Notes under the pieces: model-generated | Database searches by the model: none | The model's input: the letters and a program-made list of their open reading frames with translations, nothing else | What the model was told of the DNA's origin: nothing | IMG/VR virus record: IMGVR_UViG_3300022220_000001 | Span: 1-60,954 of that record | Source of the DNA: a virus | Lineage: Duplodnaviria > Caudoviricetes | Length of the DNA stretch: 60,954 nucleotides | Strand: one strand, 5' to 3' | Shown here: positions 1 through 60,954 of the stretch, piece after piece | How positions within the stretch are numbered: position 1 is the stretch's first letter | Layout of the letters: every line of letters starts with the position of its first letter | Translations under genes and position numbers: made by a program

Positions 1-127
1 ATAGAAATAGAAAGCGCAATAATAATAACAGTAAATAAATGGGCATAGGAGGAAAAATCTATGGCAACTGAAAATCCAAGAAAAAATAAAGTGTTTTTTT
101 CACACAGAGAGGCAACTGCTGGTACTC
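1..127. repeat. Terminal direct repeat, copy 1 (identical to 60828-60954); circular-assembly overlap
   Basis: The first 127 nt match the last 127 nt exactly, and the last ORF runs through the junction into the tail tube gene. 127 is a common assembler k-mer size. Confidence 0.95.
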
Positions 128-1161
128 CAGACACGAATTGCTTCTTTGAGGGAAGAGGTAAAATGAATTTACCAGAGCCAGAATATTTGTTCGAAACGGA
201 TAAAATGAAATTGGGATCTGGCGAACATGGTACAAAACAAGAATTACAGGCATTGTGGACACCGTTTACCTATACCTGTAAGCGGATGTCAGAAATAGCT
301 TACTTTCTCGCATACTTCCAGGGGAAAACATATGCAGTGTCTACGAGCGGAGATCTTGAACGTCATGAATTATGGCACCTTGGAACTGATGACACAACAT
401 TACCAACTTTTACAATGGAGTTTGGTACCGGAGGAACTGGAAACAATACTGTTATTTCAGGGTGTATGGTGAATGAATTTTCTATAACTCTCGCAAGTGG
501 TGGAAACGGGACACCAGAAGTAACATTTTCAGGTTTTGGGAATCGCCATCAATACACAGCAGGTGCTTTGGCTGCTAACACCGCCGGTAATATGGATAGT
601 GCAGATGAGGCTTTTGATTTCGACGGTGAACCATATGTAAATTATAAGGCATGCTCTATATGGATTGCCGACAGTGTTGACGCGAATCTCAAGGGGAGTT
701 CTGTAGATTTCTCGGGTGAGGATTTAGGTGCAAACCTGGTAAATCTTAGTACACTCATTAACACAATGACAATAACAGGCAGCAATGGGATATCAGCGGA
801 AGATCTACCAAGGGCCGGTTCCTACGGAATCATAAATACTTTCGAAAGAAGTGACAGAACTTACAATGTGGAAATTAATCTTCGTAAAGATAATTCAAGT
901 ATTAACACAGACACATTGATTCTTGCTGATACACAAAAGGCAATAGAGATACAATATGCTGGAAAATATATCTCTGGTACTGACCCATACGGTATAGATA
1001 TCTTTTTCCCTGTAGTACAGTTAAATAGCGGTGCTGAGGGAGATCAATCACCTATAGACAAGACAATACCTTTTGAAGTATTTGAAGACAGCACAAATAC
1101 AGCATGCGATATATTTGTTCAGTCGGAAGTGAGTACGGGTTATAATGCAATTTATGTTTAA
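61..1161 (+). CDS. Major tail (tube) protein
   Basis: 366 aa acidic, Ser/Thr/Gly-rich; strong AGGAGG RBS; lies between a tail-completion-like gene and the chaperone/tape-measure genes. Confidence 0.75.
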   Translation: MATENPRKNKVFFSHREATAGTPDTNCFFEGRGKMNLPEPEYLFETDKMKLGSGEHGTKQELQALWTPFTYTCKRMSEIAYFLAYFQGKTYAVSTSGDLERHELWHLGTDDTTLPTFTMEFGTGGTGNNTVISGCMVNEFSITLASGGNGTPEVTFSGFGNRHQYTAGALAANTAGNMDSADEAFDFDGEPYVNYKACSIWIADSVDANLKGSSVDFSGEDLGANLVNLSTLINTMTITGSNGISAEDLPRAGSYGIINTFERSDRTYNVEINLRKDNSSINTDTLILADTQKAIEIQYAGKYISGTDPYGIDIFFPVVQLNSGAEGDQSPIDKTIPFEVFEDSTNTACDIFVQSEVSTGYNAIYV

Positions 1162-1576
1162 TCTTTTTAAAAAGAAGCAGCCTTTAGTGTGTGGTGGGAA
1201 CGGATGCATAGAGGTCTATAGAGAGGGTAAAACAATAGGATCTGTCTATTATCGTAGGCCAACATATGAGGAGATCCTTGCATATCAATATGAGTACGCG
1301 GAGGGCATAGGAAGTGAATTACAGCTAAAGGAAATAAAGCGTGATAAAAAAAAGATAAAAAAAATACAAGAAATTGTAGTGCGTGACCTTTTCCTTCCTA
1401 ATGCTGAAAAAATTTTTGTATCATCTAAAGGCTTTTACGATGATAATGATAACCCTATTGATTCGTTGGAAACAGAAAAGCAATTTAACTATATCAAAAA
1501 ATACCATGGGTATATACTTGTTGATATGGTTGCAATAGCCTACAAAATAGATACGATATGTAAAAAAAAACATTAA
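1154..1576 (+). CDS. Tail assembly chaperone (lambda gpG-like)
   Basis: Between tail tube and tape measure; ends in a slippery A9 run (1562-1570). Start could be 1145 or 1154. Confidence 0.75.
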   Translation: MFNLFKKKQPLVCGGNGCIEVYREGKTIGSVYYRRPTYEEILAYQYEYAEGIGSELQLKEIKRDKKKIKKIQEIVVRDLFLPNAEKIFVSSKGFYDDNDNPIDSLETEKQFNYIKKYHGYILVDMVAIAYKIDTICKKKH

Positions 1577-1878
1577 GTTTTGATGAATTTCTTGTGATTT
1601 TGAAAGACGTTTATGGTTATAAAAAGGACGAAAATGGTAAAAAGGTAATAAAAGGATTTCCTGATGGATGTGACGTGTGCGACTCTGACGATGAATGGCA
1701 ATGTAAAGAAGGGTGTTTGTGGTATGATAACTATTGGAAATATGATGAAGTTAGAAAATTTGTGCATTTATATCAAATACACAAAGCTGGTTGTGATATA
1801 ATGAGACTTGGGAAATTATCTTGGAATGATTGGAAAAAACTATCTATTGCAGGGAAAATTATTGAAAGCCGGGAATAA
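1564..1878 (+). CDS. Tail assembly chaperone -1 frameshift extension (gpT-like)
   Basis: The -1 frame is open from 1564 (after TAA at 1561-1563) to 1878 and overlaps the A_AAA_AAA heptamer; no strong RBS before GTG 1594. Confidence 0.7.
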   Translation, partial: KKTLSFDEFLVILKDVYGYKKDENGKKVIKGFPDGCDVCDSDDEWQCKEGCLWYDNYWKYDEVRKFVHLYQIHKAGCDIMRLGKLSWNDWKKLSIAGKIIESRE

Positions 1879-3872
1879 TGTTTGGAATTGGTAAAAAAAA
1901 TACTGCTGTATCGACCGTTAAAATAAACTATGACGGCAAAGAAGCGTCAAGGGGTATAAAAAACCTTGACAAATCGTTTAAACTCCTTGCTGGTTCAATT
2001 GGTGGCCTATTCGCGCTTGCAAAGGTTAATTCGTTCCTTGTTGAATCATCAACACTAGCAAAAAGGCAAATACAAGCTGAGAAAGGGCTATCACAGGCGC
2101 TAGGCAAAACAAGTCATGAATTGCTTAACCACGCAAGTGCGCTACAGAAAAATACGACTTTTGGGGATGAGGCTATAATAGAAGCGCAAACACTAGTTGC
2201 AGCTTTTATTAAAGAAGAAGCACAGATAAAAAAACTTACACCAGCAATATTAGATCTTGCCGCTGCAAAAGGTATGGATCTGAGATCAGCAGCCGATCTT
2301 GTAACAAAGTCTGTAGCGTCTAGCACAAATGCTTTAAGTCGATACGGTATCCAGATAGACGGCGCTGCTGGGAGTACCGAAAGAATTGATAATGCAGTTG
2401 GTGAGATAACAAAGGCTTTCGGTGGTATGTCTGAAGCTCTTGCGCAAACAGACGTGGGAAAGCTTGAACAGATGGCTAATGAACTAGGCGATATTCAAGA
2501 ACAAATAGGGAAAGAAATAATACCACTACAGGTTGAGTGGAACAAACTACTACTTTCTGGGACAAAAATAGCTACTAATTTTTTCATTGAAACGATAGCC
2601 GGTTGGAAAGCAATATTAAAATTAAACAAAGATAATACTGAAGAATCGGATGAGTCTTACGAGAAAATAAAAAAATACACACAAGAAATAAAATTATGGG
2701 AAGAAGCTGTAAGAAATGCAAGTGGTGAGTTTGTAAAAAGTCCTTTTCGTGGACGGAATATAAGATTAACAACAGCAGAGAAGCATATAGAAAACCTGAA
2801 AAATAAAATAATAGAAACAAACAAAGAGTACCAAAAGATAGTTAGTGATCCAGTTCAAACCGCTGTAACCACTGATGTTATGGAGCCAAAACGTCCACAA
2901 AAAACAAAAAAACAAAAAATTACAGTAGAAACGCTAGCAGTTTACGAAGGATTCGCAGAAGGCCTAGAGCAACGTGAGAGGATGTTAGAAGAGGCAGAAA
3001 AGCGAGAGCTACAACTAGAGGAAGAATATATAGAACAAAGAAAACAGGCCTGGAACCGGTTGAATGAAATAGGCAAGAGTGGCACTGAACTAAGGTTGCA
3101 AGAAGAATTCGCTATTATAGAACAATGGCGGCAACAAGAAGTAATAACAGCAGAAGAACATGAAAGGCTTAAGACGGATATAGAAAAACGGCAATCTGAT
3201 GAGCGAATAAGAAATAAGCAAAAAGAAGAGGCAGAAAAGCGAGCGATTGCACAACAGGGGCTTTCTTCAATGAGTACTATTAACAATGCGATTATAGGTA
3301 TAATAAATATTCGTACTAACAAAGAAATAGAGTCACTTGAAAAACTTGGTTTGTCAGAAGAAGATTTCGCAAGACAAAAAGAAGCAATACTGCAAGAATC
3401 AGAAGATAAACGAAGAGCGTTCGCAAGAGCACAACAAGTAATTGCTATTGCTGAGGCAGGTGTGAATATAGGGAAAGCGGCGGCCGGTGCGTTTGCCGAT
3501 ACTCCAGGGCCAATATGGACGAGGAGCCTTGCTATGGCGGCGGCTTTTGCACAGGGAGCTCTAACTGTAGCGCAAATTGAAGCACAGAATTTTCAAACGG
3601 GTATGATCGGTATTGATGGTATTAAGCGATCAAGGCAAAAAGATACTATCCCTATCAACATCGGTGGTGGTGAATCAGTAATATCCGCACCACAGACAGC
3701 AATGCACGAGGACACATTGAGGGCAATACAGAATAACACCGCGAATACGGCAAGAGGCCTTAACCGTACCAATAGTAGCATCATAAATAATTTTTACGGT
3801 GTATCATCTGAACAGATGTTGGAGGCACAGATCAATACAGGTAGAAGAAAAACGATAGGAAGGAAGTTATAG
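1878..3872 (+). CDS. Tape measure protein
   Basis: 664 aa Ala/Gln/Glu-rich helical protein with tape-measure-like N-terminal segment (ASALQKNTTFGDEAI...LSRYGI); follows the chaperone pair. Confidence 0.85.
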   Translation: MFGIGKKNTAVSTVKINYDGKEASRGIKNLDKSFKLLAGSIGGLFALAKVNSFLVESSTLAKRQIQAEKGLSQALGKTSHELLNHASALQKNTTFGDEAIIEAQTLVAAFIKEEAQIKKLTPAILDLAAAKGMDLRSAADLVTKSVASSTNALSRYGIQIDGAAGSTERIDNAVGEITKAFGGMSEALAQTDVGKLEQMANELGDIQEQIGKEIIPLQVEWNKLLLSGTKIATNFFIETIAGWKAILKLNKDNTEESDESYEKIKKYTQEIKLWEEAVRNASGEFVKSPFRGRNIRLTTAEKHIENLKNKIIETNKEYQKIVSDPVQTAVTTDVMEPKRPQKTKKQKITVETLAVYEGFAEGLEQRERMLEEAEKRELQLEEEYIEQRKQAWNRLNEIGKSGTELRLQEEFAIIEQWRQQEVITAEEHERLKTDIEKRQSDERIRNKQKEEAEKRAIAQQGLSSMSTINNAIIGIINIRTNKEIESLEKLGLSEEDFARQKEAILQESEDKRRAFARAQQVIAIAEAGVNIGKAAAGAFADTPGPIWTRSLAMAAAFAQGALTVAQIEAQNFQTGMIGIDGIKRSRQKDTIPINIGGGESVISAPQTAMHEDTLRAIQNNTANTARGLNRTNSSIINNFYGVSSEQMLEAQINTGRRKTIGRKL

Positions 3873-3873
3873 A

Positions 3874-4455
3874 ATGGCATGGATGATAAGACCAGTACTT
3901 CCAACGGGGACTACATTCGATGGACAACTACTCTATAACATAACGGAATATGAAATAGAAAGCGTTTTTAAGAAATATATTGAGTCAGTTGAGTTTGAAG
4001 TAATGCCACAATTCGAAACAAAAATAACTGGTTTTACGAAAAAAAAATATAGAAAAACAAACTCAAGCACTATAAGAATATCAATAATGTTAGTTGGAAA
4101 CCTGCCTTTCTGGATCCACCAACTAATATTAGGACTTGCGATTGGTTGTAATGGGGCCGGTATTACAATAGATTTTCGCGACACATTCTGTTCCGCAACG
4201 GTAGATACTCCTGTAACATACAATTGCAGATGGTTGAATGCAGGTGATTTCGTGGAAAATAGTGAACTAATTAATGGTGGCAGCATTGACCTTGTAGCTT
4301 ATACCCTCCCAGAGGATGAAGGGCGGTGGTATGGTGGTGAACCAGACGGTGGTTATTACGAAAAAGTTATATCAGCTCCAGCAAGTGGATTAGAATGGAC
4401 GCTACAAATTGCAGATGGTGATGCAGATTATTTCTATACAAGGGTGACAGGATAA
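3874..4455 (+). CDS. Tail tip / distal-tail-like protein
   Basis: Immediately after tape measure, translationally coupled; assignment by synteny. Confidence 0.5.
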   Translation: MAWMIRPVLPTGTTFDGQLLYNITEYEIESVFKKYIESVEFEVMPQFETKITGFTKKKYRKTNSSTIRISIMLVGNLPFWIHQLILGLAIGCNGAGITIDFRDTFCSATVDTPVTYNCRWLNAGDFVENSELINGGSIDLVAYTLPEDEGRWYGGEPDGGYYEKVISAPASGLEWTLQIADGDADYFYTRVTG

Positions 4456-5591
4456 TGGCAGCTAACCCATATTTTAGATACGAAACCAGTTCGTTAAATT
4501 TAAAAACAGGCATGAGAGCACCAAATTTTCCTGTACAATCTGGCTTATCACTACACACTTACGCCACTGAAAAGTATTCTCATACAACAACAACTCGGGA
4601 TTATGGCACCACAAGTTTTACATATGTGATAAAAGGCGTAAAACGAGACGATTTAGAAATAATAAAATCCTTTTGGGAAACAACTCTTGATGAAGGATAC
4701 TACGACTTTACGGTGATAGACAATAAGAATCGAATGTTATTTGAAGCGTCTTGGAATAATTGGCGAAAAGTATGGTACAAAAGGCGAGGCGGTGTATATG
4801 ATGTTTACGTGGATATTGAGTCAACGGTACCGTGGACACTCCCCGTAATAGCGGCCTATCCAATGGTTGCAAATAATCTTAATGACCACACACTACAAGG
4901 AAACGACTTAACATTAACAGATGCCGTACTAGCTAGCGATACCGACCCTAACGTAATAAGGAGTAATGGGTATTGTTTGCGTATGGATGGCGATAGTTTA
5001 GTGTCACAGCTTACCGGGGCAACAGGGACAACGAGTTTTAGTAGTAAATCCGGCGGATCATTGTCTATATTCTGCCAGTTCAGAAGAGCTAACACCATAT
5101 CGCACAGACTAAGGTTAGCCCAAATCACAAACGAGGCTGAAACAATAGATTTTACTGTTTGGCAATCATCTTCACAATTCGGAGGACAGATTAACAACGA
5201 ACCCGTAGGTGTTGCTCAAGATGTATATCACACAATAGTTTCAGATACTTGGTACGATTGTGCAATAACATATGATTCACACAATAGCACACCATATGTG
5301 TATATTACACCATCACAAATAACAACATTCACAAATTTCCTCTATGGTTCAACAGACATAACGGATCATATAGGATCATATATGGAAGTACCAGGCGCAC
5401 CAAACACAGGAGGATACACCAAAATTAACTTGTTGAAAGAAGATGCAGATGGTGGACTTGTAGAAGACGGAGCTTATGGATATGTCCAAAACGTTTTCTT
5501 TTTTGACGGTCACATGACACCAATGATGTTTAATATGATGCGAAGATTATGCTTTTTGTGGGATAATGCAACAACATCGGAGCCAAAATAA
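4455..5591 (+). CDS. Minor tail protein with C-terminal LamG/concanavalin-like domain
   Basis: N-terminal distal-tail-like segment; C-terminal LSIFCQF...DTWYDCAITYD...YVYI...VQNVFFFD pattern typical of LamG folds. Confidence 0.55.
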   Translation: MAANPYFRYETSSLNLKTGMRAPNFPVQSGLSLHTYATEKYSHTTTTRDYGTTSFTYVIKGVKRDDLEIIKSFWETTLDEGYYDFTVIDNKNRMLFEASWNNWRKVWYKRRGGVYDVYVDIESTVPWTLPVIAAYPMVANNLNDHTLQGNDLTLTDAVLASDTDPNVIRSNGYCLRMDGDSLVSQLTGATGTTSFSSKSGGSLSIFCQFRRANTISHRLRLAQITNEAETIDFTVWQSSSQFGGQINNEPVGVAQDVYHTIVSDTWYDCAITYDSHNSTPYVYITPSQITTFTNFLYGSTDITDHIGSYMEVPGAPNTGGYTKINLLKEDADGGLVEDGAYGYVQNVFFFDGHMTPMMFNMMRRLCFLWDNATTSEPK

Positions 5592-8500
5592 TGAGTACAA
5601 GAGCGAACAAAGCGTATGTCGCAAAGATAGAACTGAAAAACAACACATACTATGTAACTGATAGGCCAGATATAACTCTTGATAGCCAAACATATAGTAA
5701 TCTTGTGAGATACTGGGGTGACGTGAGTTTTAATAGCGACACGGAAAATGGTATATTCCAAATAGGATCATTTGATATAGAGCTTATCAACGGTGAGGAG
5801 ATGTTGCAAGACGGGTATGTGTTCAGCCCAACCGATGTGTGGAATAATTATAAATGCACTGTTAAGTTATATACAGACGGCGATGTTGAGTTTGATAGTT
5901 GTGAGCCAATAATATCAGGAAAAATAAAAAACTATAACATTAATAATGATATTATAAGTTTTTCGATAGAGCAAATTGATGATAGAGACGACATCCTACT
6001 TCCTGCTATAGTTTGTACTGATCAATCAGACTTGTCTGACGCTGAAGCTATTGCGGTGCCAGTGTCAACCCCAGATTATGATACTATAACATTTGCTACT
6101 GGCGATGCATCAATATTTGATACCGGGGAGCTTGTAGTTTTGACGTTTGAGACCTATTACCCTGAAGTTGCGGGAAAGCCTTACCAGATTGCGAGGATAA
6201 AGAGTATTGATGCTACTAACACAACTATAATATTATGGGAAACATATGAATACATATTCCGTGTAGTATCTGTAGAAAAGGCATTTCGTTATATACCGGA
6301 AAAAGCGATAAATAAAACAATTCCGATACAAATAGGCAGCCTCACCGATAGGGAAAATGGTGAATTTGGGAAAACGGTTACAATTAGTGAAAAGGCTGGA
6401 AGAAAAATAATAGCAGCCGATTATATTGAATTAAATTATTTGATAGAAATTGGAGTTTGGGAAAATTTATTAAAACGTTTTTTCGCGGCAAGGGGTGGAT
6501 CCGCAAGTAATATTATATATGAATACGGCGTAAACACAAGGAATAATTTTGTGCATTTCGTGTCAACAGCAGGTACAACATTATCAACAACAACTAGTGC
6601 TATAAGCGGAGTCCAGGAAATATTTATGGCAAATCCAGAAAATATCCCTTGGGTTGACGAGGATGATGTAACTGACACTGAAAATACAGACCTAATAACT
6701 AATAATGTGATTGTTATAGATAGGGAATTGTTCTTAATCTTAAAAAAACCATCTGCTGGAAACGGTGTTCTTGTTGAAAGAGGCTATGATGATACAGAGG
6801 TCGTTGAACATTCAGCGGGTAGCACCGTGTACTTGGTAGAAAAATTTGCAGCAAAGAATCTATTATCCTTTAGAGAATTTTTTTACCCAAAGTCAGTGTC
6901 TACAATGTATCAATATGGCATGTCCTTAGAAAAATATTTATCACCGACAAACTATGGAATGACAGGGAACATAGAAAATATTATAAAAAACGATCTTACA
7001 AGTGTAATTTTATATATGGATCATTACCATGACCTTAGAGCCACAGGCCCACAAGGGATGTATTTTATATTCGATTTGCAATTTAACAAGATAGTTCTAG
7101 ACGCAACTGTCTCAGCGTGCTATGTAGGGTTAGATGCAGACTTTACGTATGCTAGGGCAACCTCATCTGCACAAGTATTTGATAGTTTTATAATAAGCGT
7201 TGCAGATGTGAACGAATATATTAGTTATACTGATGTGATTACTTACGAAACACATACAACTGGGCATGCTATCTTACAACTAATCAGACACACTGGTGAT
7301 TCTGGGAGCAGCACCATAAACGGGGTTTCATCAGCAAAAGAAGATCCTGAAACGTTAGCGTCTTATGATCCAACCTATGACGATATATATGATGCAAACA
7401 TAACCAAAACAAATTGTGATTGGCCTCCAGATATGGACGGTTTTGGGCTATCGAGGCTAAAAGACATTAATAAAAGATGGCGTTTTTATTTTATGGAGGT
7501 AACAGACCTACTAGCGACGGCGCCAGGGAACGGTTGTGTGGCAACAATAAGAAAGATAGGGCTTTGGGTTGACTTTCTTGTGGATTTTACAAAAGAGAAT
7601 GTTATCGCCCCATTACAAGGCAGAAAGATAACGGAGGATGTTGCAAGTATCACAGGAGACACTGAAGGAGATATATGTATTTACCCACAAAGTGTGTGTG
7701 CGCAAATACTGACACAAGAGCTAGGGTATGAAGTGGATGACTTTGGTGATGGATGGTCTCTCTTACAAATCGGTGGATGGACAACCAGAACTACACCAAA
7801 TAGTAATGCTTATTATGAGGTGACATTTGGGAACAATCTTTTCGTAGCAGTTGGTACTGGTGCAAGTAGTACAGTTATGACTTCATCAGATGGTATAACA
7901 TGGACAGCAAGAACATCAAGTTTTTCTTGTAGTAGTGTGACATATGGGGGTGGTCTTTTCGTATTGGTTACTACTGGTGGGGGGGTAGCTACTTCGCCAG
8001 ATGGTATAACATGGACATCCAGAACTACACCGACTAGTAATAGTTTAAATAGTGTGACATATGGGAATAATCTTTACGTAGCAGTTGGAGCAACCTCTAG
8101 TTTAGATGGTGTTATAACTTCGCCAGATGGCATAACGTGGACATCTAGAACCACACCAAATAATAATAGTCTGAATGGTGTGACATATGGGAATAATCTT
8201 TTTGTAGCAGTTAGTGGCTCCTCTAGTTTAAGTGGTGTTATAACTTCGCCAGATGGCATAACGTGGACATCTAGAACCACACCAAATAATAACACTTATA
8301 CCAGTGTTGTATACGGAAATAATCTTTTCGTAGCAGTTAGTGCGAGTGGTAGCCTAGATAGGGCTATGACTTCGCCAGATGGTATAACGTGGACAGCCAG
8401 AACTACGCCGACTAATAATGCTTATACTCACGTCACGTATGGAAACAGTCTCTATGTATCGGTCAGCTCAACTGGTAGTTCAGACAAGGTTATGACTTCA

Positions 8501-9343
8501 ACAGATGGTATAACGTGGGAGACTATGGTTACTCCCAATAATAATTATACCAGTGTTACATATGGGAATGGTACTTTCGTAGCAGTAAGTTTTACTGGTG
8601 GTTTAGATAGAGCTATGACGCTATCAACAATGAGTCAAAATGCTTGTGCATTCTCCTATGGCATAGAAGACGAAAGAAAAAAAGGTTTTGAGTTTGTCTC
8701 AGAAATAGCAAATCACTATAACTATTTACTATTCAAGACTTACAACAATAAATTATCTATAGTTAACCTATACAATATATACGATGACACAGATACCGGG
8801 AATAAAATAGAAATAGAAGAAATATTATTCCTGAAAGAATCCGGACAAAGAAGAATATCTATATATCAAACCGGCAATGATTTAATATATAATGATGTCA
8901 TTATTAAATACAACCGGAATAATAGCACAGATGAATATCAATCTGTATATACCCTACCCGACTCTTTCACCTTGGCTAAGTCAGGTATAACACTAAAGCA
9001 AGCAAGAAGTGATTATTATGGTGGCAAAAAACGAACGTTGACCATAGAAAGCCCGTATATATATGATGAAGAACGAGCGCAAGAACTAGCGGAAACAAAA
9101 GCTAACGAATTCGCTGAGGTACATTTTTATATTGAACTATATATCGATTACGATCACTACACAGATATAAATAGTCTAACAGATCAGTACCAAATAGGAG
9201 ATATAGTATATCTTAACGGTGATTCTAATGGAATTACATTTGATTCTGACAGATTATTCTACATAAAAGACACTGTTATTACAGATAATGGCAGAGAAAT
9301 ATGTCTCCACATCAAATCAGTAGACCCGGTATCTGAATTCTAA
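5591..9343 (+). CDS. Tail tip / host-specificity protein with internal 7-repeat beta-propeller insert
   Basis: 1250 aa, last tail gene; hub-like N- and C-terminal parts (YNDVIIKY, IGDIVYL); seven ~42-aa VTYGNNLFVAV...TSPDGITW repeats. Confidence 0.75.
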   Translation: MSTRANKAYVAKIELKNNTYYVTDRPDITLDSQTYSNLVRYWGDVSFNSDTENGIFQIGSFDIELINGEEMLQDGYVFSPTDVWNNYKCTVKLYTDGDVEFDSCEPIISGKIKNYNINNDIISFSIEQIDDRDDILLPAIVCTDQSDLSDAEAIAVPVSTPDYDTITFATGDASIFDTGELVVLTFETYYPEVAGKPYQIARIKSIDATNTTIILWETYEYIFRVVSVEKAFRYIPEKAINKTIPIQIGSLTDRENGEFGKTVTISEKAGRKIIAADYIELNYLIEIGVWENLLKRFFAARGGSASNIIYEYGVNTRNNFVHFVSTAGTTLSTTTSAISGVQEIFMANPENIPWVDEDDVTDTENTDLITNNVIVIDRELFLILKKPSAGNGVLVERGYDDTEVVEHSAGSTVYLVEKFAAKNLLSFREFFYPKSVSTMYQYGMSLEKYLSPTNYGMTGNIENIIKNDLTSVILYMDHYHDLRATGPQGMYFIFDLQFNKIVLDATVSACYVGLDADFTYARATSSAQVFDSFIISVADVNEYISYTDVITYETHTTGHAILQLIRHTGDSGSSTINGVSSAKEDPETLASYDPTYDDIYDANITKTNCDWPPDMDGFGLSRLKDINKRWRFYFMEVTDLLATAPGNGCVATIRKIGLWVDFLVDFTKENVIAPLQGRKITEDVASITGDTEGDICIYPQSVCAQILTQELGYEVDDFGDGWSLLQIGGWTTRTTPNSNAYYEVTFGNNLFVAVGTGASSTVMTSSDGITWTARTSSFSCSSVTYGGGLFVLVTTGGGVATSPDGITWTSRTTPTSNSLNSVTYGNNLYVAVGATSSLDGVITSPDGITWTSRTTPNNNSLNGVTYGNNLFVAVSGSSSLSGVITSPDGITWTSRTTPNNNTYTSVVYGNNLFVAVSASGSLDRAMTSPDGITWTARTTPTNNAYTHVTYGNSLYVSVSSTGSSDKVMTSTDGITWETMVTPNNNYTSVTYGNGTFVAVSFTGGLDRAMTLSTMSQNACAFSYGIEDERKKGFEFVSEIANHYNYLLFKTYNNKLSIVNLYNIYDDTDTGNKIEIEEILFLKESGQRRISIYQTGNDLIYNDVIIKYNRNNSTDEYQSVYTLPDSFTLAKSGITLKQARSDYYGGKKRTLTIESPYIYDEERAQELAETKANEFAEVHFYIELYIDYDHYTDINSLTDQYQIGDIVYLNGDSNGITFDSDRLFYIKDTVITDNGREICLHIKSVDPVSEF
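7778..8620 (+). repeat. Seven intragenic ~126-bp repeats (Asp-box/BNR-like propeller blades)
   Basis: Near-identical DNA at 8108-8166 and 8234-8292 (period 126); TSxDGITW motif six times. Confidence 0.9.
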
Positions 9344-9396
9344 CCATACCAAAAATTCAAAAAATCTACAAAAAATTAAAATAAGTAAAATAACTG

Positions 9397-9425
9397 TTGA
9401 CAACACCTTTTTTTTAGGCTATATT
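9397..9425 (+). promoter_or_regulatory. sigma70 promoter for the early/recombination operon
   Basis: TTGACA-17 nt-TATATT in the intergenic gap after the tail module. Confidence 0.85.
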
Positions 9426-9483
9426 TAATACAAAGAGATAACACTTTGTTTTGTTAAATAACTTCAAAAAGAAAGGGTAAATA

Positions 9484-9714
9484 GTGGCACAAGTACAAAT
9501 CGGAAATAACAGCGCTAGGTTAGACGGAGAACACAATCAACTGTTAAACGATGTGAAAATTATTCTAAAGGACGCAACGGGGAAGCCGCCTGGAACAAAG
9601 GAGACAGTGATAAAATGCCTTCAGTATGTGAAGGACCATTTTTACCAATGTAACGGTGCTGATGTTAAACCATCGCTTGAAAAACCCCCAGATAACAGTT
9701 ATACGCCATTTTAA
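9484..9714 (+). CDS. Small hypothetical protein, possible DNA-binding regulator
   Basis: First ORF after the promoter; AAAGGG RBS and GTG start; no family recognised. Confidence 0.5.
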   Translation: MAQVQIGNNSARLDGEHNQLLNDVKIILKDATGKPPGTKETVIKCLQYVKDHFYQCNGADVKPSLEKPPDNSYTPF

Positions 9715-9728
9715 ATATTGGAGGCAAT

Positions 9729-9944
9729 ATGTCTTACATGCTAAAAGAATACAATACAGCCCAAATAAAGGCAATGAAAAGGTACATTAAAAGAAAAGGT
9801 GGAAACCCAAATGATGAAAAAAATACAAAGACTTTTCGGCTTGAGATGGAATGGACAGAAAAAGGCTACTCAAAAAAATTCCGTGAAAACTGGAACAAAA
9901 GAAAAATACTTCAAACTTCTTGTTCCAGGCAAGGGGTTTGTTGA
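9729..9944 (+). CDS. Hypothetical protein
   Basis: GGAGG RBS; 71 aa, basic. Confidence 0.6.
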   Translation: MSYMLKEYNTAQIKAMKRYIKRKGGNPNDEKNTKTFRLEMEWTEKGYSKKFRENWNKRKILQTSCSRQGVC

Positions 9945-10008
9945 AAATAACAAAATCAAAACACCTTTTAACATGGGAAGTGTTTTAACAACCTTATAAG
10001 GAGGTGTA

Positions 10009-10737
10009 ATGACTGATTTAGTAAAAAGCTCTGCAAAAAAAGCAAAAACCCATCAACGATATTATGTTATAATAGATGGTAAAAAGAAAAGGGTTCCTGG
10101 CACTACAACTATTACAGGTGTTATGGATAAGCCAGCGTTAGTCTACTGGGCGAATAATCTTGGTTTGGAGGGTATTAATGTAAGAGATTATGTCGATGAT
10201 CTGGCTAATGCTGGCACGTGTGCTCATTTGATGTGCGAATTAAATTGTCTTGGGTATGAAGAACCTGTTAGCCATGAAGACATGGGGCAATTTACCGGTG
10301 ATCAAATAAAATTAGCAAAAATAGGCTATGAAAAGTTTTTAAACTGGAAAAACAAAACAGGTTTTATAGCAACTAAAAATGAGGTACAACTAACTCACGA
10401 CAGATTATTGTATGGTGGCACAGTAGACATAGTAGGATATATCACTAAAGACTATGTGTTAAATAATGGTATTACATTGTATGCTAATACTAAATTACTG
10501 ATTGACCTCAAGACATCCAAAGCGTGTTATGGCGAACAGAAAACACAGGTATGCGCTTATGGGATGCTGTTAGAGCATAATAATATTAGCTATGATCATA
10601 TTATAATTCTTCGCATCGGAAGAAATGAGGAAGAGGGATTTGAAGATATATTTATTACGGAACAAGAAAAACTTAATCACCAAAAGCGGTTTAAGATTTG
10701 CCGTAATTTGTATGAGTTGAATAAATATTGTAAATAA
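10009..10737 (+). CDS. PD-(D/E)XK exonuclease (YqaJ/lambda-exo/Cas4-like)
   Basis: PGTTTI, GTCAH, GGTVD, IDLKTS and Q..AY motifs; AGGAGG RBS; adjacent to an ERF annealase. Confidence 0.8.
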   Translation: MTDLVKSSAKKAKTHQRYYVIIDGKKKRVPGTTTITGVMDKPALVYWANNLGLEGINVRDYVDDLANAGTCAHLMCELNCLGYEEPVSHEDMGQFTGDQIKLAKIGYEKFLNWKNKTGFIATKNEVQLTHDRLLYGGTVDIVGYITKDYVLNNGITLYANTKLLIDLKTSKACYGEQKTQVCAYGMLLEHNNISYDHIIILRIGRNEEEGFEDIFITEQEKLNHQKRFKICRNLYELNKYCK

Positions 10738-10768
10738 ATAGTATTATTAATTAACCAAGGAAAAAACT

Positions 10769-11671
10769 ATGCTACAAAATGAAGAACTCCAAGAAAATAG
10801 AACTGGAAGTATCAGCGGCGATGGTTATGAGTTTTCGCAAGAGGTTGATAAAATTATCCCAGCTTTTGTGAAAATGCAGGGGGAGCTGGAGCCTGCAAAA
10901 TTATTATCAAACAATCCTTTCTTTAATTCCAAGTATTCAGACTTAAATGAAGTTATGAGAGTTCTGAAAAAACCACTATCAGATAACGGATTTGCAGTTG
11001 CTTGGTTTGTTTCTATGATGCCATATGTTGATTGCCAATTAAAAGAACAGGAGCTTAAGCAGTTTAATGGTAGAAATGGTACGTATGAAAAATTAATTTG
11101 GACGGGGAAATGGAATAGTATACGAGTTAGAGAGATAAAAGTAACAACTCTACTCTTGCATACTTCAGGCCAATACATTAAAGCTTGGATTATATTAATT
11201 CCTAATGACAATGACAATCAGACAAAAGGTAAGTGTATTACGTATGGGAAACGATACTCAATAACTTCTTTGACAGGATTGTGTTCTGAAGAAGATAACG
11301 ACGGAAACCCAGAGCCAAAAAACAAATCATACGAAGGTAACAATAACCAGCTTCCACCACCAAAAAAAGAAGAAAAGCCCAAACAAAATAATACAGATAA
11401 TTACATTTGTGATGAAAAAGGAAACCGGAGGTATGATAAAAACAAACAAACATTGTTTGATAAATACCAAATTAAAAATACCTTGATAATAAATGCTCAA
11501 TGGAAAACAATGTTAGATTTGATCATGCAAAATTGTGGTGGTGATTCAAAAAAATTTACTTCGTGGCTCAAAGATGTATATAATGTAAAATTCTACGACA
11601 TAAAACAAAGCATGATTGCCGGAATAATGGAAACACTTACAAACAGTTCAGAACAAATATTTCTGGATTAG
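10769..11671 (+). CDS. erf: ERF-family single-strand annealing protein
   Basis: NPFFNSKYSDL, TLLLHTSGQ, GKCITYGKRYSI and EEDNDGN motifs characteristic of ERF. Confidence 0.85.
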   Translation: MLQNEELQENRTGSISGDGYEFSQEVDKIIPAFVKMQGELEPAKLLSNNPFFNSKYSDLNEVMRVLKKPLSDNGFAVAWFVSMMPYVDCQLKEQELKQFNGRNGTYEKLIWTGKWNSIRVREIKVTTLLLHTSGQYIKAWIILIPNDNDNQTKGKCITYGKRYSITSLTGLCSEEDNDGNPEPKNKSYEGNNNQLPPPKKEEKPKQNNTDNYICDEKGNRRYDKNKQTLFDKYQIKNTLIINAQWKTMLDLIMQNCGGDSKKFTSWLKDVYNVKFYDIKQSMIAGIMETLTNSSEQIFLD

Positions 11672-11702
11672 GCATTGTCTCAATACATGGAGCACGTCAA
11701 TA

Positions 11703-12131
11703 ATGCACCAAAAAATAGCAAGTAATCCAAAAGAATTATGGTTATGGCTTAAAGAAATAGCTTCACAGCTTAATTGGAAAAAGTCGCATGTTTTCACCAT
11801 AAAAGAATACCGCAAAAAAAGATCGTTACAAGCTAATAGATTATATTGGCTAATAATTACGGCGATAGCTGATAGTATCGGTGACGAAAAAGAAAACGTA
11901 CATGTTGCGTATAAAAAGAAGTTTTTGAAGTGGAAAGAAGTTGAGTTGCCTGGAGGATTAAATTATTGGGTTGAGGGGTCAACACCTGACGCAGATTCTA
12001 AGGAGTTTAGTGAATATATAGAAAAAATATATATACATTCTAACGAGTTTCTTGGTTTAAATCTACCTAGGCCGGACGATGAGCTTTTTGGATTGTTTGC
12101 AGAAAAATATGAAAAATATAGTCAAATTTAA
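11703..12131 (+). CDS. NinB/Orf-like recombination accessory protein
   Basis: RSLQANRLYW and ST..DSKEFSEYIEKI...LP motifs; in the recombination cluster. Confidence 0.7.
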   Translation: MHQKIASNPKELWLWLKEIASQLNWKKSHVFTIKEYRKKRSLQANRLYWLIITAIADSIGDEKENVHVAYKKKFLKWKEVELPGGLNYWVEGSTPDADSKEFSEYIEKIYIHSNEFLGLNLPRPDDELFGLFAEKYEKYSQI

Positions 12132-12147
12132 AGCAAAGGATTAAAAC

Positions 12148-12339
12148 ATGAATGGAATACAAAAAATTATAATTACGGTAAAACCTGATGATGTGTTAAA
12201 AGTTATCACGGAAAAAATAGAAGAGAATTTTAAGATACCTGAAAAAAAAGAGATAGAAATAACTGACATCATCTACAAAAATAGTGCTGAAGAAATACAA
12301 ATATGTATTGCAATAACAGATCCAAGGTTACCTTTCTGA
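12148..12339 (+). CDS. Hypothetical protein
   Basis: AAGGA RBS; 63 aa ending in LPF. Confidence 0.55.
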   Translation: MNGIQKIIITVKPDDVLKVITEKIEENFKIPEKKEIEITDIIYKNSAEEIQICIAITDPRLPF

Positions 12340-12453
12340 TAAATTACATAGTGGGTATACCAACAACGGCAATTGTGACCTGCCCTATATGTGGAAATAT
12401 AATTAACGTTGGGTACCCACTAATATAAAAACTTTTACCAAGGAGAGAATTGG

Positions 12454-13569
12454 GTGAAAAAAATAAATAAACTAACTGACAAACAAGAACTTGGGATTAT
12501 TGAGTGGCGTGATCATTGTATAGACATAGGAAGAAGAACTGATAGCGTAGACAAAAAAAATACCGAGAAAGCATGGACTCAGTTTTACCAAAAACTTGGC
12601 CTTAAAAGACCTTATTATTGGTATTGCCAAAGCCCTTTACAGGCCAATGTGATCATAAACATCCTTAAAAATGTCAGTGCTAAAATCAGAGATAATATCG
12701 GGGTTAATATCGGGGTTAATATCAGAGATAATCTCAGGGAAAATACCGGGGTTAATATCAGTGAAAATATAAGTGAAAATATCGGGGATAAAATCGTGGT
12801 TAAAAACAGGGATAATATCGTGGTTAAAATCAGAGATAATATCGTGGTTAAAATCAGAGATAATATCGTGGTTAATATCGGAAACTATGAGTTGATACCA
12901 ACCTATATACCAACCTATGGTTGGTGCCAACACGATATACATTGGATTGCCTATTTTTTATTTTTCGAAAGGTATTCTTTGCTGAAGACTAATAGTGATT
13001 TTGAGGTAATAAAAATATGGTATTTGTTAGCAAAATCTTGTGGTTGGTGCTATACTTTTGAAAATATGGTATTTGTTTGTGAAAAACCATGCGAAATAAA
13101 CCTTAACACTTCTGGACAGCTACACAAAAACAGTGATATGGCACTAAAATATAGTGATGGTTATGGTTTGTATATGTTAAATGGTGTTAATGTCCCAGAA
13201 TATCTTGCGGTAACAAAAAGTGAAAAATTGGACATAGAGTTTTTCAAAAAAGAAACAAATGCAGATGTTAAGGCTGAGTTTATTAGGAAATTTGGAATTG
13301 ATAGGATGGTTTCTATGGGTAAAAAGGTAGACACTTACAAAAATTATAGTAATGGTGAATGGTGGGACAAGTCAAGATATGAGCTGATTGATATGTCACC
13401 AATCTTCCCAACCATAAGTTATGCACCGCATATCAAAATGGTAAACCAAACAATTAAAGGCGTGTATCACCTAGAGTCTGTTGCGCCAGAATGCAAAAAT
13501 TTAGAGCAAGCATTGAATTGGAGAGAAGAAACTAAAAATAAAAAATATAAAACAATTTCCATAAATTAA
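12454..13569 (+). CDS. DUF6745-like phage protein with internal tetrapeptide repeat
   Basis: LT..Q N-terminus, SP motif, 4-aa repeat tract, then CGWCYTFENMVFVCEKP...LH...AL.YSDGYGLYMLNGV.VP. Confidence 0.7.
   Translation: MKKINKLTDKQELGIIEWRDHCIDIGRRTDSVDKKNTEKAWTQFYQKLGLKRPYYWYCQSPLQANVIINILKNVSAKIRDNIGVNIGVNIRDNLRENTGVNISENISENIGDKIVVKNRDNIVVKIRDNIVVKIRDNIVVNIGNYELIPTYIPTYGWCQHDIHWIAYFLFFERYSLLKTNSDFEVIKIWYLLAKSCGWCYTFENMVFVCEKPCEINLNTSGQLHKNSDMALKYSDGYGLYMLNGVNVPEYLAVTKSEKLDIEFFKKETNADVKAEFIRKFGIDRMVSMGKKVDTYKNYSNGEWWDKSRYELIDMSPIFPTISYAPHIKMVNQTIKGVYHLESVAPECKNLEQALNWREETKNKKYKTISIN
12683..12882 (+). repeat. Degenerate 12/24-bp tandem repeat encoding NIGV/KIRD/NIVV units
   Basis: AATATCGGGGTT, AAAATCAGAGAT and AATATCGTGGTT units repeated in frame. 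Confidence 0.85.
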
Positions 13570-13585
13570 ACAAAAGGAATTTAAC

Positions 13586-13918
13586 ATGTTAAGAAAAATT
13601 AATCACGGTGAAGTTGTTGTAAAAGAGGTGGAGAGTATACCCGATACTGCAACAACTATAAACATCAAAGAAAATTATATAGTTGTTGGCGAGTCTAAAA
13701 CTATTGGAAACGACCACAGGGTATCTGTGTCTAGTGGCACAACTATGTATGCTGATAATGGGAAATTATACATGAAAAATATATCTAAAGAAAAAATTTA
13801 TTGCCCAATACCACAAAGGCACAGCGAAGCTGAGCTACCAGCAGGATCAATATGGGAATTTGGCATAGCTCAAGAGTATGATTATATCAATGAGGTAAAA
13901 AAGAATGTCTGTGATTAA
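13586..13918 (+). CDS. Conserved phage hypothetical protein (typical neighbour of DUF6745 genes)
   Basis: HGEV...GE..GNDHR...H...LP.G...Q.EYD pattern; AAGGA RBS. Confidence 0.6.
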   Translation: MLRKINHGEVVVKEVESIPDTATTINIKENYIVVGESKTIGNDHRVSVSSGTTMYADNGKLYMKNISKEKIYCPIPQRHSEAELPAGSIWEFGIAQEYDYINEVKKNVCD

Positions 13919-13920
13919 AA

Positions 13921-13950
13921 TTGGCATTCCTAAAATATTTGAACTATATT
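13921..13950 (+). promoter_or_regulatory. Putative sigma70 promoter
   Basis: TTGGCA-18 nt-TATATT upstream of the SMC-like ATPase. Confidence 0.5.
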
Positions 13951-13996
13951 AATACATAGTGTTATACGCAACAACATTAAAACCAAAGGAGAATAT

Positions 13997-15340
13997 ATGA
14001 AAGTAAAGTCTTTAACTGTGCACAATATAGGTATTATAGCACACGAAGAAATTGTTTTAAATCAGCCACTAAACATTTTTTACGGTGAAATCGAATCAGG
14101 GAAAACAACACTTGCTATAACCAGCATAAAATTACTTTTTGGGGGTAAATTCCCTGAGAGTATTATACGGAAAGGTGAAAGTGAGGGATATGTTGAATTG
14201 GTGTTTGACAATGCCAGAATAAAAAGGTCATTCTATATTGACCGTTCTTCCATTACCCAGGCAAGGGCAATAGAATATTACCTGGATAACAACAAAGTTA
14301 GCAAACCTGTAGATGCTATTAAGAAGCTTTTAAATCCATTTCTACTTGACCAGGATTATTTGGTTAATATGTCCGTTATTGAACGGAAACAATACTTCAT
14401 TGATTTGTTTGATGTTGATACATCTGATTTGGATGAAGAGCTGTCAAGAGAGATTCAGAACGCAAAAGAAATTCGTTCGAGTATTAAAAATTATGGTGAG
14501 ATTGAAATTGTTCCTGTTGAAAAACCTGATATTGAGACTCTTAAGAAAGAAAAAGATGAAATTAATAATTATAACCAAACCATAAATAGTAATTATTTGT
14601 TAGCCCAAAGTAACGAAAATAAAAGTGTTGCGGATTATAATAATAATGTCGATGAACATAATAATATTATTGATACTTGCATTAAAGAATCTTCTAATTT
14701 AAAAAATGAAATTAAAAATCTTGAGGAGAAAATTGATATATTAAAAGCAAAATATGATAGTAATCAAAAATACCTTGAAGATCCTGAAAATAAAAAGAAA
14801 GAAAAAAAAGAACCAATACAAATAGAAAGGCCAGTATTAAAAGATAGTACTGAAATAGATGAAAAGATATCTAATGCAAAAGCTGATGAAATACGATATC
14901 AACAATATCAAGCAGCAATATTAAAACAACAGGAAAAAGAATATCATGTGAACCTTCTCAGAGAGAGCGAGGCTAACTCTGCACGTATAAAAAAAGAAAA
15001 AACCAACAAACTTTCCGAAATTTCTAAAAACATATCTATTCCAGGATTGGTCTTTGATCATAACGGAACAGCCATATACAACGATACACCTATGGATATG
15101 CTTTCCACTAGTCAGATAATGTCCCTTTCTTCCGAATGCGCAAATTTATACCCAAATGAGCTCGGTATAGCGTTACAGGATAAAGGGGAGTCTCTCGGAT
15201 CATCTATCTTTAAATATGTAGATAAAGCAAAGGAAAACGATTTAACTATTTTAGCAACTGTCGTATCGGAAAAACCTGCGGAAAATATTCCTGATGATGT
15301 TGGTGTTTTTATTATCAAGAAAGGTGTTATTGAAAAATGA
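13997..15340 (+). CDS. Short SbcC/Rad50/SMC-like ABC ATPase
   Basis: Walker A GEIESGKT, central coiled coil, signature-like LSTSQ, Walker B-like IALQD.GE. Confidence 0.75.
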   Translation: MKVKSLTVHNIGIIAHEEIVLNQPLNIFYGEIESGKTTLAITSIKLLFGGKFPESIIRKGESEGYVELVFDNARIKRSFYIDRSSITQARAIEYYLDNNKVSKPVDAIKKLLNPFLLDQDYLVNMSVIERKQYFIDLFDVDTSDLDEELSREIQNAKEIRSSIKNYGEIEIVPVEKPDIETLKKEKDEINNYNQTINSNYLLAQSNENKSVADYNNNVDEHNNIIDTCIKESSNLKNEIKNLEEKIDILKAKYDSNQKYLEDPENKKKEKKEPIQIERPVLKDSTEIDEKISNAKADEIRYQQYQAAILKQQEKEYHVNLLRESEANSARIKKEKTNKLSEISKNISIPGLVFDHNGTAIYNDTPMDMLSTSQIMSLSSECANLYPNELGIALQDKGESLGSSIFKYVDKAKENDLTILATVVSEKPAENIPDDVGVFIIKKGVIEK

Positions 15341-15498
15341 AAAATACTGATACAAAAAAACGTTATAAAACGATGTGGGAGTATCTAAAAGATAAGCATG
15401 GTAATAAGTTTTGTGATCAAACTATCTTACTCGAAGACTTAATGGATGAGGTAGAAAACACATTCCGTAACTCAATAGAATCGGTAAAAGATGTATAA
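15337..15498 (+). CDS. Small hypothetical protein (53 aa, below the ORF-track cutoff)
   Basis: ATGA-coupled to the upstream ATPase and overlaps the next start. Confidence 0.5.
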   Translation: MKNTDTKKRYKTMWEYLKDKHGNKFCDQTILLEDLMDEVENTFRNSIESVKDV

Positions 15499-15841
15499 AA
15501 AATACCGTAACACAAAAAAAGTCTGTATATTCGGGCATAAACACGATAGCACTTTTGAGGCTGATTATTGCGTCACTTTAAGTCTTCTTGTTATGGCTGG
15601 TGAAATCAAGAGGTACGAATACGAGAAGGCATTTTCTTTGCATGCTTATAACGGAATAGATGCAATAGAAGTTTGTAAACATAAACCAGACTTTTACGTG
15701 ACAAATAACGATAACAGTATAGAGGTGCGTGAGTGTAAATCAAAGGGGACAGTTACGGATGTGTGGAAATTGAAAAAGAAATGGTTTGAAGTTGAATACC
15801 CTGATATACCGTATAAAATTATATGGAAAACTAAATTATAA
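15491..15841 (+). CDS. DUF1064-like PD-(D/E)XK endonuclease / resolvase
   Basis: KYRN.K...DS..EA, KPDF, ECKS and T.VWKLKKK motifs. Confidence 0.75.
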   Translation: MYKKYRNTKKVCIFGHKHDSTFEADYCVTLSLLVMAGEIKRYEYEKAFSLHAYNGIDAIEVCKHKPDFYVTNNDNSIEVRECKSKGTVTDVWKLKKKWFEVEYPDIPYKIIWKTKL

Positions 15842-15968
15842 TGCAGACATTAACCCACAGTTGGTACAGTGGTCAAAAACAGACTAGTCCTTAGAGGTTC
15901 GATTCCTATCAGTTTAATGGTAAGTGAGGGGCTGGTTGTCCGTAGTTCGATTCTATGGTGTGTTTGCA
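15842..15968 (+). ncRNA. Degenerate tRNA-like RNA with two T-loops (pseudo-tRNA fusion)
   Basis: Outer stem TGCAGACAT / GTGTTTGCA; two GTTCGATTC T-loops (15897-15905, 15945-15953); two D-loop-like TGGTA segments; intergenic. Confidence 0.45.
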
Positions 15969-15995
15969 ATTTACAAATTTGGAGTAGAAAAGATT

Positions 15996-16214
15996 ATGGT
16001 CAAAAAAAAATCAAATGAATACGCATTAATAAAAGAGTTAGATAATATGTGCATAGGAGATGTCCTTGAAGCTACGGCACCCAAAATGCCCTATCATATC
16101 TTTATGCACAGAGTTCCTGGCGGATGGAATTATATATATCAGTTGTCTGGACATTGGCCAAGAGTTCAGTTTATACCTCGTGAAAGACCACTACTTGTTT
16201 CACGTTACTGTTAG
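15996..16214 (+). CDS. Hypothetical phage protein
   Basis: GGAG RBS supports ATG 15996 rather than 15924; RVPGGWNY motif. Confidence 0.55.
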   Translation: MVKKKSNEYALIKELDNMCIGDVLEATAPKMPYHIFMHRVPGGWNYIYQLSGHWPRVQFIPRERPLLVSRYC

Positions 16215-16231
16215 CGATAGGAGATAGGAAA

Positions 16232-16402
16232 ATGAAAGAATACAAAGGTTGCCCTAATATTTGGTGTATAAAAAACCGCATACCACAAACATCCATACAA
16301 GGGTATTGTGTTGATGATATTGAAGATAGTTGTGGTTTGTTAAAGAGATATGTTAATGATTTTTGTCCAACGGAGGAAGAATATAATGGGAATGAAAAGT
16401 AG
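16232..16402 (+). CDS. Small Cys-containing hypothetical protein (56 aa)
   Basis: GGAG/AGGA RBS; open frame read from the sequence. Confidence 0.45.
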   Translation: MKEYKGCPNIWCIKNRIPQTSIQGYCVDDIEDSCGLLKRYVNDFCPTEEEYNGNEK

Positions 16403-16577
16403 AACTAATACAGATTGGTCTAAACACGAACTGCGTATTATTAAGAACGATAATGTTTTAATCCATGGGTTGAAAAAACCTGGTTCGGGCCACATGAGAG
16501 TAAGATTTATAAACACAAAGTGAAGAAAATTGATGAGTCCAAAATAAATTTTAAACAATTTTCAAAGAAGGTAAATT

Positions 16578-16775
16578 ATGAGTAAAAGAATTGGCGAAAA
16601 AGTTATTATTTGTGAAGAACCAAAACAACAATGTGATTTTTGTGGTAAAATAGCCGAATTAAGACCGTATGGTCCAAAAGGTGAATGTATATGCTATAAG
16701 TGTGGTATGAAGGATGAGAAAACAACAATGAAAATGTGTGGCAAAACATTGCTTGAAGTGGATATTGATCAATAA
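16578..16775 (+). CDS. Small zinc-finger protein
   Basis: CDFCG...ELRPYGPKGECICYKCG. Confidence 0.65.
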   Translation: MSKRIGEKVIICEEPKQQCDFCGKIAELRPYGPKGECICYKCGMKDEKTTMKMCGKTLLEVDIDQ

Positions 16776-16840
16776 ACCGTCACAAAAAAAGGAGTAAAAG
16801 TTAATACGATAAAAAATTGCCAAAAATCCATATTTTTAGG

Positions 16841-16869
16841 TTGATATTTCCGTAACATTGTAGTATGTT
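16841..16869 (+). promoter_or_regulatory. sigma70 promoter of the replication operon
   Basis: TTGATA-17 nt-TATGTT. Confidence 0.65.
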
Positions 16870-16875
16870 AATATT

Positions 16876-16990
16876 ATGAACAAACGACCAAATTCCAAAG
16901 AAAATTAATTAATTAAATATCCCGGTTAGGACAATTCCGCTCCGTTCTATGGTTCTTGGTCGTACCATAGTGAAAGCCGGGTTTATATTT
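16876..16990 (+). promoter_or_regulatory. Structured 5' leader upstream of the replication genes
   Basis: Hairpin CTATGGT/ACCATAG (16947-16970) inside stem CCCGGTT/AGCCGGG; loop TTGGTCGT is complementary to ACGACCAA at 16884-16891. Confidence 0.45.
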
Positions 16991-16992
16991 CC

Positions 16993-17205
16993 GTGGAGGT
17001 ACCTGTGAGGATAAAGCAGAAAGTAAGAAATAGTAAAGGGAATTTGGTCGAGGTAGAGTTTGCGCGTTCATTAGCCATAAAATTGATGTGTACCGAATGT
17101 ATGGGGTGGGAAAATCCAGTTAAGGGTGAAAATGGATGCAAAAGTATATATTGTCCGTTGTATTCTTATCGCGGCAGAACACACAAAACTTTAGCTAAAG
17201 GCTAG
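16993..17205 (+). CDS. Small Cys-rich phage protein
   Basis: AIKLMCTECMG...C....CPLY.YR motif. True start may be GTG ~17005 after GGAGG. Confidence 0.6.
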   Translation: MEVPVRIKQKVRNSKGNLVEVEFARSLAIKLMCTECMGWENPVKGENGCKSIYCPLYSYRGRTHKTLAKG

Positions 17206-17214
17206 GAAATTATT

Positions 17215-18234
17215 ATGGCGTTAAGAGATCAACCCTATTTCCCATTATATGTACAAGACTTTTTGACCGATGAAAAATTAAACGAATGTTCTGCAGAATC
17301 AGTAGGGGTATATATAAAAATTATGTGCGTAATGCACAAATCGAAAGAATATGGTTCTATTTTGCTTAAGCAAAAAGACAAGCAAGATACCAAGCAAGAG
17401 TTTTTTACATGCTTAGATTTTGCTTATAAACTTGTTAAACATTTGCCTTATCAAAGGAACGTTGTTTGTAGTGCAATTGAAGAACTTGTTGAAGAGGACG
17501 TTCTTCAAATTGATGGTAACAAACTCTCTCAAAAGCGCATGGTTAAAGATAATGAGATTAGTTTGATAAGGGCAAAGTCTGGAAGAAAGGGAGGAAAAGT
17601 AACACAGTTTGCTAAAGCAAAAGTTGAAGCAAAAATTGAAGCAAGTACTGAATATGAATATGAATATGAAAATGAATATGTAAATTGTAAAAGTTGTATA
17701 GTAAATTATTTAAATTTAGTTTGTGGTACTAAATATAGGATTGATAATAAAAAAACAGTGTCGTTAATAAATGCCAGGTTTAAAGAAAGATATTGCGTTG
17801 AAGATTTTAAAAAAGTTATTGATATAAAATTCAAAGAATGGGGTAATAATTTTGAAATGGTAAAGTACCTAAGGCCAGAAACACTTTTTGGTACCAAGTT
17901 TGAATCTTACCTTAATCAGAGTAAATACAACGGGAAAATAATAACTTATCAAGACGAAGATTTAAATACAAAAACGGAAACAATCAAAACTTTCCTCTCA
18001 GAGATAACCCATACATGCATCAAGGGTAGTACATACGCAATACAAATAGGCCAAAAAGACCAGGATTTGCTTGTGCAATACCAAGCCAACCATCCAGAGT
18101 ACCCATTAATACGAGTACTGTTAGAGGAACGGAGAAAGGCCAGGGATGAAGAACGAACACCTATAGGGATACAAAAACTACTCGATAACCTCCCAATAAA
18201 AGAGGTCGTTGAAAAAAGAATAAATAAATGTTGA
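17215..18234 (+). CDS. Replication initiator (lambda O / replisome-organiser-like)
   Basis: N-terminal PYFPLYVQDFLTD (YdaU/DUF1376-like); R..SGRKGG linker; C-terminal YLRPETLFGTKFESYLN (conserved phage C-terminal domain); internal short repeats. Confidence 0.8.
   Translation: MALRDQPYFPLYVQDFLTDEKLNECSAESVGVYIKIMCVMHKSKEYGSILLKQKDKQDTKQEFFTCLDFAYKLVKHLPYQRNVVCSAIEELVEEDVLQIDGNKLSQKRMVKDNEISLIRAKSGRKGGKVTQFAKAKVEAKIEASTEYEYEYENEYVNCKSCIVNYLNLVCGTKYRIDNKKTVSLINARFKERYCVEDFKKVIDIKFKEWGNNFEMVKYLRPETLFGTKFESYLNQSKYNGKIITYQDEDLNTKTETIKTFLSEITHTCIKGSTYAIQIGQKDQDLLVQYQANHPEYPLIRVLLEERRKARDEERTPIGIQKLLDNLPIKEVVEKRINKC
17362..17680. other. Candidate replication origin (AAGCAA iterons inside the initiator gene)
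   Basis: AAGCAA repeats spaced about 11-12 bp at 17368-17400 and 17615-17645, inverted TGCTT copies, then an AT-rich GAATAT tandem repeat. Confidence 0.45.
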
Positions 18235-18259
18235 CAATTCAATTTTTTATGGTTATATT
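18231..18259 (+). promoter_or_regulatory. sigma70 promoter
   Basis: TTGACA-17 nt-TATATT, overlapping the initiator stop codon. Confidence 0.8.
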
Positions 18260-18319
18260 AATACATAGCGTTAACAAAGCGTATAGAGTGGTTGGAAAAA
18301 AACTTATACTAACTAATGG

Positions 18320-18625
18320 ATGCTGTTGATGAATAAAGACCAATACAAAATAATTCTGTCTGGGCCTGAGAACTGGAATAAATGGCGGGAAAAGAACCCA
18401 AATAGTATTATCGATCTCAGGGAAGCTAATCTCAGACATGCTAATCTCAGGGGCACTGATCTCAGGGGTGCTGATTTCAGGGGTGCTGATCTCAGGAAAG
18501 CTAAACTCAGGGAAGCTAATCTCAGACATGCTAATCTCAGGTATGCTAAACTCATGGAATTAGATCTCAGATATGCTGATCTCAGGGGTGCTATTCTTTG
18601 GAATGTAATTTGGGATAAAGAATGA
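18320..18625 (+). CDS. Pentapeptide repeat protein
   Basis: NWNKWR lead-in, then A(N/D)LR(E/G/H/Y) repeats encoded by 15-bp DNA repeats. Confidence 0.9.
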   Translation: MLLMNKDQYKIILSGPENWNKWREKNPNSIIDLREANLRHANLRGTDLRGADFRGADLRKAKLREANLRHANLRYAKLMELDLRYADLRGAILWNVIWDKE

Positions 18626-20370
18626 AACATTACAACGAATTTGATTTAACAGATACACTAACAGAGCTTCACCTTTCTTCCAGGAATGTAAGGAACCAAG
18701 TCCAATTGGATTACTGTCCGTTCTGCGAAGAATCCAGGGGTAAGAAGTCAGATCATTTTTCGTTTAACCGTGAGACAGGACAGTTTAAGTGCATAAAGTG
18801 TGAGGAAATAGGTAATCTAATTACTTTTCGTCGTCATATGGGATTAGATCCATTTCAGAAAGATGAATTCAAATTACCGGATCAAAACAGGGTGTCTAAG
18901 CTCCGGGAACAGCCAAAACAATACTACGAACAGTATGCGAAGTCAAGATGTATTAGTGCAGAAACGCTGGAAAAGTACGGTGTGGGTAGGTTTAATGATT
19001 CTAAGCTTGGTGCGTGTAGGACTTACCAGTACATAGATCTGGATGGTAAAATTGCCAATATCAAGTATGTCAACAAAAATAAGCAGATGAAAACGGAGTA
19101 TAAGGCAAGGAAAATCTATTACGGGTTACAATTTATTGATTTCAAAAAAGATTACCTACATGTAGTTTGCGGCGAAGATGATGTTCATGCGCTGATTGAT
19201 ATTGGTTTTGATAATATTGTGTCGCTTCCCTTTGGTGACAAAACCTATACTCCAGACATGGGTGATATAAATAAACGGTTTAAAACAATCTACCTCATGT
19301 TTGACCATGATAACTCAGGGCAAGAAGGGGCAAAAATGTTTGCTCACAAAGCTGGTGTTTGGAAGTGTATTAACGTTTTCCTTCCGTTTAATGATGCAAG
19401 GGAATGCTTGAAGTTTGGGGTGGAATTGTTTGGGTTAGAAAAGGCAAAGAGTGAAGGTAAACGGTTTGAGTACACACAAGAAGATACGTGTCGGCCTGGG
19501 CTAACATTCGAGGAAAGAAATAGCAGGTACATTGCCTCCCTGAATGCAGGGGATGGGTTAAAGTTCGGCTTTAAGTTGATTGACGATATTATTGGCGGCA
19601 TTCGGCCAGGCGAAGTTATTTCTGTTGTTGCTAACCCAGGAGCATATAAAACAACACTGCTCATGAATCTAATTATTAATTTAGCGAAGTCATTGTCTCA
19701 TGGTTTTGTAATGTTTTTTTCGCTTGAAATGGCTATTGAAAGCGAGTTTGAACGGGAGCTTGGAATAGTTACAGGAAAGACAAGAACGGACATTAAGCAT
19801 ATAAAAGACAATCCATACGCAATAAATACTATGACCGAAGAAGCAAGGCAAGGGTTAGAACAGATAATGGTGTCAGAAGAATCGTATATAAACTTAACAC
19901 AAATGAAAGAAATAATAAAGAAAACGGAAGATGTATATGGAGAACCATGCGTATTTGTCGCTGTGGACTACTCAGACTTTGTAGAATCGACTAAAAAGAT
20001 TTCAGAGTACGAAACTATCAAAGAAGTCGCAAATGGATTTAAGAGCCATCTCTGTCGCTCTGAGGGCATTCCTGGAATTATGCTATATCAAACCAACCGT
20101 GGAACCAAATCCGCAGATGAGGAAGTTACCGCAAGATCTGGGAAAGGTGGAACGCCTATAGAGGCAGGGTCGGATTTTCAGTTGGGGTTATGGAGGAAAG
20201 GGGAAGATGTTGTGGGTAGATTTACTAAACACAGGCGAGTTGATGATATGTGGAACGGTGTTATGTGGCCGTATTTTAAATGTGTTGTACCGTATCCTAA
20301 GACGTTTAGAATTACTGATATACACCAAATAGATGAAGCAGAGTTAAAACAAGAAAGTGAGGAATTCTAA
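18622..20370 (+). CDS. Bifunctional primase-helicase (T7 gp4/Twinkle-like: Zn ribbon + TOPRIM + DnaB-type helicase)
   Basis: CPFC...CIKC zinc ribbon; TOPRIM-like GEDD and FDHDNSGQ; helicase PGAYKTT, FFSLEM, VDY and Q.NR motifs. Confidence 0.85.
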   Translation: MKHYNEFDLTDTLTELHLSSRNVRNQVQLDYCPFCEESRGKKSDHFSFNRETGQFKCIKCEEIGNLITFRRHMGLDPFQKDEFKLPDQNRVSKLREQPKQYYEQYAKSRCISAETLEKYGVGRFNDSKLGACRTYQYIDLDGKIANIKYVNKNKQMKTEYKARKIYYGLQFIDFKKDYLHVVCGEDDVHALIDIGFDNIVSLPFGDKTYTPDMGDINKRFKTIYLMFDHDNSGQEGAKMFAHKAGVWKCINVFLPFNDARECLKFGVELFGLEKAKSEGKRFEYTQEDTCRPGLTFEERNSRYIASLNAGDGLKFGFKLIDDIIGGIRPGEVISVVANPGAYKTTLLMNLIINLAKSLSHGFVMFFSLEMAIESEFERELGIVTGKTRTDIKHIKDNPYAINTMTEEARQGLEQIMVSEESYINLTQMKEIIKKTEDVYGEPCVFVAVDYSDFVESTKKISEYETIKEVANGFKSHLCRSEGIPGIMLYQTNRGTKSADEEVTARSGKGGTPIEAGSDFQLGLWRKGEDVVGRFTKHRRVDDMWNGVMWPYFKCVVPYPKTFRITDIHQIDEAELKQESEEF

Positions 20371-20372
20371 TA

Positions 20373-20579
20373 ATGGATTTAAAAAACTGTCCATTTTGTG
20401 GTTTTGATGATATAGATGTAGTAACTTCACAGACAATGATTATTGATACAAGCCCAATACAATACAAGAGAGAGGCTTTTTGCAATGATTGTTTTTGTGC
20501 TGGCCCACCTAAAAATACACACAAAGAGGCTGTTGAGGCTTGGAACGAAAGAAGCGAATCAATCATAAATAATAATTAA
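20373..20579 (+). CDS. Lar-family restriction alleviation-like zinc protein
   Basis: LKNCPFCG...CNDC...EAVEAWNER. Confidence 0.75.
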   Translation: MDLKNCPFCGFDDIDVVTSQTMIIDTSPIQYKREAFCNDCFCAGPPKNTHKEAVEAWNERSESIINNN

Positions 20580-20589
20580 GGAGGAACAA

Positions 20590-20808
20590 GTGAAAAAGTA
20601 CAAAGAAAAAGATGTTGAAAGATTAATTGAAGCTGTTTTAGATCTAAGTTTAACCGTTATCCCAAAAGCAGTCGGTTACGGAACAATTACTGTTGAGTGT
20701 CCTGTATGCGGTGTAAGAAAATCAGATGATGGCGAAACTATCGAGGATTATCCTCACGATGAGGAATGTGGTTACATGGTTGCTATGAAAATGTATAAAG
20801 GAGAATAA
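20590..20808 (+). CDS. Hypothetical zinc-binding protein
   Basis: GGAGG RBS; CPVCG...H..EC. Confidence 0.6.
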   Translation: MKKYKEKDVERLIEAVLDLSLTVIPKAVGYGTITVECPVCGVRKSDDGETIEDYPHDEECGYMVAMKMYKGE

Positions 20809-20810
20809 AA

Positions 20811-21068
20811 ATGACAACTTGGAGAGAAGAAATAATTGAGGCGATGGGGAAGGAAGAAACTTTAGATGATGTTGAGTATATAACACTGTCGGAGAAAGAG
20901 TTGGATAGAGAATTTGATGACAATTATGGTTTGAAAGAAGGTGAACCGTTTTTGTTGTGGACAAAAAACAGAGTTTATTTTCCTGTTTGTTATGATGGAT
21001 CTGAATGGGTTGAATCTGTGCCAAGAAATCCATGTGAAGAAAAAAGAGAACATATTGGCGGTGGTTAA
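20811..21068 (+). CDS. Conserved phage hypothetical protein
   Basis: AGGAG RBS; EFD..YG..EG.PF..WT..RVYFP..YDGSEWV.SVPRNP...HIGGG. Confidence 0.7.
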   Translation: MTTWREEIIEAMGKEETLDDVEYITLSEKELDREFDDNYGLKEGEPFLLWTKNRVYFPVCYDGSEWVESVPRNPCEEKREHIGGG

Positions 21069-21115
21069 AATATGCTAATAAAATAAAAAACCGAACAAAC
21101 CAAGGAAAACAAATT

Positions 21116-21400
21116 ATGATAAAAAAATTAAAACTTCAGAACTTGTTTGATAATATTAGACAGCTATATAAAGATAGTTATGATGGATACTTAGCTGACA
21201 ATGCAATGAACTCCCAGAAATTATTATCAGAAGTCCACACTAAAATTACTAGTGAAGATTCTCGTTTACTTAAAAGTTTAATCCCCACACTCAAATCCTA
21301 TCATAAAAAAGGCATGTTACACCAGTTAGCAAATGACGATGAGTGTGATATTTGGTGGTCTCGGTACAGAAACATTCAAGTTGAGGATAATGAAAAATGA
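21116..21400 (+). CDS. Lamassu LmuA / ABC-three-component effector C-terminal domain only (no effector domain)
   Basis: C-terminal HKKGMLHQLAND...IWW motif typical of ABC-3C effector CTDs; only 94 aa; ATGA-coupled to a middle component; phage-type RBS. Confidence 0.7.
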   Translation: MIKKLKLQNLFDNIRQLYKDSYDGYLADNAMNSQKLLSEVHTKITSEDSRLLKSLIPTLKSYHKKGMLHQLANDDECDIWWSRYRNIQVEDNEK

Positions 21401-21906
21401 AATTACCTTTTTTAGATTCTGATAATGATTTGTACGTTAATATATGCTTAATTCTAATTATTATTGATACTTTAGGAAAAACCAGTCGAGGTGTATTAAA
21501 AGTAAACAATGGAAGACTACATATTTTTCTGTATTTGGTAAAGAATCCTACATTCTTAAACAAGATGTTTGTAATGTTTAATAAAGATACTGTGTTACTC
21601 CATGAACGTGATGCTTTCTCAGTTACTTCAATTTCCCCCAATATTGATCCACTGTTTGATAGAGAAACACTTAAATCTTTATTGAGTATTTCAGTTGTAA
21701 AAAAATTAGTAAAGGTTGTTTATAAAAAAGATGATGGTTTTTTCTATGTTATAAGTGAAAAAGGGCAATTTGTAGTTGAAGAATTAAAAGATGAATACTT
21801 TCAAGAAATTATACTATTATGTAAAAAATTGAAAAGCATATTAAGTATTAGCGAATCTCAATTAAACCAAAAATTGAATCAATTAATTCGAAGGGAATCA
21901 AATTAA
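21397..21906 (+). CDS. lmuC: Lamassu LmuC / ABC-three-component middle component
   Basis: 169 aa; LPF...RLHIFLYLVKNP...Y.ISEKG winged-helix-like pattern; sits between the CTD and the SMC-like ATPase. Confidence 0.7.
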   Translation: MKLPFLDSDNDLYVNICLILIIIDTLGKTSRGVLKVNNGRLHIFLYLVKNPTFLNKMFVMFNKDTVLLHERDAFSVTSISPNIDPLFDRETLKSLLSISVVKKLVKVVYKKDDGFFYVISEKGQFVVEELKDEYFQEIILLCKKLKSILSISESQLNQKLNQLIRRESN

Positions 21907-23592
21907 ATGCCATGCAGTATCTTAATTAATCAGCTAATTGTTGTTGGTATAAGAAAAAATTATAAAGTATCATTTAATCCTGGTGTCAATATTATATATG
22001 GAGATTCCGCTACTGGTAAATCAAGTATTCTAAATTTGATTGATTATTTATTAGGAGCCAAACATTTTGATTTATACCCTGAAATTGAATCATCTGGTAG
22101 ATATGCGGTTCTTGATGTTACTTTAAATGAAGATAGGTATTCAATAAAGCGTGATATATTTGACTCATTAAAACCAATTGAGGTATTTCCTTGTTCATTT
22201 GACGAAATTGAACAATATGCAGTTAAAAAGTATCTGCCGACCTTTCAAACTAATAGCAGTTATCAAGACATAGAGTTTTTCTCAGAATTTTTGTTAGATG
22301 CTTTAAACCTAACAAATTTAAAAATTAAGCAAGCTCCAACAAAAGATGATTCAAAACTTGTACGTTTAAGTTTTCGTGATATAATTAATTATTGTTATAT
22401 CGATCAGGATGATCTTGGAAGTAAAAAGTTTTTACGCCCAGACAACTACGCACTTCAAACGAAAAACACTGAAGTTTTTAAATACATTTTTAATGCATTA
22501 GACAGCCAAATTTCAGAATTAGAACAAAATATCTCAGACAAAACTCAACATAAAAATAATCTTGACAAAAAATTCATGGCTGTATCAGAATTTCTGCGAG
22601 AATCAGAATTTGGAAGTCTTTCAAATTTAGATAATGAACTAAAAAAGACGGATGTTAGAATTACAACCTTAAAAGAACAAATATCAGTGTTAAATTCTAA
22701 AGTTGTTGCTGACAAAGAAGTTTATAGGGCAATTAAATCTACTATAACAGAAATAATTCGTGACAAAAAAGTATTACAAAACAAAATTGAAGAAAGTGAA
22801 ATTAGAATTGAAAGATTTACAAGATTAAAAAATGATTACTTAAGTGATATTACAAAATTTAAAGCATCGCTTGAAGCTAGAAATGTTATAGGTGAGATAC
22901 CTGAAGAAATTTCTTTATGCCCTGTTTGTGACAACACTCTTAAATTAGAATCAGCAAAAAAGATATTTGAAATAACAACAACTGACAAAGTGAAGCAAGA
23001 ATTGAATTCACTAAAAAGGCGAGTAAAAGACACTGTCCAAATGATTAATGATAGTAAACAACAATGGGAGTTAGATAATTCAGCTTTAAAAATATTAGAT
23101 ACAAAAGAACAAGAGACTAGAATATTAATTGATCAAAATACTAAGGATTTAATATCCCCTTACTTGGCTGAGCGAGATATGTATGTGAACCAACTTGGAG
23201 AACTAAAACAAAAACGAATAGAACTATTCTCTAGATTGAAGATCAGAAACCAACACAGCCTTCTGATAGAAACAATGAAATCACTTGAAAGCAGCATAAA
23301 GCAGCTAAAGGAAAGATTACAAATTTTAAAAGATAAAGTCCCTTCAATGAGTAATGTTTTATCCAATTTAGCAGATAATTTATATAGTTATCTCACCAAT
23401 GTAAAAATTAAAGACCCTTCAAATATTAGTATTAGTAATAAATTTTTACCTGTTGTGCGTGGTATAGAATATGGAAATATAACATCTGGTGGTTGTATGG
23501 AACAAGAGTTAGGGGATTATAGTGATTACGAGCCGGAAGACTACGAAGGCTTAAACTGGAAAAAATACCCAGAGAATGGATACTCAGAATGA
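21907..23592 (+). CDS. lmuB: Lamassu LmuB / ABC-3C SMC-like ATPase, truncated at the signature motif and fused to a phage peptide
   Basis: GVNIIYGDSATGKSS Walker A, RLSFRD, YIDQ Q-loop, coiled coil with CPVC hook, ITSGG signature (aa 527-529). No Walker B/D/H loops; the last 32 aa are phage-derived. Confidence 0.8.
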   Translation: MPCSILINQLIVVGIRKNYKVSFNPGVNIIYGDSATGKSSILNLIDYLLGAKHFDLYPEIESSGRYAVLDVTLNEDRYSIKRDIFDSLKPIEVFPCSFDEIEQYAVKKYLPTFQTNSSYQDIEFFSEFLLDALNLTNLKIKQAPTKDDSKLVRLSFRDIINYCYIDQDDLGSKKFLRPDNYALQTKNTEVFKYIFNALDSQISELEQNISDKTQHKNNLDKKFMAVSEFLRESEFGSLSNLDNELKKTDVRITTLKEQISVLNSKVVADKEVYRAIKSTITEIIRDKKVLQNKIEESEIRIERFTRLKNDYLSDITKFKASLEARNVIGEIPEEISLCPVCDNTLKLESAKKIFEITTTDKVKQELNSLKRRVKDTVQMINDSKQQWELDNSALKILDTKEQETRILIDQNTKDLISPYLAERDMYVNQLGELKQKRIELFSRLKIRNQHSLLIETMKSLESSIKQLKERLQILKDKVPSMSNVLSNLADNLYSYLTNVKIKDPSNISISNKFLPVVRGIEYGNITSGGCMEQELGDYSDYEPEDYEGLNWKKYPENGYSE

Positions 23593-23593
23593 A
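23555..23593 (+). repeat. 39-bp direct repeat, copy 1
   Basis: ACTGGAAAAAATACCCAGAGAATGGATACTCAGAATGAA is identical at 24074-24112. Confidence 0.95.
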
Positions 23594-23703
23594 TAAAAAA
23601 TACAAAATTTTATCAGAGTACAGAGAACACGGAAAATCCTACTACCGGTTGGCGAGAAGTTGTCGACCGTAGAGCTTTGAGGAAGATTAAGGAGAATATT
23701 TGA

Positions 23704-24111
23704 ATGAAAGTAGACAAAATGGTCACAATAGAAGAGGTAGAAAAGGTTTGGGGTAATGCTGATTTTGGCCCAAACATATCTAAAATGGAAGTTGTTAAAT
23801 ACGGACTTTTAAAATGTGCCGGACAATGGTACCAGGGGTACACATCTAAAAGCATCCTGTACGAATTAGGTTTAATAACCAAGAAATATACTCTTTCTAA
23901 AAGAGGTGCGAGGTGCCTATATGAATTCTTTAAACAAAAGTGTGAATGTTGTGGATGCGAAGAAGCCGCCGATTATATAGACAGTATGGATTATTATATG
24001 TGCGAAAACTGTGTTAATGACGATATTACCTGAGGTTATTCAGGCCAAACCCCAGAAGATTTCGTACCCTTAGACTGGAAAAAATACCCAGAGAATGGAT
24101 ACTCAGAATGA
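23704..24111 (+). pseudogene. Hypothetical protein with in-frame TGA at 24031-24033; the frame continues to 24111
   Basis: After the TGA the frame reads GYSGQTPEDFVPLDWKKYPENGYSE*, homologous to the LmuB fusion tail. Confidence 0.55.
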
Positions 24112-24112
24112 A
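24074..24112 (+). repeat. 39-bp direct repeat, copy 2
   Basis: Identical to 23555-23593. Confidence 0.95.
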
Positions 24113-24338
24113 ACTCTTTGAGAGAAATAACTTTAAATCAAAAAAACAACTTCGGTTCGAAAACGATCATAAAAGATTAATTCATGTTGTTAAAATGGCA
24201 TACAGGAAGCATAATTATGGCGATGACAGTATTGGATGGGGAGAGCTGAGCGAAGAGCTCTATACCACCCTTGCCGATGTCATTGGGTATGAAGAATTGG
24301 GACAACTACAGAATATGAAGTATTTTAATAACAAATAA
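24108..24338 (+). CDS. Hypothetical protein (paralogue of 24353-24592)
   Basis: Shares RLIHVVKMAYRKH...ELY.TL.DVIG.EE with the next ORF. Confidence 0.7.
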   Translation: MKLFERNNFKSKKQLRFENDHKRLIHVVKMAYRKHNYGDDSIGWGELSEELYTTLADVIGYEELGQLQNMKYFNNK

Positions 24339-24352
24339 TCCAAAGGAACAAA

Positions 24353-24592
24353 ATGAGACACATAGAAAAGCCAAGCTTAAAATCAAAACAACAACTTAAA
24401 TTAGAAAAAAACTATGAGAGATTAATTCATGTTGTTAAGATGGCATACCGGAAGCACAGCCTGGATGACAATAGTATCTGGAAGGAGTCCCTTAACTACG
24501 AGCTCTATAATACACTTGTCGATGTCATCGGTGAGGAGGAGGTACGTAAACTACAACAATTAGAGTATTTCAATAATAATTCAAAGGAGTAA
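24353..24592 (+). CDS. Hypothetical protein (paralogue of 24108-24338)
   Basis: Tandem duplicate; AAGGA RBS. Confidence 0.7.
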   Translation: MRHIEKPSLKSKQQLKLEKNYERLIHVVKMAYRKHSLDDNSIWKESLNYELYNTLVDVIGEEEVRKLQQLEYFNNNSKE

Positions 24593-24599
24593 CTAACCA

Positions 24600-24809
24600 A
24601 TGAACAAATTAATTAAAAAAACAGAGCAGACTAAGGAAAAACCATTTCCTAAGCTGATGAAAAGTAAAAAAGGTCAATATGTGTATTTCCGTGAAGAAGG
24701 AAAAGGGGTGCAGTTATTAGGAGAGTATATAGACTATTGTGACACACTTTGGAATATGCATTGTTTCGAGGACACAGACGACCAAATACTTTTAAACTGC
24801 AAAGAATAA
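24600..24809 (+). CDS. Hypothetical protein
   Basis: AAGGAG RBS; FPKLMKS motif. Confidence 0.6.
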   Translation: MNKLIKKTEQTKEKPFPKLMKSKKGQYVYFREEGKGVQLLGEYIDYCDTLWNMHCFEDTDDQILLNCKE

Positions 24810-24867
24810 CAAAACACAAAATCGCGCTACTATGCTGAATTGTCATAAACAACCAAGGAGAAAAAAC

Positions 24868-25074
24868 ATGCGGAAAAGATGTAATATGTATAAAAAATGT
24901 ACAGCAAGAATTTGTAAACACTACCATCATCATCAATTTAAAAGCGATTGCGAAGATAAGTGTGATCGTTTTGGAAAAGATAAAATTGTGCCAAAATGCA
25001 TCGATGCGAAAGAGCACATATCAAGAGGTATTCCTAATATAGCAACTTACGAAAGGCGGGTGTTTTGTGGGTAA
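24868..25074 (+). CDS. Cys/His-rich hypothetical protein
   Basis: AAGGAG RBS supports ATG 24868. Confidence 0.5.
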   Translation: MRKRCNMYKKCTARICKHYHHHQFKSDCEDKCDRFGKDKIVPKCIDAKEHISRGIPNIATYERRVFCG

Positions 25075-25450
25075 TTGCGGTTGTGTATATGTAGACACAA
25101 GTACTAATAATAGTTGTTTAAGGCAGAAATTAATAACTGCCAGAAAAGAGTGTGATTGTTGTGAGTGTGGTGAAAAAATACCAATAGGTACACAATATGA
25201 AGATTATGTCGGGATATGTGAAGGAGAAATGTTTTGGTGTAAGACCTGTTTGGATTGTCTAAGTATTAGAAAGTCGTTCTTTTGTGATGGCTTTGAGTTT
25301 GAAGGAATGATTGAGCGTCTCGAAGAACATATTATCGAAATGGGTGGTGATATTTCATCAGACTGTATTACTACGCTCACAAAAGGTGCGAAAGGTATGG
25401 TATGTGATATGATTGAGGAATATTGGGAAGGGTATGATGATGGAGAATAA
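25067..25450 (+). CDS. Cys-rich zinc-binding phage protein
   Basis: ARKE..CCECGEKIPIG..YE...KTCLDC motif. Confidence 0.7.
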   Translation: MGNCGCVYVDTSTNNSCLRQKLITARKECDCCECGEKIPIGTQYEDYVGICEGEMFWCKTCLDCLSIRKSFFCDGFEFEGMIERLEEHIIEMGGDISSDCITTLTKGAKGMVCDMIEEYWEGYDDGE

Positions 25451-25888
25451 ATGAAATATCCAAAACAAAAGTGGTTAGACAAAAAGTCAAACAAACCTAA
25501 TAGAAAAAAACTTATACAGAAAACATCTGTTTTGTGGAGTCGGATAATAAAAACTCATGGTAGGTGTGCTATATGTAGCTCAATATCAAGTGTAGATGCC
25601 CATCATATTGTGCGGAAAGGAAAAGCTATCCATCCAGGGTGGTTTCTTCTTGAAAACGGTATCCCACTATGCGTGGATTGTCATAGAGACGGTATCCATT
25701 CGATGCATTATCCTACTACAAGAGTTTTCCAGAAAAAAATAAATACCTGGTTAAATAAAAAAGACCTCACTTACGAGGTCTTATATTCCATGTGTCATAC
25801 TACCCAACGTATGGATATTTTTACTATACAGGATATTTACTCAGCATTGAGAATTGTTGCCTCGCAGTTGGGGCAAGCTTCACCATAG
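25451..25888 (+). CDS. NinG-like / HNH endonuclease-family protein
   Basis: CAIC...DAHH...LENGIPLCVDCH...H. Confidence 0.75.
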   Translation: MKYPKQKWLDKKSNKPNRKKLIQKTSVLWSRIIKTHGRCAICSSISSVDAHHIVRKGKAIHPGWFLLENGIPLCVDCHRDGIHSMHYPTTRVFQKKINTWLNKKDLTYEVLYSMCHTTQRMDIFTIQDIYSALRIVASQLGQASP

Positions 25889-25892
25889 CCCA

Positions 25893-26117
25893 TCACCTTA
25901 CCACAATCTCGATCTTTTCTAAACGGACATCTTTAATTTTCATTTTAGGGTGCTTGTTTTTTACCGCACTAACAGCTTCTTTATGAAATTCTGTGATAAT
26001 GCAGGAAACTTTTTTTAATAAGCCTTCAACTTTTTCTTTTGGTACTTCTATTGTGATGTATCCACATCTTACACTTGTGGGGCCGGTATACACAGAGTGG
26101 TAATATTTTAGTTCCAT
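25893..26117 (-). CDS. Hypothetical protein in the only leftward operon
   Basis: AAGGAG RBS on the minus strand; downstream of a leftward promoter. Confidence 0.6.
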   Translation of the reverse strand: MELKYYHSVYTGPTSVRCGYITIEVPKEKVEGLLKKVSCIITEFHKEAVSAVKNKHPKMKIKDVRLEKIEIVVR

Positions 26118-26119
26118 AG

Positions 26120-26278
26120 CTACTCCTTGTCTAAAAATTCATTAATTTCATTAGTTAATTTTACTTCTTTTTTGTTAAATTTCGGTTCGACATAAGCCTC
26201 TATAAAAGCAGCCAACAACACAACAACCGCAATAACCGCAATAACCGCAATAATAATATTTAAGTATAATAGCGCCAT
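26120..26278 (-). CDS. Small single-pass membrane protein (52 aa)
   Basis: MALLYLNIIIAVIAVIAVVVLLAAFIEAYVEPK...; AAGGAG RBS; below the ORF-track cutoff. Confidence 0.55.
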   Translation of the reverse strand: MALLYLNIIIAVIAVIAVVVLLAAFIEAYVEPKFNKKEVKLTNEINEFLDKE

Positions 26279-26330
26279 AAAATCATTTCTCCTTGTTTAA
26301 GTTTTAATACAAACAGTTAACTATATGTAT

Positions 26331-26359
26331 AGTATACACAAAAAATACAGACATGTCAA
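26331..26359 (-). promoter_or_regulatory. Leftward sigma70 promoter
   Basis: TTGACA-17 nt-TATACT on the minus strand. Confidence 0.8.
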
Positions 26360-26395
26360 CATTTTTTTTATTTTTTTTAAAAAAGTAATTTTTGT

Positions 26396-26424
26396 TTGCA
26401 ATTAAGGCTACAATGGGTTATATT
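26396..26424 (+). promoter_or_regulatory. Rightward sigma70 promoter, back-to-back with the leftward one
   Basis: TTGCAA-17 nt-TATATT. Confidence 0.6.
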
Positions 26425-26521
26425 AATAGTAATGTGTGATTAAATGTAGATGTGGGTATTCCGGTATAATAATATATTAATTAAAAAGCCGGATGCCCAT
26501 TTATTAATAGTGGAGAAAAAA

Positions 26522-26740
26522 ATGCCTTGCCCAAATTGTGGAACGACAACAGACACTCACTCCCCAGATTGTAGACGCTTACATGCTGTAAGGATGTATG
26601 AATGGGAGTGGAATATGATAGAAGAAGGACGGTTAAGAGGCGGATACCGTGGGAGAGGGAAGTATATAGTGGATCTATGTAAGAGAGATGCTAAGAAAAA
26701 AAAGTGGTGGAATCAATTTAAGTTATTTGAGAAGAAATAA
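26522..26740 (+). CDS. Small zinc-ribbon protein, possible DNA-binding regulator
   Basis: GGAG RBS supports ATG 26522; CPNCG...H...C followed by a beta-helix-helix-like segment. Confidence 0.5.
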   Translation: MPCPNCGTTTDTHSPDCRRLHAVRMYEWEWNMIEEGRLRGGYRGRGKYIVDLCKRDAKKKKWWNQFKLFEKK

Positions 26741-26745
26741 ATAAT

Positions 26746-27126
26746 ATGAAAAAAACAATTTTTATTGTTTTAGTTGTAATGCAAATGTTTTGCGACCCAA
26801 TGGGTGTATATGAGTATGTTGGAGGTGTTCAACAAGTTGAATTGTGGATCTGCCTTGGCCCTACTTTACACATCCAGGCCAACATCCCTGGGTGTAGAAT
26901 CAACTTAGACACCTTGGATAAATACATGTCTGTGGAAAACGGAAAATATACTCAGAGGTTAGATAGTTTGAGAGTTACAAAGTCTACTGGCGAGATAATA
27001 TTTGCAGGATATTCAAAAAAGGCAAAGTGTTTCTTCCATTATAAGGAAAAAATAACAATAATAGGTGGAATCCAACAGGATATAAGTAGTGATAGTGTGT
27101 TGGTATATCTGAAAATAGGAGGATAA
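26746..27126 (+). CDS. Putative exported protein / lipoprotein
   Basis: MKK + hydrophobic stretch + Cys16. Confidence 0.5.
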   Translation: MKKTIFIVLVVMQMFCDPMGVYEYVGGVQQVELWICLGPTLHIQANIPGCRINLDTLDKYMSVENGKYTQRLDSLRVTKSTGEIIFAGYSKKAKCFFHYKEKITIIGGIQQDISSDSVLVYLKIGG

Positions 27127-27414
27127 ATATGACCCCTGATATCACAAAAGAAGATCTTAAAGAACATGGATATATAGAGTTGAGAGAGCTAACTGAAGAA
27201 GAAAAAAAAAGAGGCTGGAAAGGTTGAATTATATAAGCGAAAGTCATTGGAGTTTTGCAATCTAGCGATACATTATAATAATAGATTATATTCTGATATC
27301 ATTATTAAGGACGGAATCAGTAATAATTCGGTTATAATTATAGAAAATCGAATATACACAAAGCCGGTGGAGTAATATTGTAAAGATTTCAGATAAACTT
27401 GGTAGGAGGATATA

Positions 27415-27624
27415 TTGGAACTAACAGAATGCATTTATAACCCAAGAGGAAAAGCCACATACAAGCACCTAATAGGTGAACGTGGGTTATTTTATTACTA
27501 TATGTGTTGTGAGGACGGGGACTTTGTTGCTTTCGTTCCACAACACGATGCAATGAAAACAAAACACAATAATCAGTATTTAGTGAAAGAGACTGAGTTA
27601 GAAATTGTATCAAAAAACAAGTAA
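27415..27624 (+). CDS. Hypothetical protein
   Basis: AGGAGG RBS before a TTG start. Confidence 0.55.
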   Translation: MELTECIYNPRGKATYKHLIGERGLFYYYMCCEDGDFVAFVPQHDAMKTKHNNQYLVKETELEIVSKNK

Positions 27625-27766
27625 ACACACCCTCCCCCGCCAACCTTGTTTGAGCTTGGTTGGGGGTTGGGAATTGTAAAAAAAATATTATAGGCATAAA
27701 ATTGGGGTACAATGAAAAGTTACATAGAGAATATTGCAAAAGCGTGCGGTAAAATAGGAGGTTGAT

Positions 27767-28381
27767 ATGCCACAAAAAAAAAGCAAGGCAAGGGAAAAAT
27801 TAAATGAAAAACAAATTGCCTTCTGCTATGAGTATGTCGCAAACAATTTTAATGGAACGAAAGCACACTTGGCCGTATATAAAGGTAAGTCTGAGAACGC
27901 GGCTGGTGTAGAGGCAAACAAGCGCCTAAAAAAGCCTAAAGTTAAAGCTCTCATCAAGAAGCTTACAGAAAAACACCTTACAAAGTTGTCATATACAGCT
28001 AATGATGTTCTAAAAGAACTGTCAAAAAACGCGTTTTCGGATATAAAAGATTTTGTTTCCTGGAGCAAGGACAGTGGTGTTATAATCAAGAATACGGAAG
28101 AGCTTGGAGAGTTTACCTCGTGTATTAGAGAAATAAAAATAGATGCAAGAGAGATAATGGAAGACGGAAAACCCACAGGAATAAAAGACTACAAAATAGA
28201 TCTTAAATTGCACGACAAAGTAAAGTCACTAGAGCTGTTGGGTAAGAACTTATTATTATTTGTTGATAGGTTAAAAGTTGAGAAAGATGACGCAACAGAA
28301 AAGTTTGAGCGAATTGCGAAAATCATGGATGAAGAGTGTCGGCCTAGTGAGGATAGATCCGATAACACCGATACAGTATAA
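27767..28381 (+). CDS. terS: Terminase small subunit
   Basis: LNEKQIAFCYEY...NGTKA, ...VLKEL...AFSDIKDF and KLHDKVKSLELLGK motifs; AGGAGG RBS. Confidence 0.9.
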   Translation: MPQKKSKAREKLNEKQIAFCYEYVANNFNGTKAHLAVYKGKSENAAGVEANKRLKKPKVKALIKKLTEKHLTKLSYTANDVLKELSKNAFSDIKDFVSWSKDSGVIIKNTEELGEFTSCIREIKIDAREIMEDGKPTGIKDYKIDLKLHDKVKSLELLGKNLLLFVDRLKVEKDDATEKFERIAKIMDEECRPSEDRSDNTDTV

Positions 28382-29705
28382 ATACCTGCATGACGAGCAT
28401 CGTTTTATAATTGTTGCAGCCGGTAGAAGATCCAGAAAAACATTAATCGCAAAACAAAAAATCCTCAATAGGGCAATCAAAACCCCTGATACACTATGGT
28501 TTCATGCCGCGCCAACCTATAACCAAGCCAAGTCAATATTTTGGGAAGATTTAAAAAAATATACGAAGGTGTTCCGCACAAAAAAAGAGCCTTCTGAGTC
28601 AAACCTGTCCGTTGAGTTAGATAATCGATCACAAATACACGTGATAGGCTTAGATAAACCACAGCGTATTGAGGGGCGTACCAAATCATGGAATGGCTGC
28701 CATATAGCAGAGGTCGGTGATGTAAAACCAAACGCTTGGGAGACCAATATCCGGCCAGTGTTGGCAGATACCGGTGGTAGTGCTATTCTTGATGGTGTTC
28801 CAGATCCAATGAAGTCAGGTTTCGCTGGACACAAAAAGCTAGCGCAATATGCATGTGGTGGGTCAATACCAAAAATAGAGCCATTGATAGGTGCGTATGG
28901 AGAAAATAAGGAGGATATAGACTTTAGTTTTTACGGTTGGTTTTCGTCAGATGTTATCCCCCCAAAAGAAATGGAGTCGATAAGAAATACCACAGATCCA
29001 CTGACTTATAGAATAGAATACGAAGCCAGCTTTGAAGAAATAGCTGGAAAGGTATATTACTCTTTTATTCCAGATTACTATCCCAACGGTAATCTTGATA
29101 AGAATATACAGTATGACCAAAATCTACCAATAGTTATGGGGTTTGATTTCAATGTCAACCCCATGACCGCAGTACTTGGGCATGTAAAAAGAAACGAAAA
29201 AGGCATGCAAGAGTGGTTGTTGTTTAAGGGGTATTTCCTTAAGGCAAGTAATACAGAGCAACTAATAAGACGAATATTTGATGAGCATCCAGATACTTTT
29301 ACTTTTGTTTTAACTCCGTGTCAAAGTTCAATCGCAAGACAATCGTCACAGGAAATAACGGCCGATGGATATAAGACCGATCTGGCAATTATAAAAAACG
29401 TAGCAAAGGAATACGGGAAAAATCTAAAGGTAGCAAAACGGTCTAAAAATCCGCCTGTCCATAAGGGTATTAGTGCGGTGAATTCTAAGCTAAACAATAA
29501 AACCCTTAGAATAAATCCACAAGATCCAGGTTTACAAGAACTGATCAAAGATCTTGAGTGGCTAACATATAAAGAGGGCACAAGCGCAATAGATGAAAGT
29601 GATAAGATGCGGAACCACATATCAGCATGCTTGAGGTATCCATGCGAAAAGCATTGGCCGGTTAAGCAAGAGCGTAGTGAAGGAAATAATAAAATTATAG
29701 TATGA
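28278..29705 (+). CDS. terL: Terminase large subunit (true start probably 28329 or 28347)
   Basis: AGRRSRKT, APTYNQAK, IRPVLADTGG, EYEASF, GFDFNVNPM and H....LRY motifs; follows terS. Confidence 0.85.
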   Translation: MRKMTQQKSLSELRKSWMKSVGLVRIDPITPIQYKYLHDEHRFIIVAAGRRSRKTLIAKQKILNRAIKTPDTLWFHAAPTYNQAKSIFWEDLKKYTKVFRTKKEPSESNLSVELDNRSQIHVIGLDKPQRIEGRTKSWNGCHIAEVGDVKPNAWETNIRPVLADTGGSAILDGVPDPMKSGFAGHKKLAQYACGGSIPKIEPLIGAYGENKEDIDFSFYGWFSSDVIPPKEMESIRNTTDPLTYRIEYEASFEEIAGKVYYSFIPDYYPNGNLDKNIQYDQNLPIVMGFDFNVNPMTAVLGHVKRNEKGMQEWLLFKGYFLKASNTEQLIRRIFDEHPDTFTFVLTPCQSSIARQSSQEITADGYKTDLAIIKNVAKEYGKNLKVAKRSKNPPVHKGISAVNSKLNNKTLRINPQDPGLQELIKDLEWLTYKEGTSAIDESDKMRNHISACLRYPCEKHWPVKQERSEGNNKIIV

Positions 29706-29715
29706 AAGGTAGTTT

Positions 29716-29928
29716 ATGAATAAATTTGAAAATAGAGATTGCATGGAGGGTATGATGGAATACCCAGATAAATATTTTGAATTGGCTATTGTTGATCCTC
29801 CGTATGGTGGGTGTGATCACCTTGTGAATAGAGTGGGTGGGGGTTGGGCTCACAAATATGGCAAGAAAATTAACAAATGGGACATAGCTCCAAGTAAGGA
29901 AGGCGAGTATTATGCACGAAAGATTTAA
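29716..29928 (+). pseudogene. N-terminal fragment of an N6A/N4C DNA methyltransferase
   Basis: NRDCMEGM...YFELAIVDPPYG...WD.AP, then it stops; no SAM-binding motif follows. Confidence 0.7.
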
Positions 29929-30316
29929 TAGGACTGTATGGGCTTTTAAAAAAGATTTCACGGGTGCTTTGGCTAAATGTTTAGTAAAACTATCTCCGTA
30001 TCCTGTGCCAGATAACCTTGAAAAGATAATTGCTGAGTTTCATGAGCGCATTCCGTATGATTTTGACAAAAATGGTATGGTGAAAGTAAGTATCAAGGAT
30101 ATGAGAACAAAAATAAATAAAGTCCTTGAGTCCATGCCTGATGTTATGGCTTTGAACGAACGTAAGAACGGTAGGGAAGGTCATAGCTTTACCTGTCGAT
30201 ATAGTAAAAAGCCTGATCCCAACGATGATTTTATTGATATTATGGCCGTGGCACAAAATATTACTTGTGAGTTTGCAGAAAGGGCCGATGCACAAGCTTG
30301 GCTTGATAGAAAATAA
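29912..30316 (+). CDS. Hypothetical protein
   Basis: 134 aa ORF overlapping the methyltransferase fragment. Confidence 0.55.
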   Translation: MHERFNRTVWAFKKDFTGALAKCLVKLSPYPVPDNLEKIIAEFHERIPYDFDKNGMVKVSIKDMRTKINKVLESMPDVMALNERKNGREGHSFTCRYSKKPDPNDDFIDIMAVAQNITCEFAERADAQAWLDRK

Positions 30317-30413
30317 ATAGCTATACCAAGTTAGATTTGTTTTAATTATTGTATAATTATTACATTTGTGTATATTAATAGTTATATGCACAAATTTAAA
30401 AGGAGGAAGAAAA

Positions 30414-31931
30414 GTGGCAAAACTATATCCAACTAATGTTCCGATAGATCTAAGCTCTATCCCCATACACCCAGAAGTAGAAAAAAGAATTAAAAAGTGG
30501 GAAAGAATAGAAATTTTACTAGATCAAGATGAAGAAAAAATAACTGAAAATTTTTGTCGTATGTTGCCGAACGAAGATCCAAAATCGTATGATATCAGAA
30601 AAGAAACGTATAATGAGACTTTCGTCAATATCACACAGGATTTAATAACCGCACCAGTTAATTCTGTATTTTCTCAAGGGTTAAAAATCGATTACAAAAA
30701 CGAAAATTCTTCGATAGTTAAAAAAATGAATGAAAATGTAACTATTGGAAGTGAAAATATTACGATAAGAAGATATATAAAAGATTTTGTTGGTGTCGCT
30801 ATTAGGGGTTATGGCTCAGTTTGCACAATAATAGATAAACCCAAAAATGCGAGTGAAAGCCTTGCGGTTGAAATTAATGATGGTCTACCATACATTAGTA
30901 ATATCCAGCTTAAAGATATAAAAAATTGGTCATTAGATTATGAAGGAAATTTAAACTGGATAGTATACACCAAGAACTATCTTCCAGCGTGGGAAAACCC
31001 TTTTACTGAAAAAGCGCCAATATCTATTGAATTGGAATGCATGTACACCAAAAATGAATACATTGTGAGAAAGGCCGGTGGAAAAGTAATTAACGAATTA
31101 TCAATGGTACACAATTACGGTTTTGTCCCTGTTGTTATACAGGGGTCTTTTCTAGCCAAGCAGGGCGACATCTTAGGCAATGCAGCCATGTTCCAAACAT
31201 CCAACTCAATTATTAATATGAACAACAATCTAAATGTTGGTAATTATGAGTTGTATAAGCATGGTGGTGCGCTATTATTGATGCCAGAGGACGCAACAAG
31301 TGGCACCAACTTAGAAACCGATGAAAAAGGAAATGTCAATCTCAAAAAACATGATGATAACGGAATGTTAGTATATGGAGGTGATATACAACCGGACTAT
31401 TTATTGAAAGAGCTCAAGGTGGCTGATTTTATGGCCTGGGCTATGGCTTATCAAAGATACGCTATAGAAAACGAAAGAGATTTGAAATCAATAGCAAATA
31501 AAGGTACATCGGGTGAAATTGTGCAAGAATCTGGCTTTGCTAAAATGGTTGACCGTGAACCCCTGGAATCAAATCTCATTAGTTTGTCAGAAGATTTCGA
31601 GGCCTGGTATCAAAAAGTAACCGCAATGCGAGCTAAATTGATGAATGTAGAGGATGATAGTTCTATTGAGTTCGACAAAGACTATGACCTGAGGTCGACA
31701 AAACAAAAATACGAAGAGTTGAAGATAGCAATCGAAAATGATGTTAGGGCGGTTTCTCCTACCCTTTTCCGTGAGCACTACAAGAATATCGCACCTGGTG
31801 AGGTTAGAGATCCTGATATTCTTAGCACTATTAACAATGAGATTGATGAATATAATCCTGATCTTATCAACGATGAAATAGCCAAAGAAATAGAAGAACA
31901 ACAAAAAGAAAGCGAAAAAGAAAAAGAATAG
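30414..31931 (+). CDS. Portal protein
   Basis: About 505 aa after terL; AGGAGG RBS at GTG 30414; HNYGFVPVV and ESGFAK...E motifs of SPP1/DUF4055-type portals. Confidence 0.8.
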   Translation: MAKLYPTNVPIDLSSIPIHPEVEKRIKKWERIEILLDQDEEKITENFCRMLPNEDPKSYDIRKETYNETFVNITQDLITAPVNSVFSQGLKIDYKNENSSIVKKMNENVTIGSENITIRRYIKDFVGVAIRGYGSVCTIIDKPKNASESLAVEINDGLPYISNIQLKDIKNWSLDYEGNLNWIVYTKNYLPAWENPFTEKAPISIELECMYTKNEYIVRKAGGKVINELSMVHNYGFVPVVIQGSFLAKQGDILGNAAMFQTSNSIINMNNNLNVGNYELYKHGGALLLMPEDATSGTNLETDEKGNVNLKKHDDNGMLVYGGDIQPDYLLKELKVADFMAWAMAYQRYAIENERDLKSIANKGTSGEIVQESGFAKMVDREPLESNLISLSEDFEAWYQKVTAMRAKLMNVEDDSSIEFDKDYDLRSTKQKYEELKIAIENDVRAVSPTLFREHYKNIAPGEVRDPDILSTINNEIDEYNPDLINDEIAKEIEEQQKESEKEKE

Positions 31932-31960
31932 TTGACTTTTTAAAGAAAATACACTATGTT
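31932..31960 (+). promoter_or_regulatory. sigma70 promoter at the start of the glycan island
   Basis: TTGACT-17 nt-TATGTT directly after the portal stop. Confidence 0.75.
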
Positions 31961-32034
31961 ATATAGTATGAGCCCGATATACCAAAAAACAAAAATCTTT
32001 CCCTTGGTTAAAAGTGCAACAATTAGTTGCAGTT

Positions 32035-32085
32035 GGCTGGATGTGCCTTCACTATGTGTCGGGCTCACACATCCAGCTTTTTTTT
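32035..32085 (+). terminator. Intrinsic terminator with a competing antiterminator helix
   Basis: GCTGGATGTG / CACATCCAGC stem followed by T8; its loop (32055-32067) can pair with 31969-31981. Confidence 0.65.
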
Positions 32086-32097
32086 ATTTGGAAAATT

Positions 32098-32292
32098 ATG
32101 ACTATTAAAGAGTTATATCAGTTGTTAATATTGCTTCCTGAAGAAATGGAAGTGGTGATACAGAAAGACGGCAATAAACTTTCTCCTTTGGTTGGTGGTG
32201 ATACTTGCGAGGTAAGCGTCCAAGGCCAACAGTATGGTGGTATCCCAACATTTCCAATAGAAAGAGTTTTCGTCTTGTATCCAACAAATTGA
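32098..32292 (+). CDS. Small conserved phage hypothetical protein
   Basis: MTIKEL..LL..LPEEMEVVI pattern; ATG 32098 lies after the leader terminator. Confidence 0.55.
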   Translation: MTIKELYQLLILLPEEMEVVIQKDGNKLSPLVGGDTCEVSVQGQQYGGIPTFPIERVFVLYPTN

Positions 32293-32321
32293 TAAAACAT
32301 TAGAAACGGGTAGAAATTAAC

Positions 32322-33227
32322 ATGAAAATATTATTTAACGCCTTAGGTTGTGGTTTGGGCAATAATGGCGGCACACACACTATTGTTAGTAGTATTAATT
32401 GTTTAAATAAATTAAAGCATAACGCATCTTTAGCAGCCGTAAAAAACAACTACGATTGGGGTTGCGTTTCCAATTTTATTGGTGAGATGCGAGATACTGT
32501 TTATAGCGATGTTGTTGTCAATGTATCTGTGTGGGATGTCGACTATACCCTGCTTATGTCGTGTGATAAAAAGGTGTGGTGGATGCGTGGTTGGGAAAAA
32601 TGGGTAAAAGGAGAGCAGTATTTAATAGGCCAGATTAAAAAATTTGTGGGTGCAGGTGGTAAAATAATTGTTAATTCTTCGTGGTTGATACAGCAGTTAA
32701 AAGAAAAGTGTGGTGTGGATTCACAACTGTGCTATTCTGGTTTAGATTTGGATTTCTGGAAGCCTTCAGTAATACATACTGATAAGCATACTATAGGTGC
32801 TCTCTGGCATCCTAAGCATAAGACAAAAAATTATTCGATGTTTAGCACACTGAAAGCAATATACAATGAAAGAACGGATATGGTATTTCAAACTGTCCGT
32901 GGGAATTTAACACAAGAACAAATGAGGATATTTTATGGAAACTGTAATGCTTGGCTTTCGTTGTCTGAGTTGGAAGGCTTTCACCAATGCCCTGCTGAAG
33001 CCGCATTGTGTGGGTGTGATATTATCTATAATGATGTTGATTCCGGTGGCACGCGCGATTACTGCACACCTGAGACAGCGACACCGTTTAAATCTTTTAG
33101 CGAACTCGTATTATCCCTGGAAAACCAAATATCCAGTCAAACGAAACGAGACAAAATGCAGGAAGTTTTGGTAAATAAAATTGGCAGTCGTGAAAGTAAT
33201 ATGAAAAAATTTGTGGAGATGCTATAA
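32322..33227 (+). CDS. GT-B glycosyltransferase (GT4-like)
   Basis: NGG N-terminal loop, VNSSW, GLDLDFW, EGFHQCPAEAALCG (EX7E motif). Confidence 0.8.
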   Translation: MKILFNALGCGLGNNGGTHTIVSSINCLNKLKHNASLAAVKNNYDWGCVSNFIGEMRDTVYSDVVVNVSVWDVDYTLLMSCDKKVWWMRGWEKWVKGEQYLIGQIKKFVGAGGKIIVNSSWLIQQLKEKCGVDSQLCYSGLDLDFWKPSVIHTDKHTIGALWHPKHKTKNYSMFSTLKAIYNERTDMVFQTVRGNLTQEQMRIFYGNCNAWLSLSELEGFHQCPAEAALCGCDIIYNDVDSGGTRDYCTPETATPFKSFSELVLSLENQISSQTKRDKMQEVLVNKIGSRESNMKKFVEML

Positions 33228-33229
33228 TT

Positions 33230-33775
33230 ATGGCAAAGATAACATACGAAAAATGTGAATATTGTAATCGTAGGCATTGTGACGGTAAAGAGTTTTTGGT
33301 AAAAGGTGAATATGAATATTACGAAAAAATTATAGTAGAAAAAATAGTATGCAGTAATTTGGTGTATAGTAGTGCCGACAAAGACTTGGAACTAAAACAA
33401 GATGAAATGCGTGATAAACTTAAAACAAACCTTCGCAATAACAAAGCATCGTTGGAAGATCTGCAAAAAATTGTTTGCGAAGGTTTGTTTTCAAAAAAAA
33501 TTACAGAAGATGATATAAAAAAATATGCGGCCAAACAACACAATTTGGTGAAAAGCAGTGCTAAAGCACAAAAAGAACTAGAAAAAATAAAGAAAAAAAC
33601 CATCCCAAAAAAATATTATCATAATATCGTGTGTGGTCATGGTGCTAATTTTGATATAGAAGCGATTCCTGTAAAGCAATGTGACCCAAAAGAAATATCA
33701 ATAATAAAAGCAGCACAAAAGATGAAAGAAGAAATATTAGATGGTGATGATTTGTCTCCTGAGATAGGAAATTAA
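33230..33775 (+). CDS. Hypothetical protein
   Basis: 181 aa, Lys/Glu-rich, CxxC near the N-terminus. Confidence 0.55.
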   Translation: MAKITYEKCEYCNRRHCDGKEFLVKGEYEYYEKIIVEKIVCSNLVYSSADKDLELKQDEMRDKLKTNLRNNKASLEDLQKIVCEGLFSKKITEDDIKKYAAKQHNLVKSSAKAQKELEKIKKKTIPKKYYHNIVCGHGANFDIEAIPVKQCDPKEISIIKAAQKMKEEILDGDDLSPEIGN

Positions 33776-34698
33776 TGAAATATCCTAAATTAATAATTTT
33801 ATACGGTAGATTCCAAACTACAACAAACTGGAAACAACAGCGCATGATAGACGGTGGCGCAACGTGCATGTATCGTGAGATGGCGCAAACGTTTGGTGAA
33901 ATAATTTATCTTGCCCCACAGAAAATAAGCAAGAAATGGGAAAAGTGCTTTATATCAAAGAAAACATTAATTGATTATTTAAAAAGTTTTCCCGATGCAG
34001 TAATTTGGAGTGTAAAACATGATTTGAATAAAGATAGCGTGTTAAACTTAATTCCAAATAAAAAAGTGTATTATTCGTGTTGTTCATATGATATGTATAA
34101 TTCAAAATGCGATATATCGTTGGTCGATTTACCAAGCAGGATAAAAAACAACGGAAAACTTTGGGTAAAAGGCAAAAACCCTACATATTGGAAGCCAAGT
34201 AATAATAAAATATATGACCTCTTAATAATGGGTTCTCGCGGAGACAAAAATGAGTTGTTTTTCCTAAAAAACATGCAACAAACTGACAAGGAGTATAGTA
34301 TACTGTGGATTGGTGGTGATAAGTTCCGTGATAAACAGATAAATAAAAAGCATCAAGTATGCTATACTCCTTTCTTTTCTATGGAAGATGTAAGAAAACA
34401 TATCCCTTTGGCTAAAATGGGTGTAATTCTTTCAGAACATCCAGCGGAAGGATTTCCACAAAGCTTTCTTGAAATGACCATGTGCGGGGTGCCAGTTGTG
34501 TATTTGTTCAAAGGTAGCCCAAATCGTGTGTATAGTGGTAACTTTACCGGAATTGTTGATAAGCATATTGTTTCCGCAGTTGTTGAGGATAAGCTATCTA
34601 CTTGGACTATGGAGAGGTCGGAAAGTGTGAGAGAGTACGCTAAAAATAATTATAGTTTAGAAAAATCTTATGAATCAATATTGTTTGGATTAGAATGA
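33775..34698 (+). CDS. GT-B glycosyltransferase (GT4-like)
   Basis: EGFPQSFLEMTMCGVPVV (EX7E motif). Confidence 0.8.
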   Translation: MKYPKLIILYGRFQTTTNWKQQRMIDGGATCMYREMAQTFGEIIYLAPQKISKKWEKCFISKKTLIDYLKSFPDAVIWSVKHDLNKDSVLNLIPNKKVYYSCCSYDMYNSKCDISLVDLPSRIKNNGKLWVKGKNPTYWKPSNNKIYDLLIMGSRGDKNELFFLKNMQQTDKEYSILWIGGDKFRDKQINKKHQVCYTPFFSMEDVRKHIPLAKMGVILSEHPAEGFPQSFLEMTMCGVPVVYLFKGSPNRVYSGNFTGIVDKHIVSAVVEDKLSTWTMERSESVREYAKNNYSLEKSYESILFGLE

Positions 34699-34868
34699 AT
34701 GTAACAATAAAAGGTTTTAATACTCCACCGTATAGAGTGATAGGTGAATTCGAATCAGTTAGAATCGACCAAGGCAGCATAGATGATTGTTGTGTGATAG
34801 AATACGTAAACGGTGAGTATGTTATATATATTAGCAATCAAAAAATTCCTATAAGGATTGTGCGTTGA
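34695..34868 (+). CDS. Small hypothetical protein (57 aa)
   Basis: Fills the gap with 4-nt overlaps on both sides. Confidence 0.5.
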   Translation: MNVTIKGFNTPPYRVIGEFESVRIDQGSIDDCCVIEYVNGEYVIYISNQKIPIRIVR

Positions 34869-35611
34869 AGCATTTAGTAATAACAATGGCAGACGAAATG
34901 TACTTCCCCAATGGGAAGCTTTTCCTTGAGACAAGAAAAAGGGTTCATGCTGACTTTTTATTATACACCCCAGATGAAACAGGGTTGTGTGAGTATAGTA
35001 GGCGAGTTTGCGCACATCACGAAATAGATGTGAGGCCTGTAGACCAGAACCAGTGGAACACGATGAATCAAAGTTTAAAATTCTATTACATGGCGTGGAA
35101 TTATAGGGAATATGATTATGTTACAATGTGTGATTTTGACACTTTCTTTATAAGCGATTGGTCGAAGGTTGTGTTTGGTAATGATTTTGTGTTTGGCGTT
35201 ACAACAACTGAGGGTTACCCACAACACAACTACCTTAGGTCTAAAGTTAACGGTGGTGTAATTTTCTTAAAGAATCATCAAGACACAAAAAGCATGCTTG
35301 GGATAGCGCACAAGTGTATTAAAGACGGTGGACATATAGACCTTCCTCAGTATGACCAAATATGGAAGACCTTGGAAGATCCGAAGCGGCGAGATGGGAA
35401 ACGGCACTATCGAACAAATCATGCGTGGTGGTGTGATCAGGTTTTTTTATCTGCTCTTGTAATACATGGGGGGTACAATGTTAGGGCTTTCCCATGCAAA
35501 AGATTCAATGCTTTGGATAGTCGCCCGGATACTTCTGATATTCCTGGCGTGTATATAAAACATCTCAAATCAGCTAATAGAATAGTGAAAAAAGGAACAA
35601 TTAGTGGATAA
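34865..35611 (+). CDS. GT-A glycosyltransferase (GT8/GT77-like)
   Basis: DFD (DxD), NGGVIF, DQ..L, FN and terminal HLK motifs. Confidence 0.7.
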   Translation: MKHLVITMADEMYFPNGKLFLETRKRVHADFLLYTPDETGLCEYSRRVCAHHEIDVRPVDQNQWNTMNQSLKFYYMAWNYREYDYVTMCDFDTFFISDWSKVVFGNDFVFGVTTTEGYPQHNYLRSKVNGGVIFLKNHQDTKSMLGIAHKCIKDGGHIDLPQYDQIWKTLEDPKRRDGKRHYRTNHAWWCDQVFLSALVIHGGYNVRAFPCKRFNALDSRPDTSDIPGVYIKHLKSANRIVKKGTISG

Positions 35612-36464
35612 GAAGCTGTGGAAAATTACGTACAGCAATAAAACGCAGTATTTTGTGCTGGCAAAAGAAAAAGAAATTGCAGTGGCTTTAATAGAAAAAC
35701 ATTACCAAGAAACAGAATCCACAATAGACCAGGAAGAGTGTATGGATTCTGTGAAATTGGTTGGCGAATTGTTGAGTGCTGAAGATAAAAGTATTGTTTA
35801 CTCAGATATCTTTTTAGGGGTGGGATTAGTGGCTGAATATACGGAAAAGTGGAATAAGTACAAAATAGGTAATATCCCTTGGATAAACGCTAATAGAAAT
35901 CATTTGGCACGCCAATTGTTTATTAATTACGTGAAGGACAATTGTGGGGCAATAAGATCGGTATTGGAAATAGGCGCTGGAGAGTGTATAGAGGCGTGTG
36001 CGTTGATGGATGTTGTTGATTATACTGTTATGGATACATCAGATTTGTTTTTGTCTCATGCTAAGCAATTAGGGCTAAAAACTAGAAAATGTGATATGGT
36101 GAATTGTGATGAAAAATATTTTGAGTATGATCTTATATATATGTGTGGGGTTATAGAGCATACACCTGATATAACAAGAACAATAAGTGGCATAAATAAT
36201 ATTGGAAAAAAATATTATATCACCATGTTTCGTTGGGGGTATAATGATAACTTATCTACGTGGTTCGAGCCAAAAAAAAAATATTATACATCAACGTTTG
36301 ATATTGAAAAAATCTTTAATTTGTTTGGTGATGCGGAAGAAAAAATTATTGTACTCAAAGATGGTGGTGTAGAACAATACGAATGTTATGAAAAAAATAT
36401 AGATAAAACAATGAAAGAACATAGAAACGGAAATTGGCTTTCTTTTTATGGAAACTGCTATTAA
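35604..36464 (+). CDS. Class I SAM-dependent methyltransferase
   Basis: VLEIGAGE and YDLIYMCGVIEH motifs. Confidence 0.75.
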   Translation: MDKKLWKITYSNKTQYFVLAKEKEIAVALIEKHYQETESTIDQEECMDSVKLVGELLSAEDKSIVYSDIFLGVGLVAEYTEKWNKYKIGNIPWINANRNHLARQLFINYVKDNCGAIRSVLEIGAGECIEACALMDVVDYTVMDTSDLFLSHAKQLGLKTRKCDMVNCDEKYFEYDLIYMCGVIEHTPDITRTISGINNIGKKYYITMFRWGYNDNLSTWFEPKKKYYTSTFDIEKIFNLFGDAEEKIIVLKDGGVEQYECYEKNIDKTMKEHRNGNWLSFYGNCY

Positions 36465-36503
36465 AGCATTAAAAACATTATTATAAGAAAGGTACGGTAC
36501 GAT

Positions 36504-36743
36504 ATGATAGATCAGAGTTTCACTCCAAAAACAATTGATGTTGTTGAAGTTAGTATTGTCGGCAGAGAAGGAAGTACAATACAACAAAATATTTCACAAG
36601 CACTAATGGTAGGAGTTGCCGAAAACGTCACGGTGAATTTGACAATGGAGGAAAAGGTTTTAAGATTTAGACCAATTGATATTATTAATTATATAGAAAA
36701 GTTTTGTCAAGTCGGCCAGGATAATAAAAAAGATGCAGATTGA
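36504..36743 (+). CDS. Hypothetical protein
   Basis: 79 aa ORF within the operon. Confidence 0.5.
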   Translation: MIDQSFTPKTIDVVEVSIVGREGSTIQQNISQALMVGVAENVTVNLTMEEKVLRFRPIDIINYIEKFCQVGQDNKKDAD

Positions 36744-37620
36744 TATCACAACAACCGCAATGCCTAGACCTGACATATTGGATAGGTGCTACTCTTCATT
36801 TCAAAAGTATCTTATTGGGGTAGATTTTACGGAATGTGATTGTTATATCAACATAGATCCATTACCGGCTAGTAATGAAAGACAGTGCAAGTATATTAAC
36901 CAAATGATTAGCGCCACTATCGAAACCGCAAAAAAACATTTTGGAAATGTCATTGTCAGAGCCCCAAAAACACCAAATTATGCAGCGGCCTACAAATGGT
37001 TATGGAGTAAGGCACAGTCAGATATAATTCTTAACATTGAGGATGATTGGGAATTACTAAGGCCGATTAGTGTGAATCATTTGATTAAGAAGTTTACTGC
37101 GATAAAAACATTATACCAAATAGTTTTTCGTGCGTATAGTTATGTTTATCCTACTTGTTGCACAAGTCCATCATTGCTACACAGAAGATGGTATAAGCCA
37201 GTATCAAACGGAATGAACAAAATAGAAAACCCAGAATCACAGATACATAAAAACAATAATAATAAATTTAGTGTGTTCGTTCCGAATCGCAAAACTTGTG
37301 ATAGTAAGAAACACCCTGGGAAAAAAAGAGAGATAGAAAAGTATATTATTCCTTACCCAAAAAACAATTTTGATAGAAGCTGTATTATTGTGAAGGATAT
37401 AGGGAAAAAATGGATAGAAAACAGTCCATATATTAGCCCGGTAGACCTAATACGGCGAGAGAAGGAAATGTATCGGAAGCATAAACATAAGATGGATAGA
37501 GATCAAAAGATATATGCCAAGAAGTGCATAGAAAGCCTAAAAAAGTCTAATTTCTTATCGTGGGTGATAAGGCCAGACGTAAACCCTCTAAAGTGGCTAA
37601 TGGAGTATAAATGCAAATAA
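36733..37620 (+). CDS. GT-A glycosyltransferase (GT2-like)
   Basis: TAMPRP..L, INID, ILNIEDDW, PSL and DIG..W motifs; paralogue of 44728-45471. Confidence 0.7.
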   Translation: MQIDITTTAMPRPDILDRCYSSFQKYLIGVDFTECDCYINIDPLPASNERQCKYINQMISATIETAKKHFGNVIVRAPKTPNYAAAYKWLWSKAQSDIILNIEDDWELLRPISVNHLIKKFTAIKTLYQIVFRAYSYVYPTCCTSPSLLHRRWYKPVSNGMNKIENPESQIHKNNNNKFSVFVPNRKTCDSKKHPGKKREIEKYIIPYPKNNFDRSCIIVKDIGKKWIENSPYISPVDLIRREKEMYRKHKHKMDRDQKIYAKKCIESLKKSNFLSWVIRPDVNPLKWLMEYKCK

Positions 37621-38456
37621 CGATACACACATATATAGGCCACAACTCAGCGGCCTATGCTGAGAATCTTAAAAAACATTGTGACAGGCTTAAGAGTGGG
37701 CAACATGAAATCTTTTACGAATGTTACCGGACAATAAATCACACTCAGTACAAGAAAACCGAGCGCATCCCCATTGGATGGGAGCATATGGCAGATGTTA
37801 ATGCCCATGAAGTTTCTAGTAGTTATAGCCACGCAAAGTGTATCCACAGATCCATTGAAGAAATTGAGCATAGCACAGGATGTCATATTATAATGGATGC
37901 AGATACGTGTATTACATATAAGCATTGGGATGTGGAAGTACTAGAAATGTTGAAGCAATATGATATCTTTGGGTGGGAAAATAAAAGAGGTGTTCCCTCG
38001 GTAATGTTTTTTGCTTTTCATCCTGTTATACTAGACAAAATGAAATTAGATTTTACTCCTATGCTAAAAAACGGAAAAGAAATGTGTGCGAAAGATAGAA
38101 TATGCACTCCGGAAGAAGCAGATGTGTACAAAATAGAACTTGGAGAATATATAAAATGCGATACTGGCTGGAGGATCCCGAAGCTACTACGAGATGCTGA
38201 TTTACATTATTGTTGTTTAAAAAGGGTTCTTGGAGTTGACAAAGAATCAATATTGCCGTTTAAAGATAGGAGGCAGAAAGAATTCTGTTTCAAGGGTGAT
38301 AAGAACGAACACATGTGCGAATGGCATTTGAACTGGAAATTGTTTGGTACACACATGCAAGCTTCACGGAGTTTTGCCTTTAACTCTAACCGTGGCAAAG
38401 TGTGGAAAAGTAGGATAGATATGTACATGCAAAAGGAGCATGGTTTCACAATATAA
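37611..38456 (+). CDS. Putative GT-A glycosyltransferase
   Basis: S.SHA, IIMDAD (DxD), WD, DTGW and THM motifs. Confidence 0.6.
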   Translation: MQITIHTYIGHNSAAYAENLKKHCDRLKSGQHEIFYECYRTINHTQYKKTERIPIGWEHMADVNAHEVSSSYSHAKCIHRSIEEIEHSTGCHIIMDADTCITYKHWDVEVLEMLKQYDIFGWENKRGVPSVMFFAFHPVILDKMKLDFTPMLKNGKEMCAKDRICTPEEADVYKIELGEYIKCDTGWRIPKLLRDADLHYCCLKRVLGVDKESILPFKDRRQKEFCFKGDKNEHMCEWHLNWKLFGTHMQASRSFAFNSNRGKVWKSRIDMYMQKEHGFTI

Positions 38457-38794
38457 TGGATAGAATTTACAAACTTTTTACTGGCGATTATGTTGATTTG
38501 GGTAATATTATTAGTATTGGTAAGATGCAAATCCTAAACAAAAGCGGCCAGTGGAATGTAGATATGAAATTGTATTTAAAAATTTTTATAAAAATGCAAT
38601 TGTGTAATAGTGATCTAATTATACAAGAGGATATCAACGAAGAATATGCCCATTACGAACATTGGATAGATGAGGATGGTTACGATAATACCGAAATGCC
38701 GAAAATTACCAATGTGGGAAAGAAGTATTATGAAGAAAAATATAATGAATTTATAAACGCATGGGAAAGGTATGTTAATGATGAAATACAGTAA
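38456..38794 (+). CDS. Hypothetical protein
   Basis: 112 aa, coupled to its neighbours. Confidence 0.5.
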   Translation: MDRIYKLFTGDYVDLGNIISIGKMQILNKSGQWNVDMKLYLKIFIKMQLCNSDLIIQEDINEEYAHYEHWIDEDGYDNTEMPKITNVGKKYYEEKYNEFINAWERYVNDEIQ

Positions 38795-39308
38795 AACAGC
38801 ACACATACCAATAATAGAAGAAATCGCAAAGGGAATTAAGGCAGCGGGTAATAATCAAAGATACCTTGAGTTGGGAATAGCAAAAGCCAGGTGTTTCAAT
38901 CGTATAGCACCATATTTTGAAAAGTCTTATGCGGTTGATGTAAATTTTGAGGCATTGCTAAATGTAAGTGTAAAAACATTGTGTGTTATGAAGTGTGTTA
39001 ATACTGATGTTTTTTTTGAGCAACCCAGGAATATTAAGTTTAACCTTATATTTATCGATGCGAATCATGCTATCAAAAACGTTGTAGCGGACACTTGTCA
39101 CGCGTTAAGTGTAATTGCTGATGAGGGTATAATAATACTACACGACACTTATGCACCTGATGAGGAATCGGCACCACATTGTAAAGATGCGTGGAGAATA
39201 CAGGAATACCTAAAGAGTGATGACAGTCTACAATATATAAATTTACCTTTTTACTACGGATTAACTATTGTTAAAAAACACGTTAAAAGAAAATGGTGGA
39301 TTGAGTAA
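38772..39308 (+). CDS. SAM-dependent O-methyltransferase (Methyltransf_24-like)
   Basis: YLELG, LIFIDANH...V..D and GIIILHD motifs. Confidence 0.8.
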   Translation: MLMMKYSKTAHIPIIEEIAKGIKAAGNNQRYLELGIAKARCFNRIAPYFEKSYAVDVNFEALLNVSVKTLCVMKCVNTDVFFEQPRNIKFNLIFIDANHAIKNVVADTCHALSVIADEGIIILHDTYAPDEESAPHCKDAWRIQEYLKSDDSLQYINLPFYYGLTIVKKHVKRKWWIE

Positions 39309-39809
39309 GTGGAAAACGAAGATAAAGTAAAAGAACTTCAAGAAGAAGTTGAAGATCTAAAGATTGATATCACGGCGCAAAAGGAGTTCACGCGGTTGTA
39401 CGCAGCCGTGAATAAGACTGAAAACAGAGCTGTTTTAAATTGTGCCAAGATACAGATACTAGAGGACGAAATAAAAGGGGTTAAGGTTGATATCACCGAT
39501 ATAAAGACAGGTATGAAGGAAGCGACAACGGATAGGATGGAGATAAAAAAAACTATGATGGCAACCGATACCAAAGTAAGCACGGTACTACTTACAATGG
39601 AAAACTTTATAGTAAAGTATAAGAATGATCTTTGGAAATTTTTAGTAGGAATATTTATTATGCTGTTCACTTTTTTTGGTGGAATATGGGTAACACAAGA
39701 CAGAAGTATTAAGACATTTAAGGATGATATTATTAAGCTTCTTATAGAGGACAAGGTAGGGGGAAATATAAAAGAAAGGAAAAAAGTGTATGAATATGAG
39801 AAAAAATAG
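39309..39809 (+). CDS. Coiled-coil protein with C-terminal transmembrane helix (possible holin-like)
   Basis: Heptad-rich N-terminus; FLVGIFIMLFTFFGGIWV transmembrane segment. Confidence 0.5.
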   Translation: MENEDKVKELQEEVEDLKIDITAQKEFTRLYAAVNKTENRAVLNCAKIQILEDEIKGVKVDITDIKTGMKEATTDRMEIKKTMMATDTKVSTVLLTMENFIVKYKNDLWKFLVGIFIMLFTFFGGIWVTQDRSIKTFKDDIIKLLIEDKVGGNIKERKKVYEYEKK

Positions 39810-39884
39810 GCGAGGAATATATAAATGGACTGTTATTGCCATGGCTTTGGCAACGATTCTTATATGGGTAATTAGAGGGTGCTA

Positions 39885-40538
39885 ATGGACAAAAAAGCTT
39901 TTGTATTAACAATGATAATAGGTACTGTGGTTGGATGGGAATGGAATTTTTTTCATTACAAAAATGGCGTTGTTCATGCCTGGGATTTTGGTACTGGTGA
40001 GACTTTTGGTATATTGATCTGTGGTATTCCTGCCGTTGATTGGGCGTTTTATGCTGTTACAGGATTTTTCTTCCTTACTATGATTGTAATTGATCCACTA
40101 AAAAAACCATATGAGAAAGTCTTTGGGTTAGATGATTGTAGTTATTGTAGCCATCACACTATTAAGGTAACGAACTTTTTTGTTTTGGGCATAGCAATAA
40201 TTGTTGGTATAGTTTTCTTCGGTTGGTCTGGCACGTTTAGCTCTATACTTTTTGGTATCCCTTCTTTTTTGGCATTACTCTATATTGATGGCGATTTAAA
40301 TGTCCCACATTTTATTCGTACTGGGATTATTGTAGTTCCAACTAATGTAATTTGGGAAATTTTTGCTACCCCCATTACTAAGCAGTGGTGGTATAACCCT
40401 GAATCAGGTTTGTTTTCAGATCATTGGTGGTGGTGGGGTATACCGTTTGAGATGACACCAATGTTAGGTTTTTTTGCGTGGTATTTTATATTTACTACTT
40501 ATAGTTATTTGAGAAAGGCTTTCCCTGATGGAAAATAA
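39885..40538 (+). CDS. Multi-pass membrane protein with two lycopene-cyclase-domain-like repeats
   Basis: WE...W.F/Y...GIP.D/E motif occurs twice; preceded by a 29-aa hydrophobic ORF (39796-39885). Confidence 0.5.
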   Translation: MDKKAFVLTMIIGTVVGWEWNFFHYKNGVVHAWDFGTGETFGILICGIPAVDWAFYAVTGFFFLTMIVIDPLKKPYEKVFGLDDCSYCSHHTIKVTNFFVLGIAIIVGIVFFGWSGTFSSILFGIPSFLALLYIDGDLNVPHFIRTGIIVVPTNVIWEIFATPITKQWWYNPESGLFSDHWWWWGIPFEMTPMLGFFAWYFIFTTYSYLRKAFPDGK

Positions 40539-40821
40539 AAAACCCAATCTATTGTATACAAATAAAATGCGTACTGTATGTGAGGTGATAAGGGAAACGA
40601 ATGATATTATTTGTGACGAACGGATCAAAAAGGGCATTAGAAAGCAGTTGAAAGATAAAATAACAGAAATTCATAAGATGGTTAAAAGAATGGATAAAAA
40701 ACTGATAGAATATAAAGAAAATTATAGTCAGAAATGGTATGAAGAAAATAATGGCTATGAAAATAGCTATTCCAAAAGACAACACAGGAAAAGAGTAAAA
40801 AAGAGCAAGCATGAGTCTTAA
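40528..40821 (+). CDS. Hypothetical protein
   Basis: RTVCEVIRE...KRMDKKL..YK motif. Confidence 0.55.
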   Translation: MENKKPNLLYTNKMRTVCEVIRETNDIICDERIKKGIRKQLKDKITEIHKMVKRMDKKLIEYKENYSQKWYEENNGYENSYSKRQHRKRVKKSKHES

Positions 40822-41437
40822 AACAGTATACACAGTGATAGCCGGGAAAGGCTACAAGCTAAGAGAACCTGAAAAGGTTTGCCATGGGTGGCAATATGTA
40901 TGCTATACAGACCAGTCTTTTAAGTCGGATGTATGGGAGACCAGAGCTCTACAACAAACCCAGGATAGTAGCAGAAGACGATCCAGGGTTTCCAAGATCG
41001 CAGTTGTATTTAACGGTGTTTCTATATATATGGATGCTAAATTTCGGCCTGTTAATAATTTGGATTATTATGTGGAAAAATATCTTGATGGGTATGATAT
41101 GGCAATTATGTCTCACCCTAAAAGGAATTGTTTATATAAAGAGTCAACCTTCCTTACAAGGACAAACATAGAAAAATGGGAGAATATACAGCTACAGTTG
41201 AGCCGATACATTAATCAAGGGTTTCCGAAGGAGTACGGTTTGTGGGCACCTGGTATAATGATTCGAAGGGATAATGAAACGGTTAGAGATTTTTGTGGAT
41301 TATGGTGGAATGAGTATATTAGTGGAACCGAAAGAGATATGATCAGTTTAGCCTATACAATATGGAAAACTCGCCATTCAAAAATAAAAATAAATGTAAT
41401 GCCATTTAGAAAAACATACAAGAGGTTTCGAATATGA
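40811..41437 (+). CDS. DUF616 (TOD1/MUCI70-like) glycosyltransferase
   Basis: VYT.I.G.Y.L.EP, CYTD, IYMD, HP.RNCLY.E and RD.ISL.Y motifs. Confidence 0.8.
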   Translation: MSLKTVYTVIAGKGYKLREPEKVCHGWQYVCYTDQSFKSDVWETRALQQTQDSSRRRSRVSKIAVVFNGVSIYMDAKFRPVNNLDYYVEKYLDGYDMAIMSHPKRNCLYKESTFLTRTNIEKWENIQLQLSRYINQGFPKEYGLWAPGIMIRRDNETVRDFCGLWWNEYISGTERDMISLAYTIWKTRHSKIKINVMPFRKTYKRFRI

Positions 41438-41691
41438 GAATCCTTGATATAACAACAGCACTAATAAAATTTATATTAGATAAACCAGCAGAGGTTTGTC
41501 TGAAGTGTAAAAATTTATATATTGATAAAGACACTAAGTCTATTCATTATAGTTCTAAATATTGCTGCAAGATACATAAAATCCGTGATGAGTATTATTA
41601 TATTAAAGGAATTGTGTCTTATTGGGATTGTAGTGTTATAAGAGGTAGAAATATAATATTGAATCAATATTGTAGAAATTATAAACAGTGA
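41434..41691 (+). CDS. Cys-rich hypothetical protein
   Basis: CxxC...C...C..R...C pattern. Confidence 0.5.
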   Translation: MRILDITTALIKFILDKPAEVCLKCKNLYIDKDTKSIHYSSKYCCKIHKIRDEYYYIKGIVSYWDCSVIRGRNIILNQYCRNYKQ

Positions 41692-41716
41692 AAAAATGTA
41701 AAATATAGTAGGAGTA

Positions 41717-42070
41717 ATGATGGTTAATATAACGAAGTGTGACAACTGTGATGGCGTTGGTATTATGGCATGGGCAATATATGATGATAATGATAAAGAT
41801 GATAATGGTGAGTACAAAAGCCCTCAGTTGTTGAAAATAAAAAAAACAGAAATGGAAATAGAAAAAGCAACAAAAGCACCTCATGACGGTAAAGAAATTA
41901 GAGGATGTGATAATAAAGGGGTTGAATGTAATTTGCGATATCATTTTTGCTATAACTGCAACGGCAGCGGCGAACAACCTATTAGTGATAATATGCGGTA
42001 TACTATATTAGTAAATTTATACAATAGGTTAGGAAGTATTGAAAAGTTATTAAGCGATAAACCAAGATGA
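41717..42070 (+). CDS. DnaJ-type zinc-finger (CxxCxGxG) protein
   Basis: CDNCDGVG and CYNCNGSG. Confidence 0.55.
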   Translation: MMVNITKCDNCDGVGIMAWAIYDDNDKDDNGEYKSPQLLKIKKTEMEIEKATKAPHDGKEIRGCDNKGVECNLRYHFCYNCNGSGEQPISDNMRYTILVNLYNRLGSIEKLLSDKPR

Positions 42071-42513
42071 ATTTTGCAAAATATATAAAAACATTAAAAT
42101 TAAAAACTGTAGGCATGGTAGAGGTGCCAATAGAAACTATAAGTTGTCAGTACAACCCTGATAGATACAAGTTTTGGCGTGAAGCTTGCGGAGAGTCTTT
42201 AGATATAAAAAACGGGCCTTTCTGGGAATATCTCATGTACAAAAAACTTGACAAATATAATAGGTTGTTTAAGCTATACGGCAGATCTGAGGTGTGGGTC
42301 ACAAACAATATTCTCAAGTTTCAGAAAATGTATAATGATATCTCTGTTAATGGATTTGATGAAAAAAAAGGCTTTCCTATAATTCTTGGATCACCTGTGA
42401 TAAATAATAAGTATAGTAAGGGCCACGAAATTTTTGAAGGGCACCGAAGATTATCGATATGTCTATATCTGGGAATCAAGCAAAGGGTAAAATTATGCAA
42501 AATTATCTCATAA
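42067..42513 (+). CDS. ParB/Srx-like domain protein
   Basis: I...GF...PI...IFEGHRRLSI...LG motif. Confidence 0.6.
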   Translation: MNFAKYIKTLKLKTVGMVEVPIETISCQYNPDRYKFWREACGESLDIKNGPFWEYLMYKKLDKYNRLFKLYGRSEVWVTNNILKFQKMYNDISVNGFDEKKGFPIILGSPVINNKYSKGHEIFEGHRRLSICLYLGIKQRVKLCKIIS

Positions 42514-43070
42514 TATGCGCAGGTTCAACGATAATGGAATATAGAAAACGAATCCAGAGTTATATTAACCGTATTCACCCTATAGTAATTGGAATAAACA
42601 ATGTAGCACACTTGTTTAAACTTGACTATCATATGTGGACAAATTACCGAAGATTTAGAAGCTTTTATTCCGGTGATAGCACAAAATTGATATTTAGTAA
42701 TAGCCTCTATGAGAAAATTCTAGAAAAAAAGTTGTATGGGTTTGGGAGCACATACGCAGCAGATGATATTATACTTATTCATGATGAAATCGAAAGATGG
42801 AGAACGGCAGGTATTAGGGCTATACAATACGCCAACGATAACAATCATGGCACAATAGATGTTGTTGGAATGGATGGGTATAGCCTAAAGTATAACGGTA
42901 ATCAACATTGTTACGGAGTCGGAAGTACCGATACTGATAATAAGGAATATTGTAAAACAAAAGACAAAGTTATGTGTGCTAATATGCTTAGGATGAAAAA
43001 AGAGGGTGTTAAATTCAGGATACTAACACCAACCGTTTTTAAAAAATTCTATTGTGATAATATTTTATGA
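42495..43070 (+). CDS. Maf/DUF115/GT29-like fold protein, candidate ulosonate transferase
   Basis: YLIICAGST, VIGINN, DY and IDVVGMDG motifs; adjacent to the aldolase and CMP-sugar synthetase. Confidence 0.5.
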   Translation: MQNYLIICAGSTIMEYRKRIQSYINRIHPIVIGINNVAHLFKLDYHMWTNYRRFRSFYSGDSTKLIFSNSLYEKILEKKLYGFGSTYAADDIILIHDEIERWRTAGIRAIQYANDNNHGTIDVVGMDGYSLKYNGNQHCYGVGSTDTDNKEYCKTKDKVMCANMLRMKKEGVKFRILTPTVFKKFYCDNIL

Positions 43071-44032
43071 AGATATTAGATTGTACACTTAGAGACGGTG
43101 GGTACTGCAACAATTGGGTTTGGAATTATAATGTTCCGGCACAGGTTGTCGATGCCTTATATCCTCATGTAGACATCATAGAAATAGGATATCGTAGGCC
43201 GAAAAAGAATGGATATGAATATTGTGGTGATGAATTTATTAGAAATATTTTTGAAGAAAGACACTTTAATAAAATCGCAATTATGATTGATATCAAAGAT
43301 TATATGTGTGGTGACATGTTTAGTCAGGAACAATTAGATATACATTTTGATGAAAAAAAAGTATCTCCTATAGAATATGTAAGGGTGGCGTGCACAATAA
43401 ATAACCTAAACGCGGCGATTAAAGCAACATTGGTATTGAAACAAAAAGGGTATAAAACAACAATAAACATAATGAAAGCCACACTTTTAACAACCAAACA
43501 GTGGCAGGACATATACAATATGATGTTTGATGAAATATTTAATCATTTATCATATCTATACTTCGCTGATTCGTTTGGTAGTGTCTTCGGCAACAAACTA
43601 GTAGCGCCGGAAATAATGGTAAGCTATCGGCCTGTTGAGGTTGGTATTCACCCACACAATAATACAGGTATGGCTTTTTCTTATTGGAAAGAAGCTGATG
43701 CAGATATTATAGATTCGTCAATAGCAGGTCTTGGGCGTGGCGCTGGAAATCTTGATACAATCCAAGTCTTAATGGATAGGGATGGTACGCTTGATCGCAA
43801 GTTATACGAATGCTTAAAAGATATAGAAAAAATTAAAAAGAAAGCACAGTGCGGTTATTGCTACGAGTATCATTATTGTGCGAAAAACAACATTCACCCG
43901 AATTATGCGGTATACCTTAAGGGGTTGCGTAAGTATGGGCGATTTGATATAATAAAAATACTTGGGGAAATTGATAACTACAAAAAGATCTCTTTTGATA
44001 AGAGATATATGGAGAATATAATAAATGAGTAA
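43067..44032 (+). CDS. HMGL-like (DRE-TIM) pyruvate aldolase
   Basis: ILDCTLRDGGY.NNW, IIEIGY, YFADSFG, GIHPHNN.GMAF and DSSIAGLGRGAGN motifs. Confidence 0.9.
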   Translation: MKILDCTLRDGGYCNNWVWNYNVPAQVVDALYPHVDIIEIGYRRPKKNGYEYCGDEFIRNIFEERHFNKIAIMIDIKDYMCGDMFSQEQLDIHFDEKKVSPIEYVRVACTINNLNAAIKATLVLKQKGYKTTINIMKATLLTTKQWQDIYNMMFDEIFNHLSYLYFADSFGSVFGNKLVAPEIMVSYRPVEVGIHPHNNTGMAFSYWKEADADIIDSSIAGLGRGAGNLDTIQVLMDRDGTLDRKLYECLKDIEKIKKKAQCGYCYEYHYCAKNNIHPNYAVYLKGLRKYGRFDIIKILGEIDNYKKISFDKRYMENIINE

Positions 44033-44741
44033 TGTGTCAATAATTATTCCTGCAAGATGGGGAAGTAGCAGATTCCCTGGAAAACCATTAGCTAAAATAA
44101 ACGGTAAAGAAATGATTTTGCACGTAGCTGATGGATGTGCACCAGCTTTTGGAAAAGATGTTGTGTATGTAGTTACAGATGATGATAGGATATCTAATTG
44201 TGTTACTAAGTCAGGTTTTAAGGTAATCATGACAAGAAAAGATCAAGTGTTTCATACTGGGATGGACAGGGTTGCATATGCTGCTAAGTTTCTTGATAGT
44301 GAATATATCATTAATGTTCAGGGAGATGAGCCTCTTGTCGATTTCAGAGATTTGCAAAGAATGTACGGAAAACGTAAGCCTGTTTTAAATTGCTATCAAC
44401 GCATTTTAACCAAAGACCAAATAAACAACAGAAATACAATAAAAATAATAACTAAAAAAGCAAATGAGTTATTGTATGCCTCGCGTGAAATGGTACCATC
44501 AAAGGGGGCTGATTACAAAAAACAAGTGTGTCTCTATATGTTTAAAAAAGACAACTTGCTTGAATTGTATGGTGAGGGGAAAAAAGTTGGAACTCTAGAA
44601 TTTGGTGAAGATGTTGAAATTTTAAGGATACTAGATTATTGTGACGATGTATATATGATGAAAGTGGATGGGAAATATCAATCCGTTGATGTACCAGAGG
44701 ATATTGTGAAAGTGGAAAGGTTATTGAATGGAGAAAAGTAA
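44025..44741 (+). CDS. kdsB: CMP-3-deoxy-ulosonate cytidylyltransferase (KdsB-like)
   Basis: IIPARWGSSRFPGKPL, TDD, TG.DR, INVQGDEP and SVDVPED motifs. Confidence 0.9.
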   Translation: MSNVSIIIPARWGSSRFPGKPLAKINGKEMILHVADGCAPAFGKDVVYVVTDDDRISNCVTKSGFKVIMTRKDQVFHTGMDRVAYAAKFLDSEYIINVQGDEPLVDFRDLQRMYGKRKPVLNCYQRILTKDQINNRNTIKIITKKANELLYASREMVPSKGADYKKQVCLYMFKKDNLLELYGEGKKVGTLEFGEDVEILRILDYCDDVYMMKVDGKYQSVDVPEDIVKVERLLNGEK

Positions 44742-45471
44742 TATAGACTTGTGTATTGTAGCAACGTTAAGACCAGAAATATTAAAACGGACTATTGTAA
44801 GCTTTTTTAAACATATTACTTATGTTGGTGGTATAAACTTATGCATTAACATAGATTGTGTGCCAAAATACAAAGACCACGGTAAAAGAGAACAATGTAT
44901 CAATGATATTGGTGTTATTTGTGGTATGGCTGCGCAAATATTTAAAAAAAACTGTAAGTCTTTCATAGTCACAGATGGTTTTAATTTTTCAGCTGCGGTA
45001 AAGAGGTTGTGGGTAAATACAAAATCGGACTATGTATTTCATCTTGAGGATGATTGGGAATTTATAAAGGATATTGATCTTAATGAATGTATAGAAAGAA
45101 TGAACAACGAAGATTTTGACTATATGAGGTTCCCAAAGAAAAACGCACCTCATCTAAATAGATTATGGAAAGTTGCCTTGCAACCTTCATTATGGCGTGG
45201 TAATGTAGTACGTGAACTCGCTGAACACATGAAGACAGACAAAGATCCGGAAAAACAATTAAGAATAGGGCAAGGTAATAAAAAGTTGGATAAAATATTA
45301 ACCAGAATACAAAAAAAGGGACTCAAGGATTATTGTTCAGAATGGTGTTGCCAGGATATTGGTAGGGAGTGGAGAGAAGAACAAGGTCTTATCAAGTGGA
45401 ATGCTGTTGAACCTGAGAAGGTATCAAAAAACAATCAGAATGCAAAAAATATTACTTGGTGGGAAAAATGA
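44728..45471 (+). CDS. GT-A glycosyltransferase (GT2-like)
   Basis: ATLRPEIL, INID, VFHLEDDW, PSLWR and DIGREW motifs. Confidence 0.7.
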   Translation: MEKSNIDLCIVATLRPEILKRTIVSFFKHITYVGGINLCINIDCVPKYKDHGKREQCINDIGVICGMAAQIFKKNCKSFIVTDGFNFSAAVKRLWVNTKSDYVFHLEDDWEFIKDIDLNECIERMNNEDFDYMRFPKKNAPHLNRLWKVALQPSLWRGNVVRELAEHMKTDKDPEKQLRIGQGNKKLDKILTRIQKKGLKDYCSEWCCQDIGREWREEQGLIKWNAVEPEKVSKNNQNAKNITWWEK

Positions 45472-46469
45472 CCAAATGGCTGTTTTTTAGGGGGCGATGG
45501 GATGATGATGTTTTAAACCCACAAAAAAACAATGCAGATATGTGGATGAATTTATTTCATGAAATCTGCAAAGACAAAAATAGTATGTGTGATATTGCGT
45601 TCTATGGCAAAGAAATAAAACATCCCATAACAGTAAACTTAGGTGAAAACGAAGGACATCCCCCATTAATTCATTCAAAAAAAAATATTTCAAAACTACA
45701 TTGTTTTCCTAATCTTAATTACATATTTGTTCGTGGGGGGTTCGTGGAATACCTGCCGTTGTTAAAAAACTGTAATAAGTATTATCCTAATATATATCTA
45801 ATAAGATACGGGGCAGGAAAGCGGTATATGCCAGAGCCTAATATAAAATATAATCTAATTTTGGTAGACTCAGAATATCAACAAAAAGAAGTTTTGTCAA
45901 AATATCCAAAAGCAAATGTGAAATTGTTCATAAAACCAGCAGCAAGACACTTTATGCCAATCCCGTGTGAAAAAGAATATGATGTGTGTTTCATAGCAAA
46001 AGACCCACAAGCACATTTTAAGGGTGTGCAGTGGGTGTATGATACGGTACCGAGGGACATTAACGTCCTTCATCTTGGAAGTGATGGAAGGCATAACCCA
46101 CCAAGTAATGTTACTTGTAAGCTTGTGGATAGGATTGATATGCCTACATGGATATCAAAATGCAAGATTGGTATTGTTCCGTATTTCAACAAAATCGATA
46201 GCTGCCCTAGAATAATTCCTGAGATGACAGCGTGTGGATTGCCATTGGTTGTCTCAGATATAGTTAATCTTTGGTTTGAGAAATATCGCGTAACAAGAAG
46301 TAACGATATGGAATTTTGGGAAAAGGTAAAGTTAGTAAATGGGAAAATTTACGATACGGAAAGTTTGGTGGATGGTACATGGTCATTATTTATAAATAAT
46401 TATTACCAGAAAAATTTATCAGTACCGGTAGCTGCTGAACATCTTAGAAAATTAATGGGGATAGAATGA
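45468..46469 (+). CDS. GT-B glycosyltransferase (GT4-like)
   Basis: KEYDVCF, KG and DSCPRIIPEMTACGLPLVV motifs. Confidence 0.75.
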   Translation: MTKWLFFRGRWDDDVLNPQKNNADMWMNLFHEICKDKNSMCDIAFYGKEIKHPITVNLGENEGHPPLIHSKKNISKLHCFPNLNYIFVRGGFVEYLPLLKNCNKYYPNIYLIRYGAGKRYMPEPNIKYNLILVDSEYQQKEVLSKYPKANVKLFIKPAARHFMPIPCEKEYDVCFIAKDPQAHFKGVQWVYDTVPRDINVLHLGSDGRHNPPSNVTCKLVDRIDMPTWISKCKIGIVPYFNKIDSCPRIIPEMTACGLPLVVSDIVNLWFEKYRVTRSNDMEFWEKVKLVNGKIYDTESLVDGTWSLFINNYYQKNLSVPVAAEHLRKLMGIE

Positions 46470-47209
46470 AAGAACTAAGAGCAGGATTTTTTGCTGGAGA
46501 ATTTGGGTGGGAACTTATGCGATGGCAAGCAAATATAGGGTATATCGCGAATGATTATGATAAAGTAATCATAGGATGTGAGATGTCACATAGGTTTTTG
46601 TATAAAGATTTTGCTACTGAATTTGTGGATTTTCCGCTTGAAATTAAGTCAAGAAACATGTGGTACACAAACGGACGTGTATACCCAATGAGTAATGATA
46701 ATTGTATAATTCCTTCCAGAAAAATATGTTTATCTGAATATCAGAAATTCATAAAATATGGCAACCGCAAAAAAGAATTGGGTTACGATATATTAATCCA
46801 CGCGCGATATTCTAAAAATATGAATACGGGATATCGTAATTGGTGTCGAGAAAATTGGGTGTCTTTAGTTGAGTTATTAAAAAATTATAATATGGCAAGC
46901 ATAGGCACAAGAGAAGACGCTCTTTGGATACCTGGAACGATAGATAATAGAGACGTGCAACTATCTAAGTTAGCAGATACAATGGCTTCAAGTAAGATGA
47001 TTATTGGCCCTTCTTCTGGCCCAATGCATCTTGCCTCTCTGTGTGGTCTAAAGCATATAGTATGGAGTGATAAAAAAACGGTAGGTATTATGAATAACGA
47101 AAAACGTTATAAGGATATTTGGAATCCTTTTGGAACGGAGTGTAAGTTTATACCGACTTGGCAGCCAGGAATTAGCCAAGTTGAAAGGGAAGTTATAAAA
47201 TGGCTATAG
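46466..47209 (+). CDS. GT9 (heptosyltransferase-like) glycosyltransferase
   Basis: GEFGWE, RNW...W..L and IGPSSGPMHLASLCG motifs. Confidence 0.75.
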   Translation: MKELRAGFFAGEFGWELMRWQANIGYIANDYDKVIIGCEMSHRFLYKDFATEFVDFPLEIKSRNMWYTNGRVYPMSNDNCIIPSRKICLSEYQKFIKYGNRKKELGYDILIHARYSKNMNTGYRNWCRENWVSLVELLKNYNMASIGTREDALWIPGTIDNRDVQLSKLADTMASSKMIIGPSSGPMHLASLCGLKHIVWSDKKTVGIMNNEKRYKDIWNPFGTECKFIPTWQPGISQVEREVIKWL

Positions 47210-47409
47210 TGCAAGAAATTGATAATATCATATCTCAATGTGATAAAAAGCCAAATAAGTTAAAACTTGGTTTAAATAAATACATTGAATTTAAAAATGG
47301 CTTATCAAAGATAGAATATAAAAAGTATGTTTTCAGGTATACAGAGAGTTATTCAGAAATAGAGATATTCATAGATTATATCGATAAGGAAAAAGTTGAG
47401 GTAACATAG
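47200..47409 (+). CDS. Hypothetical protein
   Basis: 69 aa, coupled to its neighbours. Confidence 0.45.
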   Translation: MAIVQEIDNIISQCDKKPNKLKLGLNKYIEFKNGLSKIEYKKYVFRYTESYSEIEIFIDYIDKEKVEVT

Positions 47410-48191
47410 TGTCAATCCCAATTTTCATAACAACTAGTGATCCAGAGTTAAAACAGTTTAACGATAAGCGGTATTTGTATTTTGTTAAATCTATTAATAG
47501 CCTTGAAAAAACGAACGCGGATCTTACAGATCTGCATATTTTTGATGATCATTCAATACATGTGCCAAAATTACAATTCTTACTGAGCAAATCATGGCAG
47601 TACCATATAAAATACCGGCATGAAAATCTTGGCCCAACGTTGAACACAATATACGCGATTGATTACATGTGTAATGAATATTCTCACTCTAAATATATTG
47701 TGTTTTTACAAGATGATGTTATTTTCTCAAAAAACTGGCTGGAAAAAGGAATAAAGATATTTGAAAACATTGATAGTGATATTGAGAAGATGGAAGGGCC
47801 GTATTTTGGGAATGTGATATGCTCAACTATTCAAAGAATTGGCATTCTGTGCCTCTATAACCGAATTGGTGCTTCAAACGAAAAATATTACCTTATGCCT
47901 ACGGGCCATCCTGGAGGTGTTGCCTGGATAATCAAAACTGAATTCTGGAGACGGTATGTAGAAAGATATAGCATAAATGACCAAATGGACACCATGGTTC
48001 CAAAGAACGAGAGAACGGAAAAAAGAGTACGTAACCTGGTAGACTATAAAATATGTGAGAGATCTCATATGATAGGTTGGGATGTTGGGAAGACCGGACA
48101 GAGTTTAGTGCAGCACATAGGTGATCAGAGCAGTCTAGGAAAGCGTGACATGACACAGCATAGAAGTAAGAACTTTATTGGAGAAAACTAA
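47409..48191 (+). CDS. GT-A glycosyltransferase (GT2-like)
   Basis: IFDDHS, NLG, VFLQDDVIF..NWL and SLVQHIG..S motifs. Confidence 0.8.
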   Translation: MSIPIFITTSDPELKQFNDKRYLYFVKSINSLEKTNADLTDLHIFDDHSIHVPKLQFLLSKSWQYHIKYRHENLGPTLNTIYAIDYMCNEYSHSKYIVFLQDDVIFSKNWLEKGIKIFENIDSDIEKMEGPYFGNVICSTIQRIGILCLYNRIGASNEKYYLMPTGHPGGVAWIIKTEFWRRYVERYSINDQMDTMVPKNERTEKRVRNLVDYKICERSHMIGWDVGKTGQSLVQHIGDQSSLGKRDMTQHRSKNFIGEN

Positions 48192-48236
48192 CCAATAAGG
48201 TTATATTAATAATATAAACTAAACATAGGAGGACTT

Positions 48237-48434
48237 ATGTTCAAACAATTATTTGCGGTATTACCATTAGTTTTAGCGGCCATGAACACTGAAAGTGCTA
48301 AAAAAGCAATTGACGCAATGCTGGATGTACTAGAGGATCAAATCAAAAAATCTGACACAAAGTGGGATGATATTGTTATTGGCAATGCAATTAAGGTTTG
48401 CAGAAAAGTTGCTAATATTCCGGATGATGATTAA
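48237..48434 (+). CDS. Small conserved phage protein
   Basis: AGGAGG RBS; LD.LED....SDTKWDD...NIPD motif. Confidence 0.6.
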   Translation: MFKQLFAVLPLVLAAMNTESAKKAIDAMLDVLEDQIKKSDTKWDDIVIGNAIKVCRKVANIPDDD

Positions 48435-48479
48435 TATTATGAGTACAAAAGTGGGTAAATATTGGAGGAATGGGAATAG

Positions 48480-49379
48480 ATGCCAATAGGAAAAGAATAC
48501 CAGACAATAGAACTTCTACAAGAAGAACTATCTGACCTTTCAAACCTCGAAAAGAGTATGAAGGCCGTTGATGGTAGAAATCCTGTCCAAAAAGTAATAG
48601 ATGCATATGCGGTAACACCATCCTTGTATACTGATCCAAAAAAACTAAAGGATATGATTACCGCTCTATCTGTTGCCCTAAAGGGGTATGTTAAAAGCGC
48701 GAATATCAAGGGTAGGCTATTGGCAACAAAATCATTAGAGAGATATTTATCTGACTCAGAAAAACGGGACATTACTCAACGGCAACTCAGATTGATTAGC
48801 CAGGCGAGCGAGAGACAGGCACAGAGAAGATTATCAGTATCGCTTATGGAGCTACAAAAAGAGCACGGTGTATTAAAAGCTGATATAGCGATATTTAAGG
48901 CGAGGCAAAAGATTGCGGGTTTCAGTGATAAAGAAGCGTTAAAGCAACTTATTATTGCCGGTAAAGATCGTAATGGCATAGTACAGGGATTTGCGAATAG
49001 AATAAAAACAATAAATGTTGCTGCAATGAGAAGAGAAAGGTCGGCTGCTAAAATAACGGAGTACAAAAAACAGGCAAAACCTAAAGAACAATGGCAATGG
49101 ATTACTATATCAAGCAAACCTTGTCCAGATTGTGAGGCAAGAGCTGGAAAAGCTATGTTGTTAAGCCAGTGGGAAAGAATAGGATTGCCAGGATCAGGTA
49201 GGACTATTTGTGGTGCTTATTGCAAGTGTGATTTAATTCCATATTCGGTTGCAGAAGATCTCTTTCCTACTGTAAAAGTATTTGATTGGGATGAGAAAAA
49301 ACAAGTACTCACAACAGCGTCAGAAGCGAGGCAGTTAAGAGCAAAATCACATCAACCTATACAAAAAACGAAGAAATGA
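48480..49379 (+). CDS. Head morphogenesis protein (Mu gpF / SPP1 gp7-like)
   Basis: C-terminal W.W...CPDC..R.G...W...GLPG....CG..CKC.L motif; GGAGG RBS. Confidence 0.7.
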   Translation: MPIGKEYQTIELLQEELSDLSNLEKSMKAVDGRNPVQKVIDAYAVTPSLYTDPKKLKDMITALSVALKGYVKSANIKGRLLATKSLERYLSDSEKRDITQRQLRLISQASERQAQRRLSVSLMELQKEHGVLKADIAIFKARQKIAGFSDKEALKQLIIAGKDRNGIVQGFANRIKTINVAAMRRERSAAKITEYKKQAKPKEQWQWITISSKPCPDCEARAGKAMLLSQWERIGLPGSGRTICGAYCKCDLIPYSVAEDLFPTVKVFDWDEKKQVLTTASEARQLRAKSHQPIQKTKK

Positions 49380-49548
49380 AAGGAAGCTAAGCTTGAACGA
49401 AAAAAAAGAATTTGAAAAAGAACAAAGTAAACCAAAAATTACGCAAAAGGAACCCGAAGACAAAGTGTTGTTTCCAAAGGGAAAATTTAAAAAACCATTT
49501 GGAATAATGAACGATAGAGAGAAAAAAATAAAAAGAATATAATAATTG

Positions 49549-49580
49549 TTGACTTTTTACAGAAATATATATATTATAAT
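49549..49580 (+). promoter_or_regulatory. Putative late promoter
   Basis: TTGACT followed by TATTAT at 17 nt (TATAAT at 20 nt). Confidence 0.6.
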
Positions 49581-49594
49581 AGTAATAGGTGAAT

Positions 49595-49756
49595 ATGGCA
49601 GCTTTAAAGGACAAGTTGGAAAAAGTTGAGTATATTAACAACAAAAACATTGATTTGGTCCACAGAAACTTTACAGGGAAAAGGACTGTACACTGGAAAG
49701 ATGGTGAACCAATGGAAGAGGAAGAGAACAGGAAAAGTAAAATAAGATTAGACTAA
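49595..49756 (+). CDS. Small protein resembling DUF2292/YezD-like (53 aa)
   Basis: AGGTGA RBS; NFTGKRTVHWKDGEP motif; below the ORF-track cutoff. Confidence 0.45.
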   Translation: MAALKDKLEKVEYINNKNIDLVHRNFTGKRTVHWKDGEPMEEEENRKSKIRLD

Positions 49757-49785
49757 ATACATAATATATAAATCTGGTATCTAAT

Positions 49786-49849
49786 AAAAAAGACCCAGTA
49801 TCGTTTTTTCGCAAAGGATAGTGAAAAATCAATACTGGGTCTTTTTTTT
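49786..49849 (+). terminator. Long hairpin / intrinsic terminator upstream of the scaffold-capsid genes
   Basis: 16-bp perfect stem AAAAAAGACCCAGTAT / ATACTGGGTCTTTTTT ending in T8, with an inner TTTTCGC/GTGAAAA stem. Confidence 0.75.
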
Positions 49850-49911
49850 GTATAGCTCAAAGGAACGAGCAAAACTATTATAAGGGAACTTAATAGAGGA
49901 GTTTTGATAAG

Positions 49912-50703
49912 ATGTCGCTTGATAAAGCAATAAAAGATGCGTTGAAGGATGTGAAGGTCGGTGATAGTACTGCTATATCTATTGTTGAAGCAGCGTTTGA
50001 TAAAGCAGAGGCAAAAGATAAGGTACAAAAGGCAAACGAGGAATTGACTGCTCAAAGGAAAGAGTGGGAAGTTAAAGAAAAAGAATACAAGAGTAAGAAC
50101 GCTGAACTTGAAAGTAAAGTCCAAAAATTTGAGAAATCAGATAAGGAAAAAACGGAAAAGATTAGTGTCCTTGAAAAAGAAAAACTTACTCCAGAAGAAA
50201 GAGAAAAACTAAAAGCCTCAGAAGCATTAAAAGCCGATATGAATCAAATAATTGAAGAAGTAAAAGCCCTAAAAGAGGACAATGAGACACAAAAAAACAA
50301 AAGGATTGAAGCCGAAAAAGCATCGAGAGTTGCAATTTTAAATGAGAGAAAACAGGCGCAAAAAACAGCTATTTCAACAGAGTTGAGTAAGCACAAAATA
50401 ATTGACGGTAAAAACGCACAAGCCATGCATGTATTGTTTGGTGACGGGTGGGCAAAGCTGGAAGTAAATGACGATGGCACAACTGAAGAAAAGTATTACA
50501 CTAAGAACAGCGAAGGCGAATTAGTGACATCGACTTTAGCAAAGACTATTGCAAATTTTGCCGAAAACAACAAATTTTATGTAGCACCTAGCGGAAATAT
50601 AGGAACTGGACAGAATCATAATAGATTTGAGCAGGGTTCTGGTGGTAAGTTTGAAACTTACAAAGACGAAAAGTCTTATATGGAAGCCGGGTGGGACGAA
50701 TAA
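49912..50703 (+). CDS. Capsid scaffolding protein
   Basis: Glu/Lys coiled coil with a Gly-rich C-terminus, directly before the capsid gene. Confidence 0.75.
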   Translation: MSLDKAIKDALKDVKVGDSTAISIVEAAFDKAEAKDKVQKANEELTAQRKEWEVKEKEYKSKNAELESKVQKFEKSDKEKTEKISVLEKEKLTPEEREKLKASEALKADMNQIIEEVKALKEDNETQKNKRIEAEKASRVAILNERKQAQKTAISTELSKHKIIDGKNAQAMHVLFGDGWAKLEVNDDGTTEEKYYTKNSEGELVTSTLAKTIANFAENNKFYVAPSGNIGTGQNHNRFEQGSGGKFETYKDEKSYMEAGWDE

Positions 50704-50724
50704 AACAAAACAGGAGCTTTACGT

Positions 50725-51666
50725 ATGGCAGATATAAATTTAATTGATGTCGCTAAGAGCATGCCAAAAGGCAAAGAGCGTTCGGCAGTGTATACATACG
50801 CTGACGCAACACATGTAACTGCAAGAATGCCAATGGAAATGTCTGGGCCGGTAAAAAGTTGGAAAATTGTTAATGATCTCCCTTACACTACTACAGCAAC
50901 AGCAACACGTAGTATATATGGTGAGTTCACAGCAACAAAGGCGTTAGAACAGCCTTTCAACAGTAATGAAAAATTGTATGGTGGCAGGGTGCAGTATGAC
51001 CGATACTTAAAACGGATCAACCCAGCATCAACGGTTGCGTCACAACAGAAATCACAAGTGAAAGGCTTTGCACATCAGTTTACGAAAGATGTGTTTGAGG
51101 GCGCTGGAGGAGTAGGTATTTATGGTATACAATATATGATAGATAACATAGACATTTACAAATCTCAAATTAGATACGCAGGTGATGAAACTGGTAACGC
51201 GAGTACTGGTGGAACTTTAACCCAGAATGACCTTGATGTCGCACTATCAATACATAATAAAATACCTGGCTCGACATACATCTACTGTACGAGGACAGTA
51301 GACCTGAGGATAAAGGTCATGTCACGAGGTGCTGGAGGTGCAGCAGCTTTTGATTCACAGGCTCTAAGATACAATATGTCTGAGTTTGGAAAGTGGTCAC
51401 ATATGTATGATGACGTACCAGTTGTGCCTCTAGTTGATGGTAAGGGAGATGATCTACTTAGCACAACCTCAAGTATTTCAAATCTATACATAGTGACGTA
51501 CGGAGAAGAAAACTTCACAGGATTCAACTCTAAAGGGCCGGAAGTTATTAACATGAATGGCGTTTCGGTTACTGAGGCGTTTGATTTTGAACATACTGTA
51601 GGTACTGCCGCAATGTCAAAAAGGTGTATTACAATGATAAAATATGTAGCAGAATCTTTATCATAA
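50725..51666 (+). CDS. Major capsid protein (HK97 fold)
   Basis: 313 aa after the scaffold; AGGAG RBS; GG.V..DR, F.G and GGTLT..DLD patterns. Confidence 0.8.
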   Translation: MADINLIDVAKSMPKGKERSAVYTYADATHVTARMPMEMSGPVKSWKIVNDLPYTTTATATRSIYGEFTATKALEQPFNSNEKLYGGRVQYDRYLKRINPASTVASQQKSQVKGFAHQFTKDVFEGAGGVGIYGIQYMIDNIDIYKSQIRYAGDETGNASTGGTLTQNDLDVALSIHNKIPGSTYIYCTRTVDLRIKVMSRGAGGAAAFDSQALRYNMSEFGKWSHMYDDVPVVPLVDGKGDDLLSTTSSISNLYIVTYGEENFTGFNSKGPEVINMNGVSVTEAFDFEHTVGTAAMSKRCITMIKYVAESLS

Positions 51667-51681
51667 AGAAAGGGTGTAATA

Positions 51682-52110
51682 GTGAGTGAAAATGCGTTTA
51701 CGATGGATGAACCGGCAATTAATTTAGAACACGAGGCAAGCCAAAAGCTGGGACAACCTGTTGTGCCAAAAAAGAAGGTTATAAAAACTACCGCAAAACC
51801 ACAAAAGACGAAAATTGTAGAAAAGGCAATTGTGGAGAGTGTAGAGCCAAAATATGATAAGTTGTTGAGCCAGATTGAAGAATTAACCAATTACGTTAAG
51901 GTTTTATCAGAAGAGGTTAAAAATATAAATAAAAGGATAGGCCAAACACAAGGAATAACAACGGATGAATACTTTGGTGCGAATAATACTATAACTATTG
52001 GCGGGAAAACTCCATATGTAAACGAAGTCGAGGGTGACGCACTAGCTATTTTACAAGAGAGAAATAGAAAAATTGAAGACACTAATTTACGAAAAACGAT
52101 AACACTATAA
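51682..52110 (+). CDS. Hypothetical head-module protein
   Basis: Position after the capsid gene; short coiled coil. Confidence 0.5.
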   Translation: MSENAFTMDEPAINLEHEASQKLGQPVVPKKKVIKTTAKPQKTKIVEKAIVESVEPKYDKLLSQIEELTNYVKVLSEEVKNINKRIGQTQGITTDEYFGANNTITIGGKTPYVNEVEGDALAILQERNRKIEDTNLRKTITL

Positions 52111-52122
52111 AGGAGATAAAAT

Positions 52123-52551
52123 ATGGCTTGGATACCATCTAATGATTTTAACACTCCGTGGGATGGGGTTGATGGAACAGCTTTACAGGCATCAACAACT
52201 ATTACGTCTAGTACTAATAGTACAGGTGTGGAGGTTGGAAAGGGAATATTTGTAGTAAAAATAGCTGTAACTGCAATCCACCAGGAGAGTGGTTTTGACA
52301 ATGTGATGTTTTGGATTGAATCTAACACAAAAGGCGCAACTACAACCTGGGAACAGTGTGCTTGTCTTGCAATAGGTGATGCTACCGGTGTTGGTGTAGC
52401 TCTTGGAACAACTGGTGTTGGGACCTATCCCGTTGCAGTGATAAACCCTAATGATAATCAAATACGTCTAAATGTTGATGTCCTTGGTTCAACTGATAGC
52501 GTAACATATAGTGCTACTATATATCCTATTAGGAGCATGGGAGCAGCCTAA
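52123..52551 (+). CDS. Putative capsid decoration/cement protein
   Basis: 142 aa beta-rich, Thr/Gly-rich jelly-roll-like protein; AGGAG RBS; followed by a terminator. Confidence 0.55.
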   Translation: MAWIPSNDFNTPWDGVDGTALQASTTITSSTNSTGVEVGKGIFVVKIAVTAIHQESGFDNVMFWIESNTKGATTTWEQCACLAIGDATGVGVALGTTGVGTYPVAVINPNDNQIRLNVDVLGSTDSVTYSATIYPIRSMGAA

Positions 52552-52587
52552 ATAAAAATATATATTAACATTTTTTTGGTAAACAAT

Positions 52588-52623
52588 AAAAAGTCCCAAC
52601 TTAACAAATTGGGACTTTTTTTT
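52588..52623 (+). terminator. Rho-independent terminator
   Basis: AAAAAGTCCCAA / TTGGGACTTTTT stem with a T-tract. Confidence 0.85.
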
Positions 52624-52634
52624 AGGAAAACAAA

Positions 52635-53255
52635 ATGCCGATAATACCCGAAAGCCTTTTAGAAAATGAGTTGTACGACAGTGCCGAAAACACCAATAAT
52701 TATTTAACTACAGCAGTAAATAGGGCGACTGGTTTTGTAAACACGTGGACATCTAATAAATACGACCCGTGGGACAACTACGATACCAGCAATAACACTG
52801 TCAGAGCACCTAGTGAAATAGTTTCATATACGATAAATATTGCTAAATTAGAGTTTGGTAGGATTAATGGCGTTGTTTCCCGCGACGAGGACGGAAATGA
52901 TCTGTATGAGGAGTCTATAAAGAATTATCAAGATGAGTTAAGTACTATAAATGTAACTCCTCTATTTCAAACCCAAACAGTTTCTTTGGACGCAAATGGA
53001 TGTATGGTAATAGGTAGTAGGACAACAACGTCTGGTATATGGACTAGAGTCTTACCCAAAAATGCCCATATAGAAAGTGCTGGCAGTAGTGTTTATGTTG
53101 TGGTTGATGATTTTTGGATTACTAAGGGTGGGGACTATGACAATGAATACCCTGATGCTTGGTATCTTCGGACAACTACCGGATCTAATGTTGAGGGTAC
53201 GCTCAGCTACATGAGGACTTTTCGAAAAGACATGAGAGACTATTTGACTTACTAA
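52635..53255 (+). CDS. Head-tail adaptor-like protein
   Basis: A...A...VN.W...Y...P..I.....IA pattern in the neck position, with a C-terminal extension. Confidence 0.55.
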   Translation: MPIIPESLLENELYDSAENTNNYLTTAVNRATGFVNTWTSNKYDPWDNYDTSNNTVRAPSEIVSYTINIAKLEFGRINGVVSRDEDGNDLYEESIKNYQDELSTINVTPLFQTQTVSLDANGCMVIGSRTTTSGIWTRVLPKNAHIESAGSSVYVVVDDFWITKGGDYDNEYPDAWYLRTTTGSNVEGTLSYMRTFRKDMRDYLTY

Positions 53256-53256
53256 C

Positions 53257-53676
53257 ATGGGTAGAAAAAACTATATAGAAAATAGTGCGACAGGAAGCAC
53301 AATACAAAAAGATACCAGGGAATTAAATGTAGAGAGGGAAAGTAGAATATTTTACATTCAAAAAGAATCAAGAAAAAGCTTAGTATCTGAAGACAATAGG
53401 CAGAGTGTGGTAGAAGGCGAAAAAAGATCGTTAAAAATTGAATCAGAGTTAAGATCGTTTAAAGTAGAAGGCGAAAACAGAAGCTTATTCATAGAAAACG
53501 AAAACAGAGCATTAATAATAGAAGATGAGAAAAGAGAGTTATACATTGAACGGCATGAAAGAGGTTATGATAGTAGGGACTATCAAAAAATGATTGATAT
53601 ACCGTCAGATGGAGAATCGTGGGAGTTAATAGTTGATGAAAACAACACTGTAAATAAATACCATAGGATAATATAA
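53257..53676 (+). CDS. Virion protein with 9-aa (V/I)ExExR repeats
   Basis: About ten tandem 9-residue repeats; C-terminal motif shared with 3874-4455. Confidence 0.55.
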   Translation: MGRKNYIENSATGSTIQKDTRELNVERESRIFYIQKESRKSLVSEDNRQSVVEGEKRSLKIESELRSFKVEGENRSLFIENENRALIIEDEKRELYIERHERGYDSRDYQKMIDIPSDGESWELIVDENNTVNKYHRII

Positions 53677-53677
53677 A

Positions 53678-53959
53678 ATGTCAAGATTTATTAAATCAAA
53701 ACGAGCTGGTGAGGTGTTAGATTACGAATTTGATTGGTCAACGAATGGTTGGCTGGAATCATCGGAGGAAATCTCAACGAGCACATGGGTTGCTATAACA
53801 GGTATAACAGTCGAAACGTATTCTAACACAGCAACAACCGCAACGGTATGGGTAAGTGGTGGAACGTCTGGGGAAACATATAAGCTAACTAATACAATAG
53901 TAACGGATAATTCACCACAAAGAACAGGCATAAGAGAGCTTTTTATAAAGATATTATAA
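53678..53959 (+). CDS. Fibre-adaptor-like small virion protein
   Basis: K...EVLDYEFDW...WL...I..STW...TVWVSGG..G..Y..TNTI.T motif, common next to phage fibres. Confidence 0.65.
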   Translation: MSRFIKSKRAGEVLDYEFDWSTNGWLESSEEISTSTWVAITGITVETYSNTATTATVWVSGGTSGETYKLTNTIVTDNSPQRTGIRELFIKIL

Positions 53960-53961
53960 TT

Positions 53962-54459
53962 ATGGCAGATACATTTACAATAGAAATGGAAACGAAAGAG
54001 GTTGAAACCCTTATAGCACGGTTATTGAAGAAAGTAAATAACCCTGGTGAGCTAATGAGGACGTTAGAGCGATGGCTCCATGCACAGACCATGAAGATGT
54101 TTAGAGGGAGAAGGCCGGATAAAGCTGTTATAAGAGGTGTGAAATGGGACCCACTGAAACCATCGACCGTTAAGCAAAAGAAAGCCCTTGTAAAGCGTGG
54201 TAAAGCTATTGTGGCTGATAGGCCAATGGTAAGAACAGGAAAATTGAGAGATAGTTTAAAAGTACTGGAGAGAAGTAAAAAAGGTTTTGAGTACGGAACT
54301 AGGATAAATAACAAAGGGTTTTCGTATGGTGGTCATTGGAATGCAAGTAAATTCCCCTGGCTGTTTTTAAAAAAACAAGACTATGCTCAAATGGCAAAAG
54401 CTACAACTGATTATTTGAGCGGAATATTAAAAAACTATAAGCGTTATACCAGAGGATAG
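53962..54459 (+). CDS. Virion morphogenesis / neck protein (Mu gpG-like)
   Basis: W.PLKPST...K...TG.LRDS...YG motifs. Confidence 0.7.
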   Translation: MADTFTIEMETKEVETLIARLLKKVNNPGELMRTLERWLHAQTMKMFRGRRPDKAVIRGVKWDPLKPSTVKQKKALVKRGKAIVADRPMVRTGKLRDSLKVLERSKKGFEYGTRINNKGFSYGGHWNASKFPWLFLKKQDYAQMAKATTDYLSGILKNYKRYTRG

Positions 54460-54460
54460 T

Positions 54461-56416
54461 ATGGCTAAGACCGTAAGAGTCTTCGAAATTAGCACAACAT
54501 CAATAAGCAACTTAAAAAAGAAAGAAATTGCTTGTGAGTCAGTTAATGATACTGACCTTGGATGGAAGATGTGGGGAGGTAAAAACGCAAGTAGTGAACA
54601 AACAAAATTTTTAGGAAAAGATAAACCACTAAGAGTTACCACCATAGAGGGAACAGAAAGCTTAACGCTTGCTACTGGTGCAAGCGTTACCGGTATTAGC
54701 ACAGATGGCACTTTCGCTGATAGTAGCGATACTATACTTAAGACATCAGACGCTATAAAGACTTATATAGATACACAGGTGTCAGGGATAGTAACAGATC
54801 ATGGAAACTTAACAGGCCTCAGTGACGATGATCATTCACAATACATATTAACAAGTGGTGCAAGAGAGCTAGCCGCGAATTGGGATGCTGGCGGTTTTGG
54901 TATTACTGCAACACATTTTACAGCAACAACCGGAAATATTGTATTGAATGCAGGATATGTTGATTCAAAAGCCTATTATTATATCAATGGCGCAAAAGCT
55001 ATTCATACAGATGGAGTTAACAATATTGTTGTTGGGGCTGGTGCTGGAAATGACGGTGCCGGGGAGGGCGGAACATTTATAGGAGGTAATTCAGGGCGTG
55101 TTGTGACAGGTAATTATAATACTGGTATAGCTTTTAATACATTATACAATACAACCACTGGTTATGAAAATGTGGCTATTGCTTACCAGGCAATGTACGA
55201 GAATATAACTGGGTATAGAAATGTAGCTATTGGTAGATTTGCGATGTACGCACCAGAAGCAAACGTGTTTTGTATTGCTATTGGGTATAATGCTATGCGA
55301 CAAGGCGCTGGGGGTGGCTCTTCCAATGTTGGCATTGGTGCTCAAAGTGGATTTAATATGACGACATGCCAACGTGTTATTGGTATTGGTGATGATTCTA
55401 ACTATAGCGTTACCACATCACCAGATAATCTTTCTATTGGGTATAGATCTTGTTATAACTTACAGGCCGGAATTGGAAATAATATATCTATTGGTAACTA
55501 CTCCATGTATTCATCGGTCGGATCATATTATAATATTAGTATTGGGTACGAAACCAACTATTTATTAGAAACAGGTGTCGCTAACGTTTCAATTGGGCAG
55601 CAATGTCAACGAAATAACATTTCTTCCAGCTACAATACAACATGCGGTGCATACTCGCTAAGGAAAAACCTTGCCGAATTAAATACAGCTCACGGCTATT
55701 CCGCAGGATACGAAAACACAACTGGAGTAAGAAATGTTTTCCTGGGGGTATATGCAGGAAGATACAACCAAACAGGTACAAGAAATGTTTTTATAGGTGC
55801 TTATGCGGGGGCAAATTCTGCTGTATATTCATCAACAGGAAACGTGTGCATTGGTTACACTGCTGGGTATAGTATAGGAAACAGCACATCATACAATGTT
55901 TTTTTGGGATTCAGTGCTGGATTCTATGAGACCGGCTCATCTAAACTGTTTATTGATAACCAGGTGCGGTCAAGTGAGGCAAATGGCAGGATTAGTGCAT
56001 TGTTGTATGGTGAATTTAATTCAACAGTCTCAAGCCAATTATTAAGAATTAACGCAACGGTACAGCTATACCAAGATGATTTATATATGAAATGGGGAGC
56101 CGGTGCGGATTCTGGGATAAAAGACTCCGGTACGCATATGGTTTTTGATGCTGACTTGAACTCGGTAACGGGGAGAGATTTTTACTTTAATAATGGAAAT
56201 ATTGTATTGCAAGATGGTAAAAATTTTGTTTTGGGGACAACAACAGGAACAAAAATAGGGACATCAGCAACACAGAAAATTGGTTTTTACAATGCGACAC
56301 CGATAGTACAGCAAGCACATATAGTAGATGCAGATGGTAGCCTTGCAGATATAACAAGTAAATTTAACACACTATTATCATATATAGAAAATTTAGGTTT
56401 AAGCGCAGCTTCTTAA
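54461..56416 (+). CDS. Trimeric fibre protein with YadA-head-like NxAIG repeats
   Basis: DHGNLTGLSDDDHSQY motif; many N(V/T)(A/S/F)IG repeats; C-terminal IGFYNATP. Confidence 0.75.
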   Translation: MAKTVRVFEISTTSISNLKKKEIACESVNDTDLGWKMWGGKNASSEQTKFLGKDKPLRVTTIEGTESLTLATGASVTGISTDGTFADSSDTILKTSDAIKTYIDTQVSGIVTDHGNLTGLSDDDHSQYILTSGARELAANWDAGGFGITATHFTATTGNIVLNAGYVDSKAYYYINGAKAIHTDGVNNIVVGAGAGNDGAGEGGTFIGGNSGRVVTGNYNTGIAFNTLYNTTTGYENVAIAYQAMYENITGYRNVAIGRFAMYAPEANVFCIAIGYNAMRQGAGGGSSNVGIGAQSGFNMTTCQRVIGIGDDSNYSVTTSPDNLSIGYRSCYNLQAGIGNNISIGNYSMYSSVGSYYNISIGYETNYLLETGVANVSIGQQCQRNNISSSYNTTCGAYSLRKNLAELNTAHGYSAGYENTTGVRNVFLGVYAGRYNQTGTRNVFIGAYAGANSAVYSSTGNVCIGYTAGYSIGNSTSYNVFLGFSAGFYETGSSKLFIDNQVRSSEANGRISALLYGEFNSTVSSQLLRINATVQLYQDDLYMKWGAGADSGIKDSGTHMVFDADLNSVTGRDFYFNNGNIVLQDGKNFVLGTTTGTKIGTSATQKIGFYNATPIVQQAHIVDADGSLADITSKFNTLLSYIENLGLSAAS

Positions 56417-56432
56417 CACTGGAGGAAACAAT

Positions 56433-56738
56433 ATGAATGTAAGACAAGAATGGTTCATTAGTAAAATACAAGGGTTATCGTTCAACGAAATATCCGCTCA
56501 TGCACAAAAAGTAATGTTAGAACAAATGTGGCAAGAAGAATTTAGAACTACAAAAGAAAATGCTCTTGATGTTGTGGATTTGTCGCAAAAATCAATAACG
56601 TATGCAAATATATTGTCATACTTTAACAATAACGTTGCAGATGGAATAACTTTTATTGACGGTGGTAGCGAATTAGATAATGTTGAGCGAGGAAGATTTG
56701 CCAGGAGAATTATGTCACAAGGGATTCAATTACTGTAA
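56433..56738 (+). CDS. Hypothetical protein (possible fibre chaperone)
   Basis: GGAGG RBS; follows the fibre gene. Confidence 0.5.
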   Translation: MNVRQEWFISKIQGLSFNEISAHAQKVMLEQMWQEEFRTTKENALDVVDLSQKSITYANILSYFNNNVADGITFIDGGSELDNVERGRFARRIMSQGIQLL

Positions 56739-56755
56739 AAAGGAGATAAAATATT

Positions 56756-57184
56756 ATGGCAGGATATCCACAAGGTAGTCAGGTAGCAGGGGAAGTAGAA
56801 GTTTATTCCACTGATGCCTATAGTGGTAGCGATACTGATGTTGATGCGACTGAACGGTACGGTGTAGATATAAATCTAACTGCAAACGTTCAGTTTGGAA
56901 TGGATATAAAATTAGTTGAAATTGGTGGTGCTTCTGGAACTGATAATGTGCTAATGACTGTTTATTCCCGTAGAGATAACACATGGGATGGTGACGAACA
57001 GAAAATTGATGAAAAAGAGTATACTAATGACGGAAGTGAAGATATATTCAGATATGTCATTGACGCTCTCAAAACTGGTTTTGGACATTATCGAGTTTCG
57101 TTTCAGGCGACACCTGGAGGGACCAATACTTTTGACCTGGACGCACAGGGATATTATTCACGTTTTCATAATTCGGATACTTAA
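56756..57184 (+). CDS. Putative structural beta-sandwich protein
   Basis: AGGAG RBS; acidic and beta-rich. Confidence 0.5.
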   Translation: MAGYPQGSQVAGEVEVYSTDAYSGSDTDVDATERYGVDINLTANVQFGMDIKLVEIGGASGTDNVLMTVYSRRDNTWDGDEQKIDEKEYTNDGSEDIFRYVIDALKTGFGHYRVSFQATPGGTNTFDLDAQGYYSRFHNSDT

Positions 57185-57185
57185 A

Positions 57186-57998
57186 ATGATTGGGAAACCT
57201 GCAAATATCGGTTGTTATCTTAATAAAGAACATCCACATGCGGACGGGCTTGTTGCTTCGTATCTGTTCCACGAAAAAACAGGAAAGCTCGTTGCGAATT
57301 ACTGCCGGAACGAAACTGATTCACTATATGCTGAATGGACTCCATACGGCGCGAAAGCGGATTCGAATGCAAAGTATGGTGTGATAGATAATACCGGAGA
57401 AAAATTAATCAACTCTGCAAAAGGTACGATTGTATGTGGAATGAGGTCGCAAAGTGCATTTGACGAGGGTGTTCTTAGGAAATATTTTGGAAATTCGACC
57501 TCTGGAGCCGGGTTGTTTAGAATTTATAAAAATACCGGTAACACATTAATATTCATGCTTGAGGACAGTGTTGGGGTGCACTGGATAAAAAATATCAGTT
57601 CTTCGTTTCCAAATTGGACAACAGGTAATCAGGTGAGTTTTCTGTGGAATCGGACACAAGTAATAAAAAGTATTTACAATATGGTAATTAGTGTAGATGG
57701 AGTACATGAAACACCAAATTCCCATTATTTAGCTACTGGTTGGAACGCTTTTACCGTTTATGACACAATGTACCAGTTTAATGATCAGGATTTAGACGCG
57801 CACTCAAACAGCGAGCTCAAGTATCAGTATATATATAGTAAAGATTTGTCAGAGAGAGTTTTGAAGAGTATTAAAGAGTCACCATATGAAATGTTTGAAA
57901 CCCCAAACGTTTTACAATATTTGTCCAGCACAGAAGAATTTTTTAATAAACCTGAAATGGCCGGTGCAACTGGCTGTTCTATTGGAATCGAAATATAA
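57186..57998 (+). CDS. LamG/concanavalin-like virion protein
   Basis: KP...LN..HP.ADGLV..YLF.E..G, GTI, VDG and IY...LS...PY.MF patterns; ATG 57186 avoids overlap with the upstream gene. Confidence 0.6.
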   Translation: MIGKPANIGCYLNKEHPHADGLVASYLFHEKTGKLVANYCRNETDSLYAEWTPYGAKADSNAKYGVIDNTGEKLINSAKGTIVCGMRSQSAFDEGVLRKYFGNSTSGAGLFRIYKNTGNTLIFMLEDSVGVHWIKNISSSFPNWTTGNQVSFLWNRTQVIKSIYNMVISVDGVHETPNSHYLATGWNAFTVYDTMYQFNDQDLDAHSNSELKYQYIYSKDLSERVLKSIKESPYEMFETPNVLQYLSSTEEFFNKPEMAGATGCSIGIEI

Positions 57999-58013
57999 AA
58001 AAAAGGAGGAGCT

Positions 58014-58298
58014 ATGGCAGGGCCAGACACATATTCAAATAGATTCACTAACCCATACACTGGGTCTGAAGTTGTACAACAATCATCTGACCATACTTTC
58101 GTGCACAAACATATACGTGGCCTACTTGTCACAGGAACGGGTAATGTTGTGGTTAGATTGAAAGAGGACAACCATGATTTAACTATTCCAGTGTATGTCC
58201 CTGTTGGTGGCAGTACAGAGCTGAGAGGGTATCTAATAAAGATATTACGTAGTACTGGTAATGGGACTACAGCAACAGTATTGTGTGGGTTAAAATAA
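58014..58298 (+). CDS. Head-spike base-like protein (RcGTA Rcc01079-like)
   Basis: P.....V..S.D.....RGLLV.G.GNV.V...V..G......K...TG...TAT pattern; AGGAGG RBS. Confidence 0.55.
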   Translation: MAGPDTYSNRFTNPYTGSEVVQQSSDHTFVHKHIRGLLVTGTGNVVVRLKEDNHDLTIPVYVPVGGSTELRGYLIKILRSTGNGTTATVLCGLK

Positions 58299-60379
58299 TG
58301 GCTGAAGATGTAAAAATTGACGAAATTATAACCGCATCACTATCTAACTTAAATAACAGACAGTTTGGATTCGAGACAGCTAATGATGCTGATCTTGGAT
58401 GGAAAATGGCAGGGGGTAAGAACAACAGTGGTGAAATATCGTTATTTTTAGCGAAGGATAAAGCTGCAAGAGTAACAACGTTGTCAGCTACTAGTGATGT
58501 TACTATTGTTAGCGGGGCTATAACAATCGATTCTTTGTCACTATCAACAGCACAATCTTATCAAGTAATGTATGGTGATTTCCAACAGGCCACAACGTTT
58601 AAATGGCAATCATCAATGTTGAGAATCGGATCCACAAACGCCCCTGAATACTTAGTAGATATAGAGTCGACAACGCAAAATAATTTTAGATTGGAAAATA
58701 GTAATAACAATGCTGAAAGCCCATTGTTATTGTTAGAAAAAACAACAGCAAGCCCGGCTGATGATGATGGGTGTGGCAAGATAACGTTTCGTGGTACTAA
58801 TGATGATCCATCTGTACCAGAGGTGGATTATATAGACATTGAGGCGTTTGCGGCTGATGTAAGTAGTAATGATCTTAACGGTACATTAAAAATAAAGACC
58901 ATGGTTAATGGTACTCAAACCGATACTTTGACATTGCAAGATGGTGGCCTAATAATAAAAGAAGAGGCAACACAAACGACAGATGCTTTTCGTGTGGATG
59001 ATAGCTCAGGCAATGAATTGTTTCGAGTGTGGTCCTCAGGGCATCTTACTAATGTTGATGGTATAAATACGGTATCGTCTGAGCAAGGCATTAGTTTATA
59101 TTGTCATAATTACGGTGAGGGGGCTCCTGACCATACTAACGGTGTTGGTTCATATGACCACACTGGTGGAACGTATGAAAAATTATTTACTAAAACATCA
59201 GGTGATGATTTTACACAGAACGATGCGGACACGGGCTCTTTTATAGTTCTAATTGGTGGGGCTGATGCTGGCAGGGTTGCAGAAATAAAAACTTATGTTG
59301 ACGCTGACAATGTAGAGGTAAACGGATTTGGGTGGTCGGGCGATATTTCTTCCCAACCATTTTATATTTACAAACATCCGACTTTTGTTGTTGGCGATGG
59401 AGACATTACAGAGGTAACAGCAGGTTCGTCTGGGAAGTTTGAGATATATAGTTATAACTTTACTGGCGATTACGTGTCAGAAATAAAGCTAGATAGCGCA
59501 TCAGATAATATAGATGCGTTGTTATTGAAAGTGGAGTCTAACGGATATGACCAAAACAATGCAATAAATATACAGCATAATGTTGGAGATCTACAACCAG
59601 GTGACCTTTCGCATTCATTGCAGATCCAATTGGATGAAACTGGTGCAACTTCCGCAGATAGTACCACTGATTTGCAAGCTATACGATTAGAAACAACCGA
59701 CAGTTCAAGCGCTAAAAAATGTGGAATATGTGTAGGGCCAGGTTTTGATAACGTTTTGAGTATTTCAGGATCCGATCCGGCTGATCCTGATTATGGATAC
59801 ACAGTACTAAGCGCAAGTGTTGTTGATAGGGTTAATATCACTAGCCCTGATGGTGATGATACTTTTATTAATACTTCTGATGATGTTGCTTTGTTCGCTA
59901 CGGTGAATGATTACTTTTTGATAGGTGATGATAGCACATTTGAAATAATAAATATTAATCTTGCAACCAATGGAAGCCAGGATTCACAATTAACATTTTA
60001 TTATTCTAAAGCTGGTGGTGGTTGGACTCAGTTTTTCCCGTCTGATGGAACCAGTGGATTAACAAATTCAGGTAATATTTCATTTTCAGCTCCTGGCGAT
60101 TGGACTAAAGATGATGAAGCAGAAGCTAACGGGGATATTACAGAAGCATACTATATAAAAATAGTAAGAACAAAGTTGGGGACATACACATATCCGGTAG
60201 AAGATTTTTTCAAAATATATGCAAGTCAGGATACTGGCATGAAACTTCGTGGTGACGGCTCAATAAATCCACCAACAATAGCAGATGCAAGTGCTGAAAA
60301 TAATTCATTATATTATTCTTCTGACCAATCTAAGCTTGTGTATAAGGATTCCGGTGGGACAGTAAGGGATTTGTGGTAA
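58298..60379 (+). CDS. Second fibre/spike protein (N-terminus paralogous to 54461)
   Basis: About 693 aa, Asp/Ser/Thr/Gly-rich; shares SNL...ND.DLGWKM.GGKN.S.E...FL.KDK..RVTT with the 54461 fibre. Confidence 0.7.
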   Translation: MAEDVKIDEIITASLSNLNNRQFGFETANDADLGWKMAGGKNNSGEISLFLAKDKAARVTTLSATSDVTIVSGAITIDSLSLSTAQSYQVMYGDFQQATTFKWQSSMLRIGSTNAPEYLVDIESTTQNNFRLENSNNNAESPLLLLEKTTASPADDDGCGKITFRGTNDDPSVPEVDYIDIEAFAADVSSNDLNGTLKIKTMVNGTQTDTLTLQDGGLIIKEEATQTTDAFRVDDSSGNELFRVWSSGHLTNVDGINTVSSEQGISLYCHNYGEGAPDHTNGVGSYDHTGGTYEKLFTKTSGDDFTQNDADTGSFIVLIGGADAGRVAEIKTYVDADNVEVNGFGWSGDISSQPFYIYKHPTFVVGDGDITEVTAGSSGKFEIYSYNFTGDYVSEIKLDSASDNIDALLLKVESNGYDQNNAINIQHNVGDLQPGDLSHSLQIQLDETGATSADSTTDLQAIRLETTDSSSAKKCGICVGPGFDNVLSISGSDPADPDYGYTVLSASVVDRVNITSPDGDDTFINTSDDVALFATVNDYFLIGDDSTFEIININLATNGSQDSQLTFYYSKAGGGWTQFFPSDGTSGLTNSGNISFSAPGDWTKDDEAEANGDITEAYYIKIVRTKLGTYTYPVEDFFKIYASQDTGMKLRGDGSINPPTIADASAENNSLYYSSDQSKLVYKDSGGTVRDLW

Positions 60380-60383
60380 CATT

Positions 60384-60875
60384 ATGGCACTAGACAGACG
60401 TGGTATAGCAACAATGGCAAAAGATTTTTTAAAAGCTGACACATCTATATTATATGGTGATGATAAGCTAATCCAGCTAATCGAAAATAAAACGGCGTTG
60501 TTTTCAAAGGCGAAGGTGTCTAATACCTATCCAAACGCTATATATATATGGGTTGATGAGAGCGGAGCGACAGATGAAAGAATGCAAAATACAGACTATG
60601 ATTACATTCTAAATTTCAGATTTGAATCGTTACATGTAAACCCTGAAACATCGTCTAATACTGTTGATGATGCATTGGAAAGAATAAATAAAATATTCCT
60701 TGATGAAATGTATAATGGGACAAACTTATCAAGCTATTATACTGATTCAAACGGACAAATAATAAATATATCGGTAGGAACATCAACCTTTTCTTACCCA
60801 GAAACAGGTAGAGATAATGTATTTACAATAGAAATAGAAAGCGCAATAATAATAACAGTAAATAAATGGGCATAG
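60384..60875 (+). CDS. Tail completion/terminator-like protein
   Basis: 163 aa immediately before the tail tube gene across the circular junction; YP.AI pattern. Confidence 0.55.
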   Translation: MALDRRGIATMAKDFLKADTSILYGDDKLIQLIENKTALFSKAKVSNTYPNAIYIWVDESGATDERMQNTDYDYILNFRFESLHVNPETSSNTVDDALERINKIFLDEMYNGTNLSSYYTDSNGQIINISVGTSTFSYPETGRDNVFTIEIESAIIITVNKWA

Positions 60876-60954
60876 GAGGAAAAATCTATGGCAACTGAAA
60901 ATCCAAGAAAAAATAAAGTGTTTTTTTCACACAGAGAGGCAACTGCTGGTACTC
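60828..60954. repeat. Terminal direct repeat, copy 2
   Basis: Identical to 1-127. Confidence 0.95.

Follow-up and report, generated by a model that had tools for sequence, protein, structure and literature searches.

Gene content of the cassette

The window, i.e. the whole stretch of 60,954 nucleotides analysed here, is a complete phage genome with DTR according to its virus record. Its plus strand carries three coupled open reading frames, namely ORF1 (21116–21400, 94 aa), ORF2 (21397–21906, 169 aa) and ORF3 (21907–23592, 561 aa), of which the first two overlap by 4 nt (ATGA) and the last two abut, an order and overlap pattern that is common to 29 out of 29 extracted bacterial operons. PADLOC matched ORF1 to LmuA (PDLC03851, profile positions 251–331 of 343, E 3e-23), ORF2 to LmuC (PDLC03869, positions 4–167 of 168, E 2e-38) and ORF3 to LmuB (PDLC03862, positions 6–533 of 643, E 2.9e-162), and Pfam recognised positions 47–126 of 127 of CTD8 in ORF1 and the whole of MC4 (1–133 of 133) in ORF2. 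The order lmuA-lmuC-lmuB with LmuC as the middle component is that of short-type Lamassu, and, as judged from these profile matches, ORF1 to ORF3 belong to a short Lamassu of the lipase type, in which they are LmuA-CTD8, LmuC/MC4 and LmuB, respectively. A preliminary description of this DNA had proposed three coupled ORFs in this very order, an intact ORF2 and an uninterrupted reading of about 2.4 kb, all of which was borne out by the ORF calls and the two profile collections: the segment holds 0 stops and 0 frameshifts, and ORF2 comprises a complete MC4 by Pfam and a near-complete LmuC profile by PADLOC. ORF2 is thereby a full-length middle component, with 49–58% identity to eight bacterial LmuC proteins of equal length.

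The LmuA fragment

ORF1 corresponds to the final ~91 of ~410 LmuA residues, and LmuA residues 1 to ~318 are missing. It is 54–71% identical to eight bacterial LmuA proteins and matches 9 of 9 invariant and 12 of 12 nearly invariant columns of the LmuA alignment A3. The bacterial homologues combine this domain with a lipase-like effector domain (DUF676), whose profile also matches a PDB entry named 'putative lipase' (7x2p, E 2e-9), and no such domain precedes the CTD in ORF1. The proposal that ORF1 is the effector C-terminal domain deprived of a nuclease or protease hence needs to be corrected in two respects. An effector is indeed absent from the 94 aa, but in this subfamily it is of the alpha/beta-hydrolase or lipase-like type, and the CTD is itself incomplete, as only the last three of five predicted helices are retained and the first two are gone, judging by the AF2 model of homologue L054. 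Sequence searches turned up no CTD8 structure, and the mapping of interfaces onto ORF1 is our inference.

Upstream of the ORF1 start codon, tblastn extended two LmuA alignments, and when the 16 in-frame codons before the ATG are scored without gaps against the profile, they rank 5th among 121,814 windows with a score that 0.025% of shuffles reach, for a placement that was picked after the alignment. HMMER yielded no gain from the extension (118.1 against 120.2 bits). If real, LmuA homology upstream of the ATG would imply a decayed untranslated leader and thus some age of the cassette.

The truncated LmuB and its phage-derived tail

The LmuB-homologous part of ORF3 comprises residues 1–529 (21907–23493, plus strand; PADLOC, alignment A1). 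In alignment A1 it contains a Walker A motif (residues 32–39, 22000–22023), the Q-loop residue Q167, a CPVC zinc hook (residues 338–341, 22918–22929) and an SGG signature (residues 527–529, 23485–23493), all on the plus strand, which together with its coiled coils are the hallmarks of an SMC/Rad50-like ABC ATPase. The positions G32–S39, Q167, C338–C341 and S527–G529 fall into alignment columns without any variation among 22 sequences. The LmuB match ends directly after SGG, at residue 529 of ~660, whereas the homologues run ~130 residues further with Walker B and D-loop segments. ORF3 therefore retains the N-terminal head half and both coiled-coil arms but no complete ATPase head, with Walker B, the D-loop and the C-terminal head half absent, and no missing LmuA or LmuB parts were found elsewhere in the phage genome. 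An AF2 model of ORF3 shows confident coiled coils (helices 178–327 and 347–498), low confidence in parts of the head half and a pLDDT below 50 for residues 511–561.

Behind the SGG signature, ORF3 continues in frame into a 32-aa tail and its stop codon (23494–23592, plus strand). The tail is acidic and aromatic, has a GC content of 41% and is predicted to be disordered, and the ORF3 stop overlaps the following ATG (ATGA at 23589–23592). The last 61 nt (23533–23593) are repeated on the same strand at 24052–24112 with 89% identity, the final 39 nt being identical. This second copy follows, in frame, the TGA stop of the gene at 23704–24033 and ends in an ATGA at the start of the gene at 24108. 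Because its last 61 nt recur in this way, the tail is phage sequence, and the earlier reading of an LmuB that keeps its motifs, ends at SGG without Walker B and D-loop and runs into a phage peptide is confirmed by alignment A1 and the repeat. A 9-residue degenerate pattern of the tail motif was also searched for in other phages and matched nine IMG/VR contigs; these matches are attributed to chance, as all nine carry nearly the same sequence, within a frame of 16 codons whose surroundings are unrelated.

Expression signals

The 8-mer ACCAAGGA lies 9 nt before the ORF1 ATG (21099–21106, plus strand), so that the leader considered above for LmuA homology also bears the phage's own start motif. 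The 8-mer occurs five times in the window against 1.75 expected, a count reached by 3 of 100 shuffles, and all four plus-strand copies are found 7–9 nt before start codons, namely those at 10769 (erf), 12454, 21116 and 24868. The previously noted resemblance of the ORF1 ribosome binding site to those of the phage thus holds for the 8-mer, which is enriched and precedes starts, but not for the 9-mer with one mismatch allowed, for which no enrichment was found (18 against 17.2 expected). Between 20272 and 25630 there is no terminator-like site on the plus strand. Neither promoter-like sites (48 against 40.2 ± 5.8 expected) nor terminator-like sites (4 against 4.8 ± 2.3 expected) showed enrichment. 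With its intact coupled ORFs, its phage-type start signal and no intervening plus-strand terminator-like site, the cassette is predicted to be expressible.

Homologues and distribution

The closest homologues of the cassette are full-length operons of marine gammaproteobacteria that are at most 74% identical. The best LmuB match has 74% amino acid identity among 613 family hits in a collection of 5.8 billion proteins, and the best match in a plasmid search reached 41%. A near-identical host operon, which according to the preliminary description would have spoken for mere recent capture, was hence absent from the collections searched. The two cuts do not coincide with natural protein ends either, as full-length LmuB has 660 aa and LmuA ~400–420 aa. 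The operons of Sedimenticola (L054), Zhongshania (L034), Shewanella (L035) and Psychromonas (L037) resemble the phage copy in protein families, gene order and overlaps, with identities of 64–74% for LmuB, 49–58% for LmuC and 54–71% for the CTD. What sets the phage copy apart from these marine operons is the absence of LmuA residues 1 to ~318, i.e. the alpha/beta-hydrolase and two CTD helices, as well as of LmuB residues ~530–660 with Walker B, the D-loop and the remaining head, and it has a phage start signal, a phage tail and a location in a phage genome.

Degenerate Lamassu remnants in bacteria likewise have an LmuB that is cut short or in two pieces, or CTD-like ORFs that stand alone; in one of them (L040) LmuB matches residues 1–431 only, and in another (L059) it is split into 257 and 289 aa. 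Those remnants are chromosomal and carry no phage expression signals, whereas the three ORFs of the phage copy are intact and coupled.

No further cassette was found in the phage collection, whether by DNA or by protein, and a single-protein search of IMG/VR identified no carrier. With alignment A1, IMG/VR yielded one distant match (L084), a complete operon (412, 165 and 656 aa) on a viral contig. A profile scan of contigs with A1 gave 50 loci where a single-protein scan gave none. The trimmed cassette is a singleton, with no second phage or contig carrier. PHROGs contains full-length families as well as half-length LmuB families (phrog_21162 and phrog_18263).

A family of stand-alone CTD8 decoys was considered and rejected. 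A search for CTD8 proteins of near length returned eight including ORF1, the other seven being on contigs of 760–8047 bp and one of them labelled partial. An exhaustive CTD8 search gave 38 representatives, 28 of them with 396–968 aa and 10 with 117–291 aa. The six short representatives that were examined come from small contigs (P0130, P0131, P0155 and P0163 on 591–1671 bp, P0129 on 1342 bp) or from a bacterial genome, as the cluster of P0159 includes a 117-aa Acinetobacter protein with a CTD-like match on a 226-kb contig.

Genomic neighbourhood

The cassette is a 2.38-kb piece from an unsampled gammaproteobacterium-like donor in a variable accessory region downstream of the primase-helicase. 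A Lar-like restriction-alleviation gene (20373–20579, plus strand; PF14354, 31.4 bits against a cut-off of 28.6, E 2.3e-7) lies 540 nt upstream. The sole relative that we found, L094, has a helicase with 81% amino acid identity and shares with the cassette phage this helicase, part of the initiator and a pentapeptide-repeat ORF, next to two weak matches to small ORFs upstream of its helicase. At the equivalent position, L094 carries genes for a DNA methylase, a pentapeptide-repeat protein and an ASCH protein, from which we conclude that accessory and counter-defence genes turn over in this slot. No empty site is readable in L094, where the genes flanking the cassette are all absent. The phage-type ribosome binding site, the Lar-like neighbour and the variable accessory region make up a context that fits counter-defence. 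Elsewhere, at 13997–15340, the phage encodes another AAA_23 ATPase. A search for an integrase in the phage genome found none, so that the phage is unlikely to be a resident prophage, where full Lamassu cargo is usual.

Composition and substitution pattern

The cassette has a GC content of 28.5% and a GC3 of 20.1%, and in both measures it falls under every one of the 34 phage genes compared, whose lowest values are 31.5% and 24.6%; the composition changes in sharp steps at both junctions. Both junctions are in frame, for which the chance under random breakpoints is about 1 in 9. Since dS is saturated, either exceeding 2 or defying computation for each homologue, selection after capture is not measurable. 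Of 102 columns conserved to at least 97%, the phage LmuB deviates in 1, and of 167 conserved to at least 90% it deviates in 4; the medians of 112 bacterial sequences are 0 and 3. LmuC and the CTD have diverged in proportion to LmuB, as in bacterial pairs, and the phage end branch measures 0.30 next to 0.17–0.77 for its neighbours in a quick tree without a completed careful search. From these sequence comparisons, the substitution pattern of the phage copy appears indistinguishable from that of an ordinary bacterial copy. The motifs of a necessarily dead ATPase are untouched, which suggests a short residence time.

A candidate decoy against Lamassu

From our point of view, the cassette is best described as a candidate anti-Lamassu decoy, a reading to which we assign a probability of about 0.4. 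At these same odds it would be the first natural anti-Lamassu device: the phage would have stolen the non-catalytic core of the Lamassu of its own host and would express it from phage signals as a dead cage together with a cap, the former taking up liberated LmuA or the latter blocking its oligomerisation. The tests run that could have refuted the decoy, which had already been put forward in the preliminary description, did not do so, and the support in its favour is contextual and mechanistic in nature.

The mechanistic part draws on Cap4-CTD7-MC3 systems, namely V. cholerae DdmABC/LmuACB and Salmonella enterica LmuACB, in which, as in the phage copy, LmuB is SMC-like and has a zinc hook. In those systems, an LmuB dimer with folded coiled coils together with LmuC cages the LmuA CTD, which serves as the mechanistic frame here. 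The phage copy differs from them in its CTD and MC subfamilies and in the effector of its family, which is lipase-like instead of a Cap4 nuclease. The LmuB profile also matches PDB 9hqu, entered as 'DUF3732 domain-containing protein' (E 2.4e-9), which we infer to be a Lamassu LmuB. As described from cryo-EM, the core of the complex consists of the LmuA CTD, LmuC and the hook-proximal coiled coils of LmuB, to which the N-terminal effector contributes few contacts or none in the Lamassu structures reported (PMC12663957; bioRxiv 10.1101/2025.03.14.643221). In our analysis, the parts kept in the cassette match this core, and the parts lost are the effector and the Walker B/D-loop segment. Deprived of the effector and of half the ATPase, the cassette would not be expected to defend a cell itself. 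The notion that both cuts spare the interaction surfaces is accordingly only partly tenable, as two of the five CTD helices are missing. For Salmonella LmuACB, the liberation and oligomerisation of LmuA have been described as the vulnerable step and phage decoys have been predicted (bioRxiv 10.1101/2025.03.14.643221), and a decoy appears mechanistically plausible in the light of the published structures.

The Lamassu piece has most likely taken the place of a small phage gene's interior, with that gene's start and tail left behind. The headless LmuB with its coiled-coil arms and zinc hook could dimerise and, together with LmuC, re-form the cage near the hook in which the LmuA CTD is bound in real Lamassu, and this cage would be unable to sense DNA or to cycle ATP. 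Three routes are then conceivable, namely that (i) the cage recaptures host LmuA that is liberated upon activation; (ii) the CTD fragment caps the LmuA oligomer needed for the effector to fire; or (iii) the truncated subunit pairs with freshly synthesised host LmuB into inactive mixed dimers. Each of the three would prevent abortive infection where the host has a cognate CTD8-MC4 Lamassu.

Several points count against the decoy, among them the singleton status, the lack of a selection signal specific to the phage, the untouched motifs of the dead ATPase and the foreign composition of the cassette. The fold of ORF1 on its own may be doubtful without two of the five predicted CTD helices, and the head half of ORF3, modelled with low confidence, is deprived of its C-terminal counterpart. 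Furthermore, preassembled host complexes may be unable to swap subunits in the course of a single lytic cycle. In a complex prediction for ORF1, ORF2 and two copies of ORF3 residues 195–500, ORF1 as the partner scored 0.01 against a mark of 0.32, in a run without controls, a score that weighs neither for nor against binding.

A precedent for inhibition by subunit homologues is provided by AcrIB3 and AcrIB4, described as viral Cas homologues that inhibit via a defective complex (bioRxiv 10.1101/2023.06.24.545427). Like these, the cassette is phage-borne, lies among accessory and counter-defence genes and consists of subunit homologues without catalytic parts; AcrIB3 and AcrIB4 differ in that they target type I-B Cas, are single genes, are experimentally validated and, as reported, recur in many elements. 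Full-text literature searches found no natural Lamassu inhibitor among the matches listed, and a 2024 preprint counts Lamassu among the systems for which 'no known anti-defenses exist', although its supplementary tables may list predicted candidates. As such, the cassette represents a concrete three-gene candidate against cognate CTD8-MC4 Lamassu, not a demonstrated system. If the reading is true, counter-defence by a defective homologue would extend from CRISPR-Cas to SMC-based immunity, and a whole sub-complex would have been co-opted, beyond a single subunit.

Other origins and uses

Nearly as probable, at somewhat short of even odds, is a neutral capture, in which illegitimate recombination recently put host Lamassu DNA in place of the interior of a small phage gene, the ORFs being still open because there was too little time for decay and the products being useless or mildly costly. 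No test that was run separates function from such a neutral capture. The GC3 below that of all 34 phage genes, the sharp composition steps, the unchanged conserved residues of a disabled ATPase, the phage branch without acceleration and the singleton status all agree with it, as does the left cut, which falls inside the CTD and not at a domain border. Moreover, a contiguous fragment from lmuA to lmuB necessarily holds the whole of lmuC, so that the layout requires no selection, fragments that bear the effector are perhaps too toxic to be seen, and Lamassu decays in bacteria too, as the truncated and split LmuB proteins mentioned above illustrate. However, the closest donor among the 613 family hits has 74% amino acid identity, the in-frame start behind a phage-type ribosome binding site and the in-frame tail would coincide by chance in about one of nine cases, phages quickly lose useless DNA, of which 2.4 kb would be 4% of the genome, and the slot is otherwise occupied by genes of the counter-defence type. 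Should the decoy be inactive, the locus would be a clean case of host defence DNA in a virulent-type phage soon after capture.

We consider it unlikely that the cassette is the decayed remnant of a complete Lamassu, once used by the phage lineage against competing elements, from which both ends were deleted. Complete operons on viral contigs do exist (L084), and PHROGs holds full-length families next to half-length LmuB ones, but two independent in-frame deletions would be needed, one of them exactly at the phage start signal, the composition is not ameliorated, and the lack of a detected integrase argues against a resident prophage.

Even less probable is a different use as a coiled-coil scaffold with no relation to host Lamassu, e.g. 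as a structural or DNA-associated factor that is recruited to phage partners by its tail. The tail is a repeated phage module with its last 39 nt identical in both copies, and the phage has the other AAA_23 ATPase as well; against this use speak the absence of any precedent, the incomplete head and the predicted disorder of the tail, and the identical 39 nt are perhaps merely the start region of the next gene.

Finally, an assembly chimera of wrongly joined phage and bacterial reads can hardly account for the cassette: although the record is metagenome-assembled, was found in a single run and has its support from contigs, not raw reads, both junctions are in frame and are bridged by a separately built contig. 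No RNA run with the window sequence was found, and the one DNA run that was found is possibly the record's own source. The bridging contig, 5073 nt long and built in another assembly of the probable source run (Logan), covers 20700–23584 including both junctions and agrees with the record at every letter (0 differing letters, 0 loose ends), which supports both junctions, a point raised in the preliminary description. Contig depths over the cassette region are 25.5, 25.5 and 24.2, and the breaks between Logan contigs are confined to the 39-nt identical repeat, whose second copy lies within 24052–24112.

Results

The complete virus record (60,954 bp, direct terminal repeats) carries all its long ORFs on the + strand, and between a small phage gene ending at 21068 and another starting at 23589 it holds three coupled ORFs, read in the preliminary description as a trimmed lmuA-lmuC-lmuB operon. 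ORF1 (21116-21400, +, 94 aa) matches LmuA over positions 251-331 of 343 only (PADLOC) and CTD8 over 47-126 of 127 (Pfam), ORF2 (21397-21906, +, 169 aa) is a complete LmuC (PADLOC) and a complete MC4 (Pfam), and ORF3 (21907-23592, +, 561 aa) matches LmuB over positions 6-533 of 643 (PADLOC). Since these family assignments and the operon layout (gene order, 4-nt overlap and abutting genes as in 29 bacterial operons extracted from 50 fetched loci) match bacterial Lamassu, the description was correct on this point. This is a real, well-defined feature, namely a fragment derived from Lamassu and not a functional Lamassu.

Full-length LmuA homologues (~400-420 aa) consist of an N-terminal alpha/beta-hydrolase (DUF676, lipase-like) and a CTD8 at approximately residues 276-399; the LmuA profile also finds a PDB entry labelled 'putative lipase' (E 2e-9), and Lipase is among the effector types listed for short Lamassu in the published classification (PMC12663957). 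The ORF1 alignment begins at its third or fourth residue, opposite residue ~319 of the homologue, and this cut point maps to the loop that joins helix 294-311 to helix 317-343 in an AF2 model of Sedimenticola LmuA (mean pLDDT 74.5), so that ORF1 is predicted to retain three of the five CTD helices. The suggested phage-like start signal was borne out, as ACCAAGGA precedes the ORF1 start and occurs at four + strand sites of the window, each 7-9 nt ahead of a start codon. The 16 in-frame codons before the ORF1 ATG (21068-21115), which contain this motif, rank fifth of 121,814 windows against the adjacent LmuA profile and may represent decayed LmuA sequence; the HMMER match is not extended into them.

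ORF3 is collinear with 660-aa LmuB homologues up to the SGG signature (residues 527-529) and then diverges, with the Walker B and D-loop segments missing, as had been proposed. A search of the phage genome found no further part of LmuB or LmuA outside the cassette. Judging from its sequence, the 32-aa tail of ORF3 is phage-derived. Its last 61 nt are repeated at 24052-24112 (89% identical, the last 39 nt identical), the second copy likewise ends in ATGA, the start of the next gene (24108), and the GC content of the tail is 41% versus 28.5% for the cassette. The simplest history would be a single event that replaced the bulk of a small phage gene and left its start signal and last 32 codons in place. 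Gene 23704-24033 stops at TGA, after which a 26-codon in-frame copy of the tail peptide runs on; this could be what is left of a former C-terminus, an extension made by read-through, or the conserved start region of the next gene. Gene 24353-24592 is a tandem paralogue of gene 24108-24338 (24104-24211 versus 24349-24456, 108 nt, 76% identity), and neither has a match in Pfam or PHROG.

Discussion

In the published accounts, LmuA1B2C1 has a core made up of the LmuA CTD, LmuC and the LmuB coiled coils near the hook, contacts of the effector domain are few or absent, and activation requires that LmuA is liberated and oligomerises via its CTD, with overlapping CTD surfaces serving caging and oligomerising (PMC12663957; bioRxiv 10.1101/2025.03.14.643221). 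The authors of the latter also predict that phages use decoys to sequester LmuA once it is liberated. As the cassette retains the caging parts and has lost the sensing, motor and killing parts, three non-exclusive routes can be imagined, namely that (i) a dead cage would recapture LmuA; (ii) the CTD fragment would cap the LmuA oligomer; or (iii) host LmuB would be drawn into dead mixed dimers. Viral Cas homologues assembling into defective complexes provide a precedent (bioRxiv 10.1101/2023.06.24.545427), and an AF2 model of ORF3 is confident for coiled coils and hook, with low confidence in the tail and in some stretches of the orphan head half. From our point of view, the probability that the cassette is an anti-Lamassu decoy is about 0.4. 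However, ORF1 is an incomplete domain, pre-assembled host complexes may not swap subunits within one lytic cycle, and the mechanism is drawn from solved structures of the CTD7-MC3 subfamily, whereas the cassette belongs to CTD8-MC4. As the published literature searched, whose supplementary files may list predicted candidates, yielded no natural Lamassu inhibitor, the cassette merits a bench test, which would be simple.

Almost as likely, and likewise short of an even chance, is a recent neutral capture of host Lamassu DNA. The best non-self LmuB among 613 family hits is 74% identical and none is near-identical, so a very recent capture requires an unsampled donor, which is not implausible because many family members are equally isolated. 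The best hits (660-661 aa) come from marine gammaproteobacteria, e.g. Sedimenticola, Zhongshania, Shewanella, Psychromonas, Aeromonas and Vibrio; in a quick maximum-likelihood tree, for which the careful search is unfinished, phage LmuB lies inside a 20-row clade (SH-aLRT 97) on an end branch of 0.30 (neighbours 0.17-0.77).

Whether the cassette is under selection or neutral is the crux, and the present data do not decide between the two. dS is saturated against every homologue. Over columns 1-529, phage LmuB deviates in 1 of the 102 columns with >=97% conservation and in 4 of the 167 with >=90% (medians of 112 bacterial sequences: 0 and 3). Compared with homologues whose LmuB is at least 60% identical, LmuC and CTD reach 55-58% and 65-71% identity (equally distant bacterial pairs: 55 +/- 7.5% and 72 +/- 5.6%). 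The phage copy hence resembles a typical bacterial Lamassu with two cuts. The ATPase, now unable to function, still has its Walker A and Q-loop residues, and the cassette GC3 (20.1%) is lower than in all 34 phage genes compared, which argues that the truncation is young; the open ORFs are therefore no proof of selection, and a young truncation is no argument against function.

Decay of the same family is also seen in bacteria, where an Alteromonadaceae MAG (locus L040, 5001-6293) has an LmuB that ends near residue 431 and a Methylococcales MAG (locus L059, 4992-6967) has one that is split into ORFs of 257 aa and 289 aa. In P0132, a 968-aa protein from the exhaustive CTD8 search, 17 separate stretches match ORF1 residues 39-69, suggesting a repeat protein made up of CTD8-like segments.

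The remainder is shared by three readings: erosion of a system once carried by the phage, a different function, and a chimera. An assembly chimera joining phage and bacterial DNA is unlikely, since in a separate assembly of the one public run containing the cassette stretch, possibly the source sample, a 5073-nt contig spans 20700-23584 with 0 differing letters and crosses both junctions, which supports them at contig level, not read level. Contigs of that assembly (depths 25.5, 25.5 and 24.2) break only at the 39-nt repeat.

The cassette sits within a set of replication and accessory genes that encode Erf, a replication initiator, a primase-helicase and an HNH endonuclease, with a small terminase subunit further on. 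A Lar-like restriction-alleviation gene (20373-20579, +; PF14354, above the curated cut-off) ends 537 nt upstream, and a 101-aa pentapeptide-repeat ORF (18320-18625) lies upstream of the helicase. In the only relative found, metagenome contig L094 (helicase 81% identical), a wholly different set follows the helicase, comprising an N6/N4 DNA methylase, a 292-aa pentapeptide-repeat protein (10535-11413) and an ASCH protein. The slot is thus an accessory region with rapid turnover, and regions of this type are where counter-defence genes gather; L094 provides no empty-site comparison. Pentapeptide-repeat proteins occur in both the phage and L094, where the copy adjoins the methylase, and may be DNA-mimic counter-defence genes. 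The small ORF following the Lar-like gene (20590-20808) is also cysteine-rich.

No tyrosine integrase was found in the phage. The HNH endonuclease gene (25451-25888) lies ~1.9 kb downstream of the cassette, and homing endonucleases can promote exchange of nearby genes. A 1250-aa ORF (5591-9343) matches no PHROG family at an E-value of 0.001 or lower. Near the Erf recombinase gene, 13997-15340 encodes a second ABC/SMC-like ATPase (AAA_23; phrog_1499), a family that ORF3 also matches weakly (E 4.8e-5).
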